A DNA stretch of 64,000 nt from a virus (IMGVR_UViG_3300048606_000077:4380-68379); one strand, 5' to 3'; counted from the stretch's first letter, positions 1 to 64,000 are shown. The notes: a model not told the origin generated them from the sequence alone. Translations and numbers: made by a program.

Positions 1-635
1 ACGGCCTCGATGGCGCACGCGCATGGGCCTGGCCCGCAACCGTCGACCTGTTCATCGTCGCCGGGGAACTCCTCATCCTCCGTGCCTCGCTGCGCCGCAG
101 TATCGACCCCTGGGCCATCGCACTCGCCGCAACTGGCAGCCTCGGCTCCATCGCACTCAACGTCGCAGGCGTCGGCGCGGATGCGCATCTGCTGGAGTAC
201 ATCGTCGCCGCGGTACCCCCCGTCGCCGCGCTCCTCGCATTCGGTGCACTCATGCGACAGGTACACGACGCACTCGCTCGTGTCCCTGCCCCTGCACTCA
301 CGGATGCGCAGTTGGATGCGGCCGTATCCGTGACGTTCGACCGTGTCGCTGCCGAGGCGGTCCAGGTGGCTACCGAGCAGCCCCCCGCACCCGCCCTGCC
401 GCCGCTCCCCGAGACCTTCGCACCCGCATTCGCCGCAGCCCGGCACCGCAGTGCAGTCCACCAGCTCATCACCCCGGATGCGGACGCCGAGATGTTGGAG
501 GCCGCACTCCAGGTGAACGCAACCGCACTCGCCGAGACCGGACGGCCCGCATCCCTGCGACGCCTGCAAGCCGGGCTCGGTGTCGGCCAGAAGCGGGCGC
601 AGCGCATTCAGCAGCAGCTAGCTGAAGGGGCCTGA
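1..635 (+). CDS. DUF2637-like membrane protein (5' truncated; SpdA-like)
   Basis: Frame open from nt 3: AWAWPATVDLFIVAGELL...AAVPPVAALLAFGALMRQVH, with C-terminal LRRLQAGLGVGQKRAQRI HTH-like tail. Confidence 0.7.
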   Translation, partial: GLDGARAWAWPATVDLFIVAGELLILRASLRRSIDPWAIALAATGSLGSIALNVAGVGADAHLLEYIVAAVPPVAALLAFGALMRQVHDALARVPAPALTDAQLDAAVSVTFDRVAAEAVQVATEQPPAPALPPLPETFAPAFAAARHRSAVHQLITPDADAEMLEAALQVNATALAETGRPASLRRLQAGLGVGQKRAQRIQQQLAEGA

Positions 636-636
636 G

Positions 637-795
637 ATGCACGCCGCAGCCGCACTCGCATTCTTCGTGGTCTCTGCATTCGCTGGTGCACTCGGTGTCG
701 TGCGCCTGGACCGCCGCGCGATGCGGTCCGCTCTCGGCACCGTCGTCGTCATCGGCTGCGCCCTTGTCTACGTCGCCGTCATCTCGCACACCTGA
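637..795 (+). CDS. Small two-TM membrane protein (52 aa)
   Basis: ATG immediately after upstream TGA; MHAAAALAFFVVSAFAGALG...; GC3-biased codons. Confidence 0.6.
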   Translation: MHAAAALAFFVVSAFAGALGVVRLDRRAMRSALGTVVVIGCALVYVAVISHT

Positions 796-802
796 GGACC
801 CC

Positions 803-1369
803 ATGAACTGGGCACTGAATCTTGGCTCTCCCTTCGTCCGGCTCGGCGGCGTCTGCACCGGCACGATCATCGTCGCCCTCGTACTCCAGCGCTTCCGCAT
901 GAAGCACGGCAAGAAGGGCGGCAAGGGCAAGGACGACGATGGGGGAGGCGGCAAGGGCGCCTGGAAGGAGCTTGTGCCGTTCTTCCTCGCGCTCTTCTAC
1001 GGGCTTCTCGCCGTCCTCGCCACCAGCGGCGTCAGCGCCCTCGGCTTCATCTCCCAACTCGGCCTGTGGGCTGGTGACAACTTGGGCACCCTCGCGCTCG
1101 TGTACGGCGTCGGCGGTACCTCGCCCGCCGTCACCCGCGCTCAGCCTGTGGTTCTCACGCCCGGCGGCTACGCGGTCTACCTCATCTGGACGGCCCTGGT
1201 CGTCGGCCACCACGTGTGGGCCCGCCGCCGGCCCCGCATCCAGAGCGCCCTCGGCGTCGTCGCCGGGGTCTGCCTCGGCCTGTCCGCCGGCGTCGCCGGT
1301 ATCGCTGCCGTGCCGCTGGGCAGCATCGTGAACCTGCTGGGCGCCTGGTATGCGGGGGTTGTCCAGTGA
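803..1369 (+). CDS. Multi-pass membrane protein
   Basis: GAGGA RBS then ATG at 803; several hydrophobic segments. Confidence 0.7.
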   Translation: MNWALNLGSPFVRLGGVCTGTIIVALVLQRFRMKHGKKGGKGKDDDGGGGKGAWKELVPFFLALFYGLLAVLATSGVSALGFISQLGLWAGDNLGTLALVYGVGGTSPAVTRAQPVVLTPGGYAVYLIWTALVVGHHVWARRRPRIQSALGVVAGVCLGLSAGVAGIAAVPLGSIVNLLGAWYAGVVQ

Positions 1370-2037
1370 GCAGCCTGGGGGAGCGTCTGATCCGGGGGAG
1401 TGACGTGCTGGTGTTGCGGGCGTGGGCGGTGCTGTGGCCGGGGGAGTGGCGGGAAGCGGTGCAGCGTTGGTGCGCCATCGGCGTCGTGGGCTCCTTCCCC
1501 GTCACCGCCGTGTGCCTGCATCCGTGGCTGCTGGCGCCAGCTGCTGGCGGTTGGGCTGCTGCGGCGCTGGCCGTGTCCAAGCAGGCCGGGGACAAAGACG
1601 AGGACTCCGAGGATGAGCCCGTCATCGAGGGCCTGGAGCCGGAAGAGCTGGGCGACGCCGAGTTCGTTGCTGTGCTGCGGGCTGCGATCGGCGACCGGAA
1701 CGGTGTCCTCCTCCGTGACGTGGCGGTCGCGTTGGAGGAGGCCGGGCTGACGTCTGGGTGGACCCCGGCGGATGTGCGTCAGCAGTGCGACGCGTGCGGC
1801 ATCCCTGTGAAGGAGTCCATCAAGGTCTCCGGGGAGACGTCGGTGGGGGTGCATCGGCTTGCGCTCCCGGCCGCTCCCCCGGCCGCTTCTGAGGGGGGTC
1901 AGGTAGTGGGTAGTTCCGCAGGTCAGGGCTCAACTACCTCCCCGACTGCCTACCCGGCTACCCCCGTCGTCGAGCGGCACGAGAGCGGCATGACGATCGT
2001 CCGGCACCCCGCTGAGGACCGGCGCTACACGCCCTGA
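1366..2037 (+). CDS. Hypothetical membrane-anchored protein
   Basis: GTGA overlap with upstream stop; N-terminal TM segments, acidic linker, soluble C-terminal domain. Confidence 0.65.
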   Translation: MSSLGERLIRGSDVLVLRAWAVLWPGEWREAVQRWCAIGVVGSFPVTAVCLHPWLLAPAAGGWAAAALAVSKQAGDKDEDSEDEPVIEGLEPEELGDAEFVAVLRAAIGDRNGVLLRDVAVALEEAGLTSGWTPADVRQQCDACGIPVKESIKVSGETSVGVHRLALPAAPPAASEGGQVVGSSAGQGSTTSPTAYPATPVVERHESGMTIVRHPAEDRRYTP

Positions 2038-2129
2038 CGCGCACCCACTGAACCCCGGGGCGGCCGCCCGCCTGGCAGCTGACCGGCCGCCCCGGTCCAC
2101 CCATCCCGCAAGAGACAGGCAGGACCATC

Positions 2130-2231
2130 ATGCCCACATCCACGCCCGGCGGTTGGACTGAGGAGCAGCGGCGTAAGCAGGCTGAGTTGTCCGACCGGTT
2201 GAAGCGGCCGCCGATGCCTGCGCGGCGCTGA
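2130..2231 (+). CDS. Small hypothetical protein (33 aa)
   Basis: AGGA RBS then ATG; MPTSTPGGWTEEQRRKQAELSDRLKRPPMPARR. Confidence 0.4.
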   Translation: MPTSTPGGWTEEQRRKQAELSDRLKRPPMPARR

Positions 2232-2282
2232 CCGTCTGCCATCACGCTGCGCTGACTCACCGACCCGCGAGAGGATCGCCCC

Positions 2283-2798
2283 ATGCGCATTCCCGACATC
2301 GCCACCACCTACGTCACCGCAGTGCACGCCGCGCTCGCCCAGACCGGCCTACCGCCCTCCGGCGCAGGCGCCCCGGAGCCAACCGGCCCCGGCGACTACC
2401 CCGCCATCGACAACATCATTAACCTCGACGAGGACTCCGGCCTGGCCGAGGACCGGTGGCTGTACGGGCTCACCGTGATCTGGGAGTGGCACAACCCCGA
2501 CGGCACCGACGAGCACCCCGAAGGCCCGTTCTGGCGGTGGGGCAAGGTCACGAAGGGCGGGCGGCTTCAGCCGCTGCTCTCAGGTGACCTGCCTGATCTG
2601 CCTGTGGACGGCTTCGCTGCGCCTGGTGTCGTGGCCGCCACTGTCCGCCAGCTGGCCGACACTGGTGCACCCGGTCCGGCTCTCACCGAGCGGTGGGATC
2701 GCGCGGATGAGTTGGCCGCTGCGCTGGGCGTGTGGGCCGCCGCCGAGGTGGCCGAGTATGAGAGGTCGGTGGCGGGACTCCCCGGCGCGGACGTCTGA
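2283..2798 (+). CDS. Hypothetical protein
   Basis: GAGGA RBS; globular composition; GC3 bias. Confidence 0.7.
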   Translation: MRIPDIATTYVTAVHAALAQTGLPPSGAGAPEPTGPGDYPAIDNIINLDEDSGLAEDRWLYGLTVIWEWHNPDGTDEHPEGPFWRWGKVTKGGRLQPLLSGDLPDLPVDGFAAPGVVAATVRQLADTGAPGPALTERWDRADELAAALGVWAAAEVAEYERSVAGLPGADV

Positions 2799-2845
2799 CC
2801 GTCTGCCACACTGGTGGTTCACGTCGGGTAACGCCCGGCAAAGCC

Positions 2846-2884
2846 CGATGCCCGATCGCGTCCCCCCGTCGCGATCGGGCATCG
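2846..2884. terminator. Bidirectional hairpin terminator between convergent genes
   Basis: 15-bp perfect inverted repeat CGATGCCCGATCGCG/CGCGATCGGGCATCG. Confidence 0.7.
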
Positions 2885-2895
2885 TTGCGTCTCCA

Positions 2896-3045
2896 TCACG
2901 GGCGGGCGAAGTGCGCCACCCAAAAGACGACCAGAGCGATCACGACCCACAGCCCAACGTCAGCCCAAGCGCCGCCCGCCCAGAACATGCAGGTCGGGAC
3001 AGACCAGGTCGCGCACACCCAGAAGAAGGTGTGCTCGTCGCTCAC
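2896..3045 (-). CDS. Small membrane protein
   Basis: GTGA overlap with upstream gene; hydrophobic VGLWVVIALVVFWV. Confidence 0.5.
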   Translation of the reverse strand: MSDEHTFFWVCATWSVPTCMFWAGGAWADVGLWVVIALVVFWVAHFARP

Positions 3046-3515
3046 GTCTCGCTCCTCTGGTCGGCCGGCTTCGGCCCCCACCGCTTCTCGACGTCATCCT
3101 CAGTGATGGGCACCTCCCGGTACGGCTTGCCCGGCAGCACCTCGCCGGTCTCCAACGCCCACCACCCGGCACACACCATCGCGCCGAGCGGCAAGCCCCG
3201 GAACATCGCCACCGGCGTGTACCGCCCCAACGCCGAGACCGGCAGGCCCTGGTGGCAGAAGAACGGCTCATCGTCCGGCAGCGTCGCCCCGTTGGCCTCC
3301 AGCTCCGGCGAGCCGGGCCGCAGTGCACAGTCCGCGCATGCTGCCCGCATCACGCCGGGCGGCCGGGGCGCGCGTTCCGCTGGGCCGCATGGGTCGTCTG
3401 TGAGGCCGGTGCCGGAGCAGTGCATGCAACGTTCGGCGCCACTGTTGAGGCTGGGGGTGATGCCGCCGACGCACATGGGGCAGAGGTACGGGTGGATCTG
3501 CAGATCGCCGCTCAC
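3042..3515 (-). CDS. Cys-rich (zinc-binding) hypothetical protein
   Basis: CPMC...CMHC..G.G, CADC, CHQ motifs; overlaps Thg1 stop. Confidence 0.65.
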   Translation of the reverse strand: MSGDLQIHPYLCPMCVGGITPSLNSGAERCMHCSGTGLTDDPCGPAERAPRPPGVMRAACADCALRPGSPELEANGATLPDDEPFFCHQGLPVSALGRYTPVAMFRGLPLGAMVCAGWWALETGEVLPGKPYREVPITEDDVEKRWGPKPADQRSET

Positions 3516-4324
3516 GTGCTGCTCCTCGGGTCGGGCTGCTCCCCAGATGCGGCACTCACCAGCGTCGGCAACGGCGGGATCATCGCGGCGAGCCAGTCGC
3601 CGGGGTCAGCAGTGAAGTGCGGCGCCGGGCTGGCCTCCCACCACGACCGCACCGCCGTGGTCTGCACGGTCTCCTGGCTGCGCCGGTCGACGTACTCCAC
3701 CCGCCGCTCCCCAGTACGACGCTGCGCCACCCGGCCGCGCTTGCAGCCGTCAGGGTAGGCACTCCAGTTGACGCCGTACTCGGACCACAGCAGCTCCTGC
3801 ATCTGCCCGCTACTCACACCGTGCAGCCGCTTCGCAGAGAACTTCGCCTGCGCCGCCATAGAGATCGAGTTGCGGACGGCGTCGCGCTGCCGCCAGATGA
3901 AGTAGTTGGCGACCTCGACCGGGTCGGCGAGCGTGAACAGCCGGGCGTCGAACAGGGCGCGGCCCGGACGGCGTTCGTTGAGGACAGCCGTGGCCAGTGA
4001 TGCGGAGACGGTGAGCTGCTTGGCGACGACGCCACCGAACCACGGCTCAGTGCCAAGGCTCGTGAAGTCGGAGATGAGGACGCTGACCTCGTCGGACTGG
4101 GTGTACGCGAATCGGGCGCCGGTGATCTCGCCGCACAGCGCTTCGGCGACGGCGTCCATGTCTGCCATGAACGCTTCGTCGTAGGGCTTCGTCGCGCCGC
4201 GCAGGTAGGAATGGAAGGCGCGGCCGTCGAGGCGGAGCAGGGTGTAGGTGCGGCGGGGCAGCACGGCGCGGTAGGTGGCTTCGTGGCGTTTCATGCGGTC
4301 GCCGAGGGCGGTGCTGTCGGTCAT
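3512..4324 (-). CDS. thg1: tRNA(His) guanylyltransferase Thg1-like protein (3'-5' polymerase)
   Basis: RLDGRAFH, YTQSDEVS, FDAR, YFIWRQRDAVRNS and KRG motifs of the Thg1 family. Confidence 0.92.
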   Translation of the reverse strand: MTDSTALGDRMKRHEATYRAVLPRRTYTLLRLDGRAFHSYLRGATKPYDEAFMADMDAVAEALCGEITGARFAYTQSDEVSVLISDFTSLGTEPWFGGVVAKQLTVSASLATAVLNERRPGRALFDARLFTLADPVEVANYFIWRQRDAVRNSISMAAQAKFSAKRLHGVSSGQMQELLWSEYGVNWSAYPDGCKRGRVAQRRTGERRVEYVDRRSQETVQTTAVRSWWEASPAPHFTADPGDWLAAMIPPLPTLVSAASGEQPDPRSST

Positions 4325-4327
4325 GGG

Positions 4328-4786
4328 TCAGCCCTCCTCGACATCGAACGTCCAACGCAGCCCATCAACTGGGACCAGCAACCCCGGATTCGTCTCCGCG
4401 ACGTGGCGAAGGTTACGGCGGGCGCGCGGCAGGTTGCAGTGGAAGCCCAGCGCCTCGTAGGTAGCCAGGGCCCGCTTCTGATCCCATCGCCCGCCCTCGG
4501 CACGGATACGATCCCGCAGCTGGTCCGTGCGACTGACCTGGTCCGCCTGCTTCCCAGGCATCGCACCGGCCGGGACCACGTCGACCGTGGTGACGACCTC
4601 CACTCCGGACGGACCCTGCTCGTACGTGACGCCCGCGATGCCCTGGACCGTGAAGGATCTTGGGCCGCTCAGCGTGATCGGGACGCCGGCATCGGGTACG
4701 GGGATCGCGGTGTTGGCTGAGAAGTGGGCGACTTCTGCGGTGTCCGTTGCGAGGACGAACACGACGCGGTGGGTCAGGTCGGCCAT
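4328..4786 (-). CDS. Hypothetical protein with C-terminal winged-helix-like domain
   Basis: C-terminus IRAEGGRWDQKRA...RARRNLRHVA resembles the ORF at 55590-55865. Confidence 0.6.
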   Translation of the reverse strand: MADLTHRVVFVLATDTAEVAHFSANTAIPVPDAGVPITLSGPRSFTVQGIAGVTYEQGPSGVEVVTTVDVVPAGAMPGKQADQVSRTDQLRDRIRAEGGRWDQKRALATYEALGFHCNLPRARRNLRHVAETNPGLLVPVDGLRWTFDVEEG

Positions 4787-4789
4787 GGG

Positions 4790-4981
4790 TCAGCTCTCCT
4801 CGGTGGCGTCGGCGGCCGGGCGTTCGCGGTCCTTCTTCTTCAGCCAGTCGTGTAGGGCTTCGATGACCACGTCGGCGTACGGACGCTTCTCCGCCTTGAC
4901 GTACTTCATGACCTCCTCCCAGAGCGGGATCGGTGGCCGGAAGGTCTTGACGGGGGTCTGGCCGGTTGCTGGCCTGGCCAT
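4790..4981 (-). CDS. Ribbon-helix-helix-like DNA-binding protein
   Basis: 63 aa; MARPATGQTPVKTFR beta strand followed by two helices; GGAGGA RBS. Confidence 0.65.
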   Translation of the reverse strand: MARPATGQTPVKTFRPPIPLWEEVMKYVKAEKRPYADVVIEALHDWLKKKDRERPAADATEES

Positions 4982-4995
4982 GGGTCCTCCTCGGG

Positions 4996-5080
4996 GGTTC
5001 TGTATTACAGGAACCAGTATTCACCTGTGGGAGAAGGTTGACAACCCAACCTCGGGGGAGCATTATTGTAATACAGAAAC
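4996..5080 (+). promoter_or_regulatory. Promoter TTGACA-17-CATTAT flanked by two TGTAwTACA operators
   Basis: TTGACA 5038-5043, CATTAT 5061-5066; palindromes GGTTCTGTATTACAGGAACC 4996-5015 and TGTAATACAGAAAC 5067-5080. Confidence 0.75.
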
Positions 5081-5104
5081 GGACAGCAAGCAGGGGAGCC
5101 CAAT

Positions 5105-5563
5105 ATGACCACCGCCGCGACCACCAAGTCCGAGTTCACCGCCTTCGTCGTTGCCCTCGTGGAGCGCAAGGAGTCGGGCGCCCTGCTTACCGCCACCCTC
5201 GGCGGCTACCGGTTCGAGATCGCCACCTCCTACGGCACCTACCGGATCACCACCTCCGGCGGCCCCCTCGGCGAGTGGACCCGGCGGCAGGGCATCACCA
5301 CCCCGAACGTCGCCGAGACCGCCGCCGCTCTGTGGAGTGACCTCCACGACGGCGCCGAGCAGGATGAGCTTCCTGTCACCGAGACCCCGGACGCCGTCAC
5401 CGAGGTGCAGGCCGCACGGACCGCCGTCGCAGAAGCCGCCAACGCGCGGCGCCTCTACGGAACCAGTGGCACCCCTGCCGTCAAGGCTCGGACCGCCGCC
5501 CGTGAGGCCATCTACCGGGCGCTGCGGGCCGGAGCGACTGAGCGGGACATCCTCGCCGTCTAG
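5105..5563 (+). CDS. Hypothetical protein
   Basis: GGGGAG RBS; ORF with GC3 bias downstream of the promoter. Confidence 0.75.
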   Translation: MTTAATTKSEFTAFVVALVERKESGALLTATLGGYRFEIATSYGTYRITTSGGPLGEWTRRQGITTPNVAETAAALWSDLHDGAEQDELPVTETPDAVTEVQAARTAVAEAANARRLYGTSGTPAVKARTAAREAIYRALRAGATERDILAV

Positions 5564-5585
5564 GCCGCCTGACCCGCGCCACCCA

Positions 5586-5611
5586 CCCCCGCTGCTCGAC
5601 CGTAGCGGGGG
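5586..5611 (+). terminator. Rho-independent terminator
   Basis: CCCCCGCTGC/GTAGCGGGGG stem followed by CCTCTTTAT. Confidence 0.6.
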
Positions 5612-5628
5612 CCTCTTTATGTCTCATC

Positions 5629-5709
5629 GGTATTACAGAAACCCTCATCTATCTGCGGCGAGGAGTTGACAAGCTCGCAGTAGAGGTGCATTCTTGTATT
5701 ACAGAAACC
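5629..5709 (+). promoter_or_regulatory. Second promoter TTGACA-17-CATTCT with the same operators
   Basis: TTGACA 5666-5671, CATTCT 5689-5694; GGTATTACAGAAACC 5629-5643 and TGTATTACAGAAACC 5695-5709. Confidence 0.75.
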
Positions 5710-5731
5710 GAAGGAGACCAGGGGGATCACG

Positions 5732-6118
5732 ATGATTGCTCGCTACCGCAAGACCACCCACCGCCTCATCACCGCAGCCCGCAACATCAGCCGCCCCCTC
5801 GCCTACTGGACCCTGAGCGGCGCCAACGCCTCCCACATCGCCACCGGCCGCCTCGTCCGCACCGGCGACTTCCTCGCCCGCGTCGGCGGCGACGACCTCC
5901 CCGACGGCCAGAAGTCCTGGTTCGGCCGGCACGTGGCCAAGGCCCACCGCGCGGCGACCGGTGCCGAGCCCCTCCGCGTGTGGTCGCAGCACCGCACCAC
6001 CGGCCGCTGGATCCACGTCGCCTGCTACGGCCCCATCGACGAGGCGCTGTACGCCGGACTCCGCACCTACAAGGGCACCCGCCACCTGCTCGCCTCCTCC
6101 TACCAGGAGTGCGCATAG
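5732..6118 (+). CDS. Hypothetical protein
   Basis: RBS-like GGGGGA then ATG; strong GC3 bias. Confidence 0.75.
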   Translation: MIARYRKTTHRLITAARNISRPLAYWTLSGANASHIATGRLVRTGDFLARVGGDDLPDGQKSWFGRHVAKAHRAATGAEPLRVWSQHRTTGRWIHVACYGPIDEALYAGLRTYKGTRHLLASSYQECA

Positions 6119-6760
6119 ACCAACTTCATCGAGCAGGACACCACCGGACACGCCATCATCCGCGACCTCGACCAGGCCTGGACCGACCTCCTCCGCATCC
6201 GGCGCCAGTTCGAAGCCGACCGGTGGCACTCGTGGGAAGCCCGGCACAACGCCTTCGGCTATCAGGAGACCGCCCGGCGCACCATCGCCGCCCGCCGTGC
6301 GGATCTCGACGCCCACCGAGCCCAGCTGGCCGCCACGGAGGGGCACATCGTCCGCCTCGCCTCGGCCGCCGTCACCACAGGCGACCCGGTCGTGACCGCC
6401 GTCGCGTACCTCGTCTACGGCCCCGCCGCACTCACCCCGGCCGGCGTCATCGCCCGGCCGGCCCCGGCCGCCGCTCCGCACCCGGAGCCCCTCGCCGCCG
6501 CCACCCTGCCCAAGTCCGAAGCCCTCGCCAAACAGGCCCTAGCCGACGCGGAAGACGCGTTCTGGGACCACGCCGAGGACTGCGGGCCGTGCTTCCTCGG
6601 CGCCAACAAGCCCGTCGTGCAGGGCCTGTGCCCGCGCGGCTGGGACCGGTGGAGCGCCCGCAACTCTGCGGCCGACACCGCGAGCAACTGGCGCGAGTAC
6701 GACCGCTGGCTCCGGGGCGGCGGCCACGCCCGCTGGGCCGCCAACGACTGGATCGCCTGA
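6119..6760 (+). CDS. Coding-like frame with no canonical start before 6392 (read-through or damaged start); may be one or two genes
   Basis: In frame directly after TAG at 6116-6118: TNFIEQDTTGHAIIRDLDQAW... with near-complete GC3 bias, continuing into the ORF starting GTG 6392. Confidence 0.5.
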   Translation, partial: TNFIEQDTTGHAIIRDLDQAWTDLLRIRRQFEADRWHSWEARHNAFGYQETARRTIAARRADLDAHRAQLAATEGHIVRLASAAVTTGDPVVTAVAYLVYGPAALTPAGVIARPAPAAAPHPEPLAAATLPKSEALAKQALADAEDAFWDHAEDCGPCFLGANKPVVQGLCPRGWDRWSARNSAADTASNWREYDRWLRGGGHARWAANDWIA

Positions 6761-6806
6761 GACCAACTTCAACGCCACCCAGACCGCAACCAGCCAGGAG
6801 GCCGCA

Positions 6807-7406
6807 ATGAACACCGAAAACCAGACCACCGAGCACACCATCCGCGTCATCCCCGCAGGAGAGGTCAAGGTCGGCGACCGAATCATCACCTTCGGACATC
6901 ACCACCTGGCGGTGACAGCTCTTCACCTCGACGGCGACACCGTGGCGTTCGAGACCACCGAGTGGAAGGGCACCCCGCGTTCGCGCCGGTGCCCGACGTA
7001 CGTCCTCAACGAAGGCGCGGCGCCGGCTACCCCGGTCACCGATGACGCTCAGCCGACCGCCGCCCCGTCCGCCCCGAGCAAGGAGACCGCCATGCAAACC
7101 ACCGTCCGCGAGATCCAGCACCAAGTCCGCATCAACCTCACCGACGCCCCGAAACTCACCAACGTCATCGGCCGGACCCGCCAGCCCCTCGGACTGCGGC
7201 TCACCTACGGCCTCCGCAGCGACATCACCCGCGTCGACATCACCGTCGAATGGGAGGACACAGCCGAAATGTGGCCCCCCGTCGCCGACATGCCTGACTG
7301 GCTGCGCTGCATCATCGACGACCACCGCCCGGCGGATGTGGACGAACTTGAGTCCTACCGTCCGACTGGGATGGGCGGATGGCCCGTCTACCCGGCCGCC
7401 GGCTGA
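6807..7406 (+). CDS. Hypothetical protein (in-frame internal RBS and ATG at 7092)
   Basis: AGGAGG RBS at the start; second AAGGAG-ATG at 7080-7094. Confidence 0.7.
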   Translation: MNTENQTTEHTIRVIPAGEVKVGDRIITFGHHHLAVTALHLDGDTVAFETTEWKGTPRSRRCPTYVLNEGAAPATPVTDDAQPTAAPSAPSKETAMQTTVREIQHQVRINLTDAPKLTNVIGRTRQPLGLRLTYGLRSDITRVDITVEWEDTAEMWPPVADMPDWLRCIIDDHRPADVDELESYRPTGMGGWPVYPAAG

Positions 7407-7499
7407 CCGCCGCCCGGGTGCGCGTACCGCACGCGCACCCCACGAGGCACTCAGCCACCGACCGCCCGCACCGAGCACCAAACCGCAGGGGAGCCAGAA

Positions 7500-7715
7500 A
7501 TGAACGCCACAAGCCGACCGGGGTGCGATGGCGGCCCGCTCGGGTCCTGCCGAATCCGCCCCACCTGGAAGCTCCGGGAGAAGGGCGACAAGCTCGAACG
7601 GAACTGGTTCTTCGCCTGCGGTCGGCACCTGCACTACACCGCCGAAGAAATCGCCGGAGACGAACAGGGCGGCCCCGGCCTCGACCTGATCCGCATCAAG
7701 ACCAACGAGCGATAG
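7500..7715 (+). CDS. Small Cys-containing hypothetical protein
   Basis: GGGGAG RBS; C...C...CGRHL. Confidence 0.6.
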   Translation: MNATSRPGCDGGPLGSCRIRPTWKLREKGDKLERNWFFACGRHLHYTAEEIAGDEQGGPGLDLIRIKTNER

Positions 7716-7724
7716 GAGCCGACC

Positions 7725-7904
7725 ATGGCCAATGCCCCGGACGAACCGAAGCCCTCGGCCGACCTCGCCGCCCTACTGGCCACCGTGCGCGACCTGGAGC
7801 GCCAGGTGTTCGCCCAGGTTCACCCGATGGACCCGAACGGGCACCTCGTCCGCGAGTTCGCCCACCAGGTGAAGGCGCTGCTCGACACGATCGGCCCCGC
7901 CTGA
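7725..7904 (+). CDS. Small hypothetical protein (59 aa)
   Basis: AGGAG RBS; MANAPDEPKPSADLAALLATVRDLERQVF... Confidence 0.6.
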   Translation: MANAPDEPKPSADLAALLATVRDLERQVFAQVHPMDPNGHLVREFAHQVKALLDTIGPA

Positions 7905-7970
7905 TCCGTCCCCGGCCCGGCCTTCGCGCCGGGCCCCAGTCACCCGCACCGACCGCCCGAGGAGGGCCAC

Positions 7971-8246
7971 ATGCAGGACATCGACCGCCACCACCCGCAG
8001 CAGGCCCCCGCCGGACCGGTCGTCTGGATCCTCTCCACCGGCGAGGACCACGAGGGCGGCACCGTCCTGGGCGTCTACGCCGACCGCGACCTCGCACGCG
8101 GCCACTTCACCACCGAGGCGAACAACATGTCCTTCGCCATCGACGACGCCCGCCAGGACGACAACGGATCCATCCACCTCCACGCCGGATGCGACTGGCT
8201 CGCGCTGGAACCGCACCCGCTCGTCACCCGCCAGCAGCTCACCTGA
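7971..8246 (+). CDS. Hypothetical protein
   Basis: GAGGAGG RBS; VWILSTGEDHEGGTVLGVYAD. Confidence 0.7.
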   Translation: MQDIDRHHPQQAPAGPVVWILSTGEDHEGGTVLGVYADRDLARGHFTTEANNMSFAIDDARQDDNGSIHLHAGCDWLALEPHPLVTRQQLT

Positions 8247-8321
8247 CCCAACCGAGCCGGCTGCGCCCCGGATGACACCGGCCGGGACGCAGCCACCCAA
8301 CCAACCACCACGGGGGAACCC

Positions 8322-9389
8322 TTGCACGCCCACAGACAACTCGTCGTCCTCATACCCGCCCGCAACGAAGCCGACCGTATCGCCGCAGCCATCCACGGCC
8401 TCCACGCCCAGACCCACCGCCCAGACACCATCATCGCCGTCGCCAACAACTGCACCGACGCAGACGCCACCCTCAACACGGCACGCGACGCCGGCGCATG
8501 GGTCCTCAACATCCCCGCCTGCCAGGGCAAGAAAGCCGGCGCACTCAACGCGGCCCTCGACGAGGTGCTGCCCGGCCTTCACGATGACGACCTGGTCCTC
8601 GTCCAGGACGCCGACACCGTCCTCAACCCCCGCTTCCTCGAGCACGCAGCCGGAGCCATGGGCCGCCGCGTCGGGGCGGTGGGCGGCATCTTCTACGGCG
8701 AGGCCGGCGGTGGCATCCTCGGCCAGCTTCAGCGCATGGAGTACCAGCGGTACGCGTGGGAGATAGGCCGCACGGGCGGCAAGGCCACCGTCCTCACCGG
8801 CACGGCCAGCCTCTTCAGGGTCCGGGTCCTGCGGCAGATAAGGCAGGCCCGTGTCGACGGCAAGCTCGGCGGCGGCACCTCGTACTACAGCCTCGCCTCG
8901 CTGACCGAGGACGACGAGATCACCAAGGCCGTCAAGACCCTCGGCTACCGCACCATGAGCCCCGCGGCGTGCACCGTCACCACCGAGGTCATGACCAACC
9001 CGCGGGCCCTGTGGAACCAGCGGATGAGGTGGCAGCGCGGCGCCCTGGAGAACCTGCGCGACTACGGCTGGACGCGGGTGACGGCCCCGTACTTCGGCAA
9101 GCAGATCATGATGGGCTGCGGCGCCCTCGCATTCGCCCTGTACCTGCTGTTCCTCGCCCTGCAGCTCACCCTCATCGGGCATGTCGGGGTCTCGCCGTTC
9201 TGGACCTCCATCGGTCTGATCTTCATCGTGGAGAAGGTCGTCTCGGTGCGGCGGGCGGGTTGGCGGTCCGTGCTCCTGGCTCTGGTCATGGTTCCGGAGC
9301 TCATCTACGACGTGTTCCAACACGCGGTTTTCTTCCGGGCGCTGTACGACCTGGCGCGCCGGAAGGAAGAGCGCTGGGTTGCCACCTAA
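8322..9389 (+). CDS. Processive GT2 glycosyltransferase (PgaC/IcaA/NodC/HAS-like synthase)
   Basis: IPARNE, GKKAGALN, QDAD, LQRMEY, LTEDDEIT and QRMRW (QxxRW) motifs; C-terminal TM helices; TTG start with GGGGGA RBS. Confidence 0.9.
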   Translation: MHAHRQLVVLIPARNEADRIAAAIHGLHAQTHRPDTIIAVANNCTDADATLNTARDAGAWVLNIPACQGKKAGALNAALDEVLPGLHDDDLVLVQDADTVLNPRFLEHAAGAMGRRVGAVGGIFYGEAGGGILGQLQRMEYQRYAWEIGRTGGKATVLTGTASLFRVRVLRQIRQARVDGKLGGGTSYYSLASLTEDDEITKAVKTLGYRTMSPAACTVTTEVMTNPRALWNQRMRWQRGALENLRDYGWTRVTAPYFGKQIMMGCGALAFALYLLFLALQLTLIGHVGVSPFWTSIGLIFIVEKVVSVRRAGWRSVLLALVMVPELIYDVFQHAVFFRALYDLARRKEERWVAT

Positions 9390-9445
9390 CGGCCATTCCC
9401 GGCGCTGTACGTTCACTCACCAGAAGTACTGAGAAGGGAATCATC

Positions 9446-9610
9446 ATGTACGGCTCTATCGGGGGCGTGGCCACGGGCGGCGCTGCTGGCGCGACGCTGG
9501 CTGCGACTGGCGCTGGCTTCGGTTTGCTCGCTGCGGTTGTTGCGGTGACGACGTTGATCGCGGCTGGTCTGTCGTTGTGGAAGCTGGCGCCGCGTCTGCG
9601 TGGCCGCTGA
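9446..9610 (+). CDS. 54-aa peptide with LAxTG sorting-signal-like motif, TM helix and basic tail
   Basis: MYGSIGGVATGGAAGAT-LAATG-AGFGLLAAVVAVTTLIAAGLSLWKLAP-RLRGR; AAGGGA RBS. Confidence 0.7.
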   Translation: MYGSIGGVATGGAAGATLAATGAGFGLLAAVVAVTTLIAAGLSLWKLAPRLRGR

Positions 9611-9622
9611 TCTTTGTTCCTC

Positions 9623-9656
9623 GGGCCCGCTTCGGCATTCCAGCCGGGGCGGGCCC
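9623..9656 (+). terminator. Hairpin after the GT2/LAxTG pair
   Basis: GGGCCCGCTTCGGC/GCCGGGGCGGGCCC stem with GU pairs. Confidence 0.45.
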
Positions 9657-9759
9657 ACCCTTGTCCGCTCGCAGCGGACCGGGACCCCACGGGCGCTAGC
9701 GCCAAACCGCTATCATCGGCGCAATGGCCTTTAACCGGACCGGCAAACCAGGAGCCACC

Positions 9760-10005
9760 ATGGCAACAGCAGCCAAACCCGTAGGCCGCCCCCGTGACCC
9801 CGCCGTCATAGCCCGCGACGAAGGCATCTACGACCTGCTCGCTGCCGGGCCGCACTCGCGCAGCGCCCTCGCCACCGCCACCGGCCTCGACCGGGACGCC
9901 GTTTATCTCTCCTGCTCCCGGCTCCACAAGCAGGGCCGCATCCGGCAGTGCAACGAAGGCGGGGCCATCGTGTGGGCTGTCAACGACGGCACCCCCTGCG
10001 CCTGA
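9760..10005 (+). CDS. Winged-helix DNA-binding protein (alternative leaderless start at 9724)
   Basis: GRPRDP...SRSALATATGLDRDAVYLSCSRLHKQGRI; TATCAT -10-like hexamer at 9711-9716. Confidence 0.7.
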   Translation: MATAAKPVGRPRDPAVIARDEGIYDLLAAGPHSRSALATATGLDRDAVYLSCSRLHKQGRIRQCNEGGAIVWAVNDGTPCA

Positions 10006-10017
10006 GAGGAACGGCCA

Positions 10018-10197
10018 ATGTGCGACCGCCCCGCCACCCCCATCGCCATCCGGCGCCGCTCGCACTCGGAGTCACTGCGCTGGATCGCTGACAAGCTCGG
10101 CGACGACGTCGCCCTACTCGGTCACGCCGTCGTGCTGCACTCAATCGCCGACGAGCTCGACGCTGAAGCCGCCAGCAGAGTGAAGGACTCCCAATGA
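10018..10197 (+). CDS. Small hypothetical protein (59 aa)
   Basis: GAGGA RBS; ATGA overlap with the WhiB gene. Confidence 0.6.
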   Translation: MCDRPATPIAIRRRSHSESLRWIADKLGDDVALLGHAVVLHSIADELDAEAASRVKDSQ

Positions 10198-10595
10198 GTA
10201 CACCCCTCCGGCTGCTCACCAATGCCGACGACATCGCCTGGATGGCCGACGGAGCCTGCAACGGCCAGCCCCTCAACACCTTCATCCCCGACGGCATCGA
10301 AACCAAGGCCGGCCTCAACGCCGCCCGCGCATGGTGCGACCCGTGCCCAGTCCGCGCCACCTGCCTCGCCTGGGCCATGCTGAAACGCTGCGACGGCTAC
10401 TGGGGCGGCACCAACACCTACCAACGCCACCAAGCTATGCGCGTACGCACCCGCGCCAAATGCTTCCTCTGCAAAAGCGAAAGCCTCGTAGCCGCCGACC
10501 AGCACGAACTGTGCCTCGCCTGCGGCATGTCGTGGGTCCGTGACGTACGGCTCGAACCGCTGGCCGCTACACCGCTACCGTCGACCGCGGCATAG
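10194..10595 (+). CDS. whiB: WhiB-family regulator with extra C-terminal zinc ribbon
   Basis: W...GAC...F...A...CDPCPVRATCLAWA...GYWGG; then CFLC...CLACG. Confidence 0.85.
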   Translation: MSTPLRLLTNADDIAWMADGACNGQPLNTFIPDGIETKAGLNAARAWCDPCPVRATCLAWAMLKRCDGYWGGTNTYQRHQAMRVRTRAKCFLCKSESLVAADQHELCLACGMSWVRDVRLEPLAATPLPSTAA

Positions 10596-11640
10596 CCTGC
10601 TGCGTCTCGTACGCCCGGCTCCAGGCATCCAACCAACGCCACGCATGATCCTCCAGGCGCAGCTGCGCGGCCACCACGCGCCCGGCATCCGACAACTCCG
10701 CGCGCAGCCCGGCCGAATCACGCAGCCGCTTCAGCTCTCGATACCAAGCACGCGGCCGATCCGCCAGGACGCCGGCACCCATCGCGTGCAGCCGCCGGTA
10801 CTCCGCCCGCGGTGACGCCACCCATGGCACGCCGGCCGCGCACATCTCTTCAATTTTCAACCAGCTCTTCGCGGCGTTGAACTTCGTGTCCGCCAGTGGA
10901 GCGATCCCGATGCCCAACTCGGCGACTGCCCGCGGCCACTCGCCGATCGGCACCCCGCCGCCGGGTGGGTCCTGCGCCAGGCCGAACGCCGCGCCGGCGC
11001 CGGTGGAGTCGCCGCGCATCACGAACTGGGCGCCCTCGTCGACGAGGCGGGCGATCGCGCCGCCCACCACCTCCGGATCGTTGGGGTGGGAGTGGTACGA
11101 CCCGGGCCAGCCGATGACGTCACTGTCTTCGCGGGACAACCCGTAATACGACGACGGCAGGTAGTTGTACAGCACCTGCCCCCGCCCGTGCGAGGCGTAC
11201 ACCGGGAGCAGCGCCGGAGTCGACACCGTCACCAGCGTCGCCGCCCGACACGCAGCGGACAGGTGCCGCCACGAGGTGCGGTTGATCGTCCCGTCCAGGA
11301 GTCGCCTGCCCTCGTTGCGCGGGTGCATTCCGGCCCACGCCGGATTCGACGGGTGCACGGACCTCAGGTCGTCGTCGACATCCACGACGACCGCGATGCC
11401 CTTGGCGCGCAGGATCGGGATGGCGTCGGCCATCCACTGGTGGATGACCCGCTGGAACACCACGACGTCCGCGTCAACGAGGACGTCACGGACGATGTCG
11501 CGTTCCATCACCAGCCGCAGTTTCTGCCCGGGGCCGAGGACTTCGACGTCGTGGCCGGCGGCGTGGAGGAGTTCGCCGGGCCAGATCATGCGGAGGCTTC
11601 CGCACCCTGAGCGGTCGGCTGGGTTGACGATGACCTTCAC
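10567..11640 (-). CDS. GT-B fold glycosyltransferase (GT4-like)
   Basis: GCGSLRMIWP, VVFQR, VDVDDDL, IGIAPLADTKFNAAKSWLKIEEMCAAGVPWVASP. Confidence 0.8.
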   Translation of the reverse strand: MKVIVNPADRSGCGSLRMIWPGELLHAAGHDVEVLGPGQKLRLVMERDIVRDVLVDADVVVFQRVIHQWMADAIPILRAKGIAVVVDVDDDLRSVHPSNPAWAGMHPRNEGRRLLDGTINRTSWRHLSAACRAATLVTVSTPALLPVYASHGRGQVLYNYLPSSYYGLSREDSDVIGWPGSYHSHPNDPEVVGGAIARLVDEGAQFVMRGDSTGAGAAFGLAQDPPGGGVPIGEWPRAVAELGIGIAPLADTKFNAAKSWLKIEEMCAAGVPWVASPRAEYRRLHAMGAGVLADRPRAWYRELKRLRDSAGLRAELSDAGRVVAAQLRLEDHAWRWLDAWSRAYETQQAMPRSTVAV

Positions 11641-11918
11641 TCGCTGGAGGCTTTCCGGGGGCGGCTGGCGCGGGGCACCGTGGCCGGCGGGGGCTGGGCG
11701 CTCCCGTCGGTGCCGCCGGTCTTCGGCTCGGTCAGCTTCTCCAGGGCCCTAACGCGCGTGGCTACGGCGTGCAGTTCCGTGTGCAGGTCATCCACCCGCG
11801 CCAGGGCCTGGCCGAGCTGGTCGCCGACGGATGCGGCGAGTTCCGCCGGGGGCCGGGTCGTGCTGGCCTCTCCCATCACCTGCCGGGCGAGGTTCTTGAT
11901 CCGCTCATCCAGGGACAT
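11637..11918 (-). CDS. Coiled-coil hypothetical protein in the lysis module
   Basis: Follows the holin; heptad-like LARVDDLHTELHAVATRVRALE. Confidence 0.7.
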   Translation of the reverse strand: MSLDERIKNLARQVMGEASTTRPPAELAASVGDQLGQALARVDDLHTELHAVATRVRALEKLTEPKTGGTDGSAQPPPATVPRASRPRKASSE

Positions 11919-11922
11919 GCCG

Positions 11923-12237
11923 TCATCCTTCCAGACTGGTGCGGCCGGTGTTCTGCGCCAGTGCGCTGAGCCCGGTGGGTTTGTACAGGCCGAAGTGGAT
12001 GAGGACGCCGATGCCGAAGCTGACGCCCCACAGGACGACGGCGGTGCCGATGCTGTAGCCGTCGCCCGCCTGCGACAGCTCGACGAGGAACCCGTTCACG
12101 GCGGTGAGCAGCAGCAGGAGCACGGCCTTCACACCGGCCGAGGTGACGCGGGTGGTGACGAGGCCGACGAGGACGGGCAGGACGACGCTGATCGCGAGGC
12201 CGAGCCAGTACGCGGTGCCGAGGTGGACGCTGTCCAT
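11923..12237 (-). CDS. Holin
   Basis: Three TM segments; directly downstream of the endolysin; VLPVLVGLVT...K motif. Confidence 0.8.
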   Translation of the reverse strand: MDSVHLGTAYWLGLAISVVLPVLVGLVTTRVTSAGVKAVLLLLLTAVNGFLVELSQAGDGYSIGTAVVLWGVSFGIGVLIHFGLYKPTGLSALAQNTGRTSLEG

Positions 12238-12262
12238 GTGAGGATCCGTTTCTGCGCGGGGG

Positions 12263-13192
12263 TTAGGAGGCGAGGCGGGCGGCGAGCTTGACCGCCACGC
12301 GCTCGGCGATTGCCTCGGCCAGCGCAGGGCTGCCGGCCAGGGCCTGTATCTGCGCGTCGGTCAGGGCCACGGTCACAGGCAGCTTGGCCAGCGCGGCCTG
12401 GATCGCCGCGGTCTGCGCGGTTTCACCAGCCGTGAACGCCGCGGCGACGGCGGCCGTGACGCGGTCCACGTCGCTGGTCTCCAGTACGCCGCCGCCCGCG
12501 ATGAGCTTGGCCGCGACAGCCGTAGCCACCTTGCCGATGTCGTCCGTGGTGAGTGCCATGTCGTCCTCCTCTGTGGTGCCCTTCGCGAGGGCGATGAGCC
12601 GGGCGAAGTCGATCGCGCCGGGGTCTCCGTGCAGGTTCTCCGGGACGTGCAGGTGCCCACACACACCGGAGAAGTCGGTCCAGGTGGCGTTGCTCATGCG
12701 GGCGCCGTTGCTCGTGCCGTACGAGGCGGGGTACGCGGGCCACTTGGTCGGCCCGGACAGCGGCACGCCGTGCTGAGCGTTCATCCACGCCAGGAACCGG
12801 GCGACCTCAGCCAGCGCCCAGTCCGGTGCCTGCGGCCAGTAGATGTGCGCGGCGCTGCCCCACTTGGCGTGCGTCGCCGGGTCGCAGGTGCCGACCAGCT
12901 CCACCTGGCACACGTTCAGCGTGTTCGTCTGGACTCCGCCGGCCAGGTTCACCAGGGCCCGGGAGGAGACGTCGATGTCGAAGTGCTGGTACCAGACCAG
13001 CTTCCGCGCGGCCACGTCGGGCACAGCGGTGAGATTGGGTGCGGTCGCCCCGCCCCCGTAGTCCGGCAGCGTGCGCCCTTCGGTGGTGTGAAGGACGACG
13101 ACGTTGACTTCCATCGCGTCGCCCGGATACGCCTTCTGGTACCAGTGCGCGGTAGAGGCGCCGGTGTATTTCTGTGGGCCGGTCTTGGTCAT
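12263..13192 (-). CDS. Endolysin, N-acetylmuramoyl-L-alanine amidase
   Basis: VVLHTTE and GVCGHLHVPENLHGDPG zinc-amidase motifs. Confidence 0.9.
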   Translation of the reverse strand: MTKTGPQKYTGASTAHWYQKAYPGDAMEVNVVVLHTTEGRTLPDYGGGATAPNLTAVPDVAARKLVWYQHFDIDVSSRALVNLAGGVQTNTLNVCQVELVGTCDPATHAKWGSAAHIYWPQAPDWALAEVARFLAWMNAQHGVPLSGPTKWPAYPASYGTSNGARMSNATWTDFSGVCGHLHVPENLHGDPGAIDFARLIALAKGTTEEDDMALTTDDIGKVATAVAAKLIAGGGVLETSDVDRVTAAVAAAFTAGETAQTAAIQAALAKLPVTVALTDAQIQALAGSPALAEAIAERVAVKLAARLAS

Positions 13193-13204
13193 CGCGGGGT
13201 TCCC

Positions 13205-14254
13205 TCACAGCTGAGACAGCGGAATGCGAACGAAGTCGATGCCCCCGTACGGGCCGTCTGCGCCCGTCTCGTACAGCAGACCCACCTCTGCGTCCAGGAG
13301 CACCATCGACGAGTACGCCGCCGGCAGGCCCGATACCCGGTGCTTCACCTGCCAGGTGACGCCCTGGTCGTCACTGATCCACAGGGCCATCGCGGCGCGC
13401 TCGGAGGGGTGTGCGGGGCCGGAGTGGAGGAGCCTGCCGTCGGGGAGGGCGATGACGGCGCCGTGGACGGTGGGCATGGCCAGGGTTGCCTGCGGCTGGA
13501 AAGGCCCGCTCAGCGCGTGGCCGTCCGCGCTGTAGGTGTCGGCACGGGTGCCGGGCGCGGTGCCGCCCTGGTCGCGGCAGGACAGGTACACGCGACCGTC
13601 CGGCAGTTGCGCGGCGGTGGTTTCGTTCTCGTTGATGTAGCCGTCCGCGATCGAGCCGACATAGCCGAGCGCCCACGTCACGCCGCCGTCGTCGGAGTAG
13701 ATGCCGTGCGCACCGTAGTACTTCGCCTCGGTACCGGTGTCGGTGCCGGCGGGGGTGCGGGTGTGCCAGCACGGCACGACGAGGCGCCCGGAGGCCAGGG
13801 TGACGCCCGCGCCGGGGCCGGTGCCGTAGCCGCGCATCCACGAGGGCCGCACGGCGGCGGTGATCTCCACGGTCGCGGACCAGGTGACGCCGTCGTCCGC
13901 CGAGCGCTGCACGTAGATGCGGCGCGGCCCGGCCTCCCCGGAGCGGATCAGTTCCGAGGTGTCCTGGGCGCGGCTGTAGCAGGACATCAGCAGCACATCA
14001 CCCGACGCCGGGTCGGTCAGGAGGACGGGGCCTGCGGCGGTGTTGGAGCCGTGTCCGAGCGCGACGTACTGGGCGGACCAGGTGGTGCCGCCGTCGGGGG
14101 AGCGGCGGCACACGAGGTCGATGTTGCCGGTGTCGGCGTCACTGTCGACGCGTCCTTCGCAGACGGCGATGAGGGTGCCTGCCGGGGTGCGGGTGAGGGC
14201 GGGGAGGCGGTAGGTGTAGTAGCCGCCGGTTCCGGTAGTGAAGAGAGCTGACAT
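13205..14254 (-). CDS. GH33-type exo-alpha-sialidase family protein
   Basis: YRLP (FRIP) motif, CEGR, four Asp-boxes (SPDGGTTW, SADDGVTW, SDDGGVTW, SDDQGVTW), ENE, AYSS, LLYE. Confidence 0.88.
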   Translation of the reverse strand: MSALFTTGTGGYYTYRLPALTRTPAGTLIAVCEGRVDSDADTGNIDLVCRRSPDGGTTWSAQYVALGHGSNTAAGPVLLTDPASGDVLLMSCYSRAQDTSELIRSGEAGPRRIYVQRSADDGVTWSATVEITAAVRPSWMRGYGTGPGAGVTLASGRLVVPCWHTRTPAGTDTGTEAKYYGAHGIYSDDGGVTWALGYVGSIADGYINENETTAAQLPDGRVYLSCRDQGGTAPGTRADTYSADGHALSGPFQPQATLAMPTVHGAVIALPDGRLLHSGPAHPSERAAMALWISDDQGVTWQVKHRVSGLPAAYSSMVLLDAEVGLLYETGADGPYGGIDFVRIPLSQL

Positions 14255-14266
14255 GGGCGACTCCGA

Positions 14267-14800
14267 TTAGAAGGGGAGGACGGCGACCTGCCGGTTGAGC
14301 CAGGTGCCGGTCCCGGACCCGGCCTTGTATTTCGCGGTGAACGTGTTGGATCCGGCGGTCAGGGAGCTGATCATGTACATGGATCCCAGGCGCCAGCGGG
14401 ACGCGGCGAGGCCGTTGATGTTGATGGCCAAAGTGTCCGATGCGGCGATCGATGAGGCGCCGGACACTTCGACCGTCATGAAGGACGCGCCGGTCCCGGT
14501 GTTCTCCATGGCGCAGCGGATGAAGACCATCGCGCGGTTGCCTGTGGTGGTGGTGACGGCGGGCCCGGGAGTGGCGAGGTCGGTGTAGGACGTGGATGCG
14601 GTGGTCTCCGATGCGGCGACGTTGCTGACGTCGGAGAGGCGTTCCACGATGGAGTTGACGCCGTTGCCGACGAAGTGTGATGACACTTGTGTGGATTTCG
14701 CGGGCGCGGTTTCGTTCAAGTTGTCGCGCACGAACTGGTTGAACTGTGCGGCGGTAAAAACACTGTTGGCGACCGCCGTCATTGGTGCCGTCCAGGCCAC
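14267..14800 (-). CDS. Minor tail / tail-tip protein
   Basis: MAWTAPMTAVANSVFTAAQFNQFVRDNL N-terminus; Thr/Ser-rich beta composition; position after the large tail gene. Confidence 0.7.
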   Translation of the reverse strand: MAWTAPMTAVANSVFTAAQFNQFVRDNLNETAPAKSTQVSSHFVGNGVNSIVERLSDVSNVAASETTASTSYTDLATPGPAVTTTTGNRAMVFIRCAMENTGTGASFMTVEVSGASSIAASDTLAININGLAASRWRLGSMYMISSLTAGSNTFTAKYKAGSGTGTWLNRQVAVLPF

Positions 14801-14801
14801 T

Positions 14802-15182
14802 TCAGATCATCTCCTTGTATGCGGCGGAGACGCCGTGCGCGGCGTTCTCCTCCACCAGATCCGCGACGCTCTGGCCGTGGGGCAGCCGGAAGCGGATCGC
14901 CACCTCATGCGAGGCCGGGTACCAGTTGCGGTTCTGCGGGACCGGCCGCAGCCCCAGCACCGCCGTGATCGCGGCCATGTCCGCAGGCCATTCGATGGGC
15001 GCAGCGTGGCCGCAGTTGGAGCAGCCGAACTCCGGCTTCTGCACAATGCGCGGAGCACGTGGATTGCGGGCACTAGTGCGGTCGTAGAGGTGCTCCACGT
15101 TGCCGCACCCTTCACGCGGGCAGTCCGCCACCCAATCGCCCGCATACACGTAGGCCCGCGCCCGGACCATCATCAACTGCAC
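14802..15182 (-). CDS. Cys-containing tail-module hypothetical protein
   Basis: ARAYVYAGDWVADCP..GC, CSNC; embedded among tail genes. Confidence 0.65.
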   Translation of the reverse strand: MQLMMVRARAYVYAGDWVADCPREGCGNVEHLYDRTSARNPRAPRIVQKPEFGCSNCGHAAPIEWPADMAAITAVLGLRPVPQNRNWYPASHEVAIRFRLPHGQSVADLVEENAAHGVSAAYKEMI

Positions 15183-15193
15183 AGCGCTTCTCC

Positions 15194-17662
15194 TTAGGTG
15201 CCGAACGCGCCGACGCCGAATTGGCCGTTGACGGGATCGTCGAAAATGAACACGGTGTCGGGATCGTCGACGCCGACGCCGACGAACTGGCCGTCATTGA
15301 AGCCGTGCCCGGCGAGGTCGAACGTGAACGGGACGAGCGACGCGGTATCCAACTGCCTCTCGCAGCCGAACACCACGGCGTGCACAGGCGGCTTGCCAGT
15401 GTTGATGCGCTGAATGGTGTGCGTGACCGACTCGATGAAGAAGTCGTCATCCAAGCCCAGCTCGCCGTTGCGGATGGTGACCCGGTCGGACAGGGTGCGG
15501 GTGAGGATCTGCAGGAGGTGCGCCCCGTCCTGCGCGACCATCCGCACCGTGACAATGGGGCGGCGCTGCGCATAGTGCGCCAGGATCACCTGCGCCACCG
15601 CCAGAGCATCACCCAGCCCCGCCCACGGCACGGACTCCGGGTAGGTCCGCTCCCCATTCGTCGCCATCGACGCCGCGTCCTGCTCGGTGACCTTCGTGGT
15701 CTGCGACACCGGCACAGCCAGGGCCCGCAGCTGCAGATAGGTGACCGTTCCCGTACCCGAGGTGCCCGTCACGGATACGACCACCGACTGCCCCGACGTC
15801 CGCGACAACGTCGCTGACACAGTCACGCCGCCAGCAGTGACGATGTCCGTGCCCGACACCGGCGTGACCGCCTTGAGGAACGGGTCACTGGCGGACGCCG
15901 TGACCTGAACAGTCTGCCCGGCGGTGATCGTGAACGGCGTGTCCGAGGACCACACCACCGACACCGCCGGGTCGATGACCCGCTGCTCCACAGGCAGCGA
16001 CACGACGTTGACGATGTCCCGCCAGCCGTGCTCGTACCCGAACGGCGCCGTGTAGTCGAAGCCCGTCACCGGCACCGAATCGCAGTCCACCAGCTCCTCG
16101 GCGAACACCGCCTGCGATGCCAGCGACGCCGCATCCTGCAGGCGATGATGCCGGTCGCGGAACACGAACGTCCCGTCCGGTGCGACGTAGCCGATCGCGG
16201 GTGGCCCTTCGGCGCGGACCACGTCCTGCATGGCGTCGAAGGCGTTGTCGTCCTCGGCCCACCAGTAGCGGGGGAACGTCGCGCCCGCGTCGATGTCGCG
16301 GCCTGCGGTCCAGCCGACGGCATCGAGGATGCGGTTGATGATCTGCCCGGTGCGGGGGGCAACCATCAACTCGGTGCTGATCTTCACGCCCTGGAGGAGC
16401 GCGAGTCCGTCGAGGGAGGTGATGTCCGCAGACCGGTTGGCCCGGTCGGGGTGGACCTCGAAGTCGTCGATGCGCCCGGCGTGGACGGGATAGACGACGC
16501 CGCCGTGCGTCACTTCCAGGTGCACGGGACGGGCGGGCCCGATGTCGCCGTACAGGGGACTGGCGGTGTTTTCAGCCGAGTACAAGCGCGTGACGTTGCA
16601 CAGGCTGAAGCCTGCATTGCCGACACCCGCAGGGGACAGCTGCCGGTTCTGGTTGCGTCCGTAGGAGGTGACGATCCCCGCGGTGAGGACGTCTTCGGTG
16701 ACGTCGTCGTTGGGGCCGATGACCTGGATGTAGTCGGCCAGGGTGGTCTCTGGCTGGGCCAGGTCGGAGAGGTGGACGCCCCACACGTAGTAGATGTCGG
16801 TGACGGCTGGTGTCCCGCCATGGCGGGCGCGGATGTTGTACCGGGAGGCCAGGGCGGGGGCGGTGAAGGTCTGCCGCAGGTGGGTCCATACGCCGGCCGG
16901 GACGGAGAACCCGGAGCCGAGGGAGCTGGAGATGAAGGTGCCTGCGGCGTTGGACCAGTTGACCGCTGGCCGCAGGTCGGTCCAGCCGGCGGGCGAGTAC
17001 ACCCACATGGATGCCGAGTAGCTCTGGCCCGCGACGATCGTGCCGGCGGCGGAGAGGGTGGAGTCTGCGCTGCCCGATGTGGCAACGCCGTTGGGTGTGA
17101 CCCGCAAAGACCCGAGCGCCTTGGGTGCGAGGACGGCGGTGGAGTAGGCGATGGCCGCGGCGTTGCCGCTCCAGCCCGTGGCGTCGGACACCAGGTACGC
17201 GTTGCTGGTGAGGTTGGCGCCGCCTGCCGGATAGGTGGCGGGCAGGATCTGCAGGGTGTGGGTTGTGGCCGTGGCGGTGAACGTGACGGCCAGCTGCTGC
17301 CAGGTGCCGGCGGTGTACCCGGCAGCGGAGGAGGTGACGCCGTTGATGCTGAGGTAGACGGGCATCCCGGTGGCGGGCATGTAGATGTGGGCCCGGTAGG
17401 TGTAGGTGGCGCCGATGGTGAGGCCGCTGACGGACTTGAAGATGCGAGGTGCGGTGCCGGTGCCGGTGTAGTCCTGCCAGGTCGCGAGCATCGAGTAGCG
17501 GCCGGTGTAGGCGTTGGTGGTGGTGCGGCTGATGGTGACGGGCCCGTCGGTCGCCCAGTCGTCGAGGCCGCCTTCGAAGGGTCCGGCGTCGAGGCCGCCG
17601 TCGCCGTTCCAGTCGATGAGGAGGGTGTAAGTGGTGTCGGTGACGCACTGGTCCCAGGTCAT
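15194..17662 (-). CDS. Minor tail protein with two N-terminal carbohydrate-binding-like modules
   Basis: 822 aa directly after the tape measure; repeated GGFEG..W / Y..S.WVYSP.GW / GVWTHL jelly-roll-like segments. Confidence 0.8.
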   Translation of the reverse strand: MTWDQCVTDTTYTLLIDWNGDGGLDAGPFEGGLDDWATDGPVTISRTTTNAYTGRYSMLATWQDYTGTGTAPRIFKSVSGLTIGATYTYRAHIYMPATGMPVYLSINGVTSSAAGYTAGTWQQLAVTFTATATTHTLQILPATYPAGGANLTSNAYLVSDATGWSGNAAAIAYSTAVLAPKALGSLRVTPNGVATSGSADSTLSAAGTIVAGQSYSASMWVYSPAGWTDLRPAVNWSNAAGTFISSSLGSGFSVPAGVWTHLRQTFTAPALASRYNIRARHGGTPAVTDIYYVWGVHLSDLAQPETTLADYIQVIGPNDDVTEDVLTAGIVTSYGRNQNRQLSPAGVGNAGFSLCNVTRLYSAENTASPLYGDIGPARPVHLEVTHGGVVYPVHAGRIDDFEVHPDRANRSADITSLDGLALLQGVKISTELMVAPRTGQIINRILDAVGWTAGRDIDAGATFPRYWWAEDDNAFDAMQDVVRAEGPPAIGYVAPDGTFVFRDRHHRLQDAASLASQAVFAEELVDCDSVPVTGFDYTAPFGYEHGWRDIVNVVSLPVEQRVIDPAVSVVWSSDTPFTITAGQTVQVTASASDPFLKAVTPVSGTDIVTAGGVTVSATLSRTSGQSVVVSVTGTSGTGTVTYLQLRALAVPVSQTTKVTEQDAASMATNGERTYPESVPWAGLGDALAVAQVILAHYAQRRPIVTVRMVAQDGAHLLQILTRTLSDRVTIRNGELGLDDDFFIESVTHTIQRINTGKPPVHAVVFGCERQLDTASLVPFTFDLAGHGFNDGQFVGVGVDDPDTVFIFDDPVNGQFGVGAFGT

Positions 17663-17663
17663 G

Positions 17664-20600
17664 TCAGGCTCCCGTGGCGATCGGGAGTCTCTTCTGCCTG
17701 CGCAGTCGCTCGATGGATGTCGTCAGCCAGGCGTCGAGTTCCATCTGCGACCCGATGACGCCCTGGTTGACGAACGTCATAGTGACCGGCTGGGGCGCAG
17801 CGGCGGTGACGGATGGCGTGCGTACGGCCCCCACTGTCCCCGCGGTGAGGGTGCGGGCCGGCTGGGTGGCTGCGGTCATGGCGGCGGGCATGGTGGCCGC
17901 GCCGGCGCCTGCGACAGCCTGGGACAGTTTCGCGGTGGCGGCTTCGAGTGCGGGGATGCTGTCGGTGAGGCCGACGATGAAGCCCTGCGCGGTGTTGGCG
18001 CCGATGTCGGCGAAGACCTTGGAGGGGGATTTGATGCCCAGGGCTTTCTTGATGGCTTTCTGGATGGACTTGGCGATGGACACCATCAGGTCTTCGATGT
18101 TCTTGCGCTGTGCTTTGAGGCCGGTGAGGAATCCTTCTCCGGCTTTCTTGCCCGCGTCGAACAGGGCGTCCGCGCCGAGGCGGCCGAGGGTGGTGGACGC
18201 GGAGGACACGTTGCCCTGCAGCTTGTTGATGTTCTTGATGGAGGCCTTCGAGGCGTTCGCGAGGGAGTTCGCCAGTGCCGCGCCCTGCTCCGGGCCGAGG
18301 TCGAGGAGCTGTTGGATGAGGTCTTTGCGGAGGCCTTTCTTCTGCAGGGCGCGGATGTCGTCGGTGAAGCGCTTGATGGATTTTTGGGCGCCGATGAGGC
18401 CTTGTTCGAGGCCGGATACGGTGAAGTTTCCGTTGGCGACGTCGGTGAGGGAGAAGCTGGCTTTGGTTTGGGCGGCCAGGTCGGTGGCGAATTTTTGGGC
18501 TTGCTGAATGCGGGCGCTGATCTTGTCACGCTGGTTGGCGAGGTTGGTGAGGCGCTTGTTGCTGGAGTCGACGAGGTTGACGAGGCGGTCATCGACGCGG
18601 CTGGCGCGGCCCTTGAAGGCCTTGGTGATGGATGCGGCGAGCCTGTCGGCGGTCTGGTTGATCTGCGCCTGCGTGCCGGTGAGGCCCTTGATGAAGCCTT
18701 TCCCGACGTTGCGGCCGATCTCGGCGAAGACCTTCGAGGGGGAGCTGATCCCCAGGAGTGACTTGGCGGAATTCACGGCGCCCGATACTGCGTCCTTGGC
18801 TGCAGCTCCGAGTGCTCCGGCCATCGACTTGACGCCGCCGATCATGCCTCGGATGAGGTCGCGTCCCGCGCTCACCAGCCAGCCCGCCGCCCCGGACACG
18901 GCGCCCTGCACTCTGCCCTTCAGGCCGCTGGCAGCTTTGACGACAGCGCTGATCGCGTTGGACGCAGCCGTCCGGGCCCTGCCGAACTGGGTGCTGAAGT
19001 ACCCGGCGATGGCCGCCATGGCGCCGCTGACAATGGACCTGGCCCGCGACATGCCGCCGGAGATCGCCGAGCCGACAGCGGCCATTGATGCTCTGACTTT
19101 GGAGGCGACCCCGCCGAAGACCGCGGCGATGACAGCCCCGAGGTTGTTGATCGTGCCGATCAGGTAGCGGATGACTCCGGCAACCAACGCTTTCGCGGCG
19201 GTCCATGCGCCGGAGAAGTTGCCGTTGAGCAGTGCGGCGATGAGGTTGATCGCGGGGACGACCAGGTTGTTGATGGTGTTGGCGAGCTGGTTGGCGAGGA
19301 TCGTGGCGAGCTGCGCCACTAGCACGATGACCGGCGTGATCGCCGGTAGCAGCGAGGTGAGCGACTGCACCATCAGCGGCAGGATCGCGTTGACGAGCGG
19401 CACCAAGGCGATCGCGAGGTTGGCGATCGCGAGGCCGAGCGTGGCCATCACGGGCGCCAGTGCAGTGATGAGCTGTGCCAGCACCGGCAGGATCGTGGCC
19501 TCAAGCTGCAAGAACGTCGCAATGATCGGTGCGATGGCCGGGAGCAGCGCGGCCAGCACGGGCACCAGCGCGCTGAGTAGCGCGGTGACGACTTGCATGA
19601 TGATGGGTGCGAGCTGCTGGAACAGGCCCGTGATCTGCGGGAGCAGCGGCAGCAGGGACGTCACCAGCTGCTGCACCAGTGGCGCGACCGCCCCGGCCAG
19701 GGCCACGAACACGCCCGCGATCAGTGTGAGGAGCGGCTCCAGTGCGGGCAGCAGCGACGAGATCAGCTGGGAGATCGGTGGGAGCAGCGGTACCAGGGCC
19801 GTCGCCATCTGCCCGATGCCCGTCGCCACCGTCAGCAGCACCGGACCCAGGGCGCTGATGATCGGGCCGAGCGCGGCCCCCAGTCCCTGGATCAAAGTCT
19901 GCAGGGGTCCGGCCAGTGCGACCAGGACGGGCGACAGGGCCATCAGGGCGCTCTCCAGCAGCGGACCCAGCGTGGTGCCCAGGACCGTGAACGTCTTGGC
20001 GAGAACGTCCAGGACCGGCATGAGAGCCGTGCCGAGCGTCGTCACCAGCGACTGCACGGGCCCGGCGAGCGACGTGAACACCGGCCCGAGATCGGCGAGG
20101 AGGTGCCCGACGACACCACCCAGGACCTGGCCGACCACGCCCATCGTCTGCGCGAGGGCCTGCATCGCAGCCTGGAAACCCTTGGTCGCGGTCGCGTCCT
20201 GCAACGCCTGCGTGACCTGCGTGAGGACCGTGAACGCCCCGCCACCTTCGCCGCTGACCGCACCCAGGACGTTCCCGATGGTCCCGAAGACATTCCCCGC
20301 GATGTCACCCAAGCTCGCGAGGAGATCCACCGCGGTGTTGACCGAGTCCTCTAGCGCCCCGGACTTGAAAGCGCCGGACAGCCGGTCAGCGATACCGCCA
20401 GCCGCGTCGGCCGCCGCCAGCGTCAGCCGGCCGAAAGCCGGAGCCCCCGCAGCCGCCAGTTGACCCAGCGCGGTGACGACCCGCGCCGGGAGGATCTGCA
20501 GGTGCTGCAACCCGATGTTGGCACCCGCCATGGCCTTGCCGAGGGTGCCGTTCTCGGCGAGCTCCTGAGCGGCGGTGCCCGCGCCGCGGCCCATGGCATT

Positions 20601-21296
20601 GAGGACCTGCGCGGTGGCGGTCAGGTTGGTGCGCAGCACGGGGAGCGCCGCGTCCGACAGAGAGTGAAGGGACTCGCCGAAGTTGTCGAACAGCTGGTTC
20701 TGTACGCCCTGTTGGAGGGCTTTGAGCTGGGGCTGAATTTCCCGTACGGCTGTGGCGAAGCCACGGGCTTCTGGCGACAGGCCCTTCATGGCCTCCGCGA
20801 AAGCTTTCGGGTCGGACGGGTCGAGGGCCGCGGTAACAGCGTCCTTGATGCCGACCATGCCGAGCTTGACGACAGCCGACGCCTGCTGCACGGCGAGCAT
20901 CCCGGTCACGGCGGCCGCGCCTGCGGGGGCGATGTTCTGCAGTGCGGTGACGACGCCGGCCAGGAGCGGTACGGCGGTGCCGGCGGCGGCTCCGATGGCT
21001 CCGGCTGCGAGCCCGAACTTGGCGAGGGCGCTCCCGGCGATGCTGAGGGATCCGCCGAGGCCACTGGTGATGTGGCTGAGGCCTCGAAGAGAGAGGCCGA
21101 AGCGGTCGGTTCCGCCGGTGGTTCCGCCGAGTGCCCGGTTGATGGCGCCGGATTCGGCGACGAACCTGCCGCGTACGTCGCGGAGGCGGCCGTTGACGTC
21201 GCGGGAGAAGCCGCGGAGGGCGCGGATCGCGGGGTCGGTGTCGGCGTCGACCCGGATCTGCGCGTCACCGATGACCTGGCCGCTGGGGGTGCTCAT
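17664..21296 (-). CDS. Tape measure protein
   Basis: 1210 aa, Ala/Leu/Gly-rich helical repeats; LGISSPSKVF and LGIKSPSKVF motifs. Confidence 0.95.
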   Translation of the reverse strand: MSTPSGQVIGDAQIRVDADTDPAIRALRGFSRDVNGRLRDVRGRFVAESGAINRALGGTTGGTDRFGLSLRGLSHITSGLGGSLSIAGSALAKFGLAAGAIGAAAGTAVPLLAGVVTALQNIAPAGAAAVTGMLAVQQASAVVKLGMVGIKDAVTAALDPSDPKAFAEAMKGLSPEARGFATAVREIQPQLKALQQGVQNQLFDNFGESLHSLSDAALPVLRTNLTATAQVLNAMGRGAGTAAQELAENGTLGKAMAGANIGLQHLQILPARVVTALGQLAAAGAPAFGRLTLAAADAAGGIADRLSGAFKSGALEDSVNTAVDLLASLGDIAGNVFGTIGNVLGAVSGEGGGAFTVLTQVTQALQDATATKGFQAAMQALAQTMGVVGQVLGGVVGHLLADLGPVFTSLAGPVQSLVTTLGTALMPVLDVLAKTFTVLGTTLGPLLESALMALSPVLVALAGPLQTLIQGLGAALGPIISALGPVLLTVATGIGQMATALVPLLPPISQLISSLLPALEPLLTLIAGVFVALAGAVAPLVQQLVTSLLPLLPQITGLFQQLAPIIMQVVTALLSALVPVLAALLPAIAPIIATFLQLEATILPVLAQLITALAPVMATLGLAIANLAIALVPLVNAILPLMVQSLTSLLPAITPVIVLVAQLATILANQLANTINNLVVPAINLIAALLNGNFSGAWTAAKALVAGVIRYLIGTINNLGAVIAAVFGGVASKVRASMAAVGSAISGGMSRARSIVSGAMAAIAGYFSTQFGRARTAASNAISAVVKAASGLKGRVQGAVSGAAGWLVSAGRDLIRGMIGGVKSMAGALGAAAKDAVSGAVNSAKSLLGISSPSKVFAEIGRNVGKGFIKGLTGTQAQINQTADRLAASITKAFKGRASRVDDRLVNLVDSSNKRLTNLANQRDKISARIQQAQKFATDLAAQTKASFSLTDVANGNFTVSGLEQGLIGAQKSIKRFTDDIRALQKKGLRKDLIQQLLDLGPEQGAALANSLANASKASIKNINKLQGNVSSASTTLGRLGADALFDAGKKAGEGFLTGLKAQRKNIEDLMVSIAKSIQKAIKKALGIKSPSKVFADIGANTAQGFIVGLTDSIPALEAATAKLSQAVAGAGAATMPAAMTAATQPARTLTAGTVGAVRTPSVTAAAPQPVTMTFVNQGVIGSQMELDAWLTTSIERLRRQKRLPIATGA

Positions 21297-21646
21297 TCGA
21301 TCAGCCCCTCTGCCTGGGCCCTCTTCACGAAGTACTGAGAGGCTTCTTCAGCGGAGTGCCACCACCAGGGCGCGCCGGGGTCGCGGGGTTCAGGGTCGCG
21401 CTGCTCGCTGCCGGGTGTGGCCCATGCGGACACGCCGAGTTGGCCGTCGAACTGCCGCCGTGCGGCGTCGGCGGTCTGGCCTTCTCGGACGTGGATCCTC
21501 TGGGTCATTTCGGCGTAGATCAGGTTGAGGAACCGGTCGGCTGGAAGGTCGCCGGGATCGACGCCTGCGGCTGCGCATCGTCCGTCGAGCTCGTGCCAGG
21601 TTCCGGGTTGGGCGGCCCAGTGGGTGAGGGCGAGGACGGCCGTGTA
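21293..21646 (-). CDS. Tail assembly chaperone T part (-1 frame extension)
   Basis: YTAVLALTHWAAQPGTWHELDGRCAAAGVDPGDLPADRFLNLIYAEMTQRI... is in frame with the 21293-21508 ORF and overlaps the chaperone 3' end. Confidence 0.65.
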   Translation of the reverse strand, partial: YTAVLALTHWAAQPGTWHELDGRCAAAGVDPGDLPADRFLNLIYAEMTQRIHVREGQTADAARRQFDGQLGVSAWATPGSEQRDPEPRDPGAPWWWHSAEEASQYFVKRAQAEGLIE

Positions 21647-21945
21647 GGGCGTAGCCCGTACTGCTCCAGGAGCCAGGTGATGACGTCGCTGGCCTGTTCC
21701 AGTTGGATGGGGTTGGCGAGGTCTTCGAAGCGTTTCTGGAACACGGCGTTGGAGTCGGGGAGGAGGACCATGCCGAGGGCGTCGGCGAAGATGTCGAGCC
21801 TGTCACTCAGGTCGGTTTCGGCGATGTCGGAGAAGCGTTTGGCGAACTCGGTGAGGGTTTTGCCGGGGAGGGCGGGGGCGGCTTCGAACACGTCGCCGTC
21901 GATGGTGAACTGGAGGCGGTCGCGCGGGCGGCTGAAGTCCTTCAT
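21520..21945 (-). CDS. Tail assembly chaperone G
   Basis: FTIDGDVF...WLLEQYGLRPT followed by low-complexity tail; lies upstream of the tape measure. Confidence 0.8.
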   Translation of the reverse strand: MKDFSRPRDRLQFTIDGDVFEAAPALPGKTLTEFAKRFSDIAETDLSDRLDIFADALGMVLLPDSNAVFQKRFEDLANPIQLEQASDVITWLLEQYGLRPTRPSSPSPTGPPNPEPGTSSTDDAQPQASIPATFQPTGSST

Positions 21946-21952
21946 GCCGGTG

Positions 21953-21985
21953 ACGGTAGGTCCGCCCCGTTCAAGATCTTTCCGG
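21953..21985 (-). promoter_or_regulatory. Putative late promoter CCGGAA-N21-TACCGT (leaderless)
   Basis: -10-like TACCGT 7 nt before the ATG at 21945; upstream hexamer shared with three other late intergenic regions. Confidence 0.45.
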
Positions 21986-21989
21986 TGGG

Positions 21990-22379
21990 TTAGAGAGCGG
22001 CCCGCAGTGATGCCGCGAGGAAGTTGTTCGCGGCGGTTCCCGGGTGGTGGACGATCTTCGCGTACACCACGCGGCCGCCGACGGTGAACCTCAACGCCCT
22101 GGCGCGTACGGGGCGGATGATGTGCGGCCGGGTGCCTCCGACCACGTAGATCGTGGCGGGGTGGGTGGAGGTGATGACGCCCTGGAAGTCGCCGCCGTTG
22201 GACCGGATCGAGCTCCGGATCCCCGCGCCCATGGAGCCGGGTGCGCGGCGCTTCGCCTCGGCCTCGACGCGGCGCAGGCGGCGTTCCATGTTGCGGTAGA
22301 CCAGGCCGCCGGGGAGGTGCAGCATGCGTTCGATGCGGCCTCGGTCCAGGTTGAACTGGACGTTCACGTTGAAGGACAC
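21990..22379 (-). CDS. HK97 gp10-like neck/tail-completion protein
   Basis: GTRPHIIRP..ARALRF...VHHPGT..NNFL motif. Confidence 0.75.
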   Translation of the reverse strand: MSFNVNVQFNLDRGRIERMLHLPGGLVYRNMERRLRRVEAEAKRRAPGSMGAGIRSSIRSNGGDFQGVITSTHPATIYVVGGTRPHIIRPVRARALRFTVGGRVVYAKIVHHPGTAANNFLAASLRAAL

Positions 22380-22381
22380 GG

Positions 22382-22882
22382 TCAGTTCCTCTGTAGGGCG
22401 ACGAACACGCGCAGCTCACTGCCCACGCACGCGCCCGACGGGCCCTGTGCGGTCAGCGGGCGCATGATGAAGTCCACGATGTCCTGCGCGTCACTCATCT
22501 GGCATAGCTTCACCGACGCGCCCAGCAGCAGCTCGTACGCGTCCCGCAGTACCTCCTGGGCGGAGGCGTCCAGGGCGGGGGTGGTGGGCGCGAGCTTGCC
22601 GTCTTCGGGCTGAGGGGCGCAGCGGATGATCTGCAGGACGAACTCTCCGACTTCCCACGCCGCGTCGCAGCGGGTGCCTGCCTTGTTGGCGAGCTGGTCG
22701 GGGAAGGTGTCGGACAGGAAGATCTGCGCCACGCTGACGGCGAGGAGCCCGCAGTCGCATTCGTCCCAGGCGATCGCGCCGGGCACGACGGAGGAGCGGG
22801 CCGGGGCGACGGTGAGTTCGGCGTCGATGGCGACCCGGAGTGCTTCGGCGACGGTGTACCACTTCAACGGGCCAGTGATCAT
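22382..22882 (-). CDS. Tail terminator-like structural protein
   Basis: AWDECDCGLLAV, IIRCAP, GPSGACVG; position in the head-tail block. Confidence 0.65.
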   Translation of the reverse strand: MITGPLKWYTVAEALRVAIDAELTVAPARSSVVPGAIAWDECDCGLLAVSVAQIFLSDTFPDQLANKAGTRCDAAWEVGEFVLQIIRCAPQPEDGKLAPTTPALDASAQEVLRDAYELLLGASVKLCQMSDAQDIVDFIMRPLTAQGPSGACVGSELRVFVALQRN

Positions 22883-23034
22883 GAGCGGAGCTTCTTCGCC
22901 TCGTCGAGCTCCCGCAGCGCACGCTCTCGCAACTCCTCGGCCTGACGAAGCAGGGCGGTGGTCTGACGCGACAGGGCATAGGAAACGAGAAGAGCAACCA
23001 CGCTCATCCCGAGGGCTACAAAGCCGAGCATCAT
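22879..23034 (-). CDS. Small single-TM protein inserted in the structural operon (51 aa)
   Basis: ATGA overlaps at both ends; MMLGFVALGMSVVALLVSYAL then charged helix. Confidence 0.55.
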   Translation of the reverse strand: MMLGFVALGMSVVALLVSYALSRQTTALLRQAEELRERALRELDEAKKLRS

Positions 23035-23828
23035 GTCCCTGCCCTTCTGACCGTCGGCCGGTCCACGCTGTAAACCCGCGACCGCTGCCGCAACCCATAC
23101 GGATTCCACGCGGCCAAGAACATGTCCACCAAATACAGGCCCGTCCGCCCCAGCCGGAACAGCTCACCCACATCCGGATAGCTGATGGTCACACCCTGTC
23201 TGACGAGCTGCTGCAGACCAGCAGGCAGCTTGCAATCACCACCCGACGCAGCCCGGATGATCTCGCACGCCAGCGCACCCATCGCGAGCTTCGCGCCCTC
23301 CGGGACCACCTCGCCGTACGTCGCCGTCACCGACCACGTATCGACCTCCGTGTCATCCCGCGACAGGTCGTTGCAGCGCGGCCACACCCCGCCGTCCGTA
23401 CGGACCACGATCCGGTTGTTGTCCACCCGATACGAGCCCGTCACCATCGGCGTGCCATCGATTTTGATCTCGACGATCTCGTGCACTGGCGCCGGCAGAA
23501 CAAACTCGCTGACCTCCCCGCACGAGCACGACCCGGCGCAGCCGCCGCAGGTGAGGTTGAACCACTGCCCCCCGATCAACGCAGGCTGCGGATACGTCCC
23601 CACCCACGGCGGCCCGAAGTCACCAGGGAACAGGTCGTAGCAGTCACGACGGCACGGGCGCAGCGTCACCGTGCACAGCCCGAACCGCATCCCCGTCAGC
23701 GCCCACAACACCTCCGTCGCCGTCGACACCGCCAGCCCCGTCAGCGCCGCCGACTCCGCCGGCACATCACAGATCCACTCGATCGGCCAATCCGCGCAAG
23801 GACCGAAATCGGCGCCCTCGTTCGCCAC
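23031..23828 (-). CDS. Head-to-tail adaptor
   Basis: A.EVLWALTG..FG.C.VTLRPC, Cys-rich loop, CKLP..LQQLVRQGVTI, TGLYLVD.FL...NP. Confidence 0.75.
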   Translation of the reverse strand: MANEGADFGPCADWPIEWICDVPAESAALTGLAVSTATEVLWALTGMRFGLCTVTLRPCRRDCYDLFPGDFGPPWVGTYPQPALIGGQWFNLTCGGCAGSCSCGEVSEFVLPAPVHEIVEIKIDGTPMVTGSYRVDNNRIVVRTDGGVWPRCNDLSRDDTEVDTWSVTATYGEVVPEGAKLAMGALACEIIRAASGGDCKLPAGLQQLVRQGVTISYPDVGELFRLGRTGLYLVDMFLAAWNPYGLRQRSRVYSVDRPTVRRAGT

Positions 23829-23842
23829 GGCCTACCCTCCGG

Positions 23843-24511
23843 TCACAGCGTGGTCGAGTTGCACGCCGCGGTCGGCGGGGCGACGGTGGTGACGTTCCAC
23901 ACCCAGTGCTCATCGGTGTGAACAGACTCACCGGCGGGCAGCCAGGAGGCGCCGACGAGGGTGTCCCAGGTCGCTCCCGCGCCCCTCGTCTCGGCGATGG
24001 CCTGCAGGGTGGACTTGGCGTTTTCGACGGTGTAGTCACCGAGCTGGGTGGCGCCGACGTTGGGCCACGCGTTGTAGATGTACCGCTGGGCGCCGGTAGC
24101 GTCGCACGCGCCGGATCCGGCGACCTGCTGCCACACCTCCAGGCTGTAGCGGTTGACGGGGTTGCCCTCGGCGACCGCGAAGCCGGTGCCTGTCGCCGGG
24201 GCGCCGGTGCTGAGGGTGCGTGCGTCGATGATGTAGGAGGCGAGCAGTACGTTGACTTCGCACCAGTCGATGGTCAGCCCGAATCGCTTCAGGGTGGGGT
24301 CGTCCTTCTGGTTGACGCACGCCGCGCCGGAGGCGGTGCGCTCGAAGAACTCTTCGCCGTCCTCGTAGTCCGGGGACATCTGTACCTGGACGAAGCCGGC
24401 GGATGAGGCCACGAACCCGGATGCGCCGGTGACGGGGGTGCCGCACGCGTCGAGGGCGACGATCCGCAGGACGGTGCCCTTGATGGGTGTCACGCACGTG
24501 GAAACTGCCAT
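23843..24511 (-). CDS. Major tail protein
   Basis: RIVALDACG.P, GEEFFERTASGAACVN; position after the capsid genes. Confidence 0.75.
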   Translation of the reverse strand: MAVSTCVTPIKGTVLRIVALDACGTPVTGASGFVASSAGFVQVQMSPDYEDGEEFFERTASGAACVNQKDDPTLKRFGLTIDWCEVNVLLASYIIDARTLSTGAPATGTGFAVAEGNPVNRYSLEVWQQVAGSGACDATGAQRYIYNAWPNVGATQLGDYTVENAKSTLQAIAETRGAGATWDTLVGASWLPAGESVHTDEHWVWNVTTVAPPTAACNSTTL

Positions 24512-24523
24512 GATCCAACTCCC

Positions 24524-25414
24524 TTATGCGGTGCCGTCCGGCACACCCAGATTGATCAGCGCCGCGAGGTGGCAGCATTCGAAAGCGAGCAGGTACGTCC
24601 GCTCAGCGAGCATCTGCATGGTGTTCTCCGCCCGGTCGAAGGACTCCCGGGCGCTGCTCACGAACACATCCCCCTGGTACCCGAACACCGCGCCCGTGGC
24701 ATAGATCCACGTCGTGCCCGCCGCCGGAGCCGCACCCGCCGGGGAAGTCCCCGGGTAGCCGCCTCCGACGACGATCAGATTCCCCGCCGGGGTGAGGAGC
24801 TGCCCGTCCACCTCGCGCACCAGGTACGCCGCAGCGAACGTCGGGAGCGCGGAACGCGGGATGTGGATGATGCCCTGCCCGGCGTAACACTCGGCGAGCT
24901 CCTGCTCCAAAGCGCCCAGCGCCGTAACCACGTCCACGCCGCTGGCCACCGTGGTCGCCGCGGTCTGCAGGACGATGCCGTTGGTGTCGGCCAGCTCCGC
25001 GTCATCCGCGAGGTGCGGGTAGGCGATGGTCTGCCCGCCGACCGCGCCGGTCCAGAACGCGGCCTCCAGCTGCTGCTGCTCCACGCGGGCCAGAGCATCC
25101 GAGGCGGCGGTCTCAGCGGCCTGCATGCCGACCGGGGAGCAGTCGAAGCGGGCGTAGATCGTGAAGGGGGTCGCGCCCCGGAATTCCTGCGGGACGTTGT
25201 CCGCCTTGGCCGGCGGGGCGGGCGGTGCTTCGCCGGTGCCGGTGACGGAGAGGCATTCGTCGTAGGTGGTTCCGCCGGTGGGGCAGCGGGTGATGTAGGT
25301 GACGCCTGCCTGCCAGTGCTCGCTGACAGGGGTGGGCTTTTGTACGGCGTTCCACAGCCCGTACGGCAGGGCGGTGAACGCTGGCGGGTCGACCATCTGG
25401 CGTGCTCCGGCCAC
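24524..25414 (-). CDS. Second capsid-like protein (candidate pentamer protein)
   Basis: 296 aa directly after the MCP; ALGALEQELA...GIIH, LTPAGNLIVVGGGY, AERTYLLAFEC as in cluster-B-like actinophages. Confidence 0.6.
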   Translation of the reverse strand: MAGARQMVDPPAFTALPYGLWNAVQKPTPVSEHWQAGVTYITRCPTGGTTYDECLSVTGTGEAPPAPPAKADNVPQEFRGATPFTIYARFDCSPVGMQAAETAASDALARVEQQQLEAAFWTGAVGGQTIAYPHLADDAELADTNGIVLQTAATTVASGVDVVTALGALEQELAECYAGQGIIHIPRSALPTFAAAYLVREVDGQLLTPAGNLIVVGGGYPGTSPAGAAPAAGTTWIYATGAVFGYQGDVFVSSARESFDRAENTMQMLAERTYLLAFECCHLAALINLGVPDGTA

Positions 25415-25455
25415 CGGCGCTCACCACCCTCCTACTCGGTTCGATCAGACCGGGA

Positions 25456-27219
25456 TCAGACGCGGGCGGCGTCGGCCAGCAGCGCGCCGGTCGAGCCCTT
25501 CACGTTGAATCCGACGGTGTACCTGCGCGACTCGTGGCCGACCCGGGCGACCAGGTGGCATTCCTCGGACCAGGCCGCGGTGTGGTCGTTCTCCGCGTTC
25601 AGGACGCTGTCGCGGATCACACCGAGGTCCAGGCTGAGGCCGCTGCCGTGGATGAACGTGCCAGCCGCGTAGATCAGGAAGTCCACCGTGGTAGGCCACG
25701 CGGTCATGGCGGTGGCGTTGCCGAACTGGCTCGCGCCGCGGACCTGCCAGTCGTTGACCCACTGGACGGCGACGTTGCGGGCCACGAAGTACGAGTCGAC
25801 CTCGGCGTTGCCAACGGCCGGGAGTTCAACGCCGGCCTTCCAGGCCAGGTCGCCGCGGATGACCTCACGCACCCAGTACGGCAGGACCACTTCGAGGACG
25901 TCATCGATGCACATCCCGTAGCGGGCCCGGTAGTCCGTGGCCGCCATGCCGACGGCGTTGTAGATGCGCGGGGCCGCCGAGTCGGTGACAGTGCCGCCGA
26001 CCGTGGTGGTCGCGGAGGAGTTGGCGAGCATCAGGGCGATGAGGCGGGCGTTCATCGCGTGAGCATGGGCGCTCATCAGCAACTGCAGCATGTTCTGCGT
26101 GGCCTCGGGGTACGCACTGTCAGCGAGGTTGCCGGCGGTGAGGCAGATGCCGTAGCACTCCAGCCGCTCTTCGTCGAAGGTCGGGCAGGGGACCCGGATG
26201 CAGGGCTTGTTGGTGGCGCCGGTGACGGTGAGGATGTCGTCGGCTTCGGTCCACAGCCACGGGTTCGACGTGTTGCTGAACGTCGCTGCGAAGGGGGCGA
26301 ACGCCGTGCCGCCGCCGAGGGCGTCAGCGAGGGACGGGCTGATGGGGAAGTGGATGCCGCCCCGGGTGATGCCCACGGTCGGCAGGTCGATGAGGCCGTC
26401 TTCGCAAGCGATGTTGAAGAAGTCGTAGCGCGTCTCACTGGGGGCGCACCAGCCACCGCCTGCGACGAGCGCGCCCTTCTTGTCCTCGGAGGTCAGGAAG
26501 TTGATGAGCTCCTGGACCTCAGCGGGCGACGTGCGGTCGTCCACCGTGTGCGAGTAGTCGTTGCGGATGCTGGCGACGAGCTGGTGGTTTCCGTTGCCGT
26601 CGCTGGTGACCGGCATGCTCTTGGCTTTGCGGGCCACCACGTCAGCGAGGCTGGACAGGGTGGGGAGTTCACCGCCGTGGGCGACACCGGGGATGTCGAC
26701 GGACGCGGTGACCGCCAGGCGCGCCTGGGGGACCTTCGGAGCCGGGGCGTGCTGCGCGGTCTCCGCCAGTGAGGCGGTGGCGCGGCGGGCAAGGGCTCCG
26801 GCGTCGATTCCGCCACGGCGCTCGCCCATCAGCGCGACCATGCCGGCGGTGACGCCGCGGGCGGCTGCGGCGGCGATGGCCTCGGCGTCGATCTGCGGCG
26901 TAGCGGCCTGTGTTGCTGCGGCCTGGTCGCCGGGGCCGTTGACGCGGGTACGGAGCGTGGCGAGCTGGTCGGCGACGCGGGCCTGCTGCAGACCGGCCTG
27001 CTCCTGCGCCCGGACTTCACGAACACGCAGCTCGGCGCGGACCCGGTCGAGGTCCTCGGTGATCCGCATCGCGTACTGCAACGACTCGGGGTCGACGGCG
27101 TCGAGGGCATCGACCCGGTCGAACTCGGCGACACCGCGCGCTTCGAGCTCGCGGAGCTCGTTGTCGTCGGTGATGAGCGTCAGGTCTGACGGGGCGCTGA
27201 ACAGTTCCTCGGCCGGCAC
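25456..27219 (-). CDS. Major capsid protein with N-terminal coiled-coil scaffold domain
   Basis: AGGAGG RBS; LVAGGGWCAPSETRYDF motif; DSVLNAENDHT..WSEE. Confidence 0.88.
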   Translation of the reverse strand: MPAEELFSAPSDLTLITDDNELRELEARGVAEFDRVDALDAVDPESLQYAMRITEDLDRVRAELRVREVRAQEQAGLQQARVADQLATLRTRVNGPGDQAAATQAATPQIDAEAIAAAAARGVTAGMVALMGERRGGIDAGALARRATASLAETAQHAPAPKVPQARLAVTASVDIPGVAHGGELPTLSSLADVVARKAKSMPVTSDGNGNHQLVASIRNDYSHTVDDRTSPAEVQELINFLTSEDKKGALVAGGGWCAPSETRYDFFNIACEDGLIDLPTVGITRGGIHFPISPSLADALGGGTAFAPFAATFSNTSNPWLWTEADDILTVTGATNKPCIRVPCPTFDEERLECYGICLTAGNLADSAYPEATQNMLQLLMSAHAHAMNARLIALMLANSSATTTVGGTVTDSAAPRIYNAVGMAATDYRARYGMCIDDVLEVVLPYWVREVIRGDLAWKAGVELPAVGNAEVDSYFVARNVAVQWVNDWQVRGASQFGNATAMTAWPTTVDFLIYAAGTFIHGSGLSLDLGVIRDSVLNAENDHTAAWSEECHLVARVGHESRRYTVGFNVKGSTGALLADAARV

Positions 27220-27293
27220 GGTTGCCTCCTGTGCGAAGGGGGGTTGCGCCCGCTTTTGGCGCCCACTCTCCGTGCACGGTAGCCCTTAGCACT

Positions 27294-27329
27294 CGGACCG
27301 GCAAATGTCCAATTACATTCGCCGGTCCG
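27294..27329. promoter_or_regulatory. 15-bp inverted repeat upstream of the MCP
   Basis: CGGACCGGCAAATGT-ccaatt-ACATTCGCCGGTCCG (1 mismatch), just upstream of a TACCGT -10-like hexamer (27276-27281, minus strand). Confidence 0.5.
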
Positions 27330-27415
27330 GTAAAATCCCCAGGTCAGCCAGCTGGCGGCGCGGGCGGGGGCGGCGGTGTCGGCCGCTTCCGCTTATTGCA
27401 GTTGCACACAGTCAG

Positions 27416-30109
27416 TCACCTCCCGCCCTGGACTCGGTCCCGCAGCATGCCCATCACGACACGCAGCGCCTGCCGCTGAACATCCTCCTCCGACAGCCCA
27501 TACGCCACCTGCGGACGGCCCGCCGCCACCAGAGCCTGAGGCTGCCCCGACGCCACCCGCGCCCGCATCCTCGGCACCGGGAACCCCGGCACATTCACCG
27601 CCAACAGACCCACCAGGCGCAGCTGCCCGCCGATCCGCCGCCAGTCCCCCGACACCTGACCGGCCGCCTGCAGCTCGTACACCCGCAGCGGATCCGCATG
27701 CGGACGAATCGCCCCGGCCACCCAGATGCCGTGAGCGTCATTGCCCACAGTCACATCCGCGACCGCACTACCGGTGTTGTCGTAATGCTCCGCCGCCGGG
27801 GACGCCCCCAGGTGCAGCGGCGCGTGCCCCGTACCCGCGGTGATCTGACCCACCGCGACCCGGCTGCCGTCGTCGCACTTCACTTCCCCCGTCCGGTAGT
27901 ACGGGTGCTCCTCCTCACGCGGCGGCTGGACACACACACCCTCCTGCCCGATGTGGCACGAACCCCACTGCGCCGCATGCCCGTAGATGCGGCCCTCGTC
28001 ATCGATCGTGATCCCCGTCGGCAGCGACAGCTTCGGGTCAGCGAACCACGCGGACGGAGGCTGCCAGACAACGTCACCCGCCCCCGCCGTCAACGCGGGC
28101 AACGACCGGAACGGCTCCGGCTCCATACCCGCAGCCCGCAGATGCGCGGCCACGTGGTCATACACACCACGCCGGTCCGCCGCCGGAATCGACGCACCCC
28201 CACGGGCACCATGCAACGCACCGATCGCAGCCGAGCACGCAGCCAGGTTCGCCGCACCCGGCGTACCGTCGGCGCCCACTTCGTGGTGCAGGAACTTCGC
28301 CGCGCTCTTGGGCAGCTCACCGTCCTGCACGGCACTCTGGTCGTACCAGGCGTAGGCACGCTTGGCCTGGTCCACGGTCATCGGCGACACCAACGGCTTC
28401 TCGTTGGCGCCGGCGTCCCAGGGGCTGTCCGAGGTTGCGGTGTTGTGGGTGGCCACGGCCGTGAGGTGCTGGACGGTGAGCGCCTGGAACTCCTCCGGCG
28501 ACAGCGTCTGGCCGCCGGCCACGACCGCGCCCTGCTCGTCGAGGAGCGCGATGTAGGCCTCGGCGAACGCGGGAATGTCCACGAGGGTGGCGGCCCTGAT
28601 GCGGCCGCCGTGGAAGATGACCTTCTCGGGCTGGGAGAAGAGCATCTCGAACAGATCGGCGTCTGCCTCTTCGTCCATTCCTTCCTTGACGTCGTCGGGC
28701 CACACGAACTCGACGTCGGCATCGGCGATGGAGTCCGCGTCGATGGAGACGCCCCTGAGGAACTTGCCTTCGATCTTGGCGTGGACGCGGCGGCCGTCGT
28801 CGTCGGACAGGTCCAGGACGCCTTCGCCCATGATGAGACTGCCGTCGCGCCAGATCTTGTCGATGCGGCCGACGTTGACCGCGATCGTGCGCGCCTCGCC
28901 GCCGTGGGAGTCTTCCTTGTTCCACCGCAGCGGGACGGGCAGCTCGGCCCAGGTGAGGGCGTCGGCGGCGAACTCGCGGCCGTCGCCGGTGACCTGGCCT
29001 TCGATGGCGAGGGGGCCGCGCCACGGGGCGGTGCTGCCCGCGTAGTCCATGTCATCGTCGGCGGGCGCGTCGCCCTCGGGGTTCTCTTCGGCGTTCAGCT
29101 CGGTCTGCTGCGCCTCGGCGTCGGCGTCGGTGGCGTGGCAGCCCTGGAGTTCCTTGGTGTCGGTCTGGACAACGGCCCACGGCGTATCGGCGCCGCAGTC
29201 CGGGTGGTCCTGCACGATGCTGTACGGCACGTCGCCGCCTCCGTTCGTCTCGCTGGGCATTGTGGCCCCGGCCGCCAGGGTGATCGCTCCGGCCGCCTCG
29301 TTGCCCGCGGCCTGGGGCCAGACGGTGACGAGGGTTCCCCGGCAGCGCGAGCCGCCTAGGCAGCGGGTGTAGCCGCCGGTGGGGTAGGCCTTGCGGGCGG
29401 CGGTGAGGGTGTCGTACTTGGTGCCGTCGATCTTTCTGCAAGGGGCACATGAGTTGCGGTCGAGCGCTTCCGTGCTCACGTATGTCGCCGGAGGGGCAAC
29501 GGCGAGGACAGTCATGCGGCCCTCGTTCTGCGCCGCCGACATCGCCCCACCCACAGCCTCCTGGACCGCCGCGCCCGACAGGCCCGCCAGGTGCTCATCC
29601 ACAGCAGCGGCGACCTGCGCCCCCGTGCCCGACCCGAACAGGCGCATCGCCTGACGCACCGCCGACTGCACCAGACCCACACCCAGCACCCGGGCCGTCG
29701 TACGGGCCACCTGCCGCAGCCGATCCCGCACGGCGGCCGCCGTGAGCGCCTCATCGTCCAGCGACCACTCGGGGATGGTGACACCCTGCGCTTCGGCCTC
29801 ACGCTGCTGCGCCGCGCCGGCCGCCTGCGCGAAGCTCTGCATCTGCTTGAAGAGCACGGTCTCCGCATCGCCGGTGTCCACCGTGGCCGTGTCGAGCTGG
29901 TCCAGCTTCTCCGCGTCGACCGCGGCCTGGACCTGCGCGACGATCTGCGCGCGCTGCGCGTCCTGCACCGCCGTCCACTGCTCGACGGTGTCGTTGACGG
30001 CTTTGTGCCAGGCGTCGTTCATGTCCGCGAAGTCGACGCGGCTGGCGAGTTCGAGTTCGGTGGGCTGGCGGCGCAGCAGGTCGTCAGCGGCCGCTGTGAG
30101 CGAATCCAT
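27416..30109 (-). CDS. MuF-like head morphogenesis domain fused to capsid maturation protease
   Basis: STEALDRNSCAPC...CLGGSRCRGT (MuF C-terminus); W.GPLAIEG..TGDGR, GVSID, RIRAATLVDIPAF (protease). Confidence 0.8.
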   Translation of the reverse strand: MDSLTAAADDLLRRQPTELELASRVDFADMNDAWHKAVNDTVEQWTAVQDAQRAQIVAQVQAAVDAEKLDQLDTATVDTGDAETVLFKQMQSFAQAAGAAQQREAEAQGVTIPEWSLDDEALTAAAVRDRLRQVARTTARVLGVGLVQSAVRQAMRLFGSGTGAQVAAAVDEHLAGLSGAAVQEAVGGAMSAAQNEGRMTVLAVAPPATYVSTEALDRNSCAPCRKIDGTKYDTLTAARKAYPTGGYTRCLGGSRCRGTLVTVWPQAAGNEAAGAITLAAGATMPSETNGGGDVPYSIVQDHPDCGADTPWAVVQTDTKELQGCHATDADAEAQQTELNAEENPEGDAPADDDMDYAGSTAPWRGPLAIEGQVTGDGREFAADALTWAELPVPLRWNKEDSHGGEARTIAVNVGRIDKIWRDGSLIMGEGVLDLSDDDGRRVHAKIEGKFLRGVSIDADSIADADVEFVWPDDVKEGMDEEADADLFEMLFSQPEKVIFHGGRIRAATLVDIPAFAEAYIALLDEQGAVVAGGQTLSPEEFQALTVQHLTAVATHNTATSDSPWDAGANEKPLVSPMTVDQAKRAYAWYDQSAVQDGELPKSAAKFLHHEVGADGTPGAANLAACSAAIGALHGARGGASIPAADRRGVYDHVAAHLRAAGMEPEPFRSLPALTAGAGDVVWQPPSAWFADPKLSLPTGITIDDEGRIYGHAAQWGSCHIGQEGVCVQPPREEEHPYYRTGEVKCDDGSRVAVGQITAGTGHAPLHLGASPAAEHYDNTGSAVADVTVGNDAHGIWVAGAIRPHADPLRVYELQAAGQVSGDWRRIGGQLRLVGLLAVNVPGFPVPRMRARVASGQPQALVAAGRPQVAYGLSEEDVQRQALRVVMGMLRDRVQGGR

Positions 30110-31895
30110 TGCTGCTCCGTGTCGTCAGGAAACCGGACGTGTTCCAGTGGGGTGCGAGCCGGCCGATAGTGAGCTGCCCGAACGGATCCAAGCGCGCCTC
30201 GTACGTGCCGGAGGTGCCGGGGCGTGCCAGCGTGGCGAGCTTCGCCGCAGCGTGTGTGAACGGGCAGCTGTAGGCGTGCTCGGCGCAGCTGGCCGGGTGC
30301 AACAGTTCGGGCCCGCTGGCGGTCGCGAACCTGACGGCGTGCAGCGATCGCGCCTGCCGCAGCATCCGGTCCGTGCGGGCCTGCGCCGCCGCACGATCAG
30401 CCGCAGTCCCCGGCGGCGGCTGCCCTTGCGTGTCCGGCGGCGCCTGCTCGGCCGGGGCCGGCGCGGCGTCGGCAGCCGGCGTGACGGTTTCGCCGGGCTG
30501 GAGCGGCGCGGTGGGCGCGATGGTGATCTGCTTGCCGATGAGCTGCGACAGTGCGGACCCGGCGCCGGACGGCAGGGTCTTGATGATGATTTTCAGGGCC
30601 TGCTCTTCGAGCTCGTCGCCGGTGGGCTTGTCGGCTTCGTCGAATCCGGTCTCGCGGCGGAGTGCGGTGCCGTTGATCTCCAGGCGGTCGTAGGCCGAGA
30701 AGGCGTCCGCGCTGCGGTCGGGGCGCAGCGCGAGTTCGGACATGTCGTACCAGACGACCCAGTTCGCGTAGTCCTCCACGCCGGAGGCTTTGAGGCGGGG
30801 CTGGAGGTAGCCCTCGGTGATGGCCTGGCAGATGAGTTCTGCGTCGGGGGCGATGTTCGTCTTCAGCGCGGCTTCGTCGACTGACCACGCCCCCCAGTGG
30901 TTGAGGTCGCCCATGCCGAGGAGGACTTCGGCGGGGATGTTGAGCTGGCTGGCGAGGTTCTTGATGGCACTGTCGCGCTTCTCAATGATCTTGTCGTCGA
31001 TCTGCAAAGTGAAGTCGACGTGCTTGACCTTGTCGATCCACTCGCCCGGCATCCTCATCGGGATCGGCACCACCGCCGACGCCGTACCCGGCTTACTGAT
31101 CGCCTCCGCAGCGATCTCGATCCACTCGGCCATGAACGGATCGGCGGCATCCGCGAACTCCTCCCGCACCGGGAACGTCACCTCATCCGGGAAGATCACA
31201 ACTCCAGCCGACGCCAGGCGACTGAGGTACTGAGCCAGGATGTGCCGGTTGACCAACTCCAATTCCCGCATCGTGGACCGCGCCGCCCGCGCCGGAGAAT
31301 CCGCCCTGTAGCGGTACCGCTTGCTCGGCCGGTACACCCGGTTCACCAACGAGTCCTCCGCCAGCGGACGCCACTTCGCCCCCGCCGACGTGCTGCTCTC
31401 GTCCATCACCTGGAACTGCCGGTTCCTGGCCTGCACCTCATCCATCGACCGCACCGACCACCGCTCAACGCTGGTCTCGCCGACCTTGACGGTCTCGCCG
31501 ATGAGGTAGCCCTCGCCCGGCACGTCCAGCTGCGTCGCGAGCTCCGCCATCAGCTGGGCCTGCCCGGAGACGCCGCCACCAAGGGTCGTCATCAGGTCCA
31601 CGGCGGTGCCTGCGTCGGCACGTACGGGCTCGTCCTCGCCGGTCTCCAGGCGGGCGGCGTAGATGCGGACGCGGGAGAGCATGGCGCTCTTCCACTCGAC
31701 GGCGTAGCGGAAAGGGCCTAGGTCTTCGTAGTAGGCCCAGGCTTCTTCTTGCCAGGAGTCGGGTTTGCGGAGGAGGTCGGTGCGGGGGCTGGTGACGGGT
31801 TGGGCGGCGGCGGTGAGTGTGGCGGGGGGCGGGGTGGTGTCGGGGCGTGGTGTGGGCAGCGTTTTGCGGCTGCTGAATGCGTGCCACCAGGCCAT
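30084..31895 (-). CDS. Portal protein
   Basis: WQEEAWAYYE..G..RYA, RLASAGV...P, GMGD.NHWGAW; position between terminase and protease. Confidence 0.85.
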   Translation of the reverse strand: MAWWHAFSSRKTLPTPRPDTTPPPATLTAAAQPVTSPRTDLLRKPDSWQEEAWAYYEDLGPFRYAVEWKSAMLSRVRIYAARLETGEDEPVRADAGTAVDLMTTLGGGVSGQAQLMAELATQLDVPGEGYLIGETVKVGETSVERWSVRSMDEVQARNRQFQVMDESSTSAGAKWRPLAEDSLVNRVYRPSKRYRYRADSPARAARSTMRELELVNRHILAQYLSRLASAGVVIFPDEVTFPVREEFADAADPFMAEWIEIAAEAISKPGTASAVVPIPMRMPGEWIDKVKHVDFTLQIDDKIIEKRDSAIKNLASQLNIPAEVLLGMGDLNHWGAWSVDEAALKTNIAPDAELICQAITEGYLQPRLKASGVEDYANWVVWYDMSELALRPDRSADAFSAYDRLEINGTALRRETGFDEADKPTGDELEEQALKIIIKTLPSGAGSALSQLIGKQITIAPTAPLQPGETVTPAADAAPAPAEQAPPDTQGQPPPGTAADRAAAQARTDRMLRQARSLHAVRFATASGPELLHPASCAEHAYSCPFTHAAAKLATLARPGTSGTYEARLDPFGQLTIGRLAPHWNTSGFLTTRSSNGFAHSGR

Positions 31896-31924
31896 CGCTG
31901 CTCCCTGCTCGTGGGTCTGGGTGC

Positions 31925-31958
31925 AGGGTAGGACGCTCGCAGGGGGTGATCGTTCCGG
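31925..31958 (-). promoter_or_regulatory. Putative late promoter CCGGAA-N22-TACCCT upstream of the portal
   Basis: Same spacing and motif as the promoter upstream of the DUF1360 gene. Confidence 0.5.
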
Positions 31959-32052
31959 GCGGACATGACGGAGCCGCCCGCGCCAGCACGAGCGGCTCCC
32001 AACCAACCACAGGGACCGACACAGCCCCCGCGCCCATCACCTCACCAGAACG

Positions 32053-32448
32053 CTACGCCCACTCCTGCGACGCGATCAGCGCACCAACCGCCCACACCGC
32101 CAGCCACACCAACACCGGCACCGGCAGACCCACCACCGCCCACGTCCCCGCCGTCACCCCGCCCGCCAGCCAACCCGACGCACACCACGGACACGACATC
32201 AACTCAGCCAGCCAAAACGGCGACCACCGCGCACGAGTCACATACCGGTGACCCTCATCGTCAATGTCCCGGATCTCCCATTCCTTCCACCGGGTCTGGC
32301 TGTTGTGCTCCGGCTCCGTCAAGGGCCGCCACCCGCCCGCGACCCGATCCCGCAACCACAGCACCGGCGGAAACGTGTCAGCCACAACGAGCCGGGTCAG
32401 CCGGTAGGTAGCCAGCGACATCACGAGCAGCAGCAACCACAGGTCCAT
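32053..32448 (-). CDS. DUF1360-like membrane protein
   Basis: LATYRLTRLVVAD...LAELMSCPWCASGW. Confidence 0.8.
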   Translation of the reverse strand: MDLWLLLLVMSLATYRLTRLVVADTFPPVLWLRDRVAGGWRPLTEPEHNSQTRWKEWEIRDIDDEGHRYVTRARWSPFWLAELMSCPWCASGWLAGGVTAGTWAVVGLPVPVLVWLAVWAVGALIASQEWA

Positions 32449-32454
32449 GCGCGC

Positions 32455-32488
32455 AGCGTAGGCCCGCAGACGACGGCACCCGTTCCGG
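32455..32488 (-). promoter_or_regulatory. Putative late promoter CCGGAA-N22-TACGCT (leaderless)
   Basis: -10-like hexamer 6 nt before the ATG at 32448. Confidence 0.5.
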
Positions 32489-32494
32489 CAACCA

Positions 32495-33915
32495 CTACCG
32501 CCCGCGCCCGCCAACGATCTGCTTCCTGGCCAGATCCCCACCCAGCGAACCCTGGCCCTTCACAATCGCCGACACCAGCCTCATATGCCACGGCCCCCAC
32601 ACCATCCCGTCCAACCGGTCCGGCGACCAACCCAACTCCGGATACCACGTCGCCAACTGGTCCTCCAGCTCCGGAAACGTGCCGGCATGATGCCACCGGC
32701 CCTGAGCACCCAGCGCCGCGACCGGCTGCGCCCGCACGACCTTGCCGTGCGTCGCCAGCACCTTCCGCACCGGGATATCCACCCCGGCCTTCTCCAGCGC
32801 TGTATGGATCACGGCCATCGCTTGGTCACCCCCGTAGTTGACCTCAACGCAGATGTCATGGGCCTCCCAGTCCACGGCGGCCTGGACCGCCCGCTGTCCC
32901 CAGCCCTCCGGCGGCAGGTGACAGGTCCGGTCATCGAGGACGAACCCGTGATGTTGCGGCCGCGGCTGTCCCTGCACGGGCCGCTCGTCCGGATCGGCCG
33001 CGGGGCCGGGCAGCAGGCCTGGCAGCAGCAGCCCCGACTTCGCGGTGACGACGATGCCCTGCTCGCCTGCACCGCCGGATGGGTCCACGCCGACCGTACG
33101 CCGGATCAGGTCCGGCAGATCTTCCAGCCGCATGCGGCCAGCGGCCAACGTCGCGCGCCGCCACAGCGCGTTGCTGACCTCGTCGAGGAGCTTGCCGTAC
33201 AGCTCCTGCTCACCCAGCTCGGTGCTGCCGTAGCTGTCTTCCAGCGCGTCACGGATGTGCACGGGAAGGTACGGATTCTGGTACATCGTCGCGTGCGTGG
33301 TGACCACACCACGGATCTCGCCCTGCATGAGCCGCTTCAGCAGCGGCTTGGGCTTCGGCGTGGTCGACGCCACCCAGTGCGGGCGCGGCCCCGAGCGCAG
33401 GCCGAACCGGAGCTGGTCCCAGCACGCGTCCATGTAGCGCCACGCGGCGAACTCCTCCAGCCAGGCGACGCACGTATTACCGCCCGCTCGGAGCCGCTCG
33501 ACATCCTCCGGACTGTTCGCCCCGTACAACTTGGCCTGGGAGCCGTTGGGCCAGCGCACGACAGTCCCGCCGACGGTGGTGATGGGACCGCTGGCGGTTG
33601 GGTCGTGGGCCTTGATTCCGGAGGGCCCGGAGACGCAGGCGGTCACGGCGTCGCCTTGGGTGGGGGCGATGATGCCGACCCAGTGCGGCACGGGTCCTGG
33701 GAGGCAAGGGGGTCCGGCTACGTGCCGGGCGATGTATTCGGCGCATGCGTCCGTTTTCCCAGCTCCACTAATCGGCCGGCTAGCAGTAGCCAGCCGTACC
33801 AATCACCCCCGGGAGGTACCTGGTGGGGGAGCGGTGTCCAGTGTTTGGTGTCGATGTGGGCGCCGAGCATGGCGGCGGCGCGTTGTGCGATGGCTGCCCG
33901 GTCGTCCGTACTCAT
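32495..33915 (-). pseudogene. terL: Terminase large subunit split by a 5-nt insertion in Walker A
   Basis: Frame 1 ends ...HQVPPGGDWYGWLLLAGR, frame 2 starts GAGKTDACAEY; Walker B WLEE; nuclease VGVDPSG and SPDRLDG; TTAGT inserted at 33767-33771. Confidence 0.85.
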
Positions 33916-33933
33916 GACCGGATTGTCGCCGGT

Positions 33934-34497
33934 TCAACGACTGGTGGCGTCCCCGCGGTCCGGGCGGCCGCTGGAGTTGTGCCCACCGTGGTGCCACGTC
34001 CACGTCCGCTCCGGCAGGTGGACGATCTTCGCCCCGGCCGCGACGCACCCATTGACGAAACCCCAGTCCTCCCACGGATCGTGGAAGCCGACCTGCTGCG
34101 CCAGCCCGGTGCGCACCAGGATGGTGATCGTCGTGGAGTTCGGGGCGGCGTCGTCCCAGGGCTTACCGAAGAACATCGGGAACGGGTCCGTGCCGCCCAC
34201 GACCCGGAACCAGGGGTACACGTAGTCCGCACCCGTGGCGGCCGCGCAGGTGAGCAGCTTCTCCACGTGGTCCGGGTCCATCTCATCGTCGGAGTCGAGG
34301 AACGCCGTCCACTCCGTCTCCACCATGGCGAGCCCGTGACTGCGGGTGACGGCAGCGCCCATGCTGTGGACGTCGCGGGCCAGGATGTGATGGACCGAGA
34401 CGGTCTGCGCGCGGACCGATGCGGCGGCGCGCTCCAGCATGCCGTTGCTCTCCCGCGCCGCGTGGAACGGGGTCACCACCGTCACTCCGGGCTTCAC
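33934..34497 (-). CDS. GT2-family glycosyltransferase
   Basis: VTVVTP, AASVRAQT, GAAVTR..GL, WTAFLDSDD, EDW, HLPERTW. Confidence 0.85.
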   Translation of the reverse strand: MKPGVTVVTPFHAARESNGMLERAAASVRAQTVSVHHILARDVHSMGAAVTRSHGLAMVETEWTAFLDSDDEMDPDHVEKLLTCAAATGADYVYPWFRVVGGTDPFPMFFGKPWDDAAPNSTTITILVRTGLAQQVGFHDPWEDWGFVNGCVAAGAKIVHLPERTWTWHHGGHNSSGRPDRGDATSR

Positions 34498-34847
34498 TGC
34501 GGCGCACCCCTCCCGCTGTACCAGGGCAGGGCAAGCCCGTCGTTGGCCGCGCGGGGCACCAGGTGCAGGTGAAGGTGGAACACCGACTGCGTGGCCTCAC
34601 GGCCTCGGCTGGTGATCAGGTTCATCGGGCGGGGCGTCCAGCGCATCAACTGGGCGGCGTGGCGCATGGCATCGGCGGACACCTCGGGGTCGGCGGCGAA
34701 GTCGGGCACGTGCCGTTTCGGAATGACCAGCGTGTGGCCGTCGACGACAGGGTTGAGCGGGACGATCGCGATCACGTCGGACCACTCGTGAACAACGATG
34801 GCGGGCGCGCGACCGGCGACGATCTCGCAGAACGGGCAGGCGTTCAC
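34494..34847 (-). CDS. HIT-family nucleotide hydrolase
   Basis: CPFC, GHTLVIPKRH, QSVFHLHLHLVPR (HxHxH). Confidence 0.9.
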   Translation of the reverse strand: MNACPFCEIVAGRAPAIVVHEWSDVIAIVPLNPVVDGHTLVIPKRHVPDFAADPEVSADAMRHAAQLMRWTPRPMNLITSRGREATQSVFHLHLHLVPRAANDGLALPWYSGRGAPQ

Positions 34848-35284
34848 CGGGGCGTGCCCTTCCAGTGCCCCTCGAAGCCGCCCTGCGTCTCCAGCTCCAG
34901 CGTCGTCCACAGCCGGATGCCGTAGTCCGCGTTCGCCGCGAACAGGCCATCGAAGTAGTGGAACGACTCCGGCACCCAGAAGCTCACGTGGGTGGGGTCG
35001 GCGATGGCGTGCCACGTCCCCGTCATGAACGGCACGATGACCTCGAAAACGCCGCCCGGCTTCAGGACCCGGTGCGCCTCGTTCATGACGTCGATGCGGG
35101 GCTGGCCGGCGGGGATGTGCTCCATCACGTGGCTGGCGCGGATGGCGTCCACGGTGCCGTCTGCGGCGGGCCAGGATCCGTCTTGTGCGAGGCGTTGCCA
35201 GGGGCCGTCGCCGTGTCTGGGGTCCATGTTCGTCCAGCCGGGCTGGACCAGGGTGCCGCCGCCGATCTCGATGCTGGTCATCAC
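34844..35284 (-). CDS. Small class I SAM-dependent methyltransferase
   Basis: IEIGGG motif I, SHVMEHI, EAHRVLKPGG, ADPTH. Confidence 0.85.
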   Translation of the reverse strand: MMTSIEIGGGTLVQPGWTNMDPRHGDGPWQRLAQDGSWPAADGTVDAIRASHVMEHIPAGQPRIDVMNEAHRVLKPGGVFEVIVPFMTGTWHAIADPTHVSFWVPESFHYFDGLFAANADYGIRLWTTLELETQGGFEGHWKGTPR

Positions 35285-35493
35285 ACACGCTCCGGCCAGT
35301 GCCACGTGCGGAAACTGCTGGCCGAGTCATACGGCACGGCGCCGTCGATGGGCACGGGGCCCTGGCCAGGCGGGAAGAGCGTCAGGTTGCACAGCTCGCC
35401 AACACTGGTGATGATCGCTGGCCAGCACACAGGTTCGGGCCCGCTTGGAACGTAGTGGACGATCCTGCCGACGCTCGGTGTCTGCTCGCTCAT
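35281..35493 (-). CDS. Small phage hypothetical protein (70 aa)
   Basis: PSVGRIVHY...PAIIT.V...NL.LF...TWHWP. Confidence 0.7.
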   Translation of the reverse strand: MSEQTPSVGRIVHYVPSGPEPVCWPAIITSVGELCNLTLFPPGQGPVPIDGAVPYDSASSFRTWHWPERV

Positions 35494-36167
35494 CAGTGCC
35501 TCGTGCTTCCTTCGTAGGCCAGCCATCCATTCGCCAGGTGGCTACCGGGCAGCGTGGCAGGGCGCAGCCCTTTCTCGCGTAGGGTAAACGGCTGCGAGAT
35601 CTGGTCTTGAAACGACCATGCGTACGTCTCGGCCAGCCACCGCACACCAAACTCCCGTACGGCCGCCGTGTGACGCCGGGCGATCACCCCGGTCGCCCAC
35701 AGTCCCCAGCCCTCCGGATGCCCAAGCTCGCTGTAGTGGTCGGCCTGCTCCAGCACCGGCTCACCCGCGTACTTCGCCAGCCCCGCGGACTCCTTAGCCT
35801 CCGCGAACAGGCAGTCCCGCCACGGGTGCACGAACTGGGCGATCGGCTCATCCTCCGTGAGCCCGGCCGTCGCCTCGATGGCGAACCGGTCGGAGACGAC
35901 CCGGAATGACGCGTCCACCCACAGCGACACGGGCGCGTCGGTGTAGCGCCACGGCTCGTACTTCGGATGCTTCGCCGCACGGTTCGGATGCACCTCCGGC
36001 CGAGGCTCGCAGATCATCGTCCAGCCCCGCGCCGCCTCCGCATCCGGGAGCGGCGCCCCGTCCGTGACGCACAGCCACTCGACATTCAGCCCGGCCTGCG
36101 GCAGCACCGGCTTCAGATGGTCGTAGGTGTCGTAGATCGCCGTGATCAAGGCGACATCAGCCGTCAC
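35493..36167 (-). CDS. DUF616 (TOD1/MUCI70-like) glycosyltransferase domain protein
   Basis: TAIYDTYD, AKHPK..P, SLWVDAS, HPWRDC.FAEA, QDQIS. Confidence 0.75.
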   Translation of the reverse strand: MTADVALITAIYDTYDHLKPVLPQAGLNVEWLCVTDGAPLPDAEAARGWTMICEPRPEVHPNRAAKHPKYEPWRYTDAPVSLWVDASFRVVSDRFAIEATAGLTEDEPIAQFVHPWRDCLFAEAKESAGLAKYAGEPVLEQADHYSELGHPEGWGLWATGVIARRHTAAVREFGVRWLAETYAWSFQDQISQPFTLREKGLRPATLPGSHLANGWLAYEGSTRH

Positions 36168-36970
36168 CGATACCACCGGACGGCGTCCGCAATGCGGTCC
36201 CAATCGTGCGTCGGCTTCCAATCCAGCCGCTCCCAGCCCTCACCCTCAGCGGCGATCCGCGCCGGCCCCTCACCCGCGCGCATCGGCAGATACTCGACAG
36301 CCGCCTTCGAGCCCGTCACCGCCAGCACATACCGCGCCAACTCATTCACCGTCACCGGCTCACCGGAGCCGGCATCGAACACGACGTCATCGCCGTGACC
36401 GCAGGCGTCGATGAGCATGCGGCCCACATCATCGGCGTGCACCAGGTCCACGACCTGCTCGCCATCGCCCCACACCGGCAACGGCACGCCGGCCCATGCG
36501 GCCCGCGCGAACGTCGGCAGGATCTTCTGCGGATGACCCGGCCCGAACTTCTGCCCCGGCCCGTACGCGTTGAACGCCCGCACATGCGACACCCGTACGC
36601 CGTACGCCAGATGCCACGCCGTCGCCAGCCGCTGCGCGGCCACCTTCGTCGCCGTATACACCGACGGGAACACCGGCGGCATCGTGATCCCCACGTACCC
36701 CGCACCGTTGCGCTCGCACCACCGCAAGACCCGCAACGTCCCCACCACGTTCACATCAACAGCGGTCTCCGGATCATCAAAAAGTTCCGCCGTCCCCAGC
36801 ATCCCCGCCAAATGGACCACGACATCAGCGCCGTCCAGCCCGTCCAACGAGCCGAGAATGTCGTTCCCGTCGGACCGGTCGAACGACCACGCCAGGTGAC
36901 CGGCCGCCTCAGCCGCCGCGATAGCCGCCCTGCCCAGGAACCCCGCCCCGCCCGTTACCGCGATCCTCAT
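36164..36970 (-). CDS. NAD-dependent sugar epimerase/dehydratase
   Basis: TGGAGFLG Rossmann motif, YTATK (YxxxK), RAFNAYGPGQ. Confidence 0.92.
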   Translation of the reverse strand: MRIAVTGGAGFLGRAAIAAAEAAGHLAWSFDRSDGNDILGSLDGLDGADVVVHLAGMLGTAELFDDPETAVDVNVVGTLRVLRWCERNGAGYVGITMPPVFPSVYTATKVAAQRLATAWHLAYGVRVSHVRAFNAYGPGQKFGPGHPQKILPTFARAAWAGVPLPVWGDGEQVVDLVHADDVGRMLIDACGHGDDVVFDAGSGEPVTVNELARYVLAVTGSKAAVEYLPMRAGEGPARIAAEGEGWERLDWKPTHDWDRIADAVRWYR

Positions 36971-36984
36971 ACGCTGCTCTCCGC

Positions 36985-37665
36985 TCACCACGGGGTGCGC
37001 CCCCACTTCGTCTGGAACGTCTGCCGGTCCCGGCCGGCTTGCGCGCCGAGCTCGGGGTGGACGTGCATGTATCCGTTGGGCCGCCGGTGCTCCACGGCGC
37101 ATCCCGGAACGAGGGCCGCCCCGCCGGCCTCGCGTGCCTCCCAGTCCAGCGAGTCGTCCGAGTACCACCACGCCATGGACTCGTCGAGGCGTAGCCGTAT
37201 CTCACCGCGGAGCATGTAGGCGTAGCCGGTGATCCGGTGGAACAGGTTCACCGGCTCGGCCCGCGTCCACACGGTGCCGAAACCGTCGTGCTGGTTCGGG
37301 TATGCAAGGACCGCCGTCGTATTGCGCATCGTGTGGGCCAGGGCGCCGGCCAGGTTCGGCGGGGCGACCACGTCATCGTTGACGACCAGCGTGTTCCACC
37401 GGCCCACGCCGTCGAGGATCATGCGCCGCTCGACGTGGTCGATGCCGAGGTTCCACCAGCGGGAGATGTTCCGCCCGGTGCCGGTGTCATCGACGGTTAC
37501 GGTGCCGGCGGTCCTGCGGCCGCGTAGTTCGCCGTTGGCGACGATGACGATGCCGTCGACCTGGCCGACGAGGGAGGCGATGCAATCTTGCAGGAGGTCA
37601 CGCCCGGCGGAGGGGATGACGGCCCAGGTTGGCGGGATCTCCGCTGTGGCGCTCATGGCGGCCAT
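36985..37665 (-). CDS. GT2-family glycosyltransferase
   Basis: VIPS.GR..L..CIASL, WNLGI, LVVNDDV, DE.MAWWYSDD, VEH. Confidence 0.8.
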   Translation of the reverse strand: MAAMSATAEIPPTWAVIPSAGRDLLQDCIASLVGQVDGIVIVANGELRGRRTAGTVTVDDTGTGRNISRWWNLGIDHVERRMILDGVGRWNTLVVNDDVVAPPNLAGALAHTMRNTTAVLAYPNQHDGFGTVWTRAEPVNLFHRITGYAYMLRGEIRLRLDESMAWWYSDDSLDWEAREAGGAALVPGCAVEHRRPNGYMHVHPELGAQAGRDRQTFQTKWGRTPW

Positions 37666-37705
37666 GGTGGCAGCGTCACGGGCGCGGGCTTTCCGGCGCG
37701 AAAAC

Positions 37706-37734
37706 GGGCGGCAGGCCCGGGGTGCCTGCCGCCC
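37706..37734 (-). terminator. Rho-independent terminator between the 37749 gene and the glyco-operon
   Basis: GGGCGGCAGGC/GCCTGCCGCCC stem followed by GTTTT on the minus strand. Confidence 0.6.
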
Positions 37735-37748
37735 TACGGTGCCGGGTG

Positions 37749-38060
37749 TCAGGCGGCGGGGGTCACGGCGAGGAGGGTGACCTTCAGCTGACCGGTCGTG
37801 GGGGCGGTCGTGAAGTCGAGGCGGGCGCGGTCCTCATCGATCACGGTGACGGCGGCGGCGGCGGTGAGGGCGCCGGTGGATGTGTCGCGGATGACGGGCA
37901 CGAGTTCGAGGGCGTCGAGGTTGTGGGCGAGGGTGTAGCTGAGCGTGACGCCGTCGCCGATGGTGGTGGTGTAGGCGCGGTGTGCGGCGTCGTCACCGAC
38001 GTCGATGGTGGTGCAGACCTCAGCGCCGCTTTCGAGGGTGGTGCAGACCTTGATGGGCAT
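37749..38060 (-). CDS. Thr-rich small beta protein (virion decoration-like)
   Basis: GGGAGA RBS; YTLAHNLD...V.VID..RARLDFTTAPTTGQLKVTL; 19 Thr in 103 aa. Confidence 0.7.
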   Translation of the reverse strand: MPIKVCTTLESGAEVCTTIDVGDDAAHRAYTTTIGDGVTLSYTLAHNLDALELVPVIRDTSTGALTAAAAVTVIDEDRARLDFTTAPTTGQLKVTLLAVTPAA

Positions 38061-38116
38061 GGGGGTGTCTCCCGTGTGGGGCCGGAATGGTCCATTCCAG
38101 TTTGCCACGCGCCTGG

Positions 38117-38587
38117 TTACGCAGAGTCCAACAGGCGTCGCTGCGCCGCACCGAGCGCCGCTACCCGCTGCTCCGAACTCAACCCCAGAACATCCAACGC
38201 CGCCGTCAACGCATCGGCCACCAACTGCCCCTCCAGGTCGCGGTGCCGCTCCAGGACGACACTCAACGACTCCGTGGCGTCGAGGCCGAGCATGCGGGCG
38301 CGGCGTTCGATGATGCGCATGGCGGCGCCGCTGGCTTTGGTGTCGCCGTTGCGGGCGGCTGGGAGGAGGCCGGTGAGCATGAGGTCGAGGCGTTCGAGGT
38401 CGATGAGCGCGGCGTCGGTCTTGCTGGTTTGGGGGATGCTCTCGCGGATTTCGCTGATGATCCGGGAGACGCGCGATTGCGAGATCTCGTAATCTGCGGC
38501 GATTTGTTCCTGTGTGTGGCCGTATAGGTAGGCGCGCCATACTTCGCCGTCGCGGCCGTCGAGTCGTGGTCCGTCACGCTGCGGCAT
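38117..38587 (-). CDS. terS: Terminase small subunit (N-terminal HTH)
   Basis: GHTQEQIAADYEISQSRVSR HTH; ERLD.ML, IIERRARMLGLDA; AGGAGG RBS. Confidence 0.75.
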   Translation of the reverse strand: MPQRDGPRLDGRDGEVWRAYLYGHTQEQIAADYEISQSRVSRIISEIRESIPQTSKTDAALIDLERLDLMLTGLLPAARNGDTKASGAAMRIIERRARMLGLDATESLSVVLERHRDLEGQLVADALTAALDVLGLSSEQRVAALGAAQRRLLDSA

Positions 38588-38615
38588 GGGCACCTCCTGC
38601 CATGACTTTTTACCC

Positions 38616-38648
38616 AGTGTGCTGGCGTGAGTGTGCCCCACCTTCCGG
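38616..38648 (-). promoter_or_regulatory. Putative late promoter CCGGAA-N21-CACACT upstream of terS
   Basis: Same upstream hexamer and spacing; lies just downstream of the early-operon terminator. Confidence 0.45.
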
Positions 38649-38666
38649 GAGGACAGGGCGCATCCG

Positions 38667-38698
38667 AACGCCCCCACGCTCGGGGCGGTGGGGGCGTT
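38667..38698 (-). terminator. Hairpin ending the early operon
   Basis: AACGCCCCCAC/GTGGGGGCGTT 11-bp stem. Confidence 0.6.
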
Positions 38699-38736
38699 GT
38701 GTCCGGCACGGGGCCGATGCGTTCCTAGGCGCCATG

Positions 38737-38880
38737 TCAGCGTAGCGCGGGCTGCTCCTTGACGGCGGGCTGCTGGCGGTACTGGTCGGCGCGGTGGCCG
38801 CACATGCACTTCGGATCAGTGCAGTGCGCGCTGCGTGGAAGCTGCCGGTCAGCGGCGGTCGCGCAGGGTGGGCAGATCAC
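38737..38880 (-). CDS. Small Cys-rich protein (47 aa)
   Basis: AAGGA RBS; ICPPCATAAD...HC.DPKCMCGH. Confidence 0.6.
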   Translation of the reverse strand: MICPPCATAADRQLPRSAHCTDPKCMCGHRADQYRQQPAVKEQPALR

Positions 38881-38916
38881 TTGGTGTCCTTCGTGGCGGC
38901 TGGGCGTAGCGGGCGG

Positions 38917-39180
38917 TCAGGCGGCGCGGATCGGACCCTCATCCGGGCGGACGTGCCGCCAGCACACCCACGGCTCACGGCCAGCCTCGTCACGCTCCAG
39001 CTCGGTGACGGAGTAGCAGACCTCATCGGCTTTCAGCGGCTCGTCGCACTGCGGCGCGTCGCACGGGTCGTCGACGTGGGCGTGCGGCTTGGCGCAGCCG
39101 GGCGGGCAGGCGTGGGGTGTGGTCTCGGCCCATGCGTTCATGAGGGCGTATGTCTTGGTGTGGGTCCGGGTGATCTTCAT
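38917..39180 (-). CDS. Cys-containing hypothetical protein
   Basis: CPPGC, CDAPQC, WVCWRH. Confidence 0.65.
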   Translation of the reverse strand: MKITRTHTKTYALMNAWAETTPHACPPGCAKPHAHVDDPCDAPQCDEPLKADEVCYSVTELERDEAGREPWVCWRHVRPDEGPIRAA

Positions 39181-39276
39181 CGTGCGGCCGTCCTGTGAGT
39201 GGCGAGCGGTGGAGGGAGCAGGTCGTCATGGCGCTGGCCACGGGCAGGAACAGCGCCAGGTACAGGGCGATACCGA

Positions 39277-39507
39277 TCACGTCGGCGGGTGCTCCGTCAC
39301 GAACGAGATGACCACCGCGTTCGGCGCCGGCCGGACCGTCAGAGCGCCCTCCGGCAGGGCGCCCTCGGCGGCCAGCTCGCGGGCGTCGCGGTACGCCTTG
39401 TCGGCCTCAGCCCAGGCGGCGGAGAGTTCCGAGATGGGGGCGCCGGCGGGCGGGGGTGCGTCGACGATGAACTCTTCGCGGGTGGTGGTACGGCGGGTGT
39501 ACGGCAC
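39277..39507 (-). CDS. Hypothetical protein
   Basis: AAAGG RBS; VPYTRRTTTREEFIVDAPPP... Confidence 0.6.
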   Translation of the reverse strand: MPYTRRTTTREEFIVDAPPPAGAPISELSAAWAEADKAYRDARELAAEGALPEGALTVRPAPNAVVISFVTEHPPT

Positions 39508-39539
39508 GGTGTGGCCTTTCGTTGGGTTGGTAACGGGGG

Positions 39540-39638
39540 TTATCGGCGGCGGTATTGGCGGGCGTCGGCGACGGCGAGGTGCAGCACGTAGCCGACGGGG
39601 ACGGAGAGCGCGGCGAGGACGACCCACGCGGCGATCAC
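39540..39638 (-). CDS. Small TM peptide (32 aa)
   Basis: GTGA overlap; VIAAWVVLAALSVPVGYVLHLAVADARQYRRR. Confidence 0.45.
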   Translation of the reverse strand: MIAAWVVLAALSVPVGYVLHLAVADARQYRRR

Positions 39639-39940
39639 GACTCCTCCGTCCGGCTGCGCGTCAGGTCCGTGTCGAACACGAGGACGGGCCCGCGCTTCGG
39701 CGGCGGGTCGTTACGGTGCCGCCAGGCGTGCGCCGTCTCGCGTGGGCGCAGCAGGAACATCCACGCGATCTCGGCGACGTAGACGGGCTGTGCGAGCCAC
39801 CACCGGTAGTCCCGGCGGGTGACGCGCGGCGTCTGGTAGTTGAGCCAGTGGGCCCAGTCGGAGGCGCGGTGGGCGGGACGCCAGCGGCCGAGGAGGTAGC
39901 CGACGGCGAGGGCGGCGAGCGCGGCCCAGGCGGCGATCAC
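39635..39940 (-). CDS. Membrane-anchored hypothetical protein
   Basis: GTGA overlap; N-terminal TM segment; Trp-rich. Confidence 0.6.
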   Translation of the reverse strand: MIAAWAALAALAVGYLLGRWRPAHRASDWAHWLNYQTPRVTRRDYRWWLAQPVYVAEIAWMFLLRPRETAHAWRHRNDPPPKRGPVLVFDTDLTRSRTEES

Positions 39941-40320
39941 GCGGTCCACCGCCGAACAGCAATCCCGGCTTCCTCCGCGAGCCGGGCCGTATGGCTGGCG
40001 CCCCGGCTGCCGTTGCGGATGAAGGCCAGGCAGACGTCCGCGCCGAGGGCGACCATCTCGGCGTTGCGACGGAACCCGGCGCGCCGATCGAGGCGGCCGC
40101 CGCTGCGCCACTGCGCGGGGTGGCGTTCCTCGGTGAGGCCGATCACGTGGTGCTGGCGGGTCCACCAGGAGGCTTGGGCGTCGGCTCCGGTGGGGCACGC
40201 ACCGTGGACGATGACGGCGGGGACGTTCTGGTAGAGGGCGTGGGCGAGGGCGGCGTGGACCAGGTCCTCGGCGATCCAGTCCCTGCTTCCGGTGATGAGT
40301 ACGCGGTAGGGCTGGGTCAT
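39937..40320 (-). CDS. DUF2493 / SLOG (YspA-like) protein
   Basis: RVLITGSRDW, VHGACPTGAD, AG.RRNAEMV, SRGASHT. Confidence 0.85.
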   Translation of the reverse strand: MTQPYRVLITGSRDWIAEDLVHAALAHALYQNVPAVIVHGACPTGADAQASWWTRQHHVIGLTEERHPAQWRSGGRLDRRAGFRRNAEMVALGADVCLAFIRNGSRGASHTARLAEEAGIAVRRWTA

Positions 40321-40544
40321 CGTCGCCCCGCCCGACGGGCCGTACGACGCTGTGCGCGCCTCGTAGCCCGATCCGGTACTCCGGGGCGACCGGAGGCGTC
40401 AGCGACGCTCTCAGGGCCGCACGGAGGCTCAGCGTCCTCCGACCACCCGAACGGCGACCCGTCGTCGCCCTCGACCACCACCTCCGTCCAAGCCACCGCG
40501 GTGTCCCACGAGACGCCCGGCGTCGGCGAATGCTCGGCGCTCAC
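40317..40544 (-). CDS. Hypothetical protein
   Basis: Overlapping start/stop coupling on both sides. Confidence 0.5.
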   Translation of the reverse strand: MSAEHSPTPGVSWDTAVAWTEVVVEGDDGSPFGWSEDAEPPCGPESVADASGRPGVPDRATRRAQRRTARRAGRR

Positions 40545-40786
40545 CGCTGCGCCCCCTCAGTGAGAGCCGCTCTGACCTCGGCCCACAGGCCCTGCGTCAC
40601 CACGCCCGCATCCACGAACGACACCCGGCCCGGCCCCGACTTCGGACAGCGGGCAGCCCGCTCGGCAGCGAACGACCGCCCCCACAGCGCCTGGGACACG
40701 CCCATCAGCTGCGCTGTCGTGATGCCCAGCACCGCAGCGCTGTTCTCGTTCACCCTCGCCAGGCGCGCGCTCACCGCTGCGCCCCC
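40537..40786. repeat. 20-bp direct repeat GCGCTCACCGCTGCGCCCCC flanking one gene
   Basis: Exact copies at 40537-40556 and 40767-40786. Confidence 0.85.
40541..40774 (-). CDS. Hypothetical protein
   Basis: GTGA-coupled; VSARLARVNENSAAVLGITTAQLMGV...EGAQR. Confidence 0.6.
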   Translation of the reverse strand: MSARLARVNENSAAVLGITTAQLMGVSQALWGRSFAAERAARCPKSGPGRVSFVDAGVVTQGLWAEVRAALTEGAQR

Positions 40787-41043
40787 GCCCCGGCCGCCGG
40801 CTGACCGCACGTCGGACACTCACGCCGCAGCACACCCACCCGGAAGCCGGCGGCGACCGCGGCCTGACGGTCGTGGACGCCGAACTTCACGAACACGGCC
40901 CGCGCGTACGTCTTCACCGTGTCGACCGACAGGCACAGCTCCTGGGCGATTGAGCCGTTGGACTGGCCGCGGGCCATGCCTTCGAGGACTTGGCGTTCGC
41001 GGGCGCCGAGGGATTCGCCGTGCTTTGGCGGGTTGGCGGGCAT
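40771..41043 (-). CDS. LuxR-type HTH regulator (candidate late activator)
   Basis: LGARERQVLEGMARGQSNGSIAQELCLSVDTVKTY...KFGVHDRQAAVA; C-terminal CPTC. Confidence 0.85.
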   Translation of the reverse strand: MPANPPKHGESLGARERQVLEGMARGQSNGSIAQELCLSVDTVKTYARAVFVKFGVHDRQAAVAAGFRVGVLRRECPTCGQPAAGAGAQR

Positions 41044-41432
41044 CAGCGGGTCACCTCGCCGAGCAGGACACGGGCGATGGCGAGCGGGCCGTGGACCCAC
41101 GCGGCGAGCTCCCCATCGGTCAACGCCGGGCTCTGCCGCCGCATGTCGTCGGCGACGTTGGCCTCGACGTCCAGTAGCTCCGCGAGCGCCAGGCCGACGC
41201 CGGGGTGCATGAGGGCGATGTAGCCGGCGTTCGCCCCGTTGCTCATCGGCTCGTCGACGGCGTACTGCGGCGGCTGGTCCTCGGAGCCGGGGCCGTCGTG
41301 GAGCAGCCGGTCACCGCCGTCGAGGCTGGCCCATGGCGGCGGGGTGATGCCGGGTGCGGTGGCGTGCTGCCTCAAGCGGGCGGCGGCGAGGCGCAGCAAA
41401 GCGGCGGGCGACTCGGGGGTCTGGTCGGTCAT
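41043..41432 (-). CDS. Hypothetical protein
   Basis: TPPPW, NAGYIALMHPGVGLALAELL. Confidence 0.7.
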   Translation of the reverse strand: MTDQTPESPAALLRLAAARLRQHATAPGITPPPWASLDGGDRLLHDGPGSEDQPPQYAVDEPMSNGANAGYIALMHPGVGLALAELLDVEANVADDMRRQSPALTDGELAAWVHGPLAIARVLLGEVTR

Positions 41433-41629
41433 GGGGTCACCTGGATCTGGTTTAGCGGCACGCCGGCCGCGAGCTGGGCGTGAAGGCTCCGGAGCCGGGC
41501 CATCGCCCGGTCATCGCGGCGGTTCAGTGCCATCCGGGTACCGGCGGGCAGTGCGGCCCAGCAGCGGCGGCACAGGTACTGGCGGGGGGCGCGGGGGCTG
41601 CGGCAGGACGGGCACGGAGTCGCGGTCAC
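41429..41629 (-). CDS. Small zinc-finger protein
   Basis: CPSC...YLCRRCW.ALP. Confidence 0.7.
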   Translation of the reverse strand: MTATPCPSCRSPRAPRQYLCRRCWAALPAGTRMALNRRDDRAMARLRSLHAQLAAGVPLNQIQVTP

Positions 41630-41997
41630 AGGTCCTCACCCGCCCGCAAGCGCTTGAGCCTCATGACGAAGTCGTGGCACTCCGGATGCCAGCGCTCCGG
41701 CCCGTCGAGGCTGTGGGAGTACGCGCCGCTCACGGGCTGCCCGCAGTGATCGCAGAACGGCCCACGGCGGGTCAAGTGATGGGCCAGCCACGCCCGGCCC
41801 TCCAGCCACGCCGCAGGCCGCTCAGCCACCCACCCAGCGACCACCCCGAAGGCGATTACGGCGGCGAAGAACACGCCGAGGTGCCGCCCCGTCGCCGCGC
41901 AGACAAGCGCGGCGAAGATCATCCCGAGGGTGCTGGTGATCCCGCAGTAGACGATGACCGCAGCGGCATGGGTCCGGAGTCCACGTGAGGTGGTCAC
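41626..41997 (-). CDS. Two-TM protein with C-terminal zinc finger
   Basis: TM segments then CDHC...HPEC. Confidence 0.65.
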   Translation of the reverse strand: MTTSRGLRTHAAAVIVYCGITSTLGMIFAALVCAATGRHLGVFFAAVIAFGVVAGWVAERPAAWLEGRAWLAHHLTRRGPFCDHCGQPVSGAYSHSLDGPERWHPECHDFVMRLKRLRAGEDL

Positions 41998-42381
41998 AGC
42001 GCCTCACCCCCGGCAGCATCCACGTCCTGTCGCGGCGTGCACCACGGCGCTCCGGGGCATTCGCCGAACCCGTCGTGCCGGGAGCACAGCAGCTTCGACG
42101 GGTACGGCCCGCCGGCCTTGTCCGGGTCGATGCGGTCGGCGGCCTGGCGGAAGCGGATGCGGCGCACATTGTGAGCCATGCGGCTCTCGTCGAGCTGACG
42201 GGGCGCGTCGGCGGCGGCGCGGAGGTCGCCAGTGGCCTCGGTGACGGCGCGCTCGCCGATGGCCTGCTGGTAGGCGAGTAGCACGTCCTCAGCGAAGTGT
42301 TGCCGGAGCCAGGCGTCGATGACGGCCGGGCTGGCGGTGAAGCGCGGCGGCTTGCCGGGGGTGGTCACAGTGCCTCACCCC
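41990..42381. repeat. 21-bp near-perfect direct repeat flanking one gene
   Basis: GTGGTCACAG(C/T)GCCTCACCCC at 41990-42010 and 42361-42381. Confidence 0.8.
41994..42368 (-). CDS. Hypothetical protein
   Basis: GTGA-coupled; GC3 bias. Confidence 0.65.
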   Translation of the reverse strand: MTTPGKPPRFTASPAVIDAWLRQHFAEDVLLAYQQAIGERAVTEATGDLRAAADAPRQLDESRMAHNVRRIRFRQAADRIDPDKAGGPYPSKLLCSRHDGFGECPGAPWCTPRQDVDAAGGEAL

Positions 42382-43249
42382 GCCCAGCGGCGGCGCGGCG
42401 CAGCAGCTCGTCGAGCATCCCGGCCGTACCAGGGATACCGCCCGCGATGATCCCGTTGCGGAGCATCTCGGTGGGGAACTGCACCTCGCACGTAACGCCG
42501 CAGTACCCGTGCTCGCCGTCCGCGTGAGCCTGCTCGACCTCGTGCACGTCGCAGAGCTCGCCGTCCTCGCAGGGGTTCGGCTCACTGCACGGGGTGCGCT
42601 CGGGCTGGAGCTGCTGCGCCTCGTCGGCTGCGCGCTGCATAGCGGCGATCTCGTCAGCGCCGAAACCATCACGGGCGAGGCTCGCGGCCATCTCGTCCAC
42701 GTCATCGGGCCCGGCCTCATCGGCCATGCGGCGCAGCTCCTCGATGACCCACGCGCGGCCCCGGTCGTAGCCGCTCTCAGGCTCGTAGGGCGCCTCCAGT
42801 TCGTCGGCGGCTTCCCGCAGCACGGCACCTCGGCCCACGGGCGCGGGCAGCACGGACAACACCGCGTCGGCCCGGCGCCCGGAGTGGCAGGACCCGACCC
42901 CGCCATCGGGGTGGAAGCAGCCCAACCAATACGGACGGCCGGTGTGCGGGCACGGGTGTGTGTGGTGGGCGTTGTCGAGCGCGGTGATGATGCGGTCGCG
43001 GGGGTCAGCCCGGTCTGCGGCTGCGGTCTGTCCAACGATCGCCTCACAGCCCTGGCTCATCTCGTGGATCGCGTCGCCCAACATCGCGTGCAGGACCCGC
43101 GCATCAGCGAGCGGCACGACAACCGGCTCCGGCTCACTGCGACCGGGGACGCGGACGTCGATCTCTATGGTGGCGGTGGGGCCGGTGCCGGTGGTGGCGA
43201 CGCTCTGACCCCAGGTCCATGCGGCGGCGGTGGTGGGTGTGTTGGTCAC
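42365..43249 (-). CDS. Multi-segment hypothetical protein
   Basis: GAGGA RBS; mosaic of short Cys/His motifs typical of the early region. Confidence 0.7.
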   Translation of the reverse strand: MTNTPTTAAAWTWGQSVATTGTGPTATIEIDVRVPGRSEPEPVVVPLADARVLHAMLGDAIHEMSQGCEAIVGQTAAADRADPRDRIITALDNAHHTHPCPHTGRPYWLGCFHPDGGVGSCHSGRRADAVLSVLPAPVGRGAVLREAADELEAPYEPESGYDRGRAWVIEELRRMADEAGPDDVDEMAASLARDGFGADEIAAMQRAADEAQQLQPERTPCSEPNPCEDGELCDVHEVEQAHADGEHGYCGVTCEVQFPTEMLRNGIIAGGIPGTAGMLDELLRRAAAGRGEAL

Positions 43250-43298
43250 GGGTTCCTCGTCTCGTTGGCCTGCCCGGACGTTGGCCCGGCGGCGGCTG

Positions 43299-43625
43299 TC
43301 ACTGGCGTTCCTCGCGCATCCGCAAGGCGTCAGCGACGGTGAAGCCGTTGACGGTCACGTGCGGCGCGGCTTCCTTGGCGAGGCGGAGTGCGGTGTCGAC
43401 GTCGAAGCGGTGAGCGTTGAGCCAGCCGTCACCGCGGCCGTAGGGCTTCACGCCGTCCGCCCATTCGCCGTCTGCGCCGAGGCATGAGCTGTGGCGGATG
43501 ACGGCCCAGCGGCCTTCGCCCCGGTACTGGACGGTGATGGCGAACACGTGGGAGTCGATGCCGTCTTCGGGGAGGCAGTTGACGCGGTATTCGACGGGTT
43601 GGACGGTGGGCTCTGGTGTCGTCAT
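43299..43625 (-). CDS. Hypothetical protein
   Basis: YRVNCLPED...FAITVQYRG..RWAV. Confidence 0.7.
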   Translation of the reverse strand: MTTPEPTVQPVEYRVNCLPEDGIDSHVFAITVQYRGEGRWAVIRHSSCLGADGEWADGVKPYGRGDGWLNAHRFDVDTALRLAKEAAPHVTVNGFTVADALRMREERQ

Positions 43626-43837
43626 GGCCGGGTGTTCTCCTCGGTGGTGGTGTTGTGGTTGGTGCGGTCTTCGGCTCGGTAGCGGACGACGGTGCGGGGG
43701 TTGACGGCGAGGATGCGGGCGATCTCCCGTGCGGAGAGCCCGTGTGCGGTGAGGTTGCGGGAGACGTGTTGGCGTTCGGGTCGGTCGAGGCCGGGGGTGG
43801 GGCGGCGGTGGGTGATGGCGATGTCGGTGTCGTTCAC
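43622..43837 (-). CDS. HTH DNA-binding protein
   Basis: HGLSAREIARILAVNPRTVVRYR. Confidence 0.7.
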   Translation of the reverse strand: MNDTDIAITHRRPTPGLDRPERQHVSRNLTAHGLSAREIARILAVNPRTVVRYRAEDRTNHNTTTEENTRP

Positions 43838-44007
43838 GGGTGGGGGCTCTTCTCGGTGTTCTGTGCGGTCCAGGCTTCGATGCGGGCGTCGTGGCTGGGG
43901 ATGGCGAGCGGCCGGCCGCGTGCTCGGCTTGTGCAGCGGGTACCGGGTGGGGCGCCGCAGTGGGGGCATTGGATGGCGTGCTCGGGGTAGACCGGACGGC
44001 CGTTCAT
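43834..44007 (-). CDS. Small zinc-finger protein (57 aa)
   Basis: IQCPHCGAPPGTRCTS...SHDARI; ATGA overlap. Confidence 0.65.
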   Translation of the reverse strand: MNGRPVYPEHAIQCPHCGAPPGTRCTSRARGRPLAIPSHDARIEAWTAQNTEKSPHP

Positions 44008-44753
44008 GACGCCTCGGTCTCGCGGAGCTGCTGCTGGAACCGCTCCAGTTCGGCGCGCTGCTTGGGGGTGAGCAGGCCAAGGCGGTCGCGGGCGGCAGCG
44101 CGGAGCCGTTCCTCCTGGCGGGCCTTGTCAGCGGGGTCAGGGGCTGACTGGCCGGACGCGGCGGTGATCCGGGCTGTGTGCGGCTTGAGTCGCGGCTTGC
44201 CGAGCGGCTGCTTGCTGCTGCCACCAGGGGTCTTGCATGGGCGGCCCATGGCGGCGCCGCACGCCGGGCACTTGATGCCGAGGGGCCCGGCGCGGCGCAC
44301 GGTGTCGGCGAGTGCTTCGTCGTCAGAATCCGGCACGGTGCGGCCGATGCCTTCGAGTTCGCGCGCGACATCGCGGTGCGGGCCGCCGGTCAGGGTGAGC
44401 CGGCCGGTGGACGGTGTGGTCCGCCCGGCGGCGAGGGCGTCGAGCTGGCCGCGGTAGCGGGCGATGAACTCGCCAGGTGTCTCGTTGCCGACGGGTTCGT
44501 ACTGGAAGTTCTCCAGGCGTTCGGAGCGGATGGTGCGGCGGATGCGGCGTACGTCGTGCGGCTGGATCCACAAGCGCTGACTGGGGTCCTTGGGTGGGGT
44601 GCCGTAGTACCGGTCGACGGCGGCGTAGGCGTCGGTGTCCAGCGAGATGTCGTTGAGGGCTGAGGCCCAGGCGACAGCGGCGGCGGCGGAGGGCTGGCGG
44701 TTGTCAAATCCGGCGCAGCGGGTGAGCAGGTCTGAGGCTTCCGAGGGGGTCAT
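44004..44753 (-). CDS. Helicase-loader/inhibitor-like protein with C-terminal zinc finger
   Basis: MTPSEASDLL...FDNRQP...AWASAL; CPACGA..G.PC...H; directly after the replication initiator. Confidence 0.65.
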   Translation of the reverse strand: MTPSEASDLLTRCAGFDNRQPSAAAAVAWASALNDISLDTDAYAAVDRYYGTPPKDPSQRLWIQPHDVRRIRRTIRSERLENFQYEPVGNETPGEFIARYRGQLDALAAGRTTPSTGRLTLTGGPHRDVARELEGIGRTVPDSDDEALADTVRRAGPLGIKCPACGAAMGRPCKTPGGSSKQPLGKPRLKPHTARITAASGQSAPDPADKARQEERLRAAARDRLGLLTPKQRAELERFQQQLRETEAS

Positions 44754-45850
44754 GAGGTCTCCCGGGCTTCGAGGGCTCGGAGTTGTTCGGTGAGGGCGGC
44801 GTGGGCGGCGACCTTGGCGTCGGTGCCGGTGAGTGGCTGGCGGGTGTTGAGGTCGAGCACGTTGCTGTGCTTGGCGGGCGCGGCGTTCATGGCTTCGTTG
44901 ACGAAGCTGGGGATCGCGGAGGGGGCGGAGCCCTTGGCCATCCAGCGGGCGAGGCCGGAACGGATGTCGTCGGGGTCGATGCCTTCGTCGAGGAGCGCCT
45001 TGATCTGCTTGGCGGCCTGGCCGATGGTCTGGCCGGGTGGGCGCTTGTTCACGCGCTCCAGCCACTCGGCGACGATCGTCTGCGCGGTGACGGGTTGGTC
45101 CCCCGAGGGGGCGGCTTCTGCCGCTCCGACGAAGTCGGCATCTTCGGCGAGGACTGCCTCAGGTTCCTCGTCTGCCTCAGCCGCCCCCCTCTTGTCTGGG
45201 GCAGGGGTAGGGGCAGGGGAAAGGGCAGGGGCGGCGCGCACATGTGTGCCCGCGCGTCCGCGCGTAGAGGGTTCCCGAGGCTCTTCGGGAGGGGTATCGG
45301 AGGGGGTTCGGGAGGGGGGTGCGGATGCCCTTCCCGACGGGGTCGGGTCGGGTTCCCGGAAGGCCTTACGGAGGGCCTCGATGTGGTCGGCGACTTGCTG
45401 CCGGATCGAGGGTCCTTCGCCACGGGTGGTCTTGGTCGGCTCGTCGCTGAGGTCGTCGAGCGGGACGCGGCCCATCTCGGCGAGGAGTGCCCGCCGCAGC
45501 ATGCGGGAGGAGATCTCCAGGGCCCCGGAGACCATCGCGCCCATGACCTTGGGCTGTTTCCATACGCCGTCGTTGCGGACGAAGGAGCGGATGAGGAGTT
45601 CCTCGGTGTCGTCGTCGAGGACGATGAAGCCGGTTTCGGTGAGGGCCTGGAGGTGCTTGTCCAGCTCGGCGGCCGTGAGCCCACGGGATTTGCGTGCCCA
45701 GCGGCGCAGGGTGAGCGGGAGTAGGCCGGCGTGGTTCAGGTTCGGCTGGCTGATGAGGAACAGGTAAAGCCGCTGCTGCTGCTCGGTGAGCGCGAGGAAG
45801 TCTTCGTCCTCCCAGATGGAGGAGAGGATCCGGCCGTGGGCTCGTGCCAT
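44750..45850 (-). CDS. Phage replication initiator (replisome organizer)
   Basis: RILSSIWEDEDFLAL...QRLYLFLISQPNLNHAG.LPLTLRRWA winged helix; EELLIRSFVRNDG. Confidence 0.8.
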   Translation of the reverse strand: MARAHGRILSSIWEDEDFLALTEQQQRLYLFLISQPNLNHAGLLPLTLRRWARKSRGLTAAELDKHLQALTETGFIVLDDDTEELLIRSFVRNDGVWKQPKVMGAMVSGALEISSRMLRRALLAEMGRVPLDDLSDEPTKTTRGEGPSIRQQVADHIEALRKAFREPDPTPSGRASAPPSRTPSDTPPEEPREPSTRGRAGTHVRAAPALSPAPTPAPDKRGAAEADEEPEAVLAEDADFVGAAEAAPSGDQPVTAQTIVAEWLERVNKRPPGQTIGQAAKQIKALLDEGIDPDDIRSGLARWMAKGSAPSAIPSFVNEAMNAAPAKHSNVLDLNTRQPLTGTDAKVAAHAALTEQLRALEARETS

Positions 45851-45939
45851 GGAGAGCTTCTTTCGGTCGTGCTGAACGGGGGTGGGCGCGGCGAAGCCGC
45901 CGGTCAGGGTGGTCTCACTAGGGCCCGTCCGTAGTCCCT

Positions 45940-45978
45940 AGTGTACACTTGGGTACGCAGGCGTACTGCAGCTACCAT
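45940..45978 (+). promoter_or_regulatory. Operator palindromes and -10 of a leaderless Phd promoter
   Basis: AGTGTACACT 45940-45949, GTACGC-AG-GCGTAC 45953-45966, TACCAT 45973-45978 six nt before the ATG. Confidence 0.55.
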
Positions 45979-45984
45979 GGGTGT

Positions 45985-46185
45985 ATGCCTGCGAACACAA
46001 GCGCCGAGATCGGTATCCGCGAACTGCGGGCCGGGCTGTCCGAAGTCGTGAACGAAACCGCCGTCCGTGGCCGGATCACCTACGTGACCAGCCGGGGCCG
46101 ACGAATCGCGGCGATCGTCCCCGTGCCCGATGCGGAGGCGATCGAGGCGCAGAGAAAACCGCAGGGGGACGGCCCCTCGGCCTGA
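45985..46185 (+). CDS. Phd/YefM-family antitoxin
   Basis: EIGIRELRAGLSEVVN...ITYVTSRGRRIAAIVP. Confidence 0.85.
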   Translation: MPANTSAEIGIRELRAGLSEVVNETAVRGRITYVTSRGRRIAAIVPVPDAEAIEAQRKPQGDGPSA

Positions 46186-46200
46186 TCGAGGAGTTCGCCC

Positions 46201-46674
46201 GTGTGGCTCGATGACCACCGCACTGCCCTCTACCGGTTCTTCGATGAGGGCGGTGCTTTGCTGTACGTGGGCATCACCGCGAACCTCGAAGCCCGCTGGC
46301 TTGACCATGAGCGGCTGAAGTCGTGGTGGCCGCTGGTCGCGTCGAAGACCGTCGAGTGGTTCGACACCCGCCCGTCCGCCCGCGCGGCTGAGCTGTTGGC
46401 TATGGAGAAGGAGCGACCGATCCACAATGTGGCCAACTCCCCGTGGGCGCCCCCGCGCCGCGAGCTGGTCGAGGACGAACTCACGATCACGCAGCTCCGG
46501 GCGAACCTGACCGAGTACTGCACGCGCGTCCGCCTGCAAGACACAGCGTTCTTCGTGGTCGGCATTAACAAGAAGCGGGACCGGATCGCCGTCATCGTGC
46601 CGTTCGACTTCTACGAGCGCGCGTGTGCCGCTCTCGGTGAGGAGCGCGTGCCGGCCGAGCAGCCGGAAGCCTGA
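46201..46674 (+). CDS. GIY-YIG nuclease domain fused to a C-terminal Phd/YefM-like domain
   Basis: TALYRFFD...LLYVGIT, R.W..H, AE, PIHN (GIY-YIG); ITQLRANLTE...RIAVIVP (Phd-like); GAGGAG RBS. Confidence 0.75.
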   Translation: MWLDDHRTALYRFFDEGGALLYVGITANLEARWLDHERLKSWWPLVASKTVEWFDTRPSARAAELLAMEKERPIHNVANSPWAPPRRELVEDELTITQLRANLTEYCTRVRLQDTAFFVVGINKKRDRIAVIVPFDFYERACAALGEERVPAEQPEA

Positions 46675-46679
46675 CCGCG

Positions 46680-48062
46680 TCATCGCCCCGCCTTCCGGTG
46701 GATGGGCCAGCCGGGACCGGGCTGCGGCTCGGGCTTCCCTGCGAGGGCCGAGGGCGTGTGACGCGGGCAGCGGTGGCCGGGCAGGTAGTGGCGGACACCA
46801 TCGGCGGCCTGGCAGTGACGCCGTTCAGCGCCGATCCAGTGCGAGCACACGCCCGGTGCGAGACGCGGAACGACGGGTGCCACGGGGCGCTTTTGGGCCG
46901 GCGTGGTGAGCGGGGACAGGTCGACTGCCTGCGCGCGCATCGCCTCCAACTCGGCTTTCTCAGACGTCACGTCACGGGTCTCAAGAACGACCGTCCGACT
47001 TACGTACCGTTCCTTAGGGGCTGACCTGAAGTCGGATTCCGGTCGGTCCTCCGTGCACAGGTCACGCCGGTCAGCGTCACGGACGGCGGGTCGTTCTTTC
47101 TTCGTTTCCGATTCAGTCCCGTGCTCGGATAGGTATCGCTCGCACTGGTCTGCCCGCATGAATCCGTGCTGGCCGTTTACCTTGAATGGAACGCGCTCCC
47201 CGTCCGCGACTTCCACAACGAACCGAGGAAGAGCGAGCGTTGGCTTGTTCGACTCGTAGGCGGCGCTGGACTGGTGCTCAGGCACGACGACCAGGTGATG
47301 CCGCCCGCAGTAGGCGTCGTTGGGCTTCTCGGGGTTGTAGGGCTTCTCGGGGCACCGGACGAATGTCCCTTCCGGGGTGCACCGCCCTTCTTCAACCACG
47401 TAGTTGCCGTCGCGGATCTCAAGGGCGTTCTTCTGCTTGCGAATGACTGGCGCAGGCAGGTTGGGCGTGCGGATGTATGGGACCGCGCCGATTCCAGGGT
47501 GGTCAGGGTCCACGAAGTCCCAGATGCGGGTGAATCCTGCGCGCTTTCGGTGCGCGTCGCGGCTGATGATCGACCGGCGTGATTGCTCGCTCAGCTGGGG
47601 GTCGTAGTCCAAGAGGCGACCGTCGGCTGCTTTAATGCCGACGTCGAGCCGTGCGCGGCCGCCGGCCACGACCTGTTCGAGTTGGGCGTGGTGACCGGCA
47701 TCTACGACTTCGTTGGCTACGAGTTCCTTCCTGGCGATGTGCTCGTCCGACTCGTGGCTTACGGGCTTCTCGCCAGGCTTCCGGTAGTGAGAGGCGAACC
47801 ACTCTCCGCTGCGGTTGACGAGGAACATCGGCACCCGCGCGTCGCGGAGCTGCATGCAGTCGGGGCAGATGAGGCCGCGCTTCTCGACCGGGACGCGTCT
47901 CCGCATGCGGAGGAGCTTGCCCAGGAGTCCCGGCTCCTCGGAAACGCCGAGATCGGTTCGGTCGAGGTCGAGATTTCGCCCAGCCGGTTCGTAGTAGACC
48001 GGGTTACGGAATAGCCCTTCGTCGTCCTCGGGCTCGTATTCATCGTCTTCGCGGTCGTTCAC
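46680..48062 (-). CDS. CoiA-like (Zn + PD-(D/E)xK-like) protein with fused C-terminal phage zinc finger
   Basis: CPDC, HESDEH..RK, LEQ...RLDV, PQLS; C-terminal CSHWIGAE..HC...RCPRHTP; visibly lower GC in the middle. Confidence 0.6.
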   Translation of the reverse strand: MNDREDDEYEPEDDEGLFRNPVYYEPAGRNLDLDRTDLGVSEEPGLLGKLLRMRRRVPVEKRGLICPDCMQLRDARVPMFLVNRSGEWFASHYRKPGEKPVSHESDEHIARKELVANEVVDAGHHAQLEQVVAGGRARLDVGIKAADGRLLDYDPQLSEQSRRSIISRDAHRKRAGFTRIWDFVDPDHPGIGAVPYIRTPNLPAPVIRKQKNALEIRDGNYVVEEGRCTPEGTFVRCPEKPYNPEKPNDAYCGRHHLVVVPEHQSSAAYESNKPTLALPRFVVEVADGERVPFKVNGQHGFMRADQCERYLSEHGTESETKKERPAVRDADRRDLCTEDRPESDFRSAPKERYVSRTVVLETRDVTSEKAELEAMRAQAVDLSPLTTPAQKRPVAPVVPRLAPGVCSHWIGAERRHCQAADGVRHYLPGHRCPRHTPSALAGKPEPQPGPGWPIHRKAGR

Positions 48063-48376
48063 CACAGCGCCCCTTCCGGCCGGCGCATCTTCGGCGTCCC
48101 CGCTGGGCACACGTGGCAGATGACCTGCTCGTGCGTGCAGTCCCGGCCGCCCCGGCATCGCCACCGCAGGTCGACCGCCCCGCCGTGGAGCCGTGCGACG
48201 CACCACAGGAGTCGCCACGGGCCGGGCCGCCGTACATCCCCCGCGACGTACGGCGCCACCTCCGCCATGACGGTGAGGGCGGCGCGGTGGCCCACCAACT
48301 GCCGAAAACAGGGCGTGCCGCACCGGGCGCAGTCCATACGGACGGCACCCAGCGCGGACTTCGACGGCTTGGTCAC
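48059..48376 (-). CDS. Cys-containing hypothetical protein
   Basis: CARCG.P...QLVG..AAL, H.C; overlap coupling. Confidence 0.65.
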   Translation of the reverse strand: MTKPSKSALGAVRMDCARCGTPCFRQLVGHRAALTVMAEVAPYVAGDVRRPGPWRLLWCVARLHGGAVDLRWRCRGGRDCTHEQVICHVCPAGTPKMRRPEGALW

Positions 48377-48795
48377 CGACGGACGGACCTCTGCGCGTCC
48401 TCGTGCGCCTGGTACTCGCCCTCGGTCGGGTACTCGGACAGCACGTCTGCGACGACCTGCTCCGCGTCGCGTGTCCCCGGGCCCAGTTCGTCGAGCGTCT
48501 GGTCCATCTTGCGGCGCCGCATCATGGCCCGCATGACCTCCAGGAGGCTGCGTGTCTGGTCGTCGTCACGGCCTGCCTCGGCGAGGGTGACGCGCAACTT
48601 GACCTGCGGGTCCTTGTCTTCGCCTTCGGCGTGGCCGGTGTACGACTTCGAGGTGAGTTCGACGATGGCGAGGACGCGCGACCCCGGGCGCTCGAAGAGT
48701 CCGCGGCGCTGCTCATCGGTCAGCGCCGACTCGATGAACGCGGCGCCGGCGTCGAGCTTGATCTCAGGGACTTCGTCCTTGGAGAGCTTGGGCAT
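48373..48795 (-). CDS. Hypothetical protein
   Basis: GAAAGGA RBS; globular protein. Confidence 0.75.
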   Translation of the reverse strand: MPKLSKDEVPEIKLDAGAAFIESALTDEQRRGLFERPGSRVLAIVELTSKSYTGHAEGEDKDPQVKLRVTLAEAGRDDDQTRSLLEVMRAMMRRRKMDQTLDELGPGTRDAEQVVADVLSEYPTEGEYQAHEDAQRSVRR

Positions 48796-48843
48796 GTGGT
48801 TCCTTTCGGGTCAGGCCGGGCGGTTGCCTGGCTGGTGGTTGGT

Positions 48844-48881
48844 GGCCCGGGGCGGAGGAGCTGGTCGCCCCGCCCCGGGCC
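48844..48881 (-). terminator. Hairpin within the early operon
   Basis: GGCCCGGGGCGG/CCGCCCCGGGCC 12-bp stem. Confidence 0.5.
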
Positions 48882-48891
48882 GGTCTGTGGG

Positions 48892-49506
48892 CTAGTCGTC
48901 GTCTTCGCCGAGGGCGATGCGGGCCGCGTCGTCGTAGCAGGCCCATTCCTCGCGGTTGATCGGGTCCTCGTCGTCGTTGCGCAGTTCGCGGCCGCGCTCT
49001 TCGATGGCGTTGCTGATGGCCTTGCGGAGGGCCTTTTCGGCGGCGCTCTCCGTCGGAGCGGGCCCGGCCGGGACCGGGCGCAGCGGGACGACGGGCGCGA
49101 TGGCCTTCATGAGGTCGGCGACCACGTCGTCCCGGATCCCGGCGGGCATGGTCGGGTCGAAGGCGAAGTGGAGGCGTACGGCCGTGTCGCCGTCGGGGCC
49201 TGCGATCTCGATGCGGTGGCCGGTGGGGACCAGGCCGTCGGCGCCGAGCGCGACCGCCCACCCGGAGGTGTCGGCGGCGGCGCCGGTGATGAGGTCGTGG
49301 ATCTTGCCCTGCGCCGCCTGGTAGGCCGTGTAGTCGTCAGCGTCCACGTCGGCGAGGGCGTCCCACCACGTGCGGCCGGTGGAGGGGATCGGGGTGTCCT
49401 CGATGGCCTCGCCTACGCCTTGGTAGTCGGTATCACTGGTGAGGTCGTGGTGCTGGCGGGCGGCTTCGGCGCGGAGGTCCGCATCCGTGTACGGCAGGTC
49501 GGTCAT
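48892..49506 (-). CDS. Hypothetical protein
   Basis: MTDLPYTDADLRAEAARQH; ATGA overlap. Confidence 0.7.
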   Translation of the reverse strand: MTDLPYTDADLRAEAARQHHDLTSDTDYQGVGEAIEDTPIPSTGRTWWDALADVDADDYTAYQAAQGKIHDLITGAAADTSGWAVALGADGLVPTGHRIEIAGPDGDTAVRLHFAFDPTMPAGIRDDVVADLMKAIAPVVPLRPVPAGPAPTESAAEKALRKAISNAIEERGRELRNDDEDPINREEWACYDDAARIALGEDDD

Positions 49507-49739
49507 CCGAGGTGTTCCTTCTCGTAAGCGGCCGCCGCCTCGACGGCCTGCTGAGCAATGGCTTCTTCCGCGCACGTCTTGTGCGCCGGGGCCCGCTTCG
49601 AATCGCGGAGGTTGGTTTCCCGCCCGCAGTACCGGCACGGCTTCGCGGTCCAGGACCAGTGCGCCGGGGACCGCCAGTCCAGGAGCACCGGCCCCTGGCT
49701 GGCGGTGGCGGCCGGCTTCCGGCGCGGGCGGGACGTCAC
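49503..49739 (-). CDS. Small zinc-finger protein
   Basis: LLDW....HW...KPCRYCG..TNLRD...PAHKTCAE. Confidence 0.7.
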   Translation of the reverse strand: MTSRPRRKPAATASQGPVLLDWRSPAHWSWTAKPCRYCGRETNLRDSKRAPAHKTCAEEAIAQQAVEAAAAYEKEHLG

Positions 49740-50104
49740 GCTGCAGCCCCCTGCCCGAAGATCCCCACGAGCAGGGCGGCAGTCCGGGCGCGGCCGGGTC
49801 GGTCATCCACGTGCACCACGCAGCCCGGCACCTCGCAGTCCGGCAGGACGTAGCCCACCGGTTCCCGGCCCGTGCGCAGCCGGAAGGCGACCCGGTACGC
49901 GGTCATCTCGACCCGGGCGTGGCGCAGGCGGGGCAGGCCGCCCCGGTTGACGTATCCGGTCCAGCGGAGGTGGCCGCCCGGGGCGGGTTCGGTGCGGAGC
50001 CGGAACGCTTCCTCGAGGGAGGCGGCCTTACGGCCTTTCACCGCGGTGGGCAGGCTGATCGGACCGGCGTGCCGGATGCGCGACCGGCGCGGGCGGGCGG
50101 TCAC
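49736..50104 (-). CDS. Degenerate HNH-like (His-Me finger) protein
   Basis: GHLRWTG...TAYRVAF...G.EP.GYV...C.VPGCV. Confidence 0.6.
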   Translation of the reverse strand: MTARPRRSRIRHAGPISLPTAVKGRKAASLEEAFRLRTEPAPGGHLRWTGYVNRGGLPRLRHARVEMTAYRVAFRLRTGREPVGYVLPDCEVPGCVVHVDDRPGRARTAALLVGIFGQGAAA

Positions 50105-50403
50105 CTCGCGACCGGCCGACGACGCTGACGGCGGAAGATCTGATCCCGTTCGTCCTCGGACATCGCGCCCCACACCCCGCTGGACTCCCGGTTGGCGAGG
50201 GCGACCTGGCCGCAGATCTCCATGACCGGGCACATGCGGCACTCGGCCTTCGCCTCCTCGATCTGTAGGAGGTAGTGGCCGGTGTTGCCAGCCGGGTGCC
50301 AGAGGTCGGGGTCGATGCCGGGGCCGGTTCGGCATCGGGCATCGTGGTGCCAGGCATCGGCGGAGGACGACTCCGTATCGGGCGCGTAGGAACCGGCCAT
50401 CAC
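50101..50403 (-). CDS. whiB: WhiB-family transcriptional regulator
   Basis: W...ARC...A..CRMCPV...C...GVWGAMSEDER. Confidence 0.9.
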   Translation of the reverse strand: MMAGSYAPDTESSSADAWHHDARCRTGPGIDPDLWHPAGNTGHYLLQIEEAKAECRMCPVMEICGQVALANRESSGVWGAMSEDERDQIFRRQRRRPVAR

Positions 50404-51184
50404 GCCACCTCCGCCTTACGCTCGGCCTGCTTCCGCAGGCGCTTGCACTCCTCGCAATACGCCGTGCCGTCCGACTCGTACCGGCCGGACTCCACCTGGT
50501 CATGCCCGTGAACGCAGCGCTCCTTGCGCTCCTGGCCACCGGTGAAGTACCGGAACTGCTCGCGGGTCCGCGCGCGGCCGGCCTCATCGTCGACACAGTC
50601 CGGGGCGACGCAGTGCTCGACGCCGCACTCGGCGTACACGTAGCCCACCGGGTCGCGGCCGTGGCGGATACGGAAGGCGATGCCGGCCGGGCTGTGGACT
50701 TCTCCCGGTAGCGCATGACGGGGGTACCGCTGGCGGATCCGCGTTCGCCGGTCCATTCGAGGTGGCCGCCGTCGACCGGGCGGACATTGGCGCGCCACTT
50801 CTCCTCTGCCGAGGTGTACGAGCCGCCCGTGTACGGGATACCGGCCCCGGCACGGACGCGGCGCACGGCTGCCCGGTCGACGCCGAGCAGTCTGGCGATG
50901 GCGTCGCTGCTGTACTGGGGAAGCAGGGTGCGGATCTCGGCGTCGCGCGGGTGGGGGCGTGATTTGCGGGCGATGGTGGGCTTGCCGTATCCGCCGTCGG
51001 CGCGCATGCGGGCGATGGTGTCGACGTCGGCGCCGGTGCGGCGGCGGATCTCGGCGTTGCTGTAGCCGTGGCCCAGCAGGTCGTTGATCTCGCGGGTTTT
51101 GGGGTGCGGGCGCCGCCGGGTGCTCTGCGCGGCCGGGGTGATCCCGGCTTCCTCGCGGACGCGGGGAAGCGGAGTCGACGTCAT
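50400..51184 (-). pseudogene. Double-HTH plus HNH-like protein with a 1-nt deletion frameshift near 50694-50698
   Basis: Frame A ...GHLEWTG...MRYREK; frame B HSPAGIAFRIRHGRDPVGYV..ECGVEHCVAP...CVHGH...YCEEC. Confidence 0.65.
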
Positions 51185-51717
51185 GGGGTCACCGCCCCGA
51201 GCTGCCAGATGTGGATGACGCAGCCCGGCCTGCCCAGCACATCGGGCGCGGAGTCCCCGGCGTAGTACTTCTCCAGCCGCCGGTACCCCACCACCCGGGC
51301 GTCATCAGCCCACGCGACGCCAGTCAGGGCGTCCTCCGTCGACCGGAGAATTTTCGACAAGTCGGGCATGACGGCGGGCCGCAGCGGAGCCGAGTCGCGT
51401 AGCAGGTGCGCGTTGCGGCCGGTCCGGTAGTGGCCTTTGCCGCGGGCGAAGGCGAACACCATCGACGCGACCAAGGGGCCGTCCAGGATGGTGAAGCCGG
51501 GACTTGCCTCGACGGCGGCGAGCGCGGCGTACTTGACGTCCTGGCGCCAGGGCTTGACCTTCTTGGACGACTCGATCATCACGCCGCCGCCGACATGGCG
51601 CTTACTGCCTTGAGGAGCTGGCGTGCCGTAGACGGTGATGGTGAGGTCGGGGCGGGGCCCTGCTCCCGGCGCGAGGCCGGGAGCAGGAACCACAGCGTCG
51701 AACAGGGTGTCGGTCAC
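51181..51717 (-). CDS. rusA: RusA-family Holliday junction resolvase
   Basis: GTPAPQGSK, KPWR, PDLSKILRSTEDALTGVAWADDARVV. Confidence 0.88.
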   Translation of the reverse strand: MTDTLFDAVVPAPGLAPGAGPRPDLTITVYGTPAPQGSKRHVGGGVMIESSKKVKPWRQDVKYAALAAVEASPGFTILDGPLVASMVFAFARGKGHYRTGRNAHLLRDSAPLRPAVMPDLSKILRSTEDALTGVAWADDARVVGYRRLEKYYAGDSAPDVLGRPGCVIHIWQLGAVTP

Positions 51718-52073
51718 AGCGCACCGTCCAGCGTCAGCTGCTCCGGAACGACCAGGACCGAGACGCCGACCGCAACTGGCTCCGCGGTTCCGTCGGCCTC
51801 GCTCTCCCACTCCGAGAACAGCTCAGGCCGCTCGATCCGCGCGTGGGCCAGCAGCTCGCGGCCCTTGTCGGTCAGCTTCATCCCGCCGTCGCCGTCGGCC
51901 AGGAGCCCGGCCCAGCAGCAGGCGACTGCGTTGTTCGGGATGCCGTGGACGGAGTATCGGGCCCGGTCGTAGACCAGGCGTCCGGCCTCAGCTTGCAGGA
52001 GTGACGGGAGGTGGTAGCCGCTGAGTTCGTGGAGGGTGACGTCGTACGTGTCGTCGGTGAGGGAGCCGGACAT
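51714..52073 (-). CDS. Hypothetical protein
   Basis: Overlap-coupled ORF with GC3 bias. Confidence 0.65.
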   Translation of the reverse strand: MSGSLTDDTYDVTLHELSGYHLPSLLQAEAGRLVYDRARYSVHGIPNNAVACCWAGLLADGDGGMKLTDKGRELLAHARIERPELFSEWESEADGTAEPVAVGVSVLVVPEQLTLDGAL

Positions 52074-52477
52074 CAGCGGTCACCGCCGCTCTGGCGGGCC
52101 GCGCGACCCGCCTGCCGGGGCGCCCAGGTCCCCGCAGCCTTCCGCTCGCGCTGGTACTCGCGGGCAGCCTCGGTGCACGCCTCACACGCCTGCTCATCCC
52201 GGTACCGATGCTGCTGGTACCCCGCCGTGGTTCCGTGGGCGATGGGCTTACGGTTCCCGCGCCCGGCCGGGTTGCCCTGCTGCTCGCGCTTGGCCTTGTT
52301 GTTGGCCCTCCGGCACGGATCGTCGATCGGCTCGCCCTTGCGACAGTGCCGCTGGTATGCGGCCACGCTGCCGCAGGGAGCTGGCGGTCGGCCGCCAGGG
52401 TTCCGCTGCCGCTCGGGTGCGGTGAGGCCGATGTCGGCCATGAGCTGGTCGAGCTGGGTGTCGGTCAAGTCAGGCAC
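52073..52477 (-). CDS. Protein with tandem His/Cys motifs (CGS.AAY.RH...C; HGT..GY..H...C..C)
   Basis: Two copies of a common actinophage zinc-binding repeat. Confidence 0.7.
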   Translation of the reverse strand: MPDLTDTQLDQLMADIGLTAPERQRNPGGRPPAPCGSVAAYQRHCRKGEPIDDPCRRANNKAKREQQGNPAGRGNRKPIAHGTTAGYQQHRYRDEQACEACTEAAREYQRERKAAGTWAPRQAGRAARQSGGDR

Positions 52478-52661
52478 GGGGAACCCCCTCGGGAGAAGTC
52501 GGGACAGAGGAACGGCGGACGGTCGCGCGGCAGACCAGGCGCACCAGCCAGGCCAGCCCCCGCCGCACCGCCACCAGCACGGCGAAGACGATGGCGAAAC
52601 ACACCAGCAGGCCCATCACGAACACGAAGGCAGCGACAACGGACGCCTGATCGCTAGTCAC
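52470..52661 (-). CDS. Small TM protein
   Basis: GTGA overlap; hydrophobic FVFVMGLLVCFAIVFAVLV. Confidence 0.55.
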   Translation of the reverse strand: MTSDQASVVAAFVFVMGLLVCFAIVFAVLVAVRRGLAWLVRLVCRATVRRSSVPTSPEGVPRA

Positions 52662-53017
52662 TGGCCACCCGCCGGGGTGTGGTGGCCTGCGCCGCAGGTA
52701 GCCGACCCGTCCGCATGGATCCAGGCGGCCCGGGTCGCAGCGCACTCGGCGCACCACCGCAGGCGGTCGACGGCGACGAAGGACGCTGTGACGTCGACGC
52801 CTGCGGTGAGCGGCCCGTCGTGGAACCCGGCGTACTCCGCCTCAGCCGCGACGCCAATCTCCTCGGCGACCTCCGCCGGCACCCGCTCACCACGCGGCAA
52901 GGCACGATGCGCACCGGCCGGCCGGAGCAGGGCATCAATGGCCCAACCGACGGCCGCCGCACCACCCATGGCGGCCAGCCCGGCGACGACCATGGGGACT
53001 TCAGCGTTGATGCTCAT
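52658..53017 (-). CDS. Membrane-anchored protein with C-terminal zinc ribbon
   Basis: N-terminal TM; WCAEC...ATCGAGH. Confidence 0.65.
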   Translation of the reverse strand: MSINAEVPMVVAGLAAMGGAAAVGWAIDALLRPAGAHRALPRGERVPAEVAEEIGVAAEAEYAGFHDGPLTAGVDVTASFVAVDRLRWCAECAATRAAWIHADGSATCGAGHHTPAGGQ

Positions 53018-53415
53018 GCCGTCACCTGCCCCTTGTCCGCAGGACGCGGACGGACCGCCAGCAGGCCCGCGTCCCCGCCCTTGGTCGCGTCGTCCAGCTG
53101 CTTCTGCGTCACGCGCAGCTGCCGCCGGGCCTCGGCCAGTTCACGGTGCAGGCGCTCGGCGTTGCTCATCTCGGCGGCGTGGATGGCGCGTAGCCGCTCC
53201 AGTTCGGCGGCGTGCTCGGCCTGTACGGTTTCCGCCTGTCGCTCCAGCCGGATGATCCGGTCGGCCTGGCGCTGCTCGCGGTCGCTGCTGCCGGTGCGGC
53301 TGATGGCCGCAGCGTGCAGCGCGGTCTCCAGGTCCTTGATGCGGCCCACGCGGTGTTGATCGCGGGCCTCCAGGTCGGCGATACGCCGATCTTTCCGGGT
53401 GGTGAAGGGCCACAT
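53014..53415 (-). CDS. Coiled-coil hypothetical protein
   Basis: MWPF start; heptad-rich. Confidence 0.65.
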   Translation of the reverse strand: MWPFTTRKDRRIADLEARDQHRVGRIKDLETALHAAAISRTGSSDREQRQADRIIRLERQAETVQAEHAAELERLRAIHAAEMSNAERLHRELAEARRQLRVTQKQLDDATKGGDAGLLAVRPRPADKGQVTA

Positions 53416-54128
53416 CAGGCGTCCACCGCCTTCGGGACCAGCGGCCACGCGCCCACGACAACCGCATCCGCGTCGGTCTTGCGGAGATACGACTGGTAGC
53501 TGGCGCACTGCGCTTGCCGCCACGCCTGCTGTGCCAGGAACAGCCGCTTCGGGTCGTACGCGTCAAGGCGTGGGTGCCGCTCGTACAACGCCTCCGCGAT
53601 ACCGAGCGCGGCGACCGCGTCGGCGTCTGCGGTGTGCCAGTTCTCCAGGGCCACGCCGTAGTGCTCGGCGACGGCCTTCAGCTTCCTGGAGCCCTTGCGG
53701 TACTTGTCCGCGTGCTTGTCGAGGACGAGCGGGTCCACCAGGGTCAGCACGGTGTCGCCGAGTCGGTCGGCCATGGTCGGCAGGCCGTGCCGCTCCAGCT
53801 CGTAGTGGAGAACGGACCAGTCGTAGGCGGTGTTGAACGCCACGAGCGGCATGCCGTAGCTGATGGCCCGCGCCATCGTCTCGGCGATCTCCTCCAGTGC
53901 CGCCTTGGGGTCTTGGCCGTCGGCCTGCGCGCGGGCGTCGTCGATGCCGTGGATCGCGGTGGTCTCCGGCGGGATCGGCACGCCGGGGTTGATCAGCCAC
54001 GTCTGCACGTTCGGCGCGGCGGTCCCGTCGCGGCCGACGAGGGCGGCGGTGACGATGCGGGCGGTGGTGGGATCTGTGCCGGTGGTCTCGGTGTCCCAGC
54101 CGATCCGCCGGTTGTCGAGGAACTTCAC
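53415..54128 (-). CDS. DnaQ-like (DEDDh) 3'-5' exonuclease
   Basis: WDTETTG, IHGID, VAFNTAYD, VDPLVLDK, HTADADA. Confidence 0.92.
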   Translation of the reverse strand: MKFLDNRRIGWDTETTGTDPTTARIVTAALVGRDGTAAPNVQTWLINPGVPIPPETTAIHGIDDARAQADGQDPKAALEEIAETMARAISYGMPLVAFNTAYDWSVLHYELERHGLPTMADRLGDTVLTLVDPLVLDKHADKYRKGSRKLKAVAEHYGVALENWHTADADAVAALGIAEALYERHPRLDAYDPKRLFLAQQAWRQAQCASYQSYLRKTDADAVVVGAWPLVPKAVDA

Positions 54129-54673
54129 TGGGTACCGCCTTCGATTTGCGCCGGGCTGGTGATGCCGGGGATTGCCAGCAGGCCGGACTGCCAGGCCGCG
54201 GCGATCTGCTCGCGGCCGACCGCGCCCTTCGGGCCGGCGAACCGCACCTCGTGTGTCCGCCCCCGGTTCGGCGTGATGCTCACACCCGGCACGGTGTGGA
54301 TGACGCCCGTCTCCGGGTCCGGCCAGTCCGTTCCGTTCGCCGCGGTCAGCTCGGCGAGGAGTTTCGTGAGGAACGCCGGCCGGATCAGCGTCGTGAACTT
54401 CCGCTCGATCTCGGCGGGATATTCGGCGAGGACCCACGCGAGGAGGGCTTCGACGTCGTGGACGGTGGCCTCGGCCTTGCCGGGCTTGAGGTTGACCGTG
54501 GCCGCCGTCTCGCCGCCGGGCACCTCGACAGCGACGTTCCGCTGTCCGTTCTCTTGGACGGCCTCATCGAGGAGCTGCTGCACCTCGATGCGCTTGGCCT
54601 TGTAGGCGGCGTCGATGCGGTCGAGGAGCGCCTTGAGGACGGCTTCCTCGGTCGCTGCTTCCTTCAGGTTCAT
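54125..54673 (-). CDS. Hypothetical protein of the recombination module
   Basis: AGGAG RBS; A.V.D.EALL.WV, D.ETG.I..VPGV. Confidence 0.75.
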   Translation of the reverse strand: MNLKEAATEEAVLKALLDRIDAAYKAKRIEVQQLLDEAVQENGQRNVAVEVPGGETAATVNLKPGKAEATVHDVEALLAWVLAEYPAEIERKFTTLIRPAFLTKLLAELTAANGTDWPDPETGVIHTVPGVSITPNRGRTHEVRFAGPKGAVGREQIAAAWQSGLLAIPGITSPAQIEGGTQ

Positions 54674-54688
54674 GTAAGGCTCCTGGGA

Positions 54689-54719
54689 GGGGTGCCCCCG
54701 ATTCGAGCGGGGGCACCCC
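54689..54719 (-). terminator. Hairpin after the recombinase
   Basis: GGGGTGCCCCCG/CGGGGGCACCCC 12-bp stem. Confidence 0.55.
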
Positions 54720-54729
54720 GTGTTGGTGG

Positions 54730-55593
54730 TCAGGCGGCGGCGGACTGGCCGAGGATCAAGTCGCGGGCCTGCCGGTATTCGGCGGTGGTGCCCTGCTCGA
54801 TGGGGTGGCCGAAGGACGTTTTGAACTGGGCGGGCAGGCCGGCGGTGAAGTTGGCCTGTGCGGCGGCGTCCTCCATTTCGGCGAGCGCGGCGGCCCAGTC
54901 CTCGGGGTCCTCGCCGGGCGGCGCCGGGCTGGGCTCCGGCGATGGCGCGGGGACGGGCGCGGGCCGGGCGGTGGGTGCGGGGGCCGGGCGGGGCGGGGCG
55001 GCTGCGGGTACTGGCGGCGCAGTCGGTTCCGGCTCGGGGGAGGCGGCGGGCTGCGGCTCCGGGCGTACCGGGGTGTCCTCCTGCTCCGGCTGCGCGGGCG
55101 CCGTCGGAGCCATGTACGCCAGAGACCGGAGGACGACCGGGGTCAGCGAGCCGTCGTTGTAGAGGCTCAGGCCGAAGGCGTCGCCCAAGTTCACGGCGGC
55201 GCGCTTGAGGGCCTGGGAGTCGGCGGTCTTCATCGCCATGTCGTGCGCGTCGGCTAGGGACGGCAGGTTGGGGGCGTCGCCCATGGCGGTGCCGTGCCAG
55301 TGCCCCAGTTCGACGCCGCCGACCTTCACGGTCAGTACCACGGTGGCGCGGTAGATGACGGTCCACCGGCTCTTGCCGTTGGGGTTGCTGGGCTTGTGCT
55401 CGATCTGGGCGACCAGGGTCATCTCTTGCTGGTCGGTGTCGTAGCCGCCGAAGCCGAAGACGCGGATGAGGTGGCGGCGGATGTCCCAGGCTTCGACGTG
55501 GGCGAAGCCTTTGCCGTCCTTGCCGATGCGCTCGGGCCGAATGCCGCTGAGGAGGAAGTTGATCTGCGGGTCGGTGAGCTGGGTCTCGGTCAT
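54730..55593 (-). CDS. Rad52/Rad22-family (Sak-like) single-strand annealing protein
   Basis: FAHVEAWDIRRHLIRVFGFGG, A.KTA.SQALKRAAVNLGD.FGLSLY; Pro-rich linker. Confidence 0.9.
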   Translation of the reverse strand: MTETQLTDPQINFLLSGIRPERIGKDGKGFAHVEAWDIRRHLIRVFGFGGYDTDQQEMTLVAQIEHKPSNPNGKSRWTVIYRATVVLTVKVGGVELGHWHGTAMGDAPNLPSLADAHDMAMKTADSQALKRAAVNLGDAFGLSLYNDGSLTPVVLRSLAYMAPTAPAQPEQEDTPVRPEPQPAASPEPEPTAPPVPAAAPPRPAPAPTARPAPVPAPSPEPSPAPPGEDPEDWAAALAEMEDAAAQANFTAGLPAQFKTSFGHPIEQGTTAEYRQARDLILGQSAAA

Positions 55594-55865
55594 CGGCTGT
55601 CCTTGGCGGCGTTGAGGGTGAAGTGCCGGCGGCCGTGCCTGTCGTGGCGGATCAGGTGGCCGTCGTCGGCGAGGGTGTTGAGGGCGGTGCGGGCGCGGTG
55701 GCGGTCGATGCCGTTGAGGTGTGTGATGGCGCGGCCGGTGGTCCATTCGCCGCCGCGTGCGCGGATGGCGGTGAGGAGGCTGGCGGCCAGCCCGGCGGCG
55801 GTGACGCGGCGGCCGGCGGCCGGGGCGGCGGTGGTGGCCGCCCCGGCCAACTCGGTGTTCGTCAT
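55590..55865 (-). CDS. Small winged-helix-like protein
   Basis: IRARGGEWTTGRA...RARTALNTLADDGHL. Confidence 0.65.
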   Translation of the reverse strand: MTNTELAGAATTAAPAAGRRVTAAGLAASLLTAIRARGGEWTTGRAITHLNGIDRHRARTALNTLADDGHLIRHDRHGRRHFTLNAAKDSR

Positions 55866-56881
55866 CGGGCATCGCCACCCTTGGCGGGTGTGCGGCATAC
55901 GGCGCACTGGTGGTCGGCGATCTCGGAGTCGTGGCAGCGGTCGACGCAGCAGCGGCAGAACGGGGTGTCGCGGTGTCGGGCGTGGCCGTTGAAGCGGGTG
56001 TCGTCGGGGTTGAAGGTCCAGCGGCAGTTGGCGCAGGCCTCGGCGGTCTGGGTGGGCTGGCCTCCGGCGTGCATGCGGCCGGTGCGGTAGCCGGACCGGT
56101 AGACCGGGTCCAGTTCGGTGTCGGCCATGGTGATAGCGGCGGTGACGAACCGGTCGAGGTCTTGGCGGTTGCCGAGTTGGGCGTAGGTGTCGGCTTCGCG
56201 GAGTGCTGCGGCGTACCGCTCGCGCCGGTCGGGTGACGGTGCGGGCTGGGTGGTCTCGCCGCTCGACGCGGTGTCCTTCGCTCCGTCGGTCCGGTGCTCG
56301 GGGCACAGCCATGTGTCCATGTGGCCGTGCTGCCAGCCGCGTTCGGGTGCCTTGGCGAAGCGTTCGGCGTTGGGGCAGTGGGGGTGGGAGCAGCGGACCC
56401 ACTCGTCGTCATTCTGGGTGGGCTCGAGTTCGCGGTAGAACCGCTCAGCCCGGCGTACGGGCTGGGTGGTCTCGTCCTTGCGGATGACCTTCCCGACCGG
56501 CCCGGCGTCCTCGGCCATGCGGCGCAGGATGCCGACCGCCGCACACAGACCGGAGACCCTGCCGTCGGGCTGCTGCTCCGGGGGGCCGGAGCCGACGGCG
56601 ATCGCGAGGATCTTCTCGTCGAGCTTGGTGACGGCCTCGCGCAGTACCTCGACGCGGTAGGCCGCGACCTGCTCGCCCACCAACAGCGGCACCGACTCCC
56701 GCGTCACTGGCCGCACGTGGTAACTGATCAGCGGCCCAACCTCAGCGGCGGGTACCTTGTGCTCGGTCTTGAGGTGATCGCGGAGCCGGTCGTACGCGGG
56801 ATCGCCGTTCCCGTCGGCGACGTCGTACGGCTCGCGGTACTGGCAGTTGCCCGCAGGGCAGGGCAGGAAAGTGGTCGTCAT
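55862..56881 (-). CDS. Mosaic hypothetical protein with several zinc-finger motifs
   Basis: C..C..H..H, CSHPHC...W.CPEH, CANC...CRCCVDRCH. Confidence 0.7.
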   Translation of the reverse strand: MTTTFLPCPAGNCQYREPYDVADGNGDPAYDRLRDHLKTEHKVPAAEVGPLISYHVRPVTRESVPLLVGEQVAAYRVEVLREAVTKLDEKILAIAVGSGPPEQQPDGRVSGLCAAVGILRRMAEDAGPVGKVIRKDETTQPVRRAERFYRELEPTQNDDEWVRCSHPHCPNAERFAKAPERGWQHGHMDTWLCPEHRTDGAKDTASSGETTQPAPSPDRRERYAAALREADTYAQLGNRQDLDRFVTAAITMADTELDPVYRSGYRTGRMHAGGQPTQTAEACANCRWTFNPDDTRFNGHARHRDTPFCRCCVDRCHDSEIADHQCAVCRTPAKGGDAR

Positions 56882-57237
56882 GCCGCACCTGCTTCGCGCT
56901 GCCCCGGCAGGCCCTTCGGCCGCGCGATCTGATGCAGCGCATCCGCCAACTTCGCGACCTGCTGCCCGTACACCGGCAGCGGCGCCCCAACCCGCTCGAC
57001 GAGGGTGTTGACGAGCCGCTCGAACGGCAGATCCTCCGGCCGCTCCACCTTGTGCGGGTCGCAGGGCGTCTGCTCCACCGCGCGGTCGAAGTCCTCCAGC
57101 AGCTCGCCCGTCAGCAGATCCAGCGCGTCATGGATGGCGTTCCGCAGGTAGGCGGTGATGTCGAGGTTGGCGCCGCCGGGGATGGCGGTGATGTGGATGG
57201 GGTGGGGCCCGGTGACGGGCGTGGTGCGGTCAGGCAT
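56878..57237 (-). CDS. Hypothetical protein
   Basis: GGGGGA RBS; GC3 bias. Confidence 0.7.
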   Translation of the reverse strand: MPDRTTPVTGPHPIHITAIPGGANLDITAYLRNAIHDALDLLTGELLEDFDRAVEQTPCDPHKVERPEDLPFERLVNTLVERVGAPLPVYGQQVAKLADALHQIARPKGLPGQREAGAA

Positions 57238-57448
57238 GGGTGTTTCCCCCGGTGTTGGTGCGGGCGGCGCGGCGGGTGTGGAAGCGGGTCAGCTCCGTGA
57301 GGGCGATGACCGTCACGGCAGCCGTCACGGCCTGCGCGGCGAGCGTGTGCGCCAGATCCACAGGCAGGTGCGCGCTGTTGATGGCCCATGCGGTGAGGGC
57401 GAGGACGGCCAGCACGAAGGCGTCAGCGGCGAGGACGATCACGACCAC
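57230..57448 (-). CDS. Small two-TM protein
   Basis: Hydrophobic; overlap coupled. Confidence 0.55.
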   Translation of the reverse strand: MVVIVLAADAFVLAVLALTAWAINSAHLPVDLAHTLAAQAVTAAVTVIALTELTRFHTRRAARTNTGGNTHA

Positions 57449-57975
57449 TCACCGGCCTCGAAGGCGTTGGAGTAGCCCTCCCAGTTGTCCACGCCAGCCG
57501 CTTCAAGAGCGGCGAGCGTGGCGGAGTCGGACTCCAACTCGGCGACCCGCTTCAGCAGCCGCTCACGCTCGACGTCACCAGCAGCCACCGCCGCGTTCGT
57601 CTCGGCCCGCTCCTCGGCCAGCCGGGAGATCAGCGCTCGCAGGCCCTCATCCCGCTCGGCCCGCGACGACCGCACCGGCGGCCCATCGAGGTGAGCCAGG
57701 ACCGACATCCCCAGGCCCCACGCCTCAGCGCTGTCCCGGATATCCACCCGGCCGAGCACCCCGAGGATCTCCTCGTCACGCTGCTCGCGGGCCTCAGCCC
57801 ACGTCTTCAGCCGGGCCAGCTCGACGGCCGTCTCCGGGTCCATCAGCAACCCAGCCGACCCGAGACCGAACACCACCGTCTCGACTACCTCGGAATCCGG
57901 GGACGCCGAGCTGTTCAACGCAGCCCACGCCGTCTTCATCGCGAGCCGCTCAGCAGGAGTAGGCGAGACACTCAT
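57439..57975 (-). CDS. Hypothetical protein
   Basis: L.SAGLL..PE; C-terminal L.ALEAAGVDNWEGY motif. Confidence 0.7.
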   Translation of the reverse strand: MSVSPTPAERLAMKTAWAALNSSASPDSEVVETVVFGLGSAGLLMDPETAVELARLKTWAEAREQRDEEILGVLGRVDIRDSAEAWGLGMSVLAHLDGPPVRSSRAERDEGLRALISRLAEERAETNAAVAAGDVERERLLKRVAELESDSATLAALEAAGVDNWEGYSNAFEAGEWS

Positions 57976-58340
57976 GCCGCCACCGCCGAACCGCCATCAG
58001 CCTCAGCCGTGACCTCCATCAGCGCGTACGCCCGGAACGGCACCCCACCCACGACCCCATCCGCGAAGGTGTGCACATCCGAGCCGTCGTTCCACAGCTC
58101 GGCCTTCACCTCGACACCGAACGCCTCGGCGAACGCCCGGACGCCGTCCGGATCGCGGTGCATGTTCAGCACCACGCCGATCGCCCATACGAACGCGCCG
58201 GGGATGTAGCCGAACGCGGTGTGTTCCGTCACCGCGACGCTGTCCGGGGCGACGGGGGATTCGGCCGTCAGCCGCTCGGCCACTGACAAGGCCGCCATCA
58301 GGCGGTCGATCTTCGTCAGGGAAGTACTCTGAGAACTCAC
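57972..58340 (-). CDS. Hypothetical protein
   Basis: GAGG RBS; GVRAFAEAFG...ADG.V.GVPFRAY. Confidence 0.7.
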   Translation of the reverse strand: MSSQSTSLTKIDRLMAALSVAERLTAESPVAPDSVAVTEHTAFGYIPGAFVWAIGVVLNMHRDPDGVRAFAEAFGVEVKAELWNDGSDVHTFADGVVGGVPFRAYALMEVTAEADGGSAVAA

Positions 58341-58428
58341 GGTGAGCCTCGCTTTCTGATGTGGGCGTTGGCTTGCTGGTGGGTCGCTCCGGGCCGGGCA
58401 GGTTGGGAGCGGCCCGCACGTCTTCGGG

Positions 58429-58632
58429 TCAGGCGGCCGGCGTCTCTTCGCCGACCACGACCGGCCGCACATACGGGCGGTGCAGTACCGCCAGACGGGC
58501 GATCTCAGCCCCGGTCAGCCGACACGCCGGACACACCGTGGGGTCTTCGGTGTCGTGCTCGCAGGGCGCGTTCCAACCGCTGGCGAATGCCTCATCGGGC
58601 GTACGGCACATGCGACTCTCCGGGGCGGTCAT
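58429..58632 (-). CDS. Small Cys-containing protein
   Basis: W..PC.H...CPACRLT..EIARL.VLH; ATGA overlap. Confidence 0.6.
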   Translation of the reverse strand: MTAPESRMCRTPDEAFASGWNAPCEHDTEDPTVCPACRLTGAEIARLAVLHRPYVRPVVVGEETPAA

Positions 58633-58880
58633 GCCGCATTTCCGGACGCTTCGGTTTGGGCTCCGGCGTGGGGGAGGTCGACGTCGGTGATGTCGTCGAT
58701 GGTGCAGTCGAGGAGCGCGGCGGCGGCTTTCCGGAAGCGGGGGCCGCCGTTGTAGTTGCCGAGTTCGACCTGCGAGCAGTGGTTGAGGCTGTAGCCGAGG
58801 CGTGCGGCGAACTCGGTGATGGTCATGCCGGTGAGTTCGCGGCGGCGTCGGATGGCTTGTCCGTCTGTCCTGAGCGGCAT
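58629..58880 (-). CDS. Cro-like XRE HTH regulator
   Basis: AIRRRRELTGMTITEFAARLGYS..H.SQVELG; divergent from the repressor. Confidence 0.85.
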   Translation of the reverse strand: MPLRTDGQAIRRRRELTGMTITEFAARLGYSLNHCSQVELGNYNGGPRFRKAAAALLDCTIDDITDVDLPHAGAQTEASGNAA

Positions 58881-59009
58881 GGGTAAATCTAAGCAGAATC
58901 TATAGAGATTCACAAGAGATTCGCTAGATGTGGCGTGGCTGGTTCTATGCAACTCACAGAGAGGACTTATAGACATTCCAGAGATCGCATGTCACTGTTC
59001 TGTGACATG
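58881..59009. promoter_or_regulatory. Lysis-lysogeny switch region with operator-like palindromes
   Basis: AT-rich; GAATCT-ATAG-AGATTC 58896-58911; CATGTCAC-N6-GTGACATG 58988-59009 covering the repressor ATG. Confidence 0.65.
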
Positions 59010-59405
59010 AGCGATCCGCCCGACACCCCCACGCCGCCGGTTGGACAGCAGCTCGCGGACCGCCGCGAAGAGCTGGACCTCACGCAGCAAGCGCTCGCCC
59101 AGCGCATCGACATGACCAGTACGACGGTCAGTGCCACTGAGCGCGGCCGGACTGAGATCAGCCGCAGTAATCGTGCCGCCTGGGAACAAGCCCTGCGGCT
59201 CGCACCCGGAACGATCAGTCGCGCCTACAAGGAGGGGACACGCCTCCAGCCCCTCGCTCCCCCCACGCCCCAGGAGCCCTATGCCGATCTTGAAGATCTC
59301 CGCGAACGGACCATCTGGGAGATGAACGTCCCCGAGGAGAACCGCCGCAAGATGATCGATATCCTTCGCGCCGACCGGAAGGATGAACGCCGCCGTTCCG
59401 CCTGA
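59007..59405 (+). CDS. Immunity repressor, XRE HTH
   Basis: LADRREELDLTQQALAQRIDMTSTTVSATERG. Confidence 0.85.
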   Translation: MSDPPDTPTPPVGQQLADRREELDLTQQALAQRIDMTSTTVSATERGRTEISRSNRAAWEQALRLAPGTISRAYKEGTRLQPLAPPTPQEPYADLEDLRERTIWEMNVPEENRRKMIDILRADRKDERRRSA

Positions 59406-59409
59406 CCCC

Positions 59410-59450
59410 AGACGCGCCGCCCTGCTGCTCAAGGCTAGGGCGGCGCGTCT
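59410..59450 (+). terminator. Hairpin between repressor and integrase
   Basis: AGACGCGCCGCCCT/AGGGCGGCGCGTCT 14-bp stem. Confidence 0.7.
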
Positions 59451-59516
59451 CCGTGTATTGGTGTGTAGTGGGAGTTCATCGACCTAAACCCCCAGCAAAC
59501 ACCTATACTCGCCTCC

Positions 59517-61049
59517 ATGGTCGACGCGACGCGAATCCCTCGAAGCCACGCGGACGAAGCTGCCCGCACCCCTAAGCGCGTCGGCATCTACTGCCGCCTC
59601 AGCTACGCCCCCGACGGCTCCATCGAGAAGGTTGAACGACAGGAAGGCGACTGCCGCGACCTCGCCGGCCGCCTCGGCTGGCCCGTGTCCGAGCAGCACA
59701 TCTTCCGCGACAACTCCCGCTCCGCGTGGCAGCGCAACCGCAAGCGGCCACGCTGGGACGCGATGCTCGCCGCGATCGAAGCAGGCGAGATCGACGCGAT
59801 CATCGTTTACCACGGTGACCGCCTCATCCGGCAGCCGTACGACCTGGAACGGCTGATCGGCATCGCCGACAGCAAGGGCGTCCGGGTCGCGTCGCCTTCC
59901 GGTACCCGCGACCTCGACAGTCCCGACGACCGATTCATCCTCCGCATCGAAGCCGCGCAGGCCTGCCGGGAGTCCGACAACATTTCCCGGCGTGTGAAGC
60001 GCGGCTTTGCCGCCCGCGCCATCCAGGGCCGCACCGCGAGCGGTGGCCGGCGGCCCTTCGGCTTCGGCGTACCCACCGGCGAGACCCGCGAGCGCACCGA
60101 CCAGCAGACCGGCGAAGTGCGGCAAGTCCCGGTGTACGACACGGACCAGCAGGTACCCGAGGAGGCGCGGCTCCTGGCGCAGGCCGCCGAGCGGCTCCTG
60201 GCCGGGCAGACGCAGGCGGGTGTCGTGCGGTGGCTGAACGAGGAGGCCAAGTCGCAGACGACCGAGGGGAATCCGTGGATGGTGAAGACGTTGCGGAATT
60301 TGATGATGTCGCCGCGGATCGCCGGGTTGATCGAGCACGATGGCGATCTGTACGAGGCGGTGTGGGATGAGATCATTGACCGGGAGACTTGGGAAGATCT
60401 GCTCGCCTTGTACAAGTCCAGCAGTGAAGCGCACCTGTATCAGGGCCGCGAGCGCAGGCATTTGCTGTCGGGGATCGCGGAGTGTGTGACGTGTGACAGC
60501 ACGGTGCGGGTGAAGCCGTCGGGTGGCCGGAATCGTAAGACGTCGCGGCTTTACCACTGTTGGGCCCCGGGGTGCCCGCGGCGTGTGTCGCGCAATCAGG
60601 AGCACCTGGACCGGTATATCGAGGGCCGTGTGCTGCGGTTGCTGAGCGACAAGCGGTTCATTGCCGAGTTGCATGCTGACGATGAACAGCCGGGCGTGGC
60701 GGGGGAGATCGCAGCGTTGGAGCGCCGCAAGAGGGAATCGCAGGAGCAGTTGGAGAATCTGGCTGATCACGAGGCGGTTGATCCTGTGCTGGTGGCCCGG
60801 TCGTTGGCGTCGTTCGACCGGAAGATCGTTGCTCTTCGGGCTCAGGTGGCCACGTCGGCGCGGCGCAGGCTGCTGCTGCGGATGGTGGGGATGGGCCGGG
60901 AGGCGTGGGATGCGGAGCCTATCGATGTGCGGGCGGCGACGGTGCAGGCTTTGTTCAGGGTCGTCATCTTGCCGGCGACGTGGCGCGGTCCGGGGTTTGA
61001 TCCGGCGAGTGTGAAGGTGCTGCGTCGGTCCGCGTCCGGGGGAGAGTGA
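59517..61049 (+). CDS. int: Large serine recombinase (integrase)
   Basis: GIYCRLS catalytic Ser, DNSRSAW, RP.W.AML, YHGDRLIR, recombinase domain, Zn ribbon C..C...C....C, coiled coil; TATACT -10 just upstream. Confidence 0.95.
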   Translation: MVDATRIPRSHADEAARTPKRVGIYCRLSYAPDGSIEKVERQEGDCRDLAGRLGWPVSEQHIFRDNSRSAWQRNRKRPRWDAMLAAIEAGEIDAIIVYHGDRLIRQPYDLERLIGIADSKGVRVASPSGTRDLDSPDDRFILRIEAAQACRESDNISRRVKRGFAARAIQGRTASGGRRPFGFGVPTGETRERTDQQTGEVRQVPVYDTDQQVPEEARLLAQAAERLLAGQTQAGVVRWLNEEAKSQTTEGNPWMVKTLRNLMMSPRIAGLIEHDGDLYEAVWDEIIDRETWEDLLALYKSSSEAHLYQGRERRHLLSGIAECVTCDSTVRVKPSGGRNRKTSRLYHCWAPGCPRRVSRNQEHLDRYIEGRVLRLLSDKRFIAELHADDEQPGVAGEIAALERRKRESQEQLENLADHEAVDPVLVARSLASFDRKIVALRAQVATSARRRLLLRMVGMGREAWDAEPIDVRAATVQALFRVVILPATWRGPGFDPASVKVLRRSASGGE

Positions 61050-61066
61050 TGGCTGTGGGCGGGTGG

Positions 61067-61345
61067 TTATGCGATGCGTAGTTCGGTCTCGGTGGCTTGC
61101 TCGTATTCGGCGCGTGTGGCTTCCGTGGCGTTTTTGATGACGGTGAGCCAGCGGCGTTTGACGACAGGGTCGGTTTGGCGGAGGGCGATGTCCAGTAGCT
61201 GGGTGAGGACGTCGAGTTGGTCACTGATGCGTTGGAGTTGGGTGGTCATGGTGCTCCAATCCGTGGCGTCAGGAGGTTTCTGATCTTCCTGTGGTCTATC
61301 AGGTTCGGTGGTGTGGTTTCTTATTTCCAGATGCGTAACCGGCAT
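61067..61345 (-). CDS. Small coiled-coil protein convergent with the integrase (start 61345 or 61249)
   Basis: MPVTHLEIRNH...MTTQLQRISDQLDVLTQLLDIALRQ. Confidence 0.5.
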   Translation of the reverse strand: MPVTHLEIRNHTTEPDRPQEDQKPPDATDWSTMTTQLQRISDQLDVLTQLLDIALRQTDPVVKRRWLTVIKNATEATRAEYEQATETELRIA

Positions 61346-61359
61346 CTCACACGATCGAG

Positions 61360-61374
61360 TGAACGTGTGTTCTA
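61360..61374. promoter_or_regulatory. LexA (SOS)-box-like site
   Basis: TGAAC-GTGT-GTTCTA matches the actinobacterial CGAAC-N4-GTTCG core; about 15 nt upstream of the ATG at 61345. Confidence 0.55.
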
Positions 61375-61624
61375 TTTTTTGGGCAGTGGGTATGGCCCCG
61401 GGGCGGCAACTGCGGCGGCGCCATGGGGCTATGGAGGATAAAGGTATCTGCGCTGTTTTCGGATGCCTCCTGCTAGGTTCGGCTGTTCTGTGACGGTGAT
61501 CTATGCGCCTAGGTGTTGACACCCAACACGAGGTAGCGCAGGCGGCGCTAGAGCGTCCGCCATGATCACAAGATTTGCGTGGCCAGGTAAAGACTTTGCG
61601 CCATGATCAGCCCAGCTTGGGCGG

Positions 61625-61861
61625 GTGCCGCTAGATCCTCTACCTGACTGGGTGCTCGCCCGCCGGCAGGCCATCGGCGGCCGCATCCGACACGTCCGCC
61701 TCCACGCCAACTTCACCCAGGTGCGGCTCGGCGAACTGATCGGTGTCGACCACCGCACCGTCCATCGCTGGGAGTACGCCACGAGCGTCCCGTCCCTCAC
61801 TGATCTGCTGCTCCTCGCTGATGCCTGTGGTGTGCCGGTTACGGATCTGCTCGCCGAGTAG
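61625..61861 (+). CDS. XRE-family HTH regulator
   Basis: IGGRIR..RLHANFTQ..LGELIGVDHRTVHRWE...PSL. Confidence 0.85.
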   Translation: MPLDPLPDWVLARRQAIGGRIRHVRLHANFTQVRLGELIGVDHRTVHRWEYATSVPSLTDLLLLADACGVPVTDLLAE

Positions 61862-61865
61862 GAGT

Positions 61866-61897
61866 GGCCCCGACCGCGCGTGTCAGCGGTCGGGGCC
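61866..61897. terminator. Hairpin terminator between convergent genes
   Basis: GGCCCCGACCGC/GCGGTCGGGGCC 12-bp stem. Confidence 0.65.
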
Positions 61898-62011
61898 CTT
61901 GCCGCCGAGCCCGGGACTGGGGACCCAGCGGCGGCCGCCCCACGGGGGAAGGGCGGCACCTGGTCACCGCTCGCGCGCCGTCGTGGGAGATATCGGCGCG
62001 CGAGCGGCGGT

Positions 62012-62215
62012 CTATTGGGGTATCGGCCTGGCCGGGTAGTACTGCGGGCGGCCGTCGCCGGACTGCTTCCACTCGGCCATGGGCATGATGTTGTTCAGCC
62101 ACCGGCAGGTCGGGCAGGCGTAGGTGACGCCGCCGGAGCTGGTGTCCTGGCCGACGATGCCGACCGCGACCGGCTCGCGGGTGGACTCCCGGCACCACGC
62201 GCAGTCCTGGTTCAC
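62012..62215 (-). CDS. Small zinc-binding protein
   Basis: CAWC...V.V......SGG..YACPTC. Confidence 0.65.
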   Translation of the reverse strand: MNQDCAWCRESTREPVAVGIVGQDTSSGGVTYACPTCRWLNNIMPMAEWKQSGDGRPQYYPARPIPQ

Positions 62216-62454
62216 GGCGCGCCCTGCTGGGGTCGGCTGGTCCTCCGTGCCGCGCGCCAGGCTTCGTGCAGGATCACGGCGGTCTCGCAGTGCTGGCCGG
62301 TCATACAGTCGGCGCACTGCGGTCCGTGGGCGATGTACTCCCGGTACCGCTCCAGCAGTGTCGCCGTGGCCATCGTGGATGCCGCCTCCACCCGGGCGGC
62401 GACCATCGCCCCGCCACTGCCGGTCTGCATCCAGCGCTCCCTGCTGTCCGTCAC
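62212..62454 (-). CDS. Small Cys/His protein
   Basis: Y..Y.AH...C.DC....HC. Confidence 0.6.
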   Translation of the reverse strand: MTDSRERWMQTGSGGAMVAARVEAASTMATATLLERYREYIAHGPQCADCMTGQHCETAVILHEAWRAARRTSRPQQGAP

Positions 62455-62891
62455 AGTGCAGTCCTTTCCGACGGCGCCCGCCAGCGGCGTATGCGCGGCT
62501 CCGGACCACGGGGGGCCCCTGATCTCATGGTCGTCCCGGCTCTCTGTAAGAGTCGGTAGACCCGGTTCTCGGTCAGGCCTCGGCTGGCACCGAGGGACCG
62601 GCACGTTGTCGTCGGGTCCGCCTCGTACTCCCGGCGCAGTTCGGCGGCGAGCCGGTCGCGCTTCTCGATCTTCTCGGAGCTGTCGCGGGTGCCGCCCCGT
62701 GAACGCAGGTCTGTTCCCGCTTCCGCAAGCAGCTGCTGGACCAGGCCGTAGGACCGCCCTGTCTCCGTCGCGAGTGAGCGAATCGTTGCCCGGGGATCCG
62801 ACTCGTACCTCTTGCGCAGCTGGGCGGCGGCCTCTGTGCGCTTGTCGCCCGCGAGGCGCCCCGGCGGGATCACTATGGAGTTGGTCGTCAT
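62451..62891 (-). CDS. Tandem HTH protein
   Basis: Two repeats of LR..YE....T.RSL...G.S...V..LL..AGT..RS. Confidence 0.75.
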   Translation of the reverse strand: MTTNSIVIPPGRLAGDKRTEAAAQLRKRYESDPRATIRSLATETGRSYGLVQQLLAEAGTDLRSRGGTRDSSEKIEKRDRLAAELRREYEADPTTTCRSLGASRGLTENRVYRLLQRAGTTMRSGAPRGPEPRIRRWRAPSERTAL

Positions 62892-63328
62892 GATGGGCTC
62901 CCGTCGCGCGGGCCGAGGGCTGCGACGATGGCGCTCTCTATTGCGCCTCGCAGCAATGCCGGGTCGGTGAGGTACTGGGAGCCGGTGGGCGGGATCAGCC
63001 AGTGCGGGCCGGGCCGGGTGAGGTGTCCGGCGGAGGGGATCACTACGTACTGTGTCTCTCCGAGGGGGCGGGTGTGCGGCGTGTCCCATCCGGTGGTGGT
63101 GCCGGCGGGTACGAGCCAGTACAGGCAGGGCTCCCGGGGGTCGCAGATGACTGCGCCGGAGCCGGTGCCCAGTGTCTCCAGTGTGCGGTTGGCGATTTGG
63201 AGGGGTACGCGGATCGCGTCCCAGTGCACGCCGGCCGCGCGTAAGGCGATGCTCGCGTCCGACGGGGAGTCGGGCGGCAGCCAGGCGGCGGCTCTGGTGG
63301 ATGGATCGGCGGTCATGGTCGGCTCCAT
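62888..63328 (-). CDS. Hypothetical protein typical of Streptomyces XRE modules
   Basis: AG.HWDAIRVP, GAVICDP, YWLVP, W...P......TDP..L. Confidence 0.75.
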   Translation of the reverse strand: MEPTMTADPSTRAAAWLPPDSPSDASIALRAAGVHWDAIRVPLQIANRTLETLGTGSGAVICDPREPCLYWLVPAGTTTGWDTPHTRPLGETQYVVIPSAGHLTRPGPHWLIPPTGSQYLTDPALLRGAIESAIVAALGPRDGSPS

Positions 63329-63371
63329 GTGCGCGGCGTGTGGTGTCAGTCACATGGTGCCCAAAAGGGAA

Positions 63372-63406
63372 GGCCCTGGTGTTCACAGGTTGTGAACACC
63401 AGGGCC
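63372..63406 (-). terminator. 16-bp perfect inverted repeat after the XRE/TPR gene
   Basis: GGCCCTGGTGTTCACA-ggt-TGTGAACACCAGGGCC. Confidence 0.7.
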
Positions 63407-63429
63407 CTTGACGTTATGTGCCTTCCGTG

Positions 63430-64000
63430 CTAGACGCCGCACCACAGAGAGAACTCACGCAGAGGATCCGACACCTGCGCTCGCGCCCGCCGCAACGCCG
63501 CCGCCGTTTCATGAACCTGCGGATGATGCCGCGTCTGCTGCGGCGCCACCTGCCGCGCCTTCACCAACGACTCAAACGCCTCATCGTGTCGGGCAGTCCA
63601 CACCTGCGCCCGCGCCAGATCGAGGTAGAAGTGCCCGGCCCGGCCCGGCGGATAGCCCTCCGGCAGGTGCACATCACGCGCCAGCTTCAGCGCCTCACTG
63701 TGCTTGTTGCGATCCGCCGCAGCCGCCACCGCATGCTGCGCCACATTCGTCGGACCGAACGTCAGCTCGTAGGACCGGGTCTCACCGGTCCGCTTGGCCA
63801 GCTCACGTGCCTCCTTCAGCCACTCCTCCGAACCGTCCTTGTCGCCCCGGCGGGACGCCAGGATCGACCCCTTCAAGTACAGGGAGCCGCGCACGGCCCG
63901 CGTCCCGACCTCGCCATCGTCCACAAGGTCCCGAAGCGCCTGATGCAGCAGACGCAGACCGATGTCGAGGCCCGGCCGGCCACCCTCGAAGGAGGTCTGT
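63430..64000 (-). CDS. C-terminal part of an XRE-type regulator with TPR-like domain (5' end outside the window)
   Basis: FGPTNV..H.V, R.GHFYLDLARA, A...APQQTRHHP; frame open to the window end. Confidence 0.8.
   Translation of the reverse strand, partial: QTSFEGGRPGLDIGLRLLHQALRDLVDDGEVGTRAVRGSLYLKGSILASRRGDKDGSEEWLKEARELAKRTGETRSYELTFGPTNVAQHAVAAAADRNKHSEALKLARDVHLPEGYPPGRAGHFYLDLARAQVWTARHDEAFESLVKARQVAPQQTRHHPQVHETAAALRRARAQVSDPLREFSLWCGV

Follow-up and report, generated by a model that had tools for sequence, protein, structure and literature searches.

A reduced, host-dependent glycosyltransferase cassette among the packaging genes of a temperate Streptomyces-type phage, and its possible role in virion glycosylation

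We examined a block of seven genes situated between a terS-like gene and terL in a phage genome, and consider its best reading to be a late-operon cassette that glycosylates the phage's own virion with a small methylated glycan, to which we assign a probability of about one half. The block lies in the window (the whole stretch of DNA that was analysed, 64,000 nucleotides long), which is part of an IMG/VR phage genome of 68.4 kb. A GC3 frame plot and inspection of start codons indicated that seven genes exactly fill the minus strand from position 33934 to 37665. The initial annotation had titled the region a six-gene operon while itself listing seven genes; the operon stands, and seven is the right count. 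The genes and their neighbours, in the order in which they are read, are:

38117..38587, minus strand: terS-like HTH protein, 156 aa (Sigma70_r4-type HTH, phrog_645)
37749..38063, minus strand: 104-aa ORF that separates the terS-like gene from the cassette (phrog_8309, phrog_16122, phrog_2647)
36985..37665, minus strand: A_GT, predicted GT-A-fold, GT2-like glycosyltransferase, 226 aa (Pfam match of a homolog, AlphaFold, Foldseek)
36164..36970, minus strand: B_epi, compact extended-SDR NDP-sugar tailoring enzyme, 268 aa (PF01370, phrog_540)
35493..36167, minus strand: C_TOD1, predicted DUF616/TOD1-MUCI70-type glycosyltransferase, 224 aa (PF04765, GT-A model)
35281..35493, minus strand: D, small protein, 70 aa (phrog_2293)
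34844..35281, minus strand: E_MT, minimal class I SAM-dependent methyltransferase, 145 aa (Methyltransf_11/23, phrog_6636)
34494..34847, minus strand: F_HIT, Hint-branch histidine-triad protein, 117 aa (PF01230)
33934..34497, minus strand: G_GT2, short GT2 glycosyltransferase, 187 aa (PF00535, phrog_14775)
32495..33915, minus strand: terL (Terminase_6N/6C), with its ATG at 33915, 18 nt past the stop of the GT2 gene

The tight coupling of these genes and their placement within the packaging operon, both proposed at the outset, are borne out by the gene models, in which neighbouring genes overlap by 1 or 4 nt: GTGA overlaps are found at the B/C, E/F and F/G junctions and 1-nt TGATG overlaps at C/D and D/E, with a 14-nt spacer containing GGAGAG between A and B and an 18-nt spacer between G and terL. 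A mechanically called 278-aa ORF (34494-35330) was rejected as a single gene, its first ~160 residues being wrong-frame junk; that region holds the methyltransferase in another frame and the 117-aa HIT protein, which starts from a GTG at 34847. No transmembrane helix is predicted in any of the seven proteins, and the cassette enzymes are soluble.

The flanking genes had been described as the small and large terminase subunits. The large subunit is present, though frameshifted, and the other is better called 'terS-like': the HTH protein matches phrog_645 (labelled 'Rnase E') with an E-value of 4.7e-15, its C-terminus is conserved 5' of the cassette in relatives, it is the first gene of the packaging operon, and its position suggests a terS function. 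The 104-aa ORF that follows it resembles the C-terminal domain of head-decoration and virion proteins (PHROGs E-values of 2e-7 to 2e-4), occurs in only two relatives (L016 and L053), and lies outside the conserved cassette. The terL frame is broken by a 5-nt insertion within the Walker A motif, as judged from a three-frame comparison against seven relatives in which the N-terminus and the part from Walker A on fall in different frames. The insertion may reflect an assembly error; since terL is frameshifted, this copy of the genome may not make virions.

The domain identities originally proposed for the cassette were recovered in Pfam, PHROGs and NCBIfam searches and, for A_GT and C_TOD1, in predicted folds. 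A_GT itself falls below every Pfam cut-off, and a homolog with 50% identity to it, gp109 of phage KimJongPhill, passes the Pfam GT2 (PF00535) cut-off. The AlphaFold model of A_GT (pLDDT 84.5) has as its top Foldseek matches exclusively GT-A transferases, at TM scores of 0.5-0.63 (POMGnT1, TarS, GnT-I, RmlT, ppGalNAc-T, WrtF and AvpGT), and its family contains an invariant N96-x-D98; the modelled GT-A fold together with this DxD-type motif (N-x-D here) points to membership of the GT2 family. C_TOD1 scores 30.2 bits against PF04765 (cut-off 21.4), and its model (pLDDT 89) adopts a GT-A fold whose nearest neighbours are WrtF, GT6 enzymes and WbbM; a profile score above the gathering threshold and a predicted GT-A-like fold are what would be expected of a TOD1/MUCI70 (DUF616) protein. 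Every named member among its 576 homologs comes from Streptomyces. G_GT2 is assigned to GT2 by PF00535 (E 1.8e-10, 41.5 bits, cut-off 23.3), phrog_14775 (E 1.2e-42) and an invariant D-x-D-D motif, and shows weak TuaG-like similarity. Its family is also found in an Arthrobacter jumbo phage, amid nucleic-acid repair genes rather than structural genes, which speaks against the virion reading.

The extended-SDR assignment of B_epi follows from PF01370 (E 3.9e-30, 105 bits), a match to the 'nucleotide-sugar epimerase' phrog_540 (E 1.8e-43), and invariant GGAGFxG (G7, G8, G10) and YxxxK (Y105, K109) motifs, with a deletion of ~16 residues in the stretch separating the catalytic S/T from Y. We rejected its assignment as an RmlB 4,6-dehydratase: the Thr-Asp-Glu dyad is absent, S/T-Met-Pro stands in its place, the loop is deleted, and at 84 bits the protein falls short of the cut-off of the RmlB equivalog TIGR01181 (365). 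B_epi is probably a 4-ketoreductase/epimerase, and probably completes a deoxysugar branch of which this genome has lost the opening steps. E_MT is placed among class I SAM methyltransferases by Methyltransf_11 (30.5 bits, cut-off 21.2), Methyltransf_23 (29.5 bits, cut-off 27), the 'methyltransferase' phrog_6636 (E 4e-12), and an invariant motif I (EIGGG) and acidic D20; its best PDB match is a D-glucose O-methyltransferase, at a non-significant E-value of 0.069. F_HIT matches PF01230 (E 2.4e-15, 57 bits) with an intact HxHxHxx triad, as in the Hint branch. Protein D matches phrog_2293 (E 1.7e-9), finds only hypothetical phage and actinobacterial clusters in the Atlas, and among relatives has conserved ends and a variable middle.

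We compared 34 relatives, including three Streptomyces prophages. A_GT, whose presence was the criterion for their selection, is found in 34/34, as are C_TOD1, G_GT2 and E_MT, and B_epi is found in 32/34; the order of the cassette and its position from the terS-like gene to terL are the same in all 34. The proposed test of neighbourhood conservation came out in favour of the cassette, in that three glycosyltransferases and the methyltransferase are kept together throughout, and the methyltransferase is a genuine component of it. The conserved core is A_GT, C_TOD1 and G_GT2 plus B_epi and E_MT; D, present in 18/34, is not part of it. The dN/dS values indicate purifying selection on the cassette enzymes: B, E and G lie at 0.14-0.38 and C at 0.17-0.56, compared with 0.31-0.39 for the portal. 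A_GT, the first glycosyltransferase, is fast-evolving among the relatives. Around this core the relatives vary modularly, with optional RmlA/RmlB steps and extra glycosyltransferase paralogs. The cassette belongs to a temperate Streptomyces-phage lineage.

The HIT gene behaves differently, and its proposed membership of the pathway is not upheld. Only two of the 34 relatives (L015 and L041) carry it, both in the slot that it occupies here; its dN/dS against L041 is 0.08, and its homologs in the actinophages SadLad and JustBecause have no glycosyltransferase neighbours. Occurrence independent of the glycosyltransferases, which the initial annotation had named as evidence against its proposal, is thus what we observe for this gene. 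Because unrelated small genes fill its slot in other relatives, F_HIT is a mobile accessory passenger in a variable position, outside the pathway.

The pathway had also been described as self-contained, which does not hold. The cassette encodes no sugar-activating enzyme. Most relatives carry RmlA-like (E 1.8e-53) and/or RmlB-like (E 6.5e-50) genes upstream of A_GT, and neither (the 'NT-like' gene nor 'SDR340') is present in this genome; the cassette is therefore reduced and host-dependent. About ten relatives likewise lack both upstream genes and retain the core. Streptomyces hosts are commonly able to supply dTDP-sugars.

In the mechanism that we favour, B_epi would take an NDP-sugar provided by the host and turn it into the donor that one of the transferases uses. 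Its substrate would most likely be dTDP-4-keto-6-deoxyglucose, because most relatives encode the RmlA- and RmlB-like enzymes directly upstream. The three glycosyltransferases would work in the cytoplasm, assembling a short oligosaccharide on an acceptor made by the phage, and E_MT would then O-methylate a sugar. The acceptor would most probably be one or more virion proteins, given the translational coupling into the terS-like/terL operon and the lack of membrane segments.

The same enzymes could instead act, late in infection, on an envelope glycopolymer of the host such as a teichoic or teichulosonic-type polymer, or on the precursor of one, masking receptors, keeping progeny off debris or excluding other phages. 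Action of phage glycosyltransferases on host surface glycans is well established (reviews cited in PMC10955285), G_GT2 is weakly TuaG-like, and the genome carries other glycan genes: a glycosyltransferase (10567-11640), a PgaC/IcaA-like GT2 (8322-9389) and a sialidase-like gene in the tail region. We nevertheless think this unlikely, as all seven proteins lack transmembrane segments, the cassette has no phosphoglycosyl transferase, flippase or polymerase, and temperate phages usually express their surface-conversion genes in lysogeny and carry them near the integrase, not coupled into the terminase operon. A different concern is that the cassette is a decaying remnant whose glycan is no longer made, which would fit the loss of SDR340 and the NT-like gene found in most relatives and the frameshift in the adjoining terL. 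All seven ORFs are, however, intact with invariant catalytic residues, the core persists without both upstream genes in the ten or so relatives mentioned above, dTDP-sugars are commonly available from Streptomyces hosts, and an assembly error could account for the frameshift; we regard decay as quite unlikely.

Two further acceptors carry much less weight. Glycosylation and methylation of a small molecule (a host nucleoside or an antiphage metabolite), detoxifying it during replication or packaging, was suggested by the appearance of AvpGT, a Streptomyces GT2 nucleoside 3'-O-glucosyltransferase (PMC11959488), among the structural neighbours of the A_GT model. That resemblance (14% identity, TM 0.62) is at the generic GT-A level and no better than that to transferases acting on proteins or polymers, three glycosyltransferases and a deoxysugar branch suggest oligosaccharide assembly, and late timing is ill-suited to shielding replication, making this very improbable. 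Glycosylation of the phage DNA prior to or during packaging would suit a location directly between both packaging genes, sugar-modified DNA being a known phage strategy against restriction. Yet E_MT has no DPPY-type DNA-methyltransferase motif (motif IV), and unmodified prophage DNA would have to be tolerated by a phage that is temperate and has a serine integrase. The initial annotation had judged DNA modification the less likely course, and the whole 68-kb genome agrees with it: no thymidylate-synthase/hydroxymethylase, C5-methylase or TGT gene (PF00303, PF00145, PF01702) was found, nor a TET/JBP gene (PF12851), the last being weak evidence as 14 control genomes also gave none. We give DNA glycosylation hardly any credence.

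Returning to virion glycosylation, the homolog of the major tail protein has a conserved Thr/Pro-rich C-terminal tail. This tail is also found in three relatives without the cassette (L073-L075), and therefore does not co-vary with it. A more specific proposal, which we hold only tentatively, is that a temperate and widespread Streptomyces-phage lineage O-glycosylates its virions with a methylated oligosaccharide that contains 6-deoxyhexose, using enzymes evolved independently of the mycobacteriophage systems, with this C-terminus as a candidate site. To our knowledge, phage virion glycosylation has been demonstrated in only a few mycobacteriophages, where it is interpreted as antibody shielding. 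A non-orthologous cassette that is conserved, under selection and modular, and that lies among the packaging genes of Streptomyces phages from soil, suggests that sugar-coated virions are more widespread than these cases and have a function in the environment, possibly stability, control of adsorption, or evasion of lectin-like defences of hosts or competitors. If the specific proposal is correct, a bacterial or phage DUF616 (TOD1/MUCI70) protein would gain its first assigned role, and virion glycosylation would extend to soil phages and their hosts, where evasion of mammalian immunity cannot have been the selective force. The window itself contributes a reduced, host-dependent variant of the cassette, not a new system.

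Comparison with dTDP-6-deoxyhexose pathways (RmlA-RmlB-reductase/epimerase, from polysaccharide and antibiotic clusters) shows the same succession in relatives, which encode RmlA-like, RmlB-like and then B_epi genes, whereas the window has no gene for either of the two initial enzymes. B_epi belongs to the extended-SDR superfamily of RmlD, Rmd, GDP-fucose synthase and GalE, but is ~50-70 residues shorter, having lost the loop that separates the catalytic S/T from Tyr, and matches no NCBIfam equivalog cut-off.

Counterparts of cassette genes are found in KimJongPhill and Zuko (genus Zukovirus), Streptomyces phages that have been cultured and annotated. The gp107 protein shares 61% identity with G_GT2 and gp109 shares 50% with A_GT; a methyltransferase is encoded between them. 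These right-end genes are accompanied by a 2OG-Fe(II) oxygenase. The opposite end of the genome carries gp4 (RmlB-like), gp5 (a small methyltransferase sharing the GxG...GW-N-D start of E_MT) and gp6 (a glycosyltransferase), directly ahead of a terS-like gene and terL. Unlike the cassette described here, these phages have no DUF616 glycosyltransferase, B_epi-type short SDR or HIT protein, and their glycosyltransferase near the terminase is larger (332 aa) and putatively of GT-B type. We know of no demonstration of virion glycosylation in either phage. The initial annotation had presented the methyltransferase as an addition to known phage systems, a claim already anticipated by the epimerase-methyltransferase-glycosyltransferase annotation directly before the terminase in KimJongPhill, and equally by the mycobacteriophages Che8 and Corndog, where TylF-type methyltransferase domains occur in gp108 (a GT2-TylF fusion) and gp35, respectively.

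Che8 (gp108-110) and Corndog (gp35-38) are the reference for virion O-glycosylation (Freeman et al. 2023, Cell Host Microbe 31:1216, as related in PMC12363180 and PMC13313380), with capsid and tail tube proteins reported as glycosylated (in the account of PMC12363180). All four acceptors end in Gly-Ser or Asp-Ser; such ends are absent from the capsid homolog (...ARV), a 296-aa protein (...GTA) and the tail protein (...STTL) of the window, which weighs against the virion reading. Hosts and enzymes also differ: the mycobacteriophages use a GT25 (gp110/gp38), a TylF-type methyltransferase and a GT2-like enzyme (gp109/gp37) unlike those seen here, and the Streptomyces cassette a DUF616 glycosyltransferase, two other GT2-like enzymes, a minimal methyltransferase of Methyltransf_11/23 type and an SDR. 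Neither BLASTP nor hhalign identified among the cassette enzymes an ortholog of the essential GT25 or of gp109/gp37: by BLASTP, A_GT reached a best E-value of 0.07, C_TOD1 had no match and G_GT2 matched only the GT2 core of Che8 gp108 (E 1.5e-6), and hhalign against the glycosyltransferases gave E-values of 0.055 and 0.15. What the systems share is several small soluble GT-A glycosyltransferases and a SAM methyltransferase domain in one phage cluster, the presumed product (a methylated virion glycan) and, for Corndog, embedding of the gp35-38 cluster (TylF methyltransferase plus glycosyltransferases) in a head-morphogenesis operon, between gene 34 (annotated hypothetical; putative portal) and the capsid protease. 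On these comparisons, the cassette appears to be analogous to, and not orthologous with, the Che8 and Corndog systems.

Seven minus-strand genes fill the block at 33934–37665 between the terS-like gene and terL. Because mechanical ORFs are unreliable in DNA so rich in G+C, genes were called from a third-position GC frame plot combined with inspection of start codons. The initial annotation had the coordinates and gene list of this operon right, but counted six genes rather than seven. A 278-aa ORF at 34494–35330 was rejected as an artefact. Over the N-terminal 160 residues it is an out-of-frame, Arg/Pro/His-rich translation, and the true genes are those of the methyltransferase and a short HIT protein.

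Genes of the cassette
37665–36985, minus strand, A_GT, glycosyltransferase, 226 aa
36970–36164, minus strand, B_epi, extended SDR, 268 aa
36167–35493, minus strand, C_TOD1, DUF616 protein, 224 aa
35493–35281, minus strand, D, small protein, 70 aa
35281–34844, minus strand, E_MT, methyltransferase, 145 aa
34847–34494, minus strand, F_HIT, HIT protein, 117 aa
34497–33934, minus strand, G_GT2, second glycosyltransferase, 187 aa

Successive genes are joined by GTGA or TGATG overlaps, except ahead of B_epi, where a 14-nt spacer holds a Shine-Dalgarno sequence, and no promoter-like or terminator-like sites above chance expectation were found inside the block. The ATG of terL (33915) lies 18 nt past the G_GT2 stop. 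That gene is split across two frames (33718–33915): its Walker A motif carries an insertion of 5 nt, TTAGT, in a region through which terL of seven relatives runs uninterrupted; the frameshift is either an assembly error or the mark of a packaging-defective copy.

Catalytic residues and reading frames are intact in all seven genes, and none of the seven proteins has a transmembrane segment. G_GT2 scores above the Pfam GT2 cut-off, matches phrog_14775 over its full length, and has a D-x-D-D motif that is invariant across 22 family members. A_GT falls short of all Pfam cut-offs; it shares 50% identity with gp109 of the Streptomyces phage KimJongPhill, which is itself above the GT2 cut-off, and the structural neighbours of its AlphaFold model (pLDDT 84.5) are GT-A transferases only. 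These neighbours, together with a GT2 pattern at its N-terminus and a score of just 17.7 bits for NTP_transf_3, led us to reject its assignment as a nucleotidyltransferase. C_TOD1 is above the cut-off for PF04765 (DUF616, TOD1/MUCI70), and its model (pLDDT 89) adopts a GT-A fold closest to WrtF, GT6 enzymes and WbbM. In B_epi the glycine-rich NAD motif and YxxxK are invariant. A deletion removes about 16 residues separating the catalytic S/T from Tyr, there is no Thr-Asp-Glu dyad like that of 4,6-dehydratases, and no NCBIfam equivalog cut-off is reached. E_MT is a minimal class I SAM methyltransferase, above the cut-offs for Methyltransf_11 and Methyltransf_23, with invariant motif I and acidic residue; it lacks a DNA-methyltransferase motif, and its best match in a profile search of the PDB, a D-glucose O-methyltransferase, is non-significant (E 0.069). 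F_HIT is of the Hint type and its histidine triad is intact; searches of Atlas and PHROGs with D returned hypothetical proteins only.

Relatives of the cassette were collected among viral contigs and prophages, with G_GT2, the DUF616 family and the portal as search seeds, and presence was counted in the 34 distinct relatives that span A_GT to terL. In all 34, the terS-like gene and terL bracket the block, and the gene order is the same. C_TOD1, E_MT and G_GT2 are present in every one, as is A_GT (a selection criterion); B_epi is found in 32, D in 18 and HIT in two. The portal-seeded search provides an unbiased sample: among loci with enough upstream DNA, 21 carry the cassette, the exceptions being one with a different sugar cassette (L074), one with only a 340-aa SDR (L073) and one with none (L075). 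Pairwise dN/dS is 0.14–0.22 for B_epi, 0.21–0.38 for E_MT, 0.22–0.36 for G_GT2 and 0.17–0.56 for C_TOD1, compared with 0.31–0.39 for the portal. A_GT evolves fastest in the cassette (dN/dS 0.49–0.61, identity 43–57%) and falls into two subtypes that differ in the loop after the second strand, the rarer being common to the window, L007 and L019; this divergence could mark an acceptor- or terminal-sugar-specific enzyme. An extra G_GT2 paralog of 196–210 aa (43–46% identity) lies between G_GT2 and terL in some relatives (L012:10184–10774, L014:10928–11518, L015:10628–11260 and L018:10928–11518), implying diversification of the glycan within the lineage. A G_GT2 homolog (40% identity) is also found among nucleic-acid repair genes of the Arthrobacter jumbo phage Atuin (gp169–171; L101:5980–7672), accompanied by another glycosyltransferase and a cytidylyltransferase-like gene; the family is therefore not restricted to structural operons.

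F_HIT had been proposed as a member of the pathway, a role that its distribution contradicts. It sits in a slot between E_MT and G_GT2 (34494–34847 in the window) that ranges across relatives from direct overlap to about 1.1 kb, and that is a hotspot of small unrelated genes (L002–L026): a 78-aa family, a 190-aa exonuclease-like gene (L009, L012), a 138-aa membrane protein (L005) and zinc-ribbon ORFs, with HIT itself in only the two relatives. Its homologs in Microbacterium phage SadLad and Streptomyces phage JustBecause have early or hypothetical genes as neighbours and no glycosyltransferase nearby, so that HIT occurs independently of the glycosyltransferases. HIT is under strong purifying selection (dN/dS 0.08 against L041), and F_HIT is therefore functional, but it is a passenger outside the glycosylation pathway.

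Most relatives carry further sugar genes between the terS-like gene and A_GT (L010:5219–6247, L011:6572–7231 and 20+ other loci): a 340-aa RmlB-like dTDP-glucose 4,6-dehydratase in 23 (TIGR01181, E 6.5e-50), a 220-aa RmlA-like glucose-1-phosphate thymidylyltransferase in 8 (TIGR01207, E 1.8e-53), or both. Because these genes lie upstream in relatives, B_epi would most plausibly act after the dehydratase, as a 4-ketoreductase or an epimerase/reductase giving a dTDP-6-deoxyhexose; it is less likely to be a GalE-type epimerase. Neither upstream gene has a match anywhere in the window's 68-kb genome, where the substrate of B_epi would be supplied by the host, and the proposal of a ‘self-contained’ pathway does not fit this copy. 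The window's cassette is a reduced version.

The record is a single 68,379-bp sequence, of which the window covers bases 4380–68379; it has a 127-bp terminal overlap, is classed in IMG/VR as having direct terminal repeats, and has a G+C content of ∼70%. A long minus-strand late operon comprises the terS-like gene, terL, portal, capsid, tail and tape measure genes. The host is almost certainly a Streptomyces, since every source-named homolog of the DUF616 gene is from that genus and syntenic prophages are present in three Streptomyces genomes. Lysogens of the lineage include the source strains of L022 (Streptomyces sp. NPDC093591) and L026 (Streptomyces sp. 549). Of 401 Streptomyces species genomes sampled in a genus-wide search (with only the top candidates scored in each), just one had the DUF616 gene, and the prophage is therefore sporadic among those searched.

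Features outside the cassette
8322–9389, plus strand, PgaC/IcaA-like GT2, a further glycan gene
10567–11640, minus strand, 357-aa glycosyltransferase (phrog_7162) adjoining lysis genes
23843–24511, major-tail-protein homolog, 222 aa (phrog_792), unusually placed upstream of the head-tail adaptor
32053–32541, DUF1360 membrane protein (phrog_781) inside the head module, conserved in all relatives between terL and portal
37749–38063, 104-aa ORF between the terS-like gene and the cassette, resembling a head-decoration/virion structural protein C-terminal domain, with a homolog in two relatives only
59517–61049, serine integrase gene

A Thr/Pro-rich tail containing a Cys forms the C-terminus of the major-tail-protein homolog; it is conserved in about 30 relatives and could be an O-glycosylation site. 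The tail is present in relatives without the cassette as well, so there is no co-variation signal and it serves only as a lead.

We give a probability of about 0.5 to the cassette acting in virion glycosylation, by analogy with the mycobacteriophage systems, with the window's copy reduced and dependent on the host and HIT an unrelated passenger. The genes and domains of the initial annotation stand with corrections, and its interpretation in part, without the HIT protein and self-sufficiency. Its view that glycosylation of phage DNA is less likely also holds: that reading is unlikely, as no thymidylate-synthase/hydroxymethylase, C5-methylase, TET/JBP or TGT gene was found in the genome, although the TET/JBP search was empty in its control genomes too.

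Modification of the host envelope is possible, but the cassette lacks membrane-associated initiating or exporting enzymes and its position in a late operon counts against that role. For glycosylation of a small molecule, the one hint is a generic GT-A similarity to AvpGT. The window's copy could also be decaying, as the broken terL frame and the missing RmlA/RmlB-like steps would suggest; the counter-evidence is that the seven ORFs are unbroken and keep their catalytic residues.

Literature searches on virion glycosylation in Streptomyces phages, on KimJongPhill and Zuko, and on DUF616 in WrtF returned nothing specific. The mycobacteriophages Che8, Corndog and Myrna reportedly attach glycans to capsid and tail tube proteins by means of glycosyltransferases that they encode, of which Che8 gp110 and Corndog gp38 are described as essential (PMC12363180), and other actinophage papers take glycosyltransferase and methyltransferase genes as signs of virion glycosylation (PMC13313380). 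Neither the methyltransferase nor the head-operon position is new, since Che8 gp108 fuses GT2 to a TylF methyltransferase, Corndog gp35 is likewise a methyltransferase of the TylF type, and Corndog gp35–38 lie between gene 34 (annotated as hypothetical; here read as the portal) and the capsid protease. Unlike those systems, the window's cassette has a DUF616 glycosyltransferase and a short SDR and lacks GT25; no significant similarity emerged when A_GT was compared, profile against profile, with Che8 gp109 and Corndog gp37. The Gly-Ser or Asp-Ser C-termini of all four Che8/Corndog acceptors are likewise absent from the window's structural proteins. Closer similarity is found in the cultured phage KimJongPhill, in which close homologs of G_GT2 and A_GT flank a methyltransferase. 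Coupled to these three genes is a 2OG-Fe(II) oxygenase (gp110, L001:7823–8467; PF13640, E 2e-16), which may hydroxylate the acceptor or a sugar. The same phage has an RmlB-like enzyme, a small methyltransferase of the E_MT type and a glycosyltransferase directly before its terS-like gene and terL.
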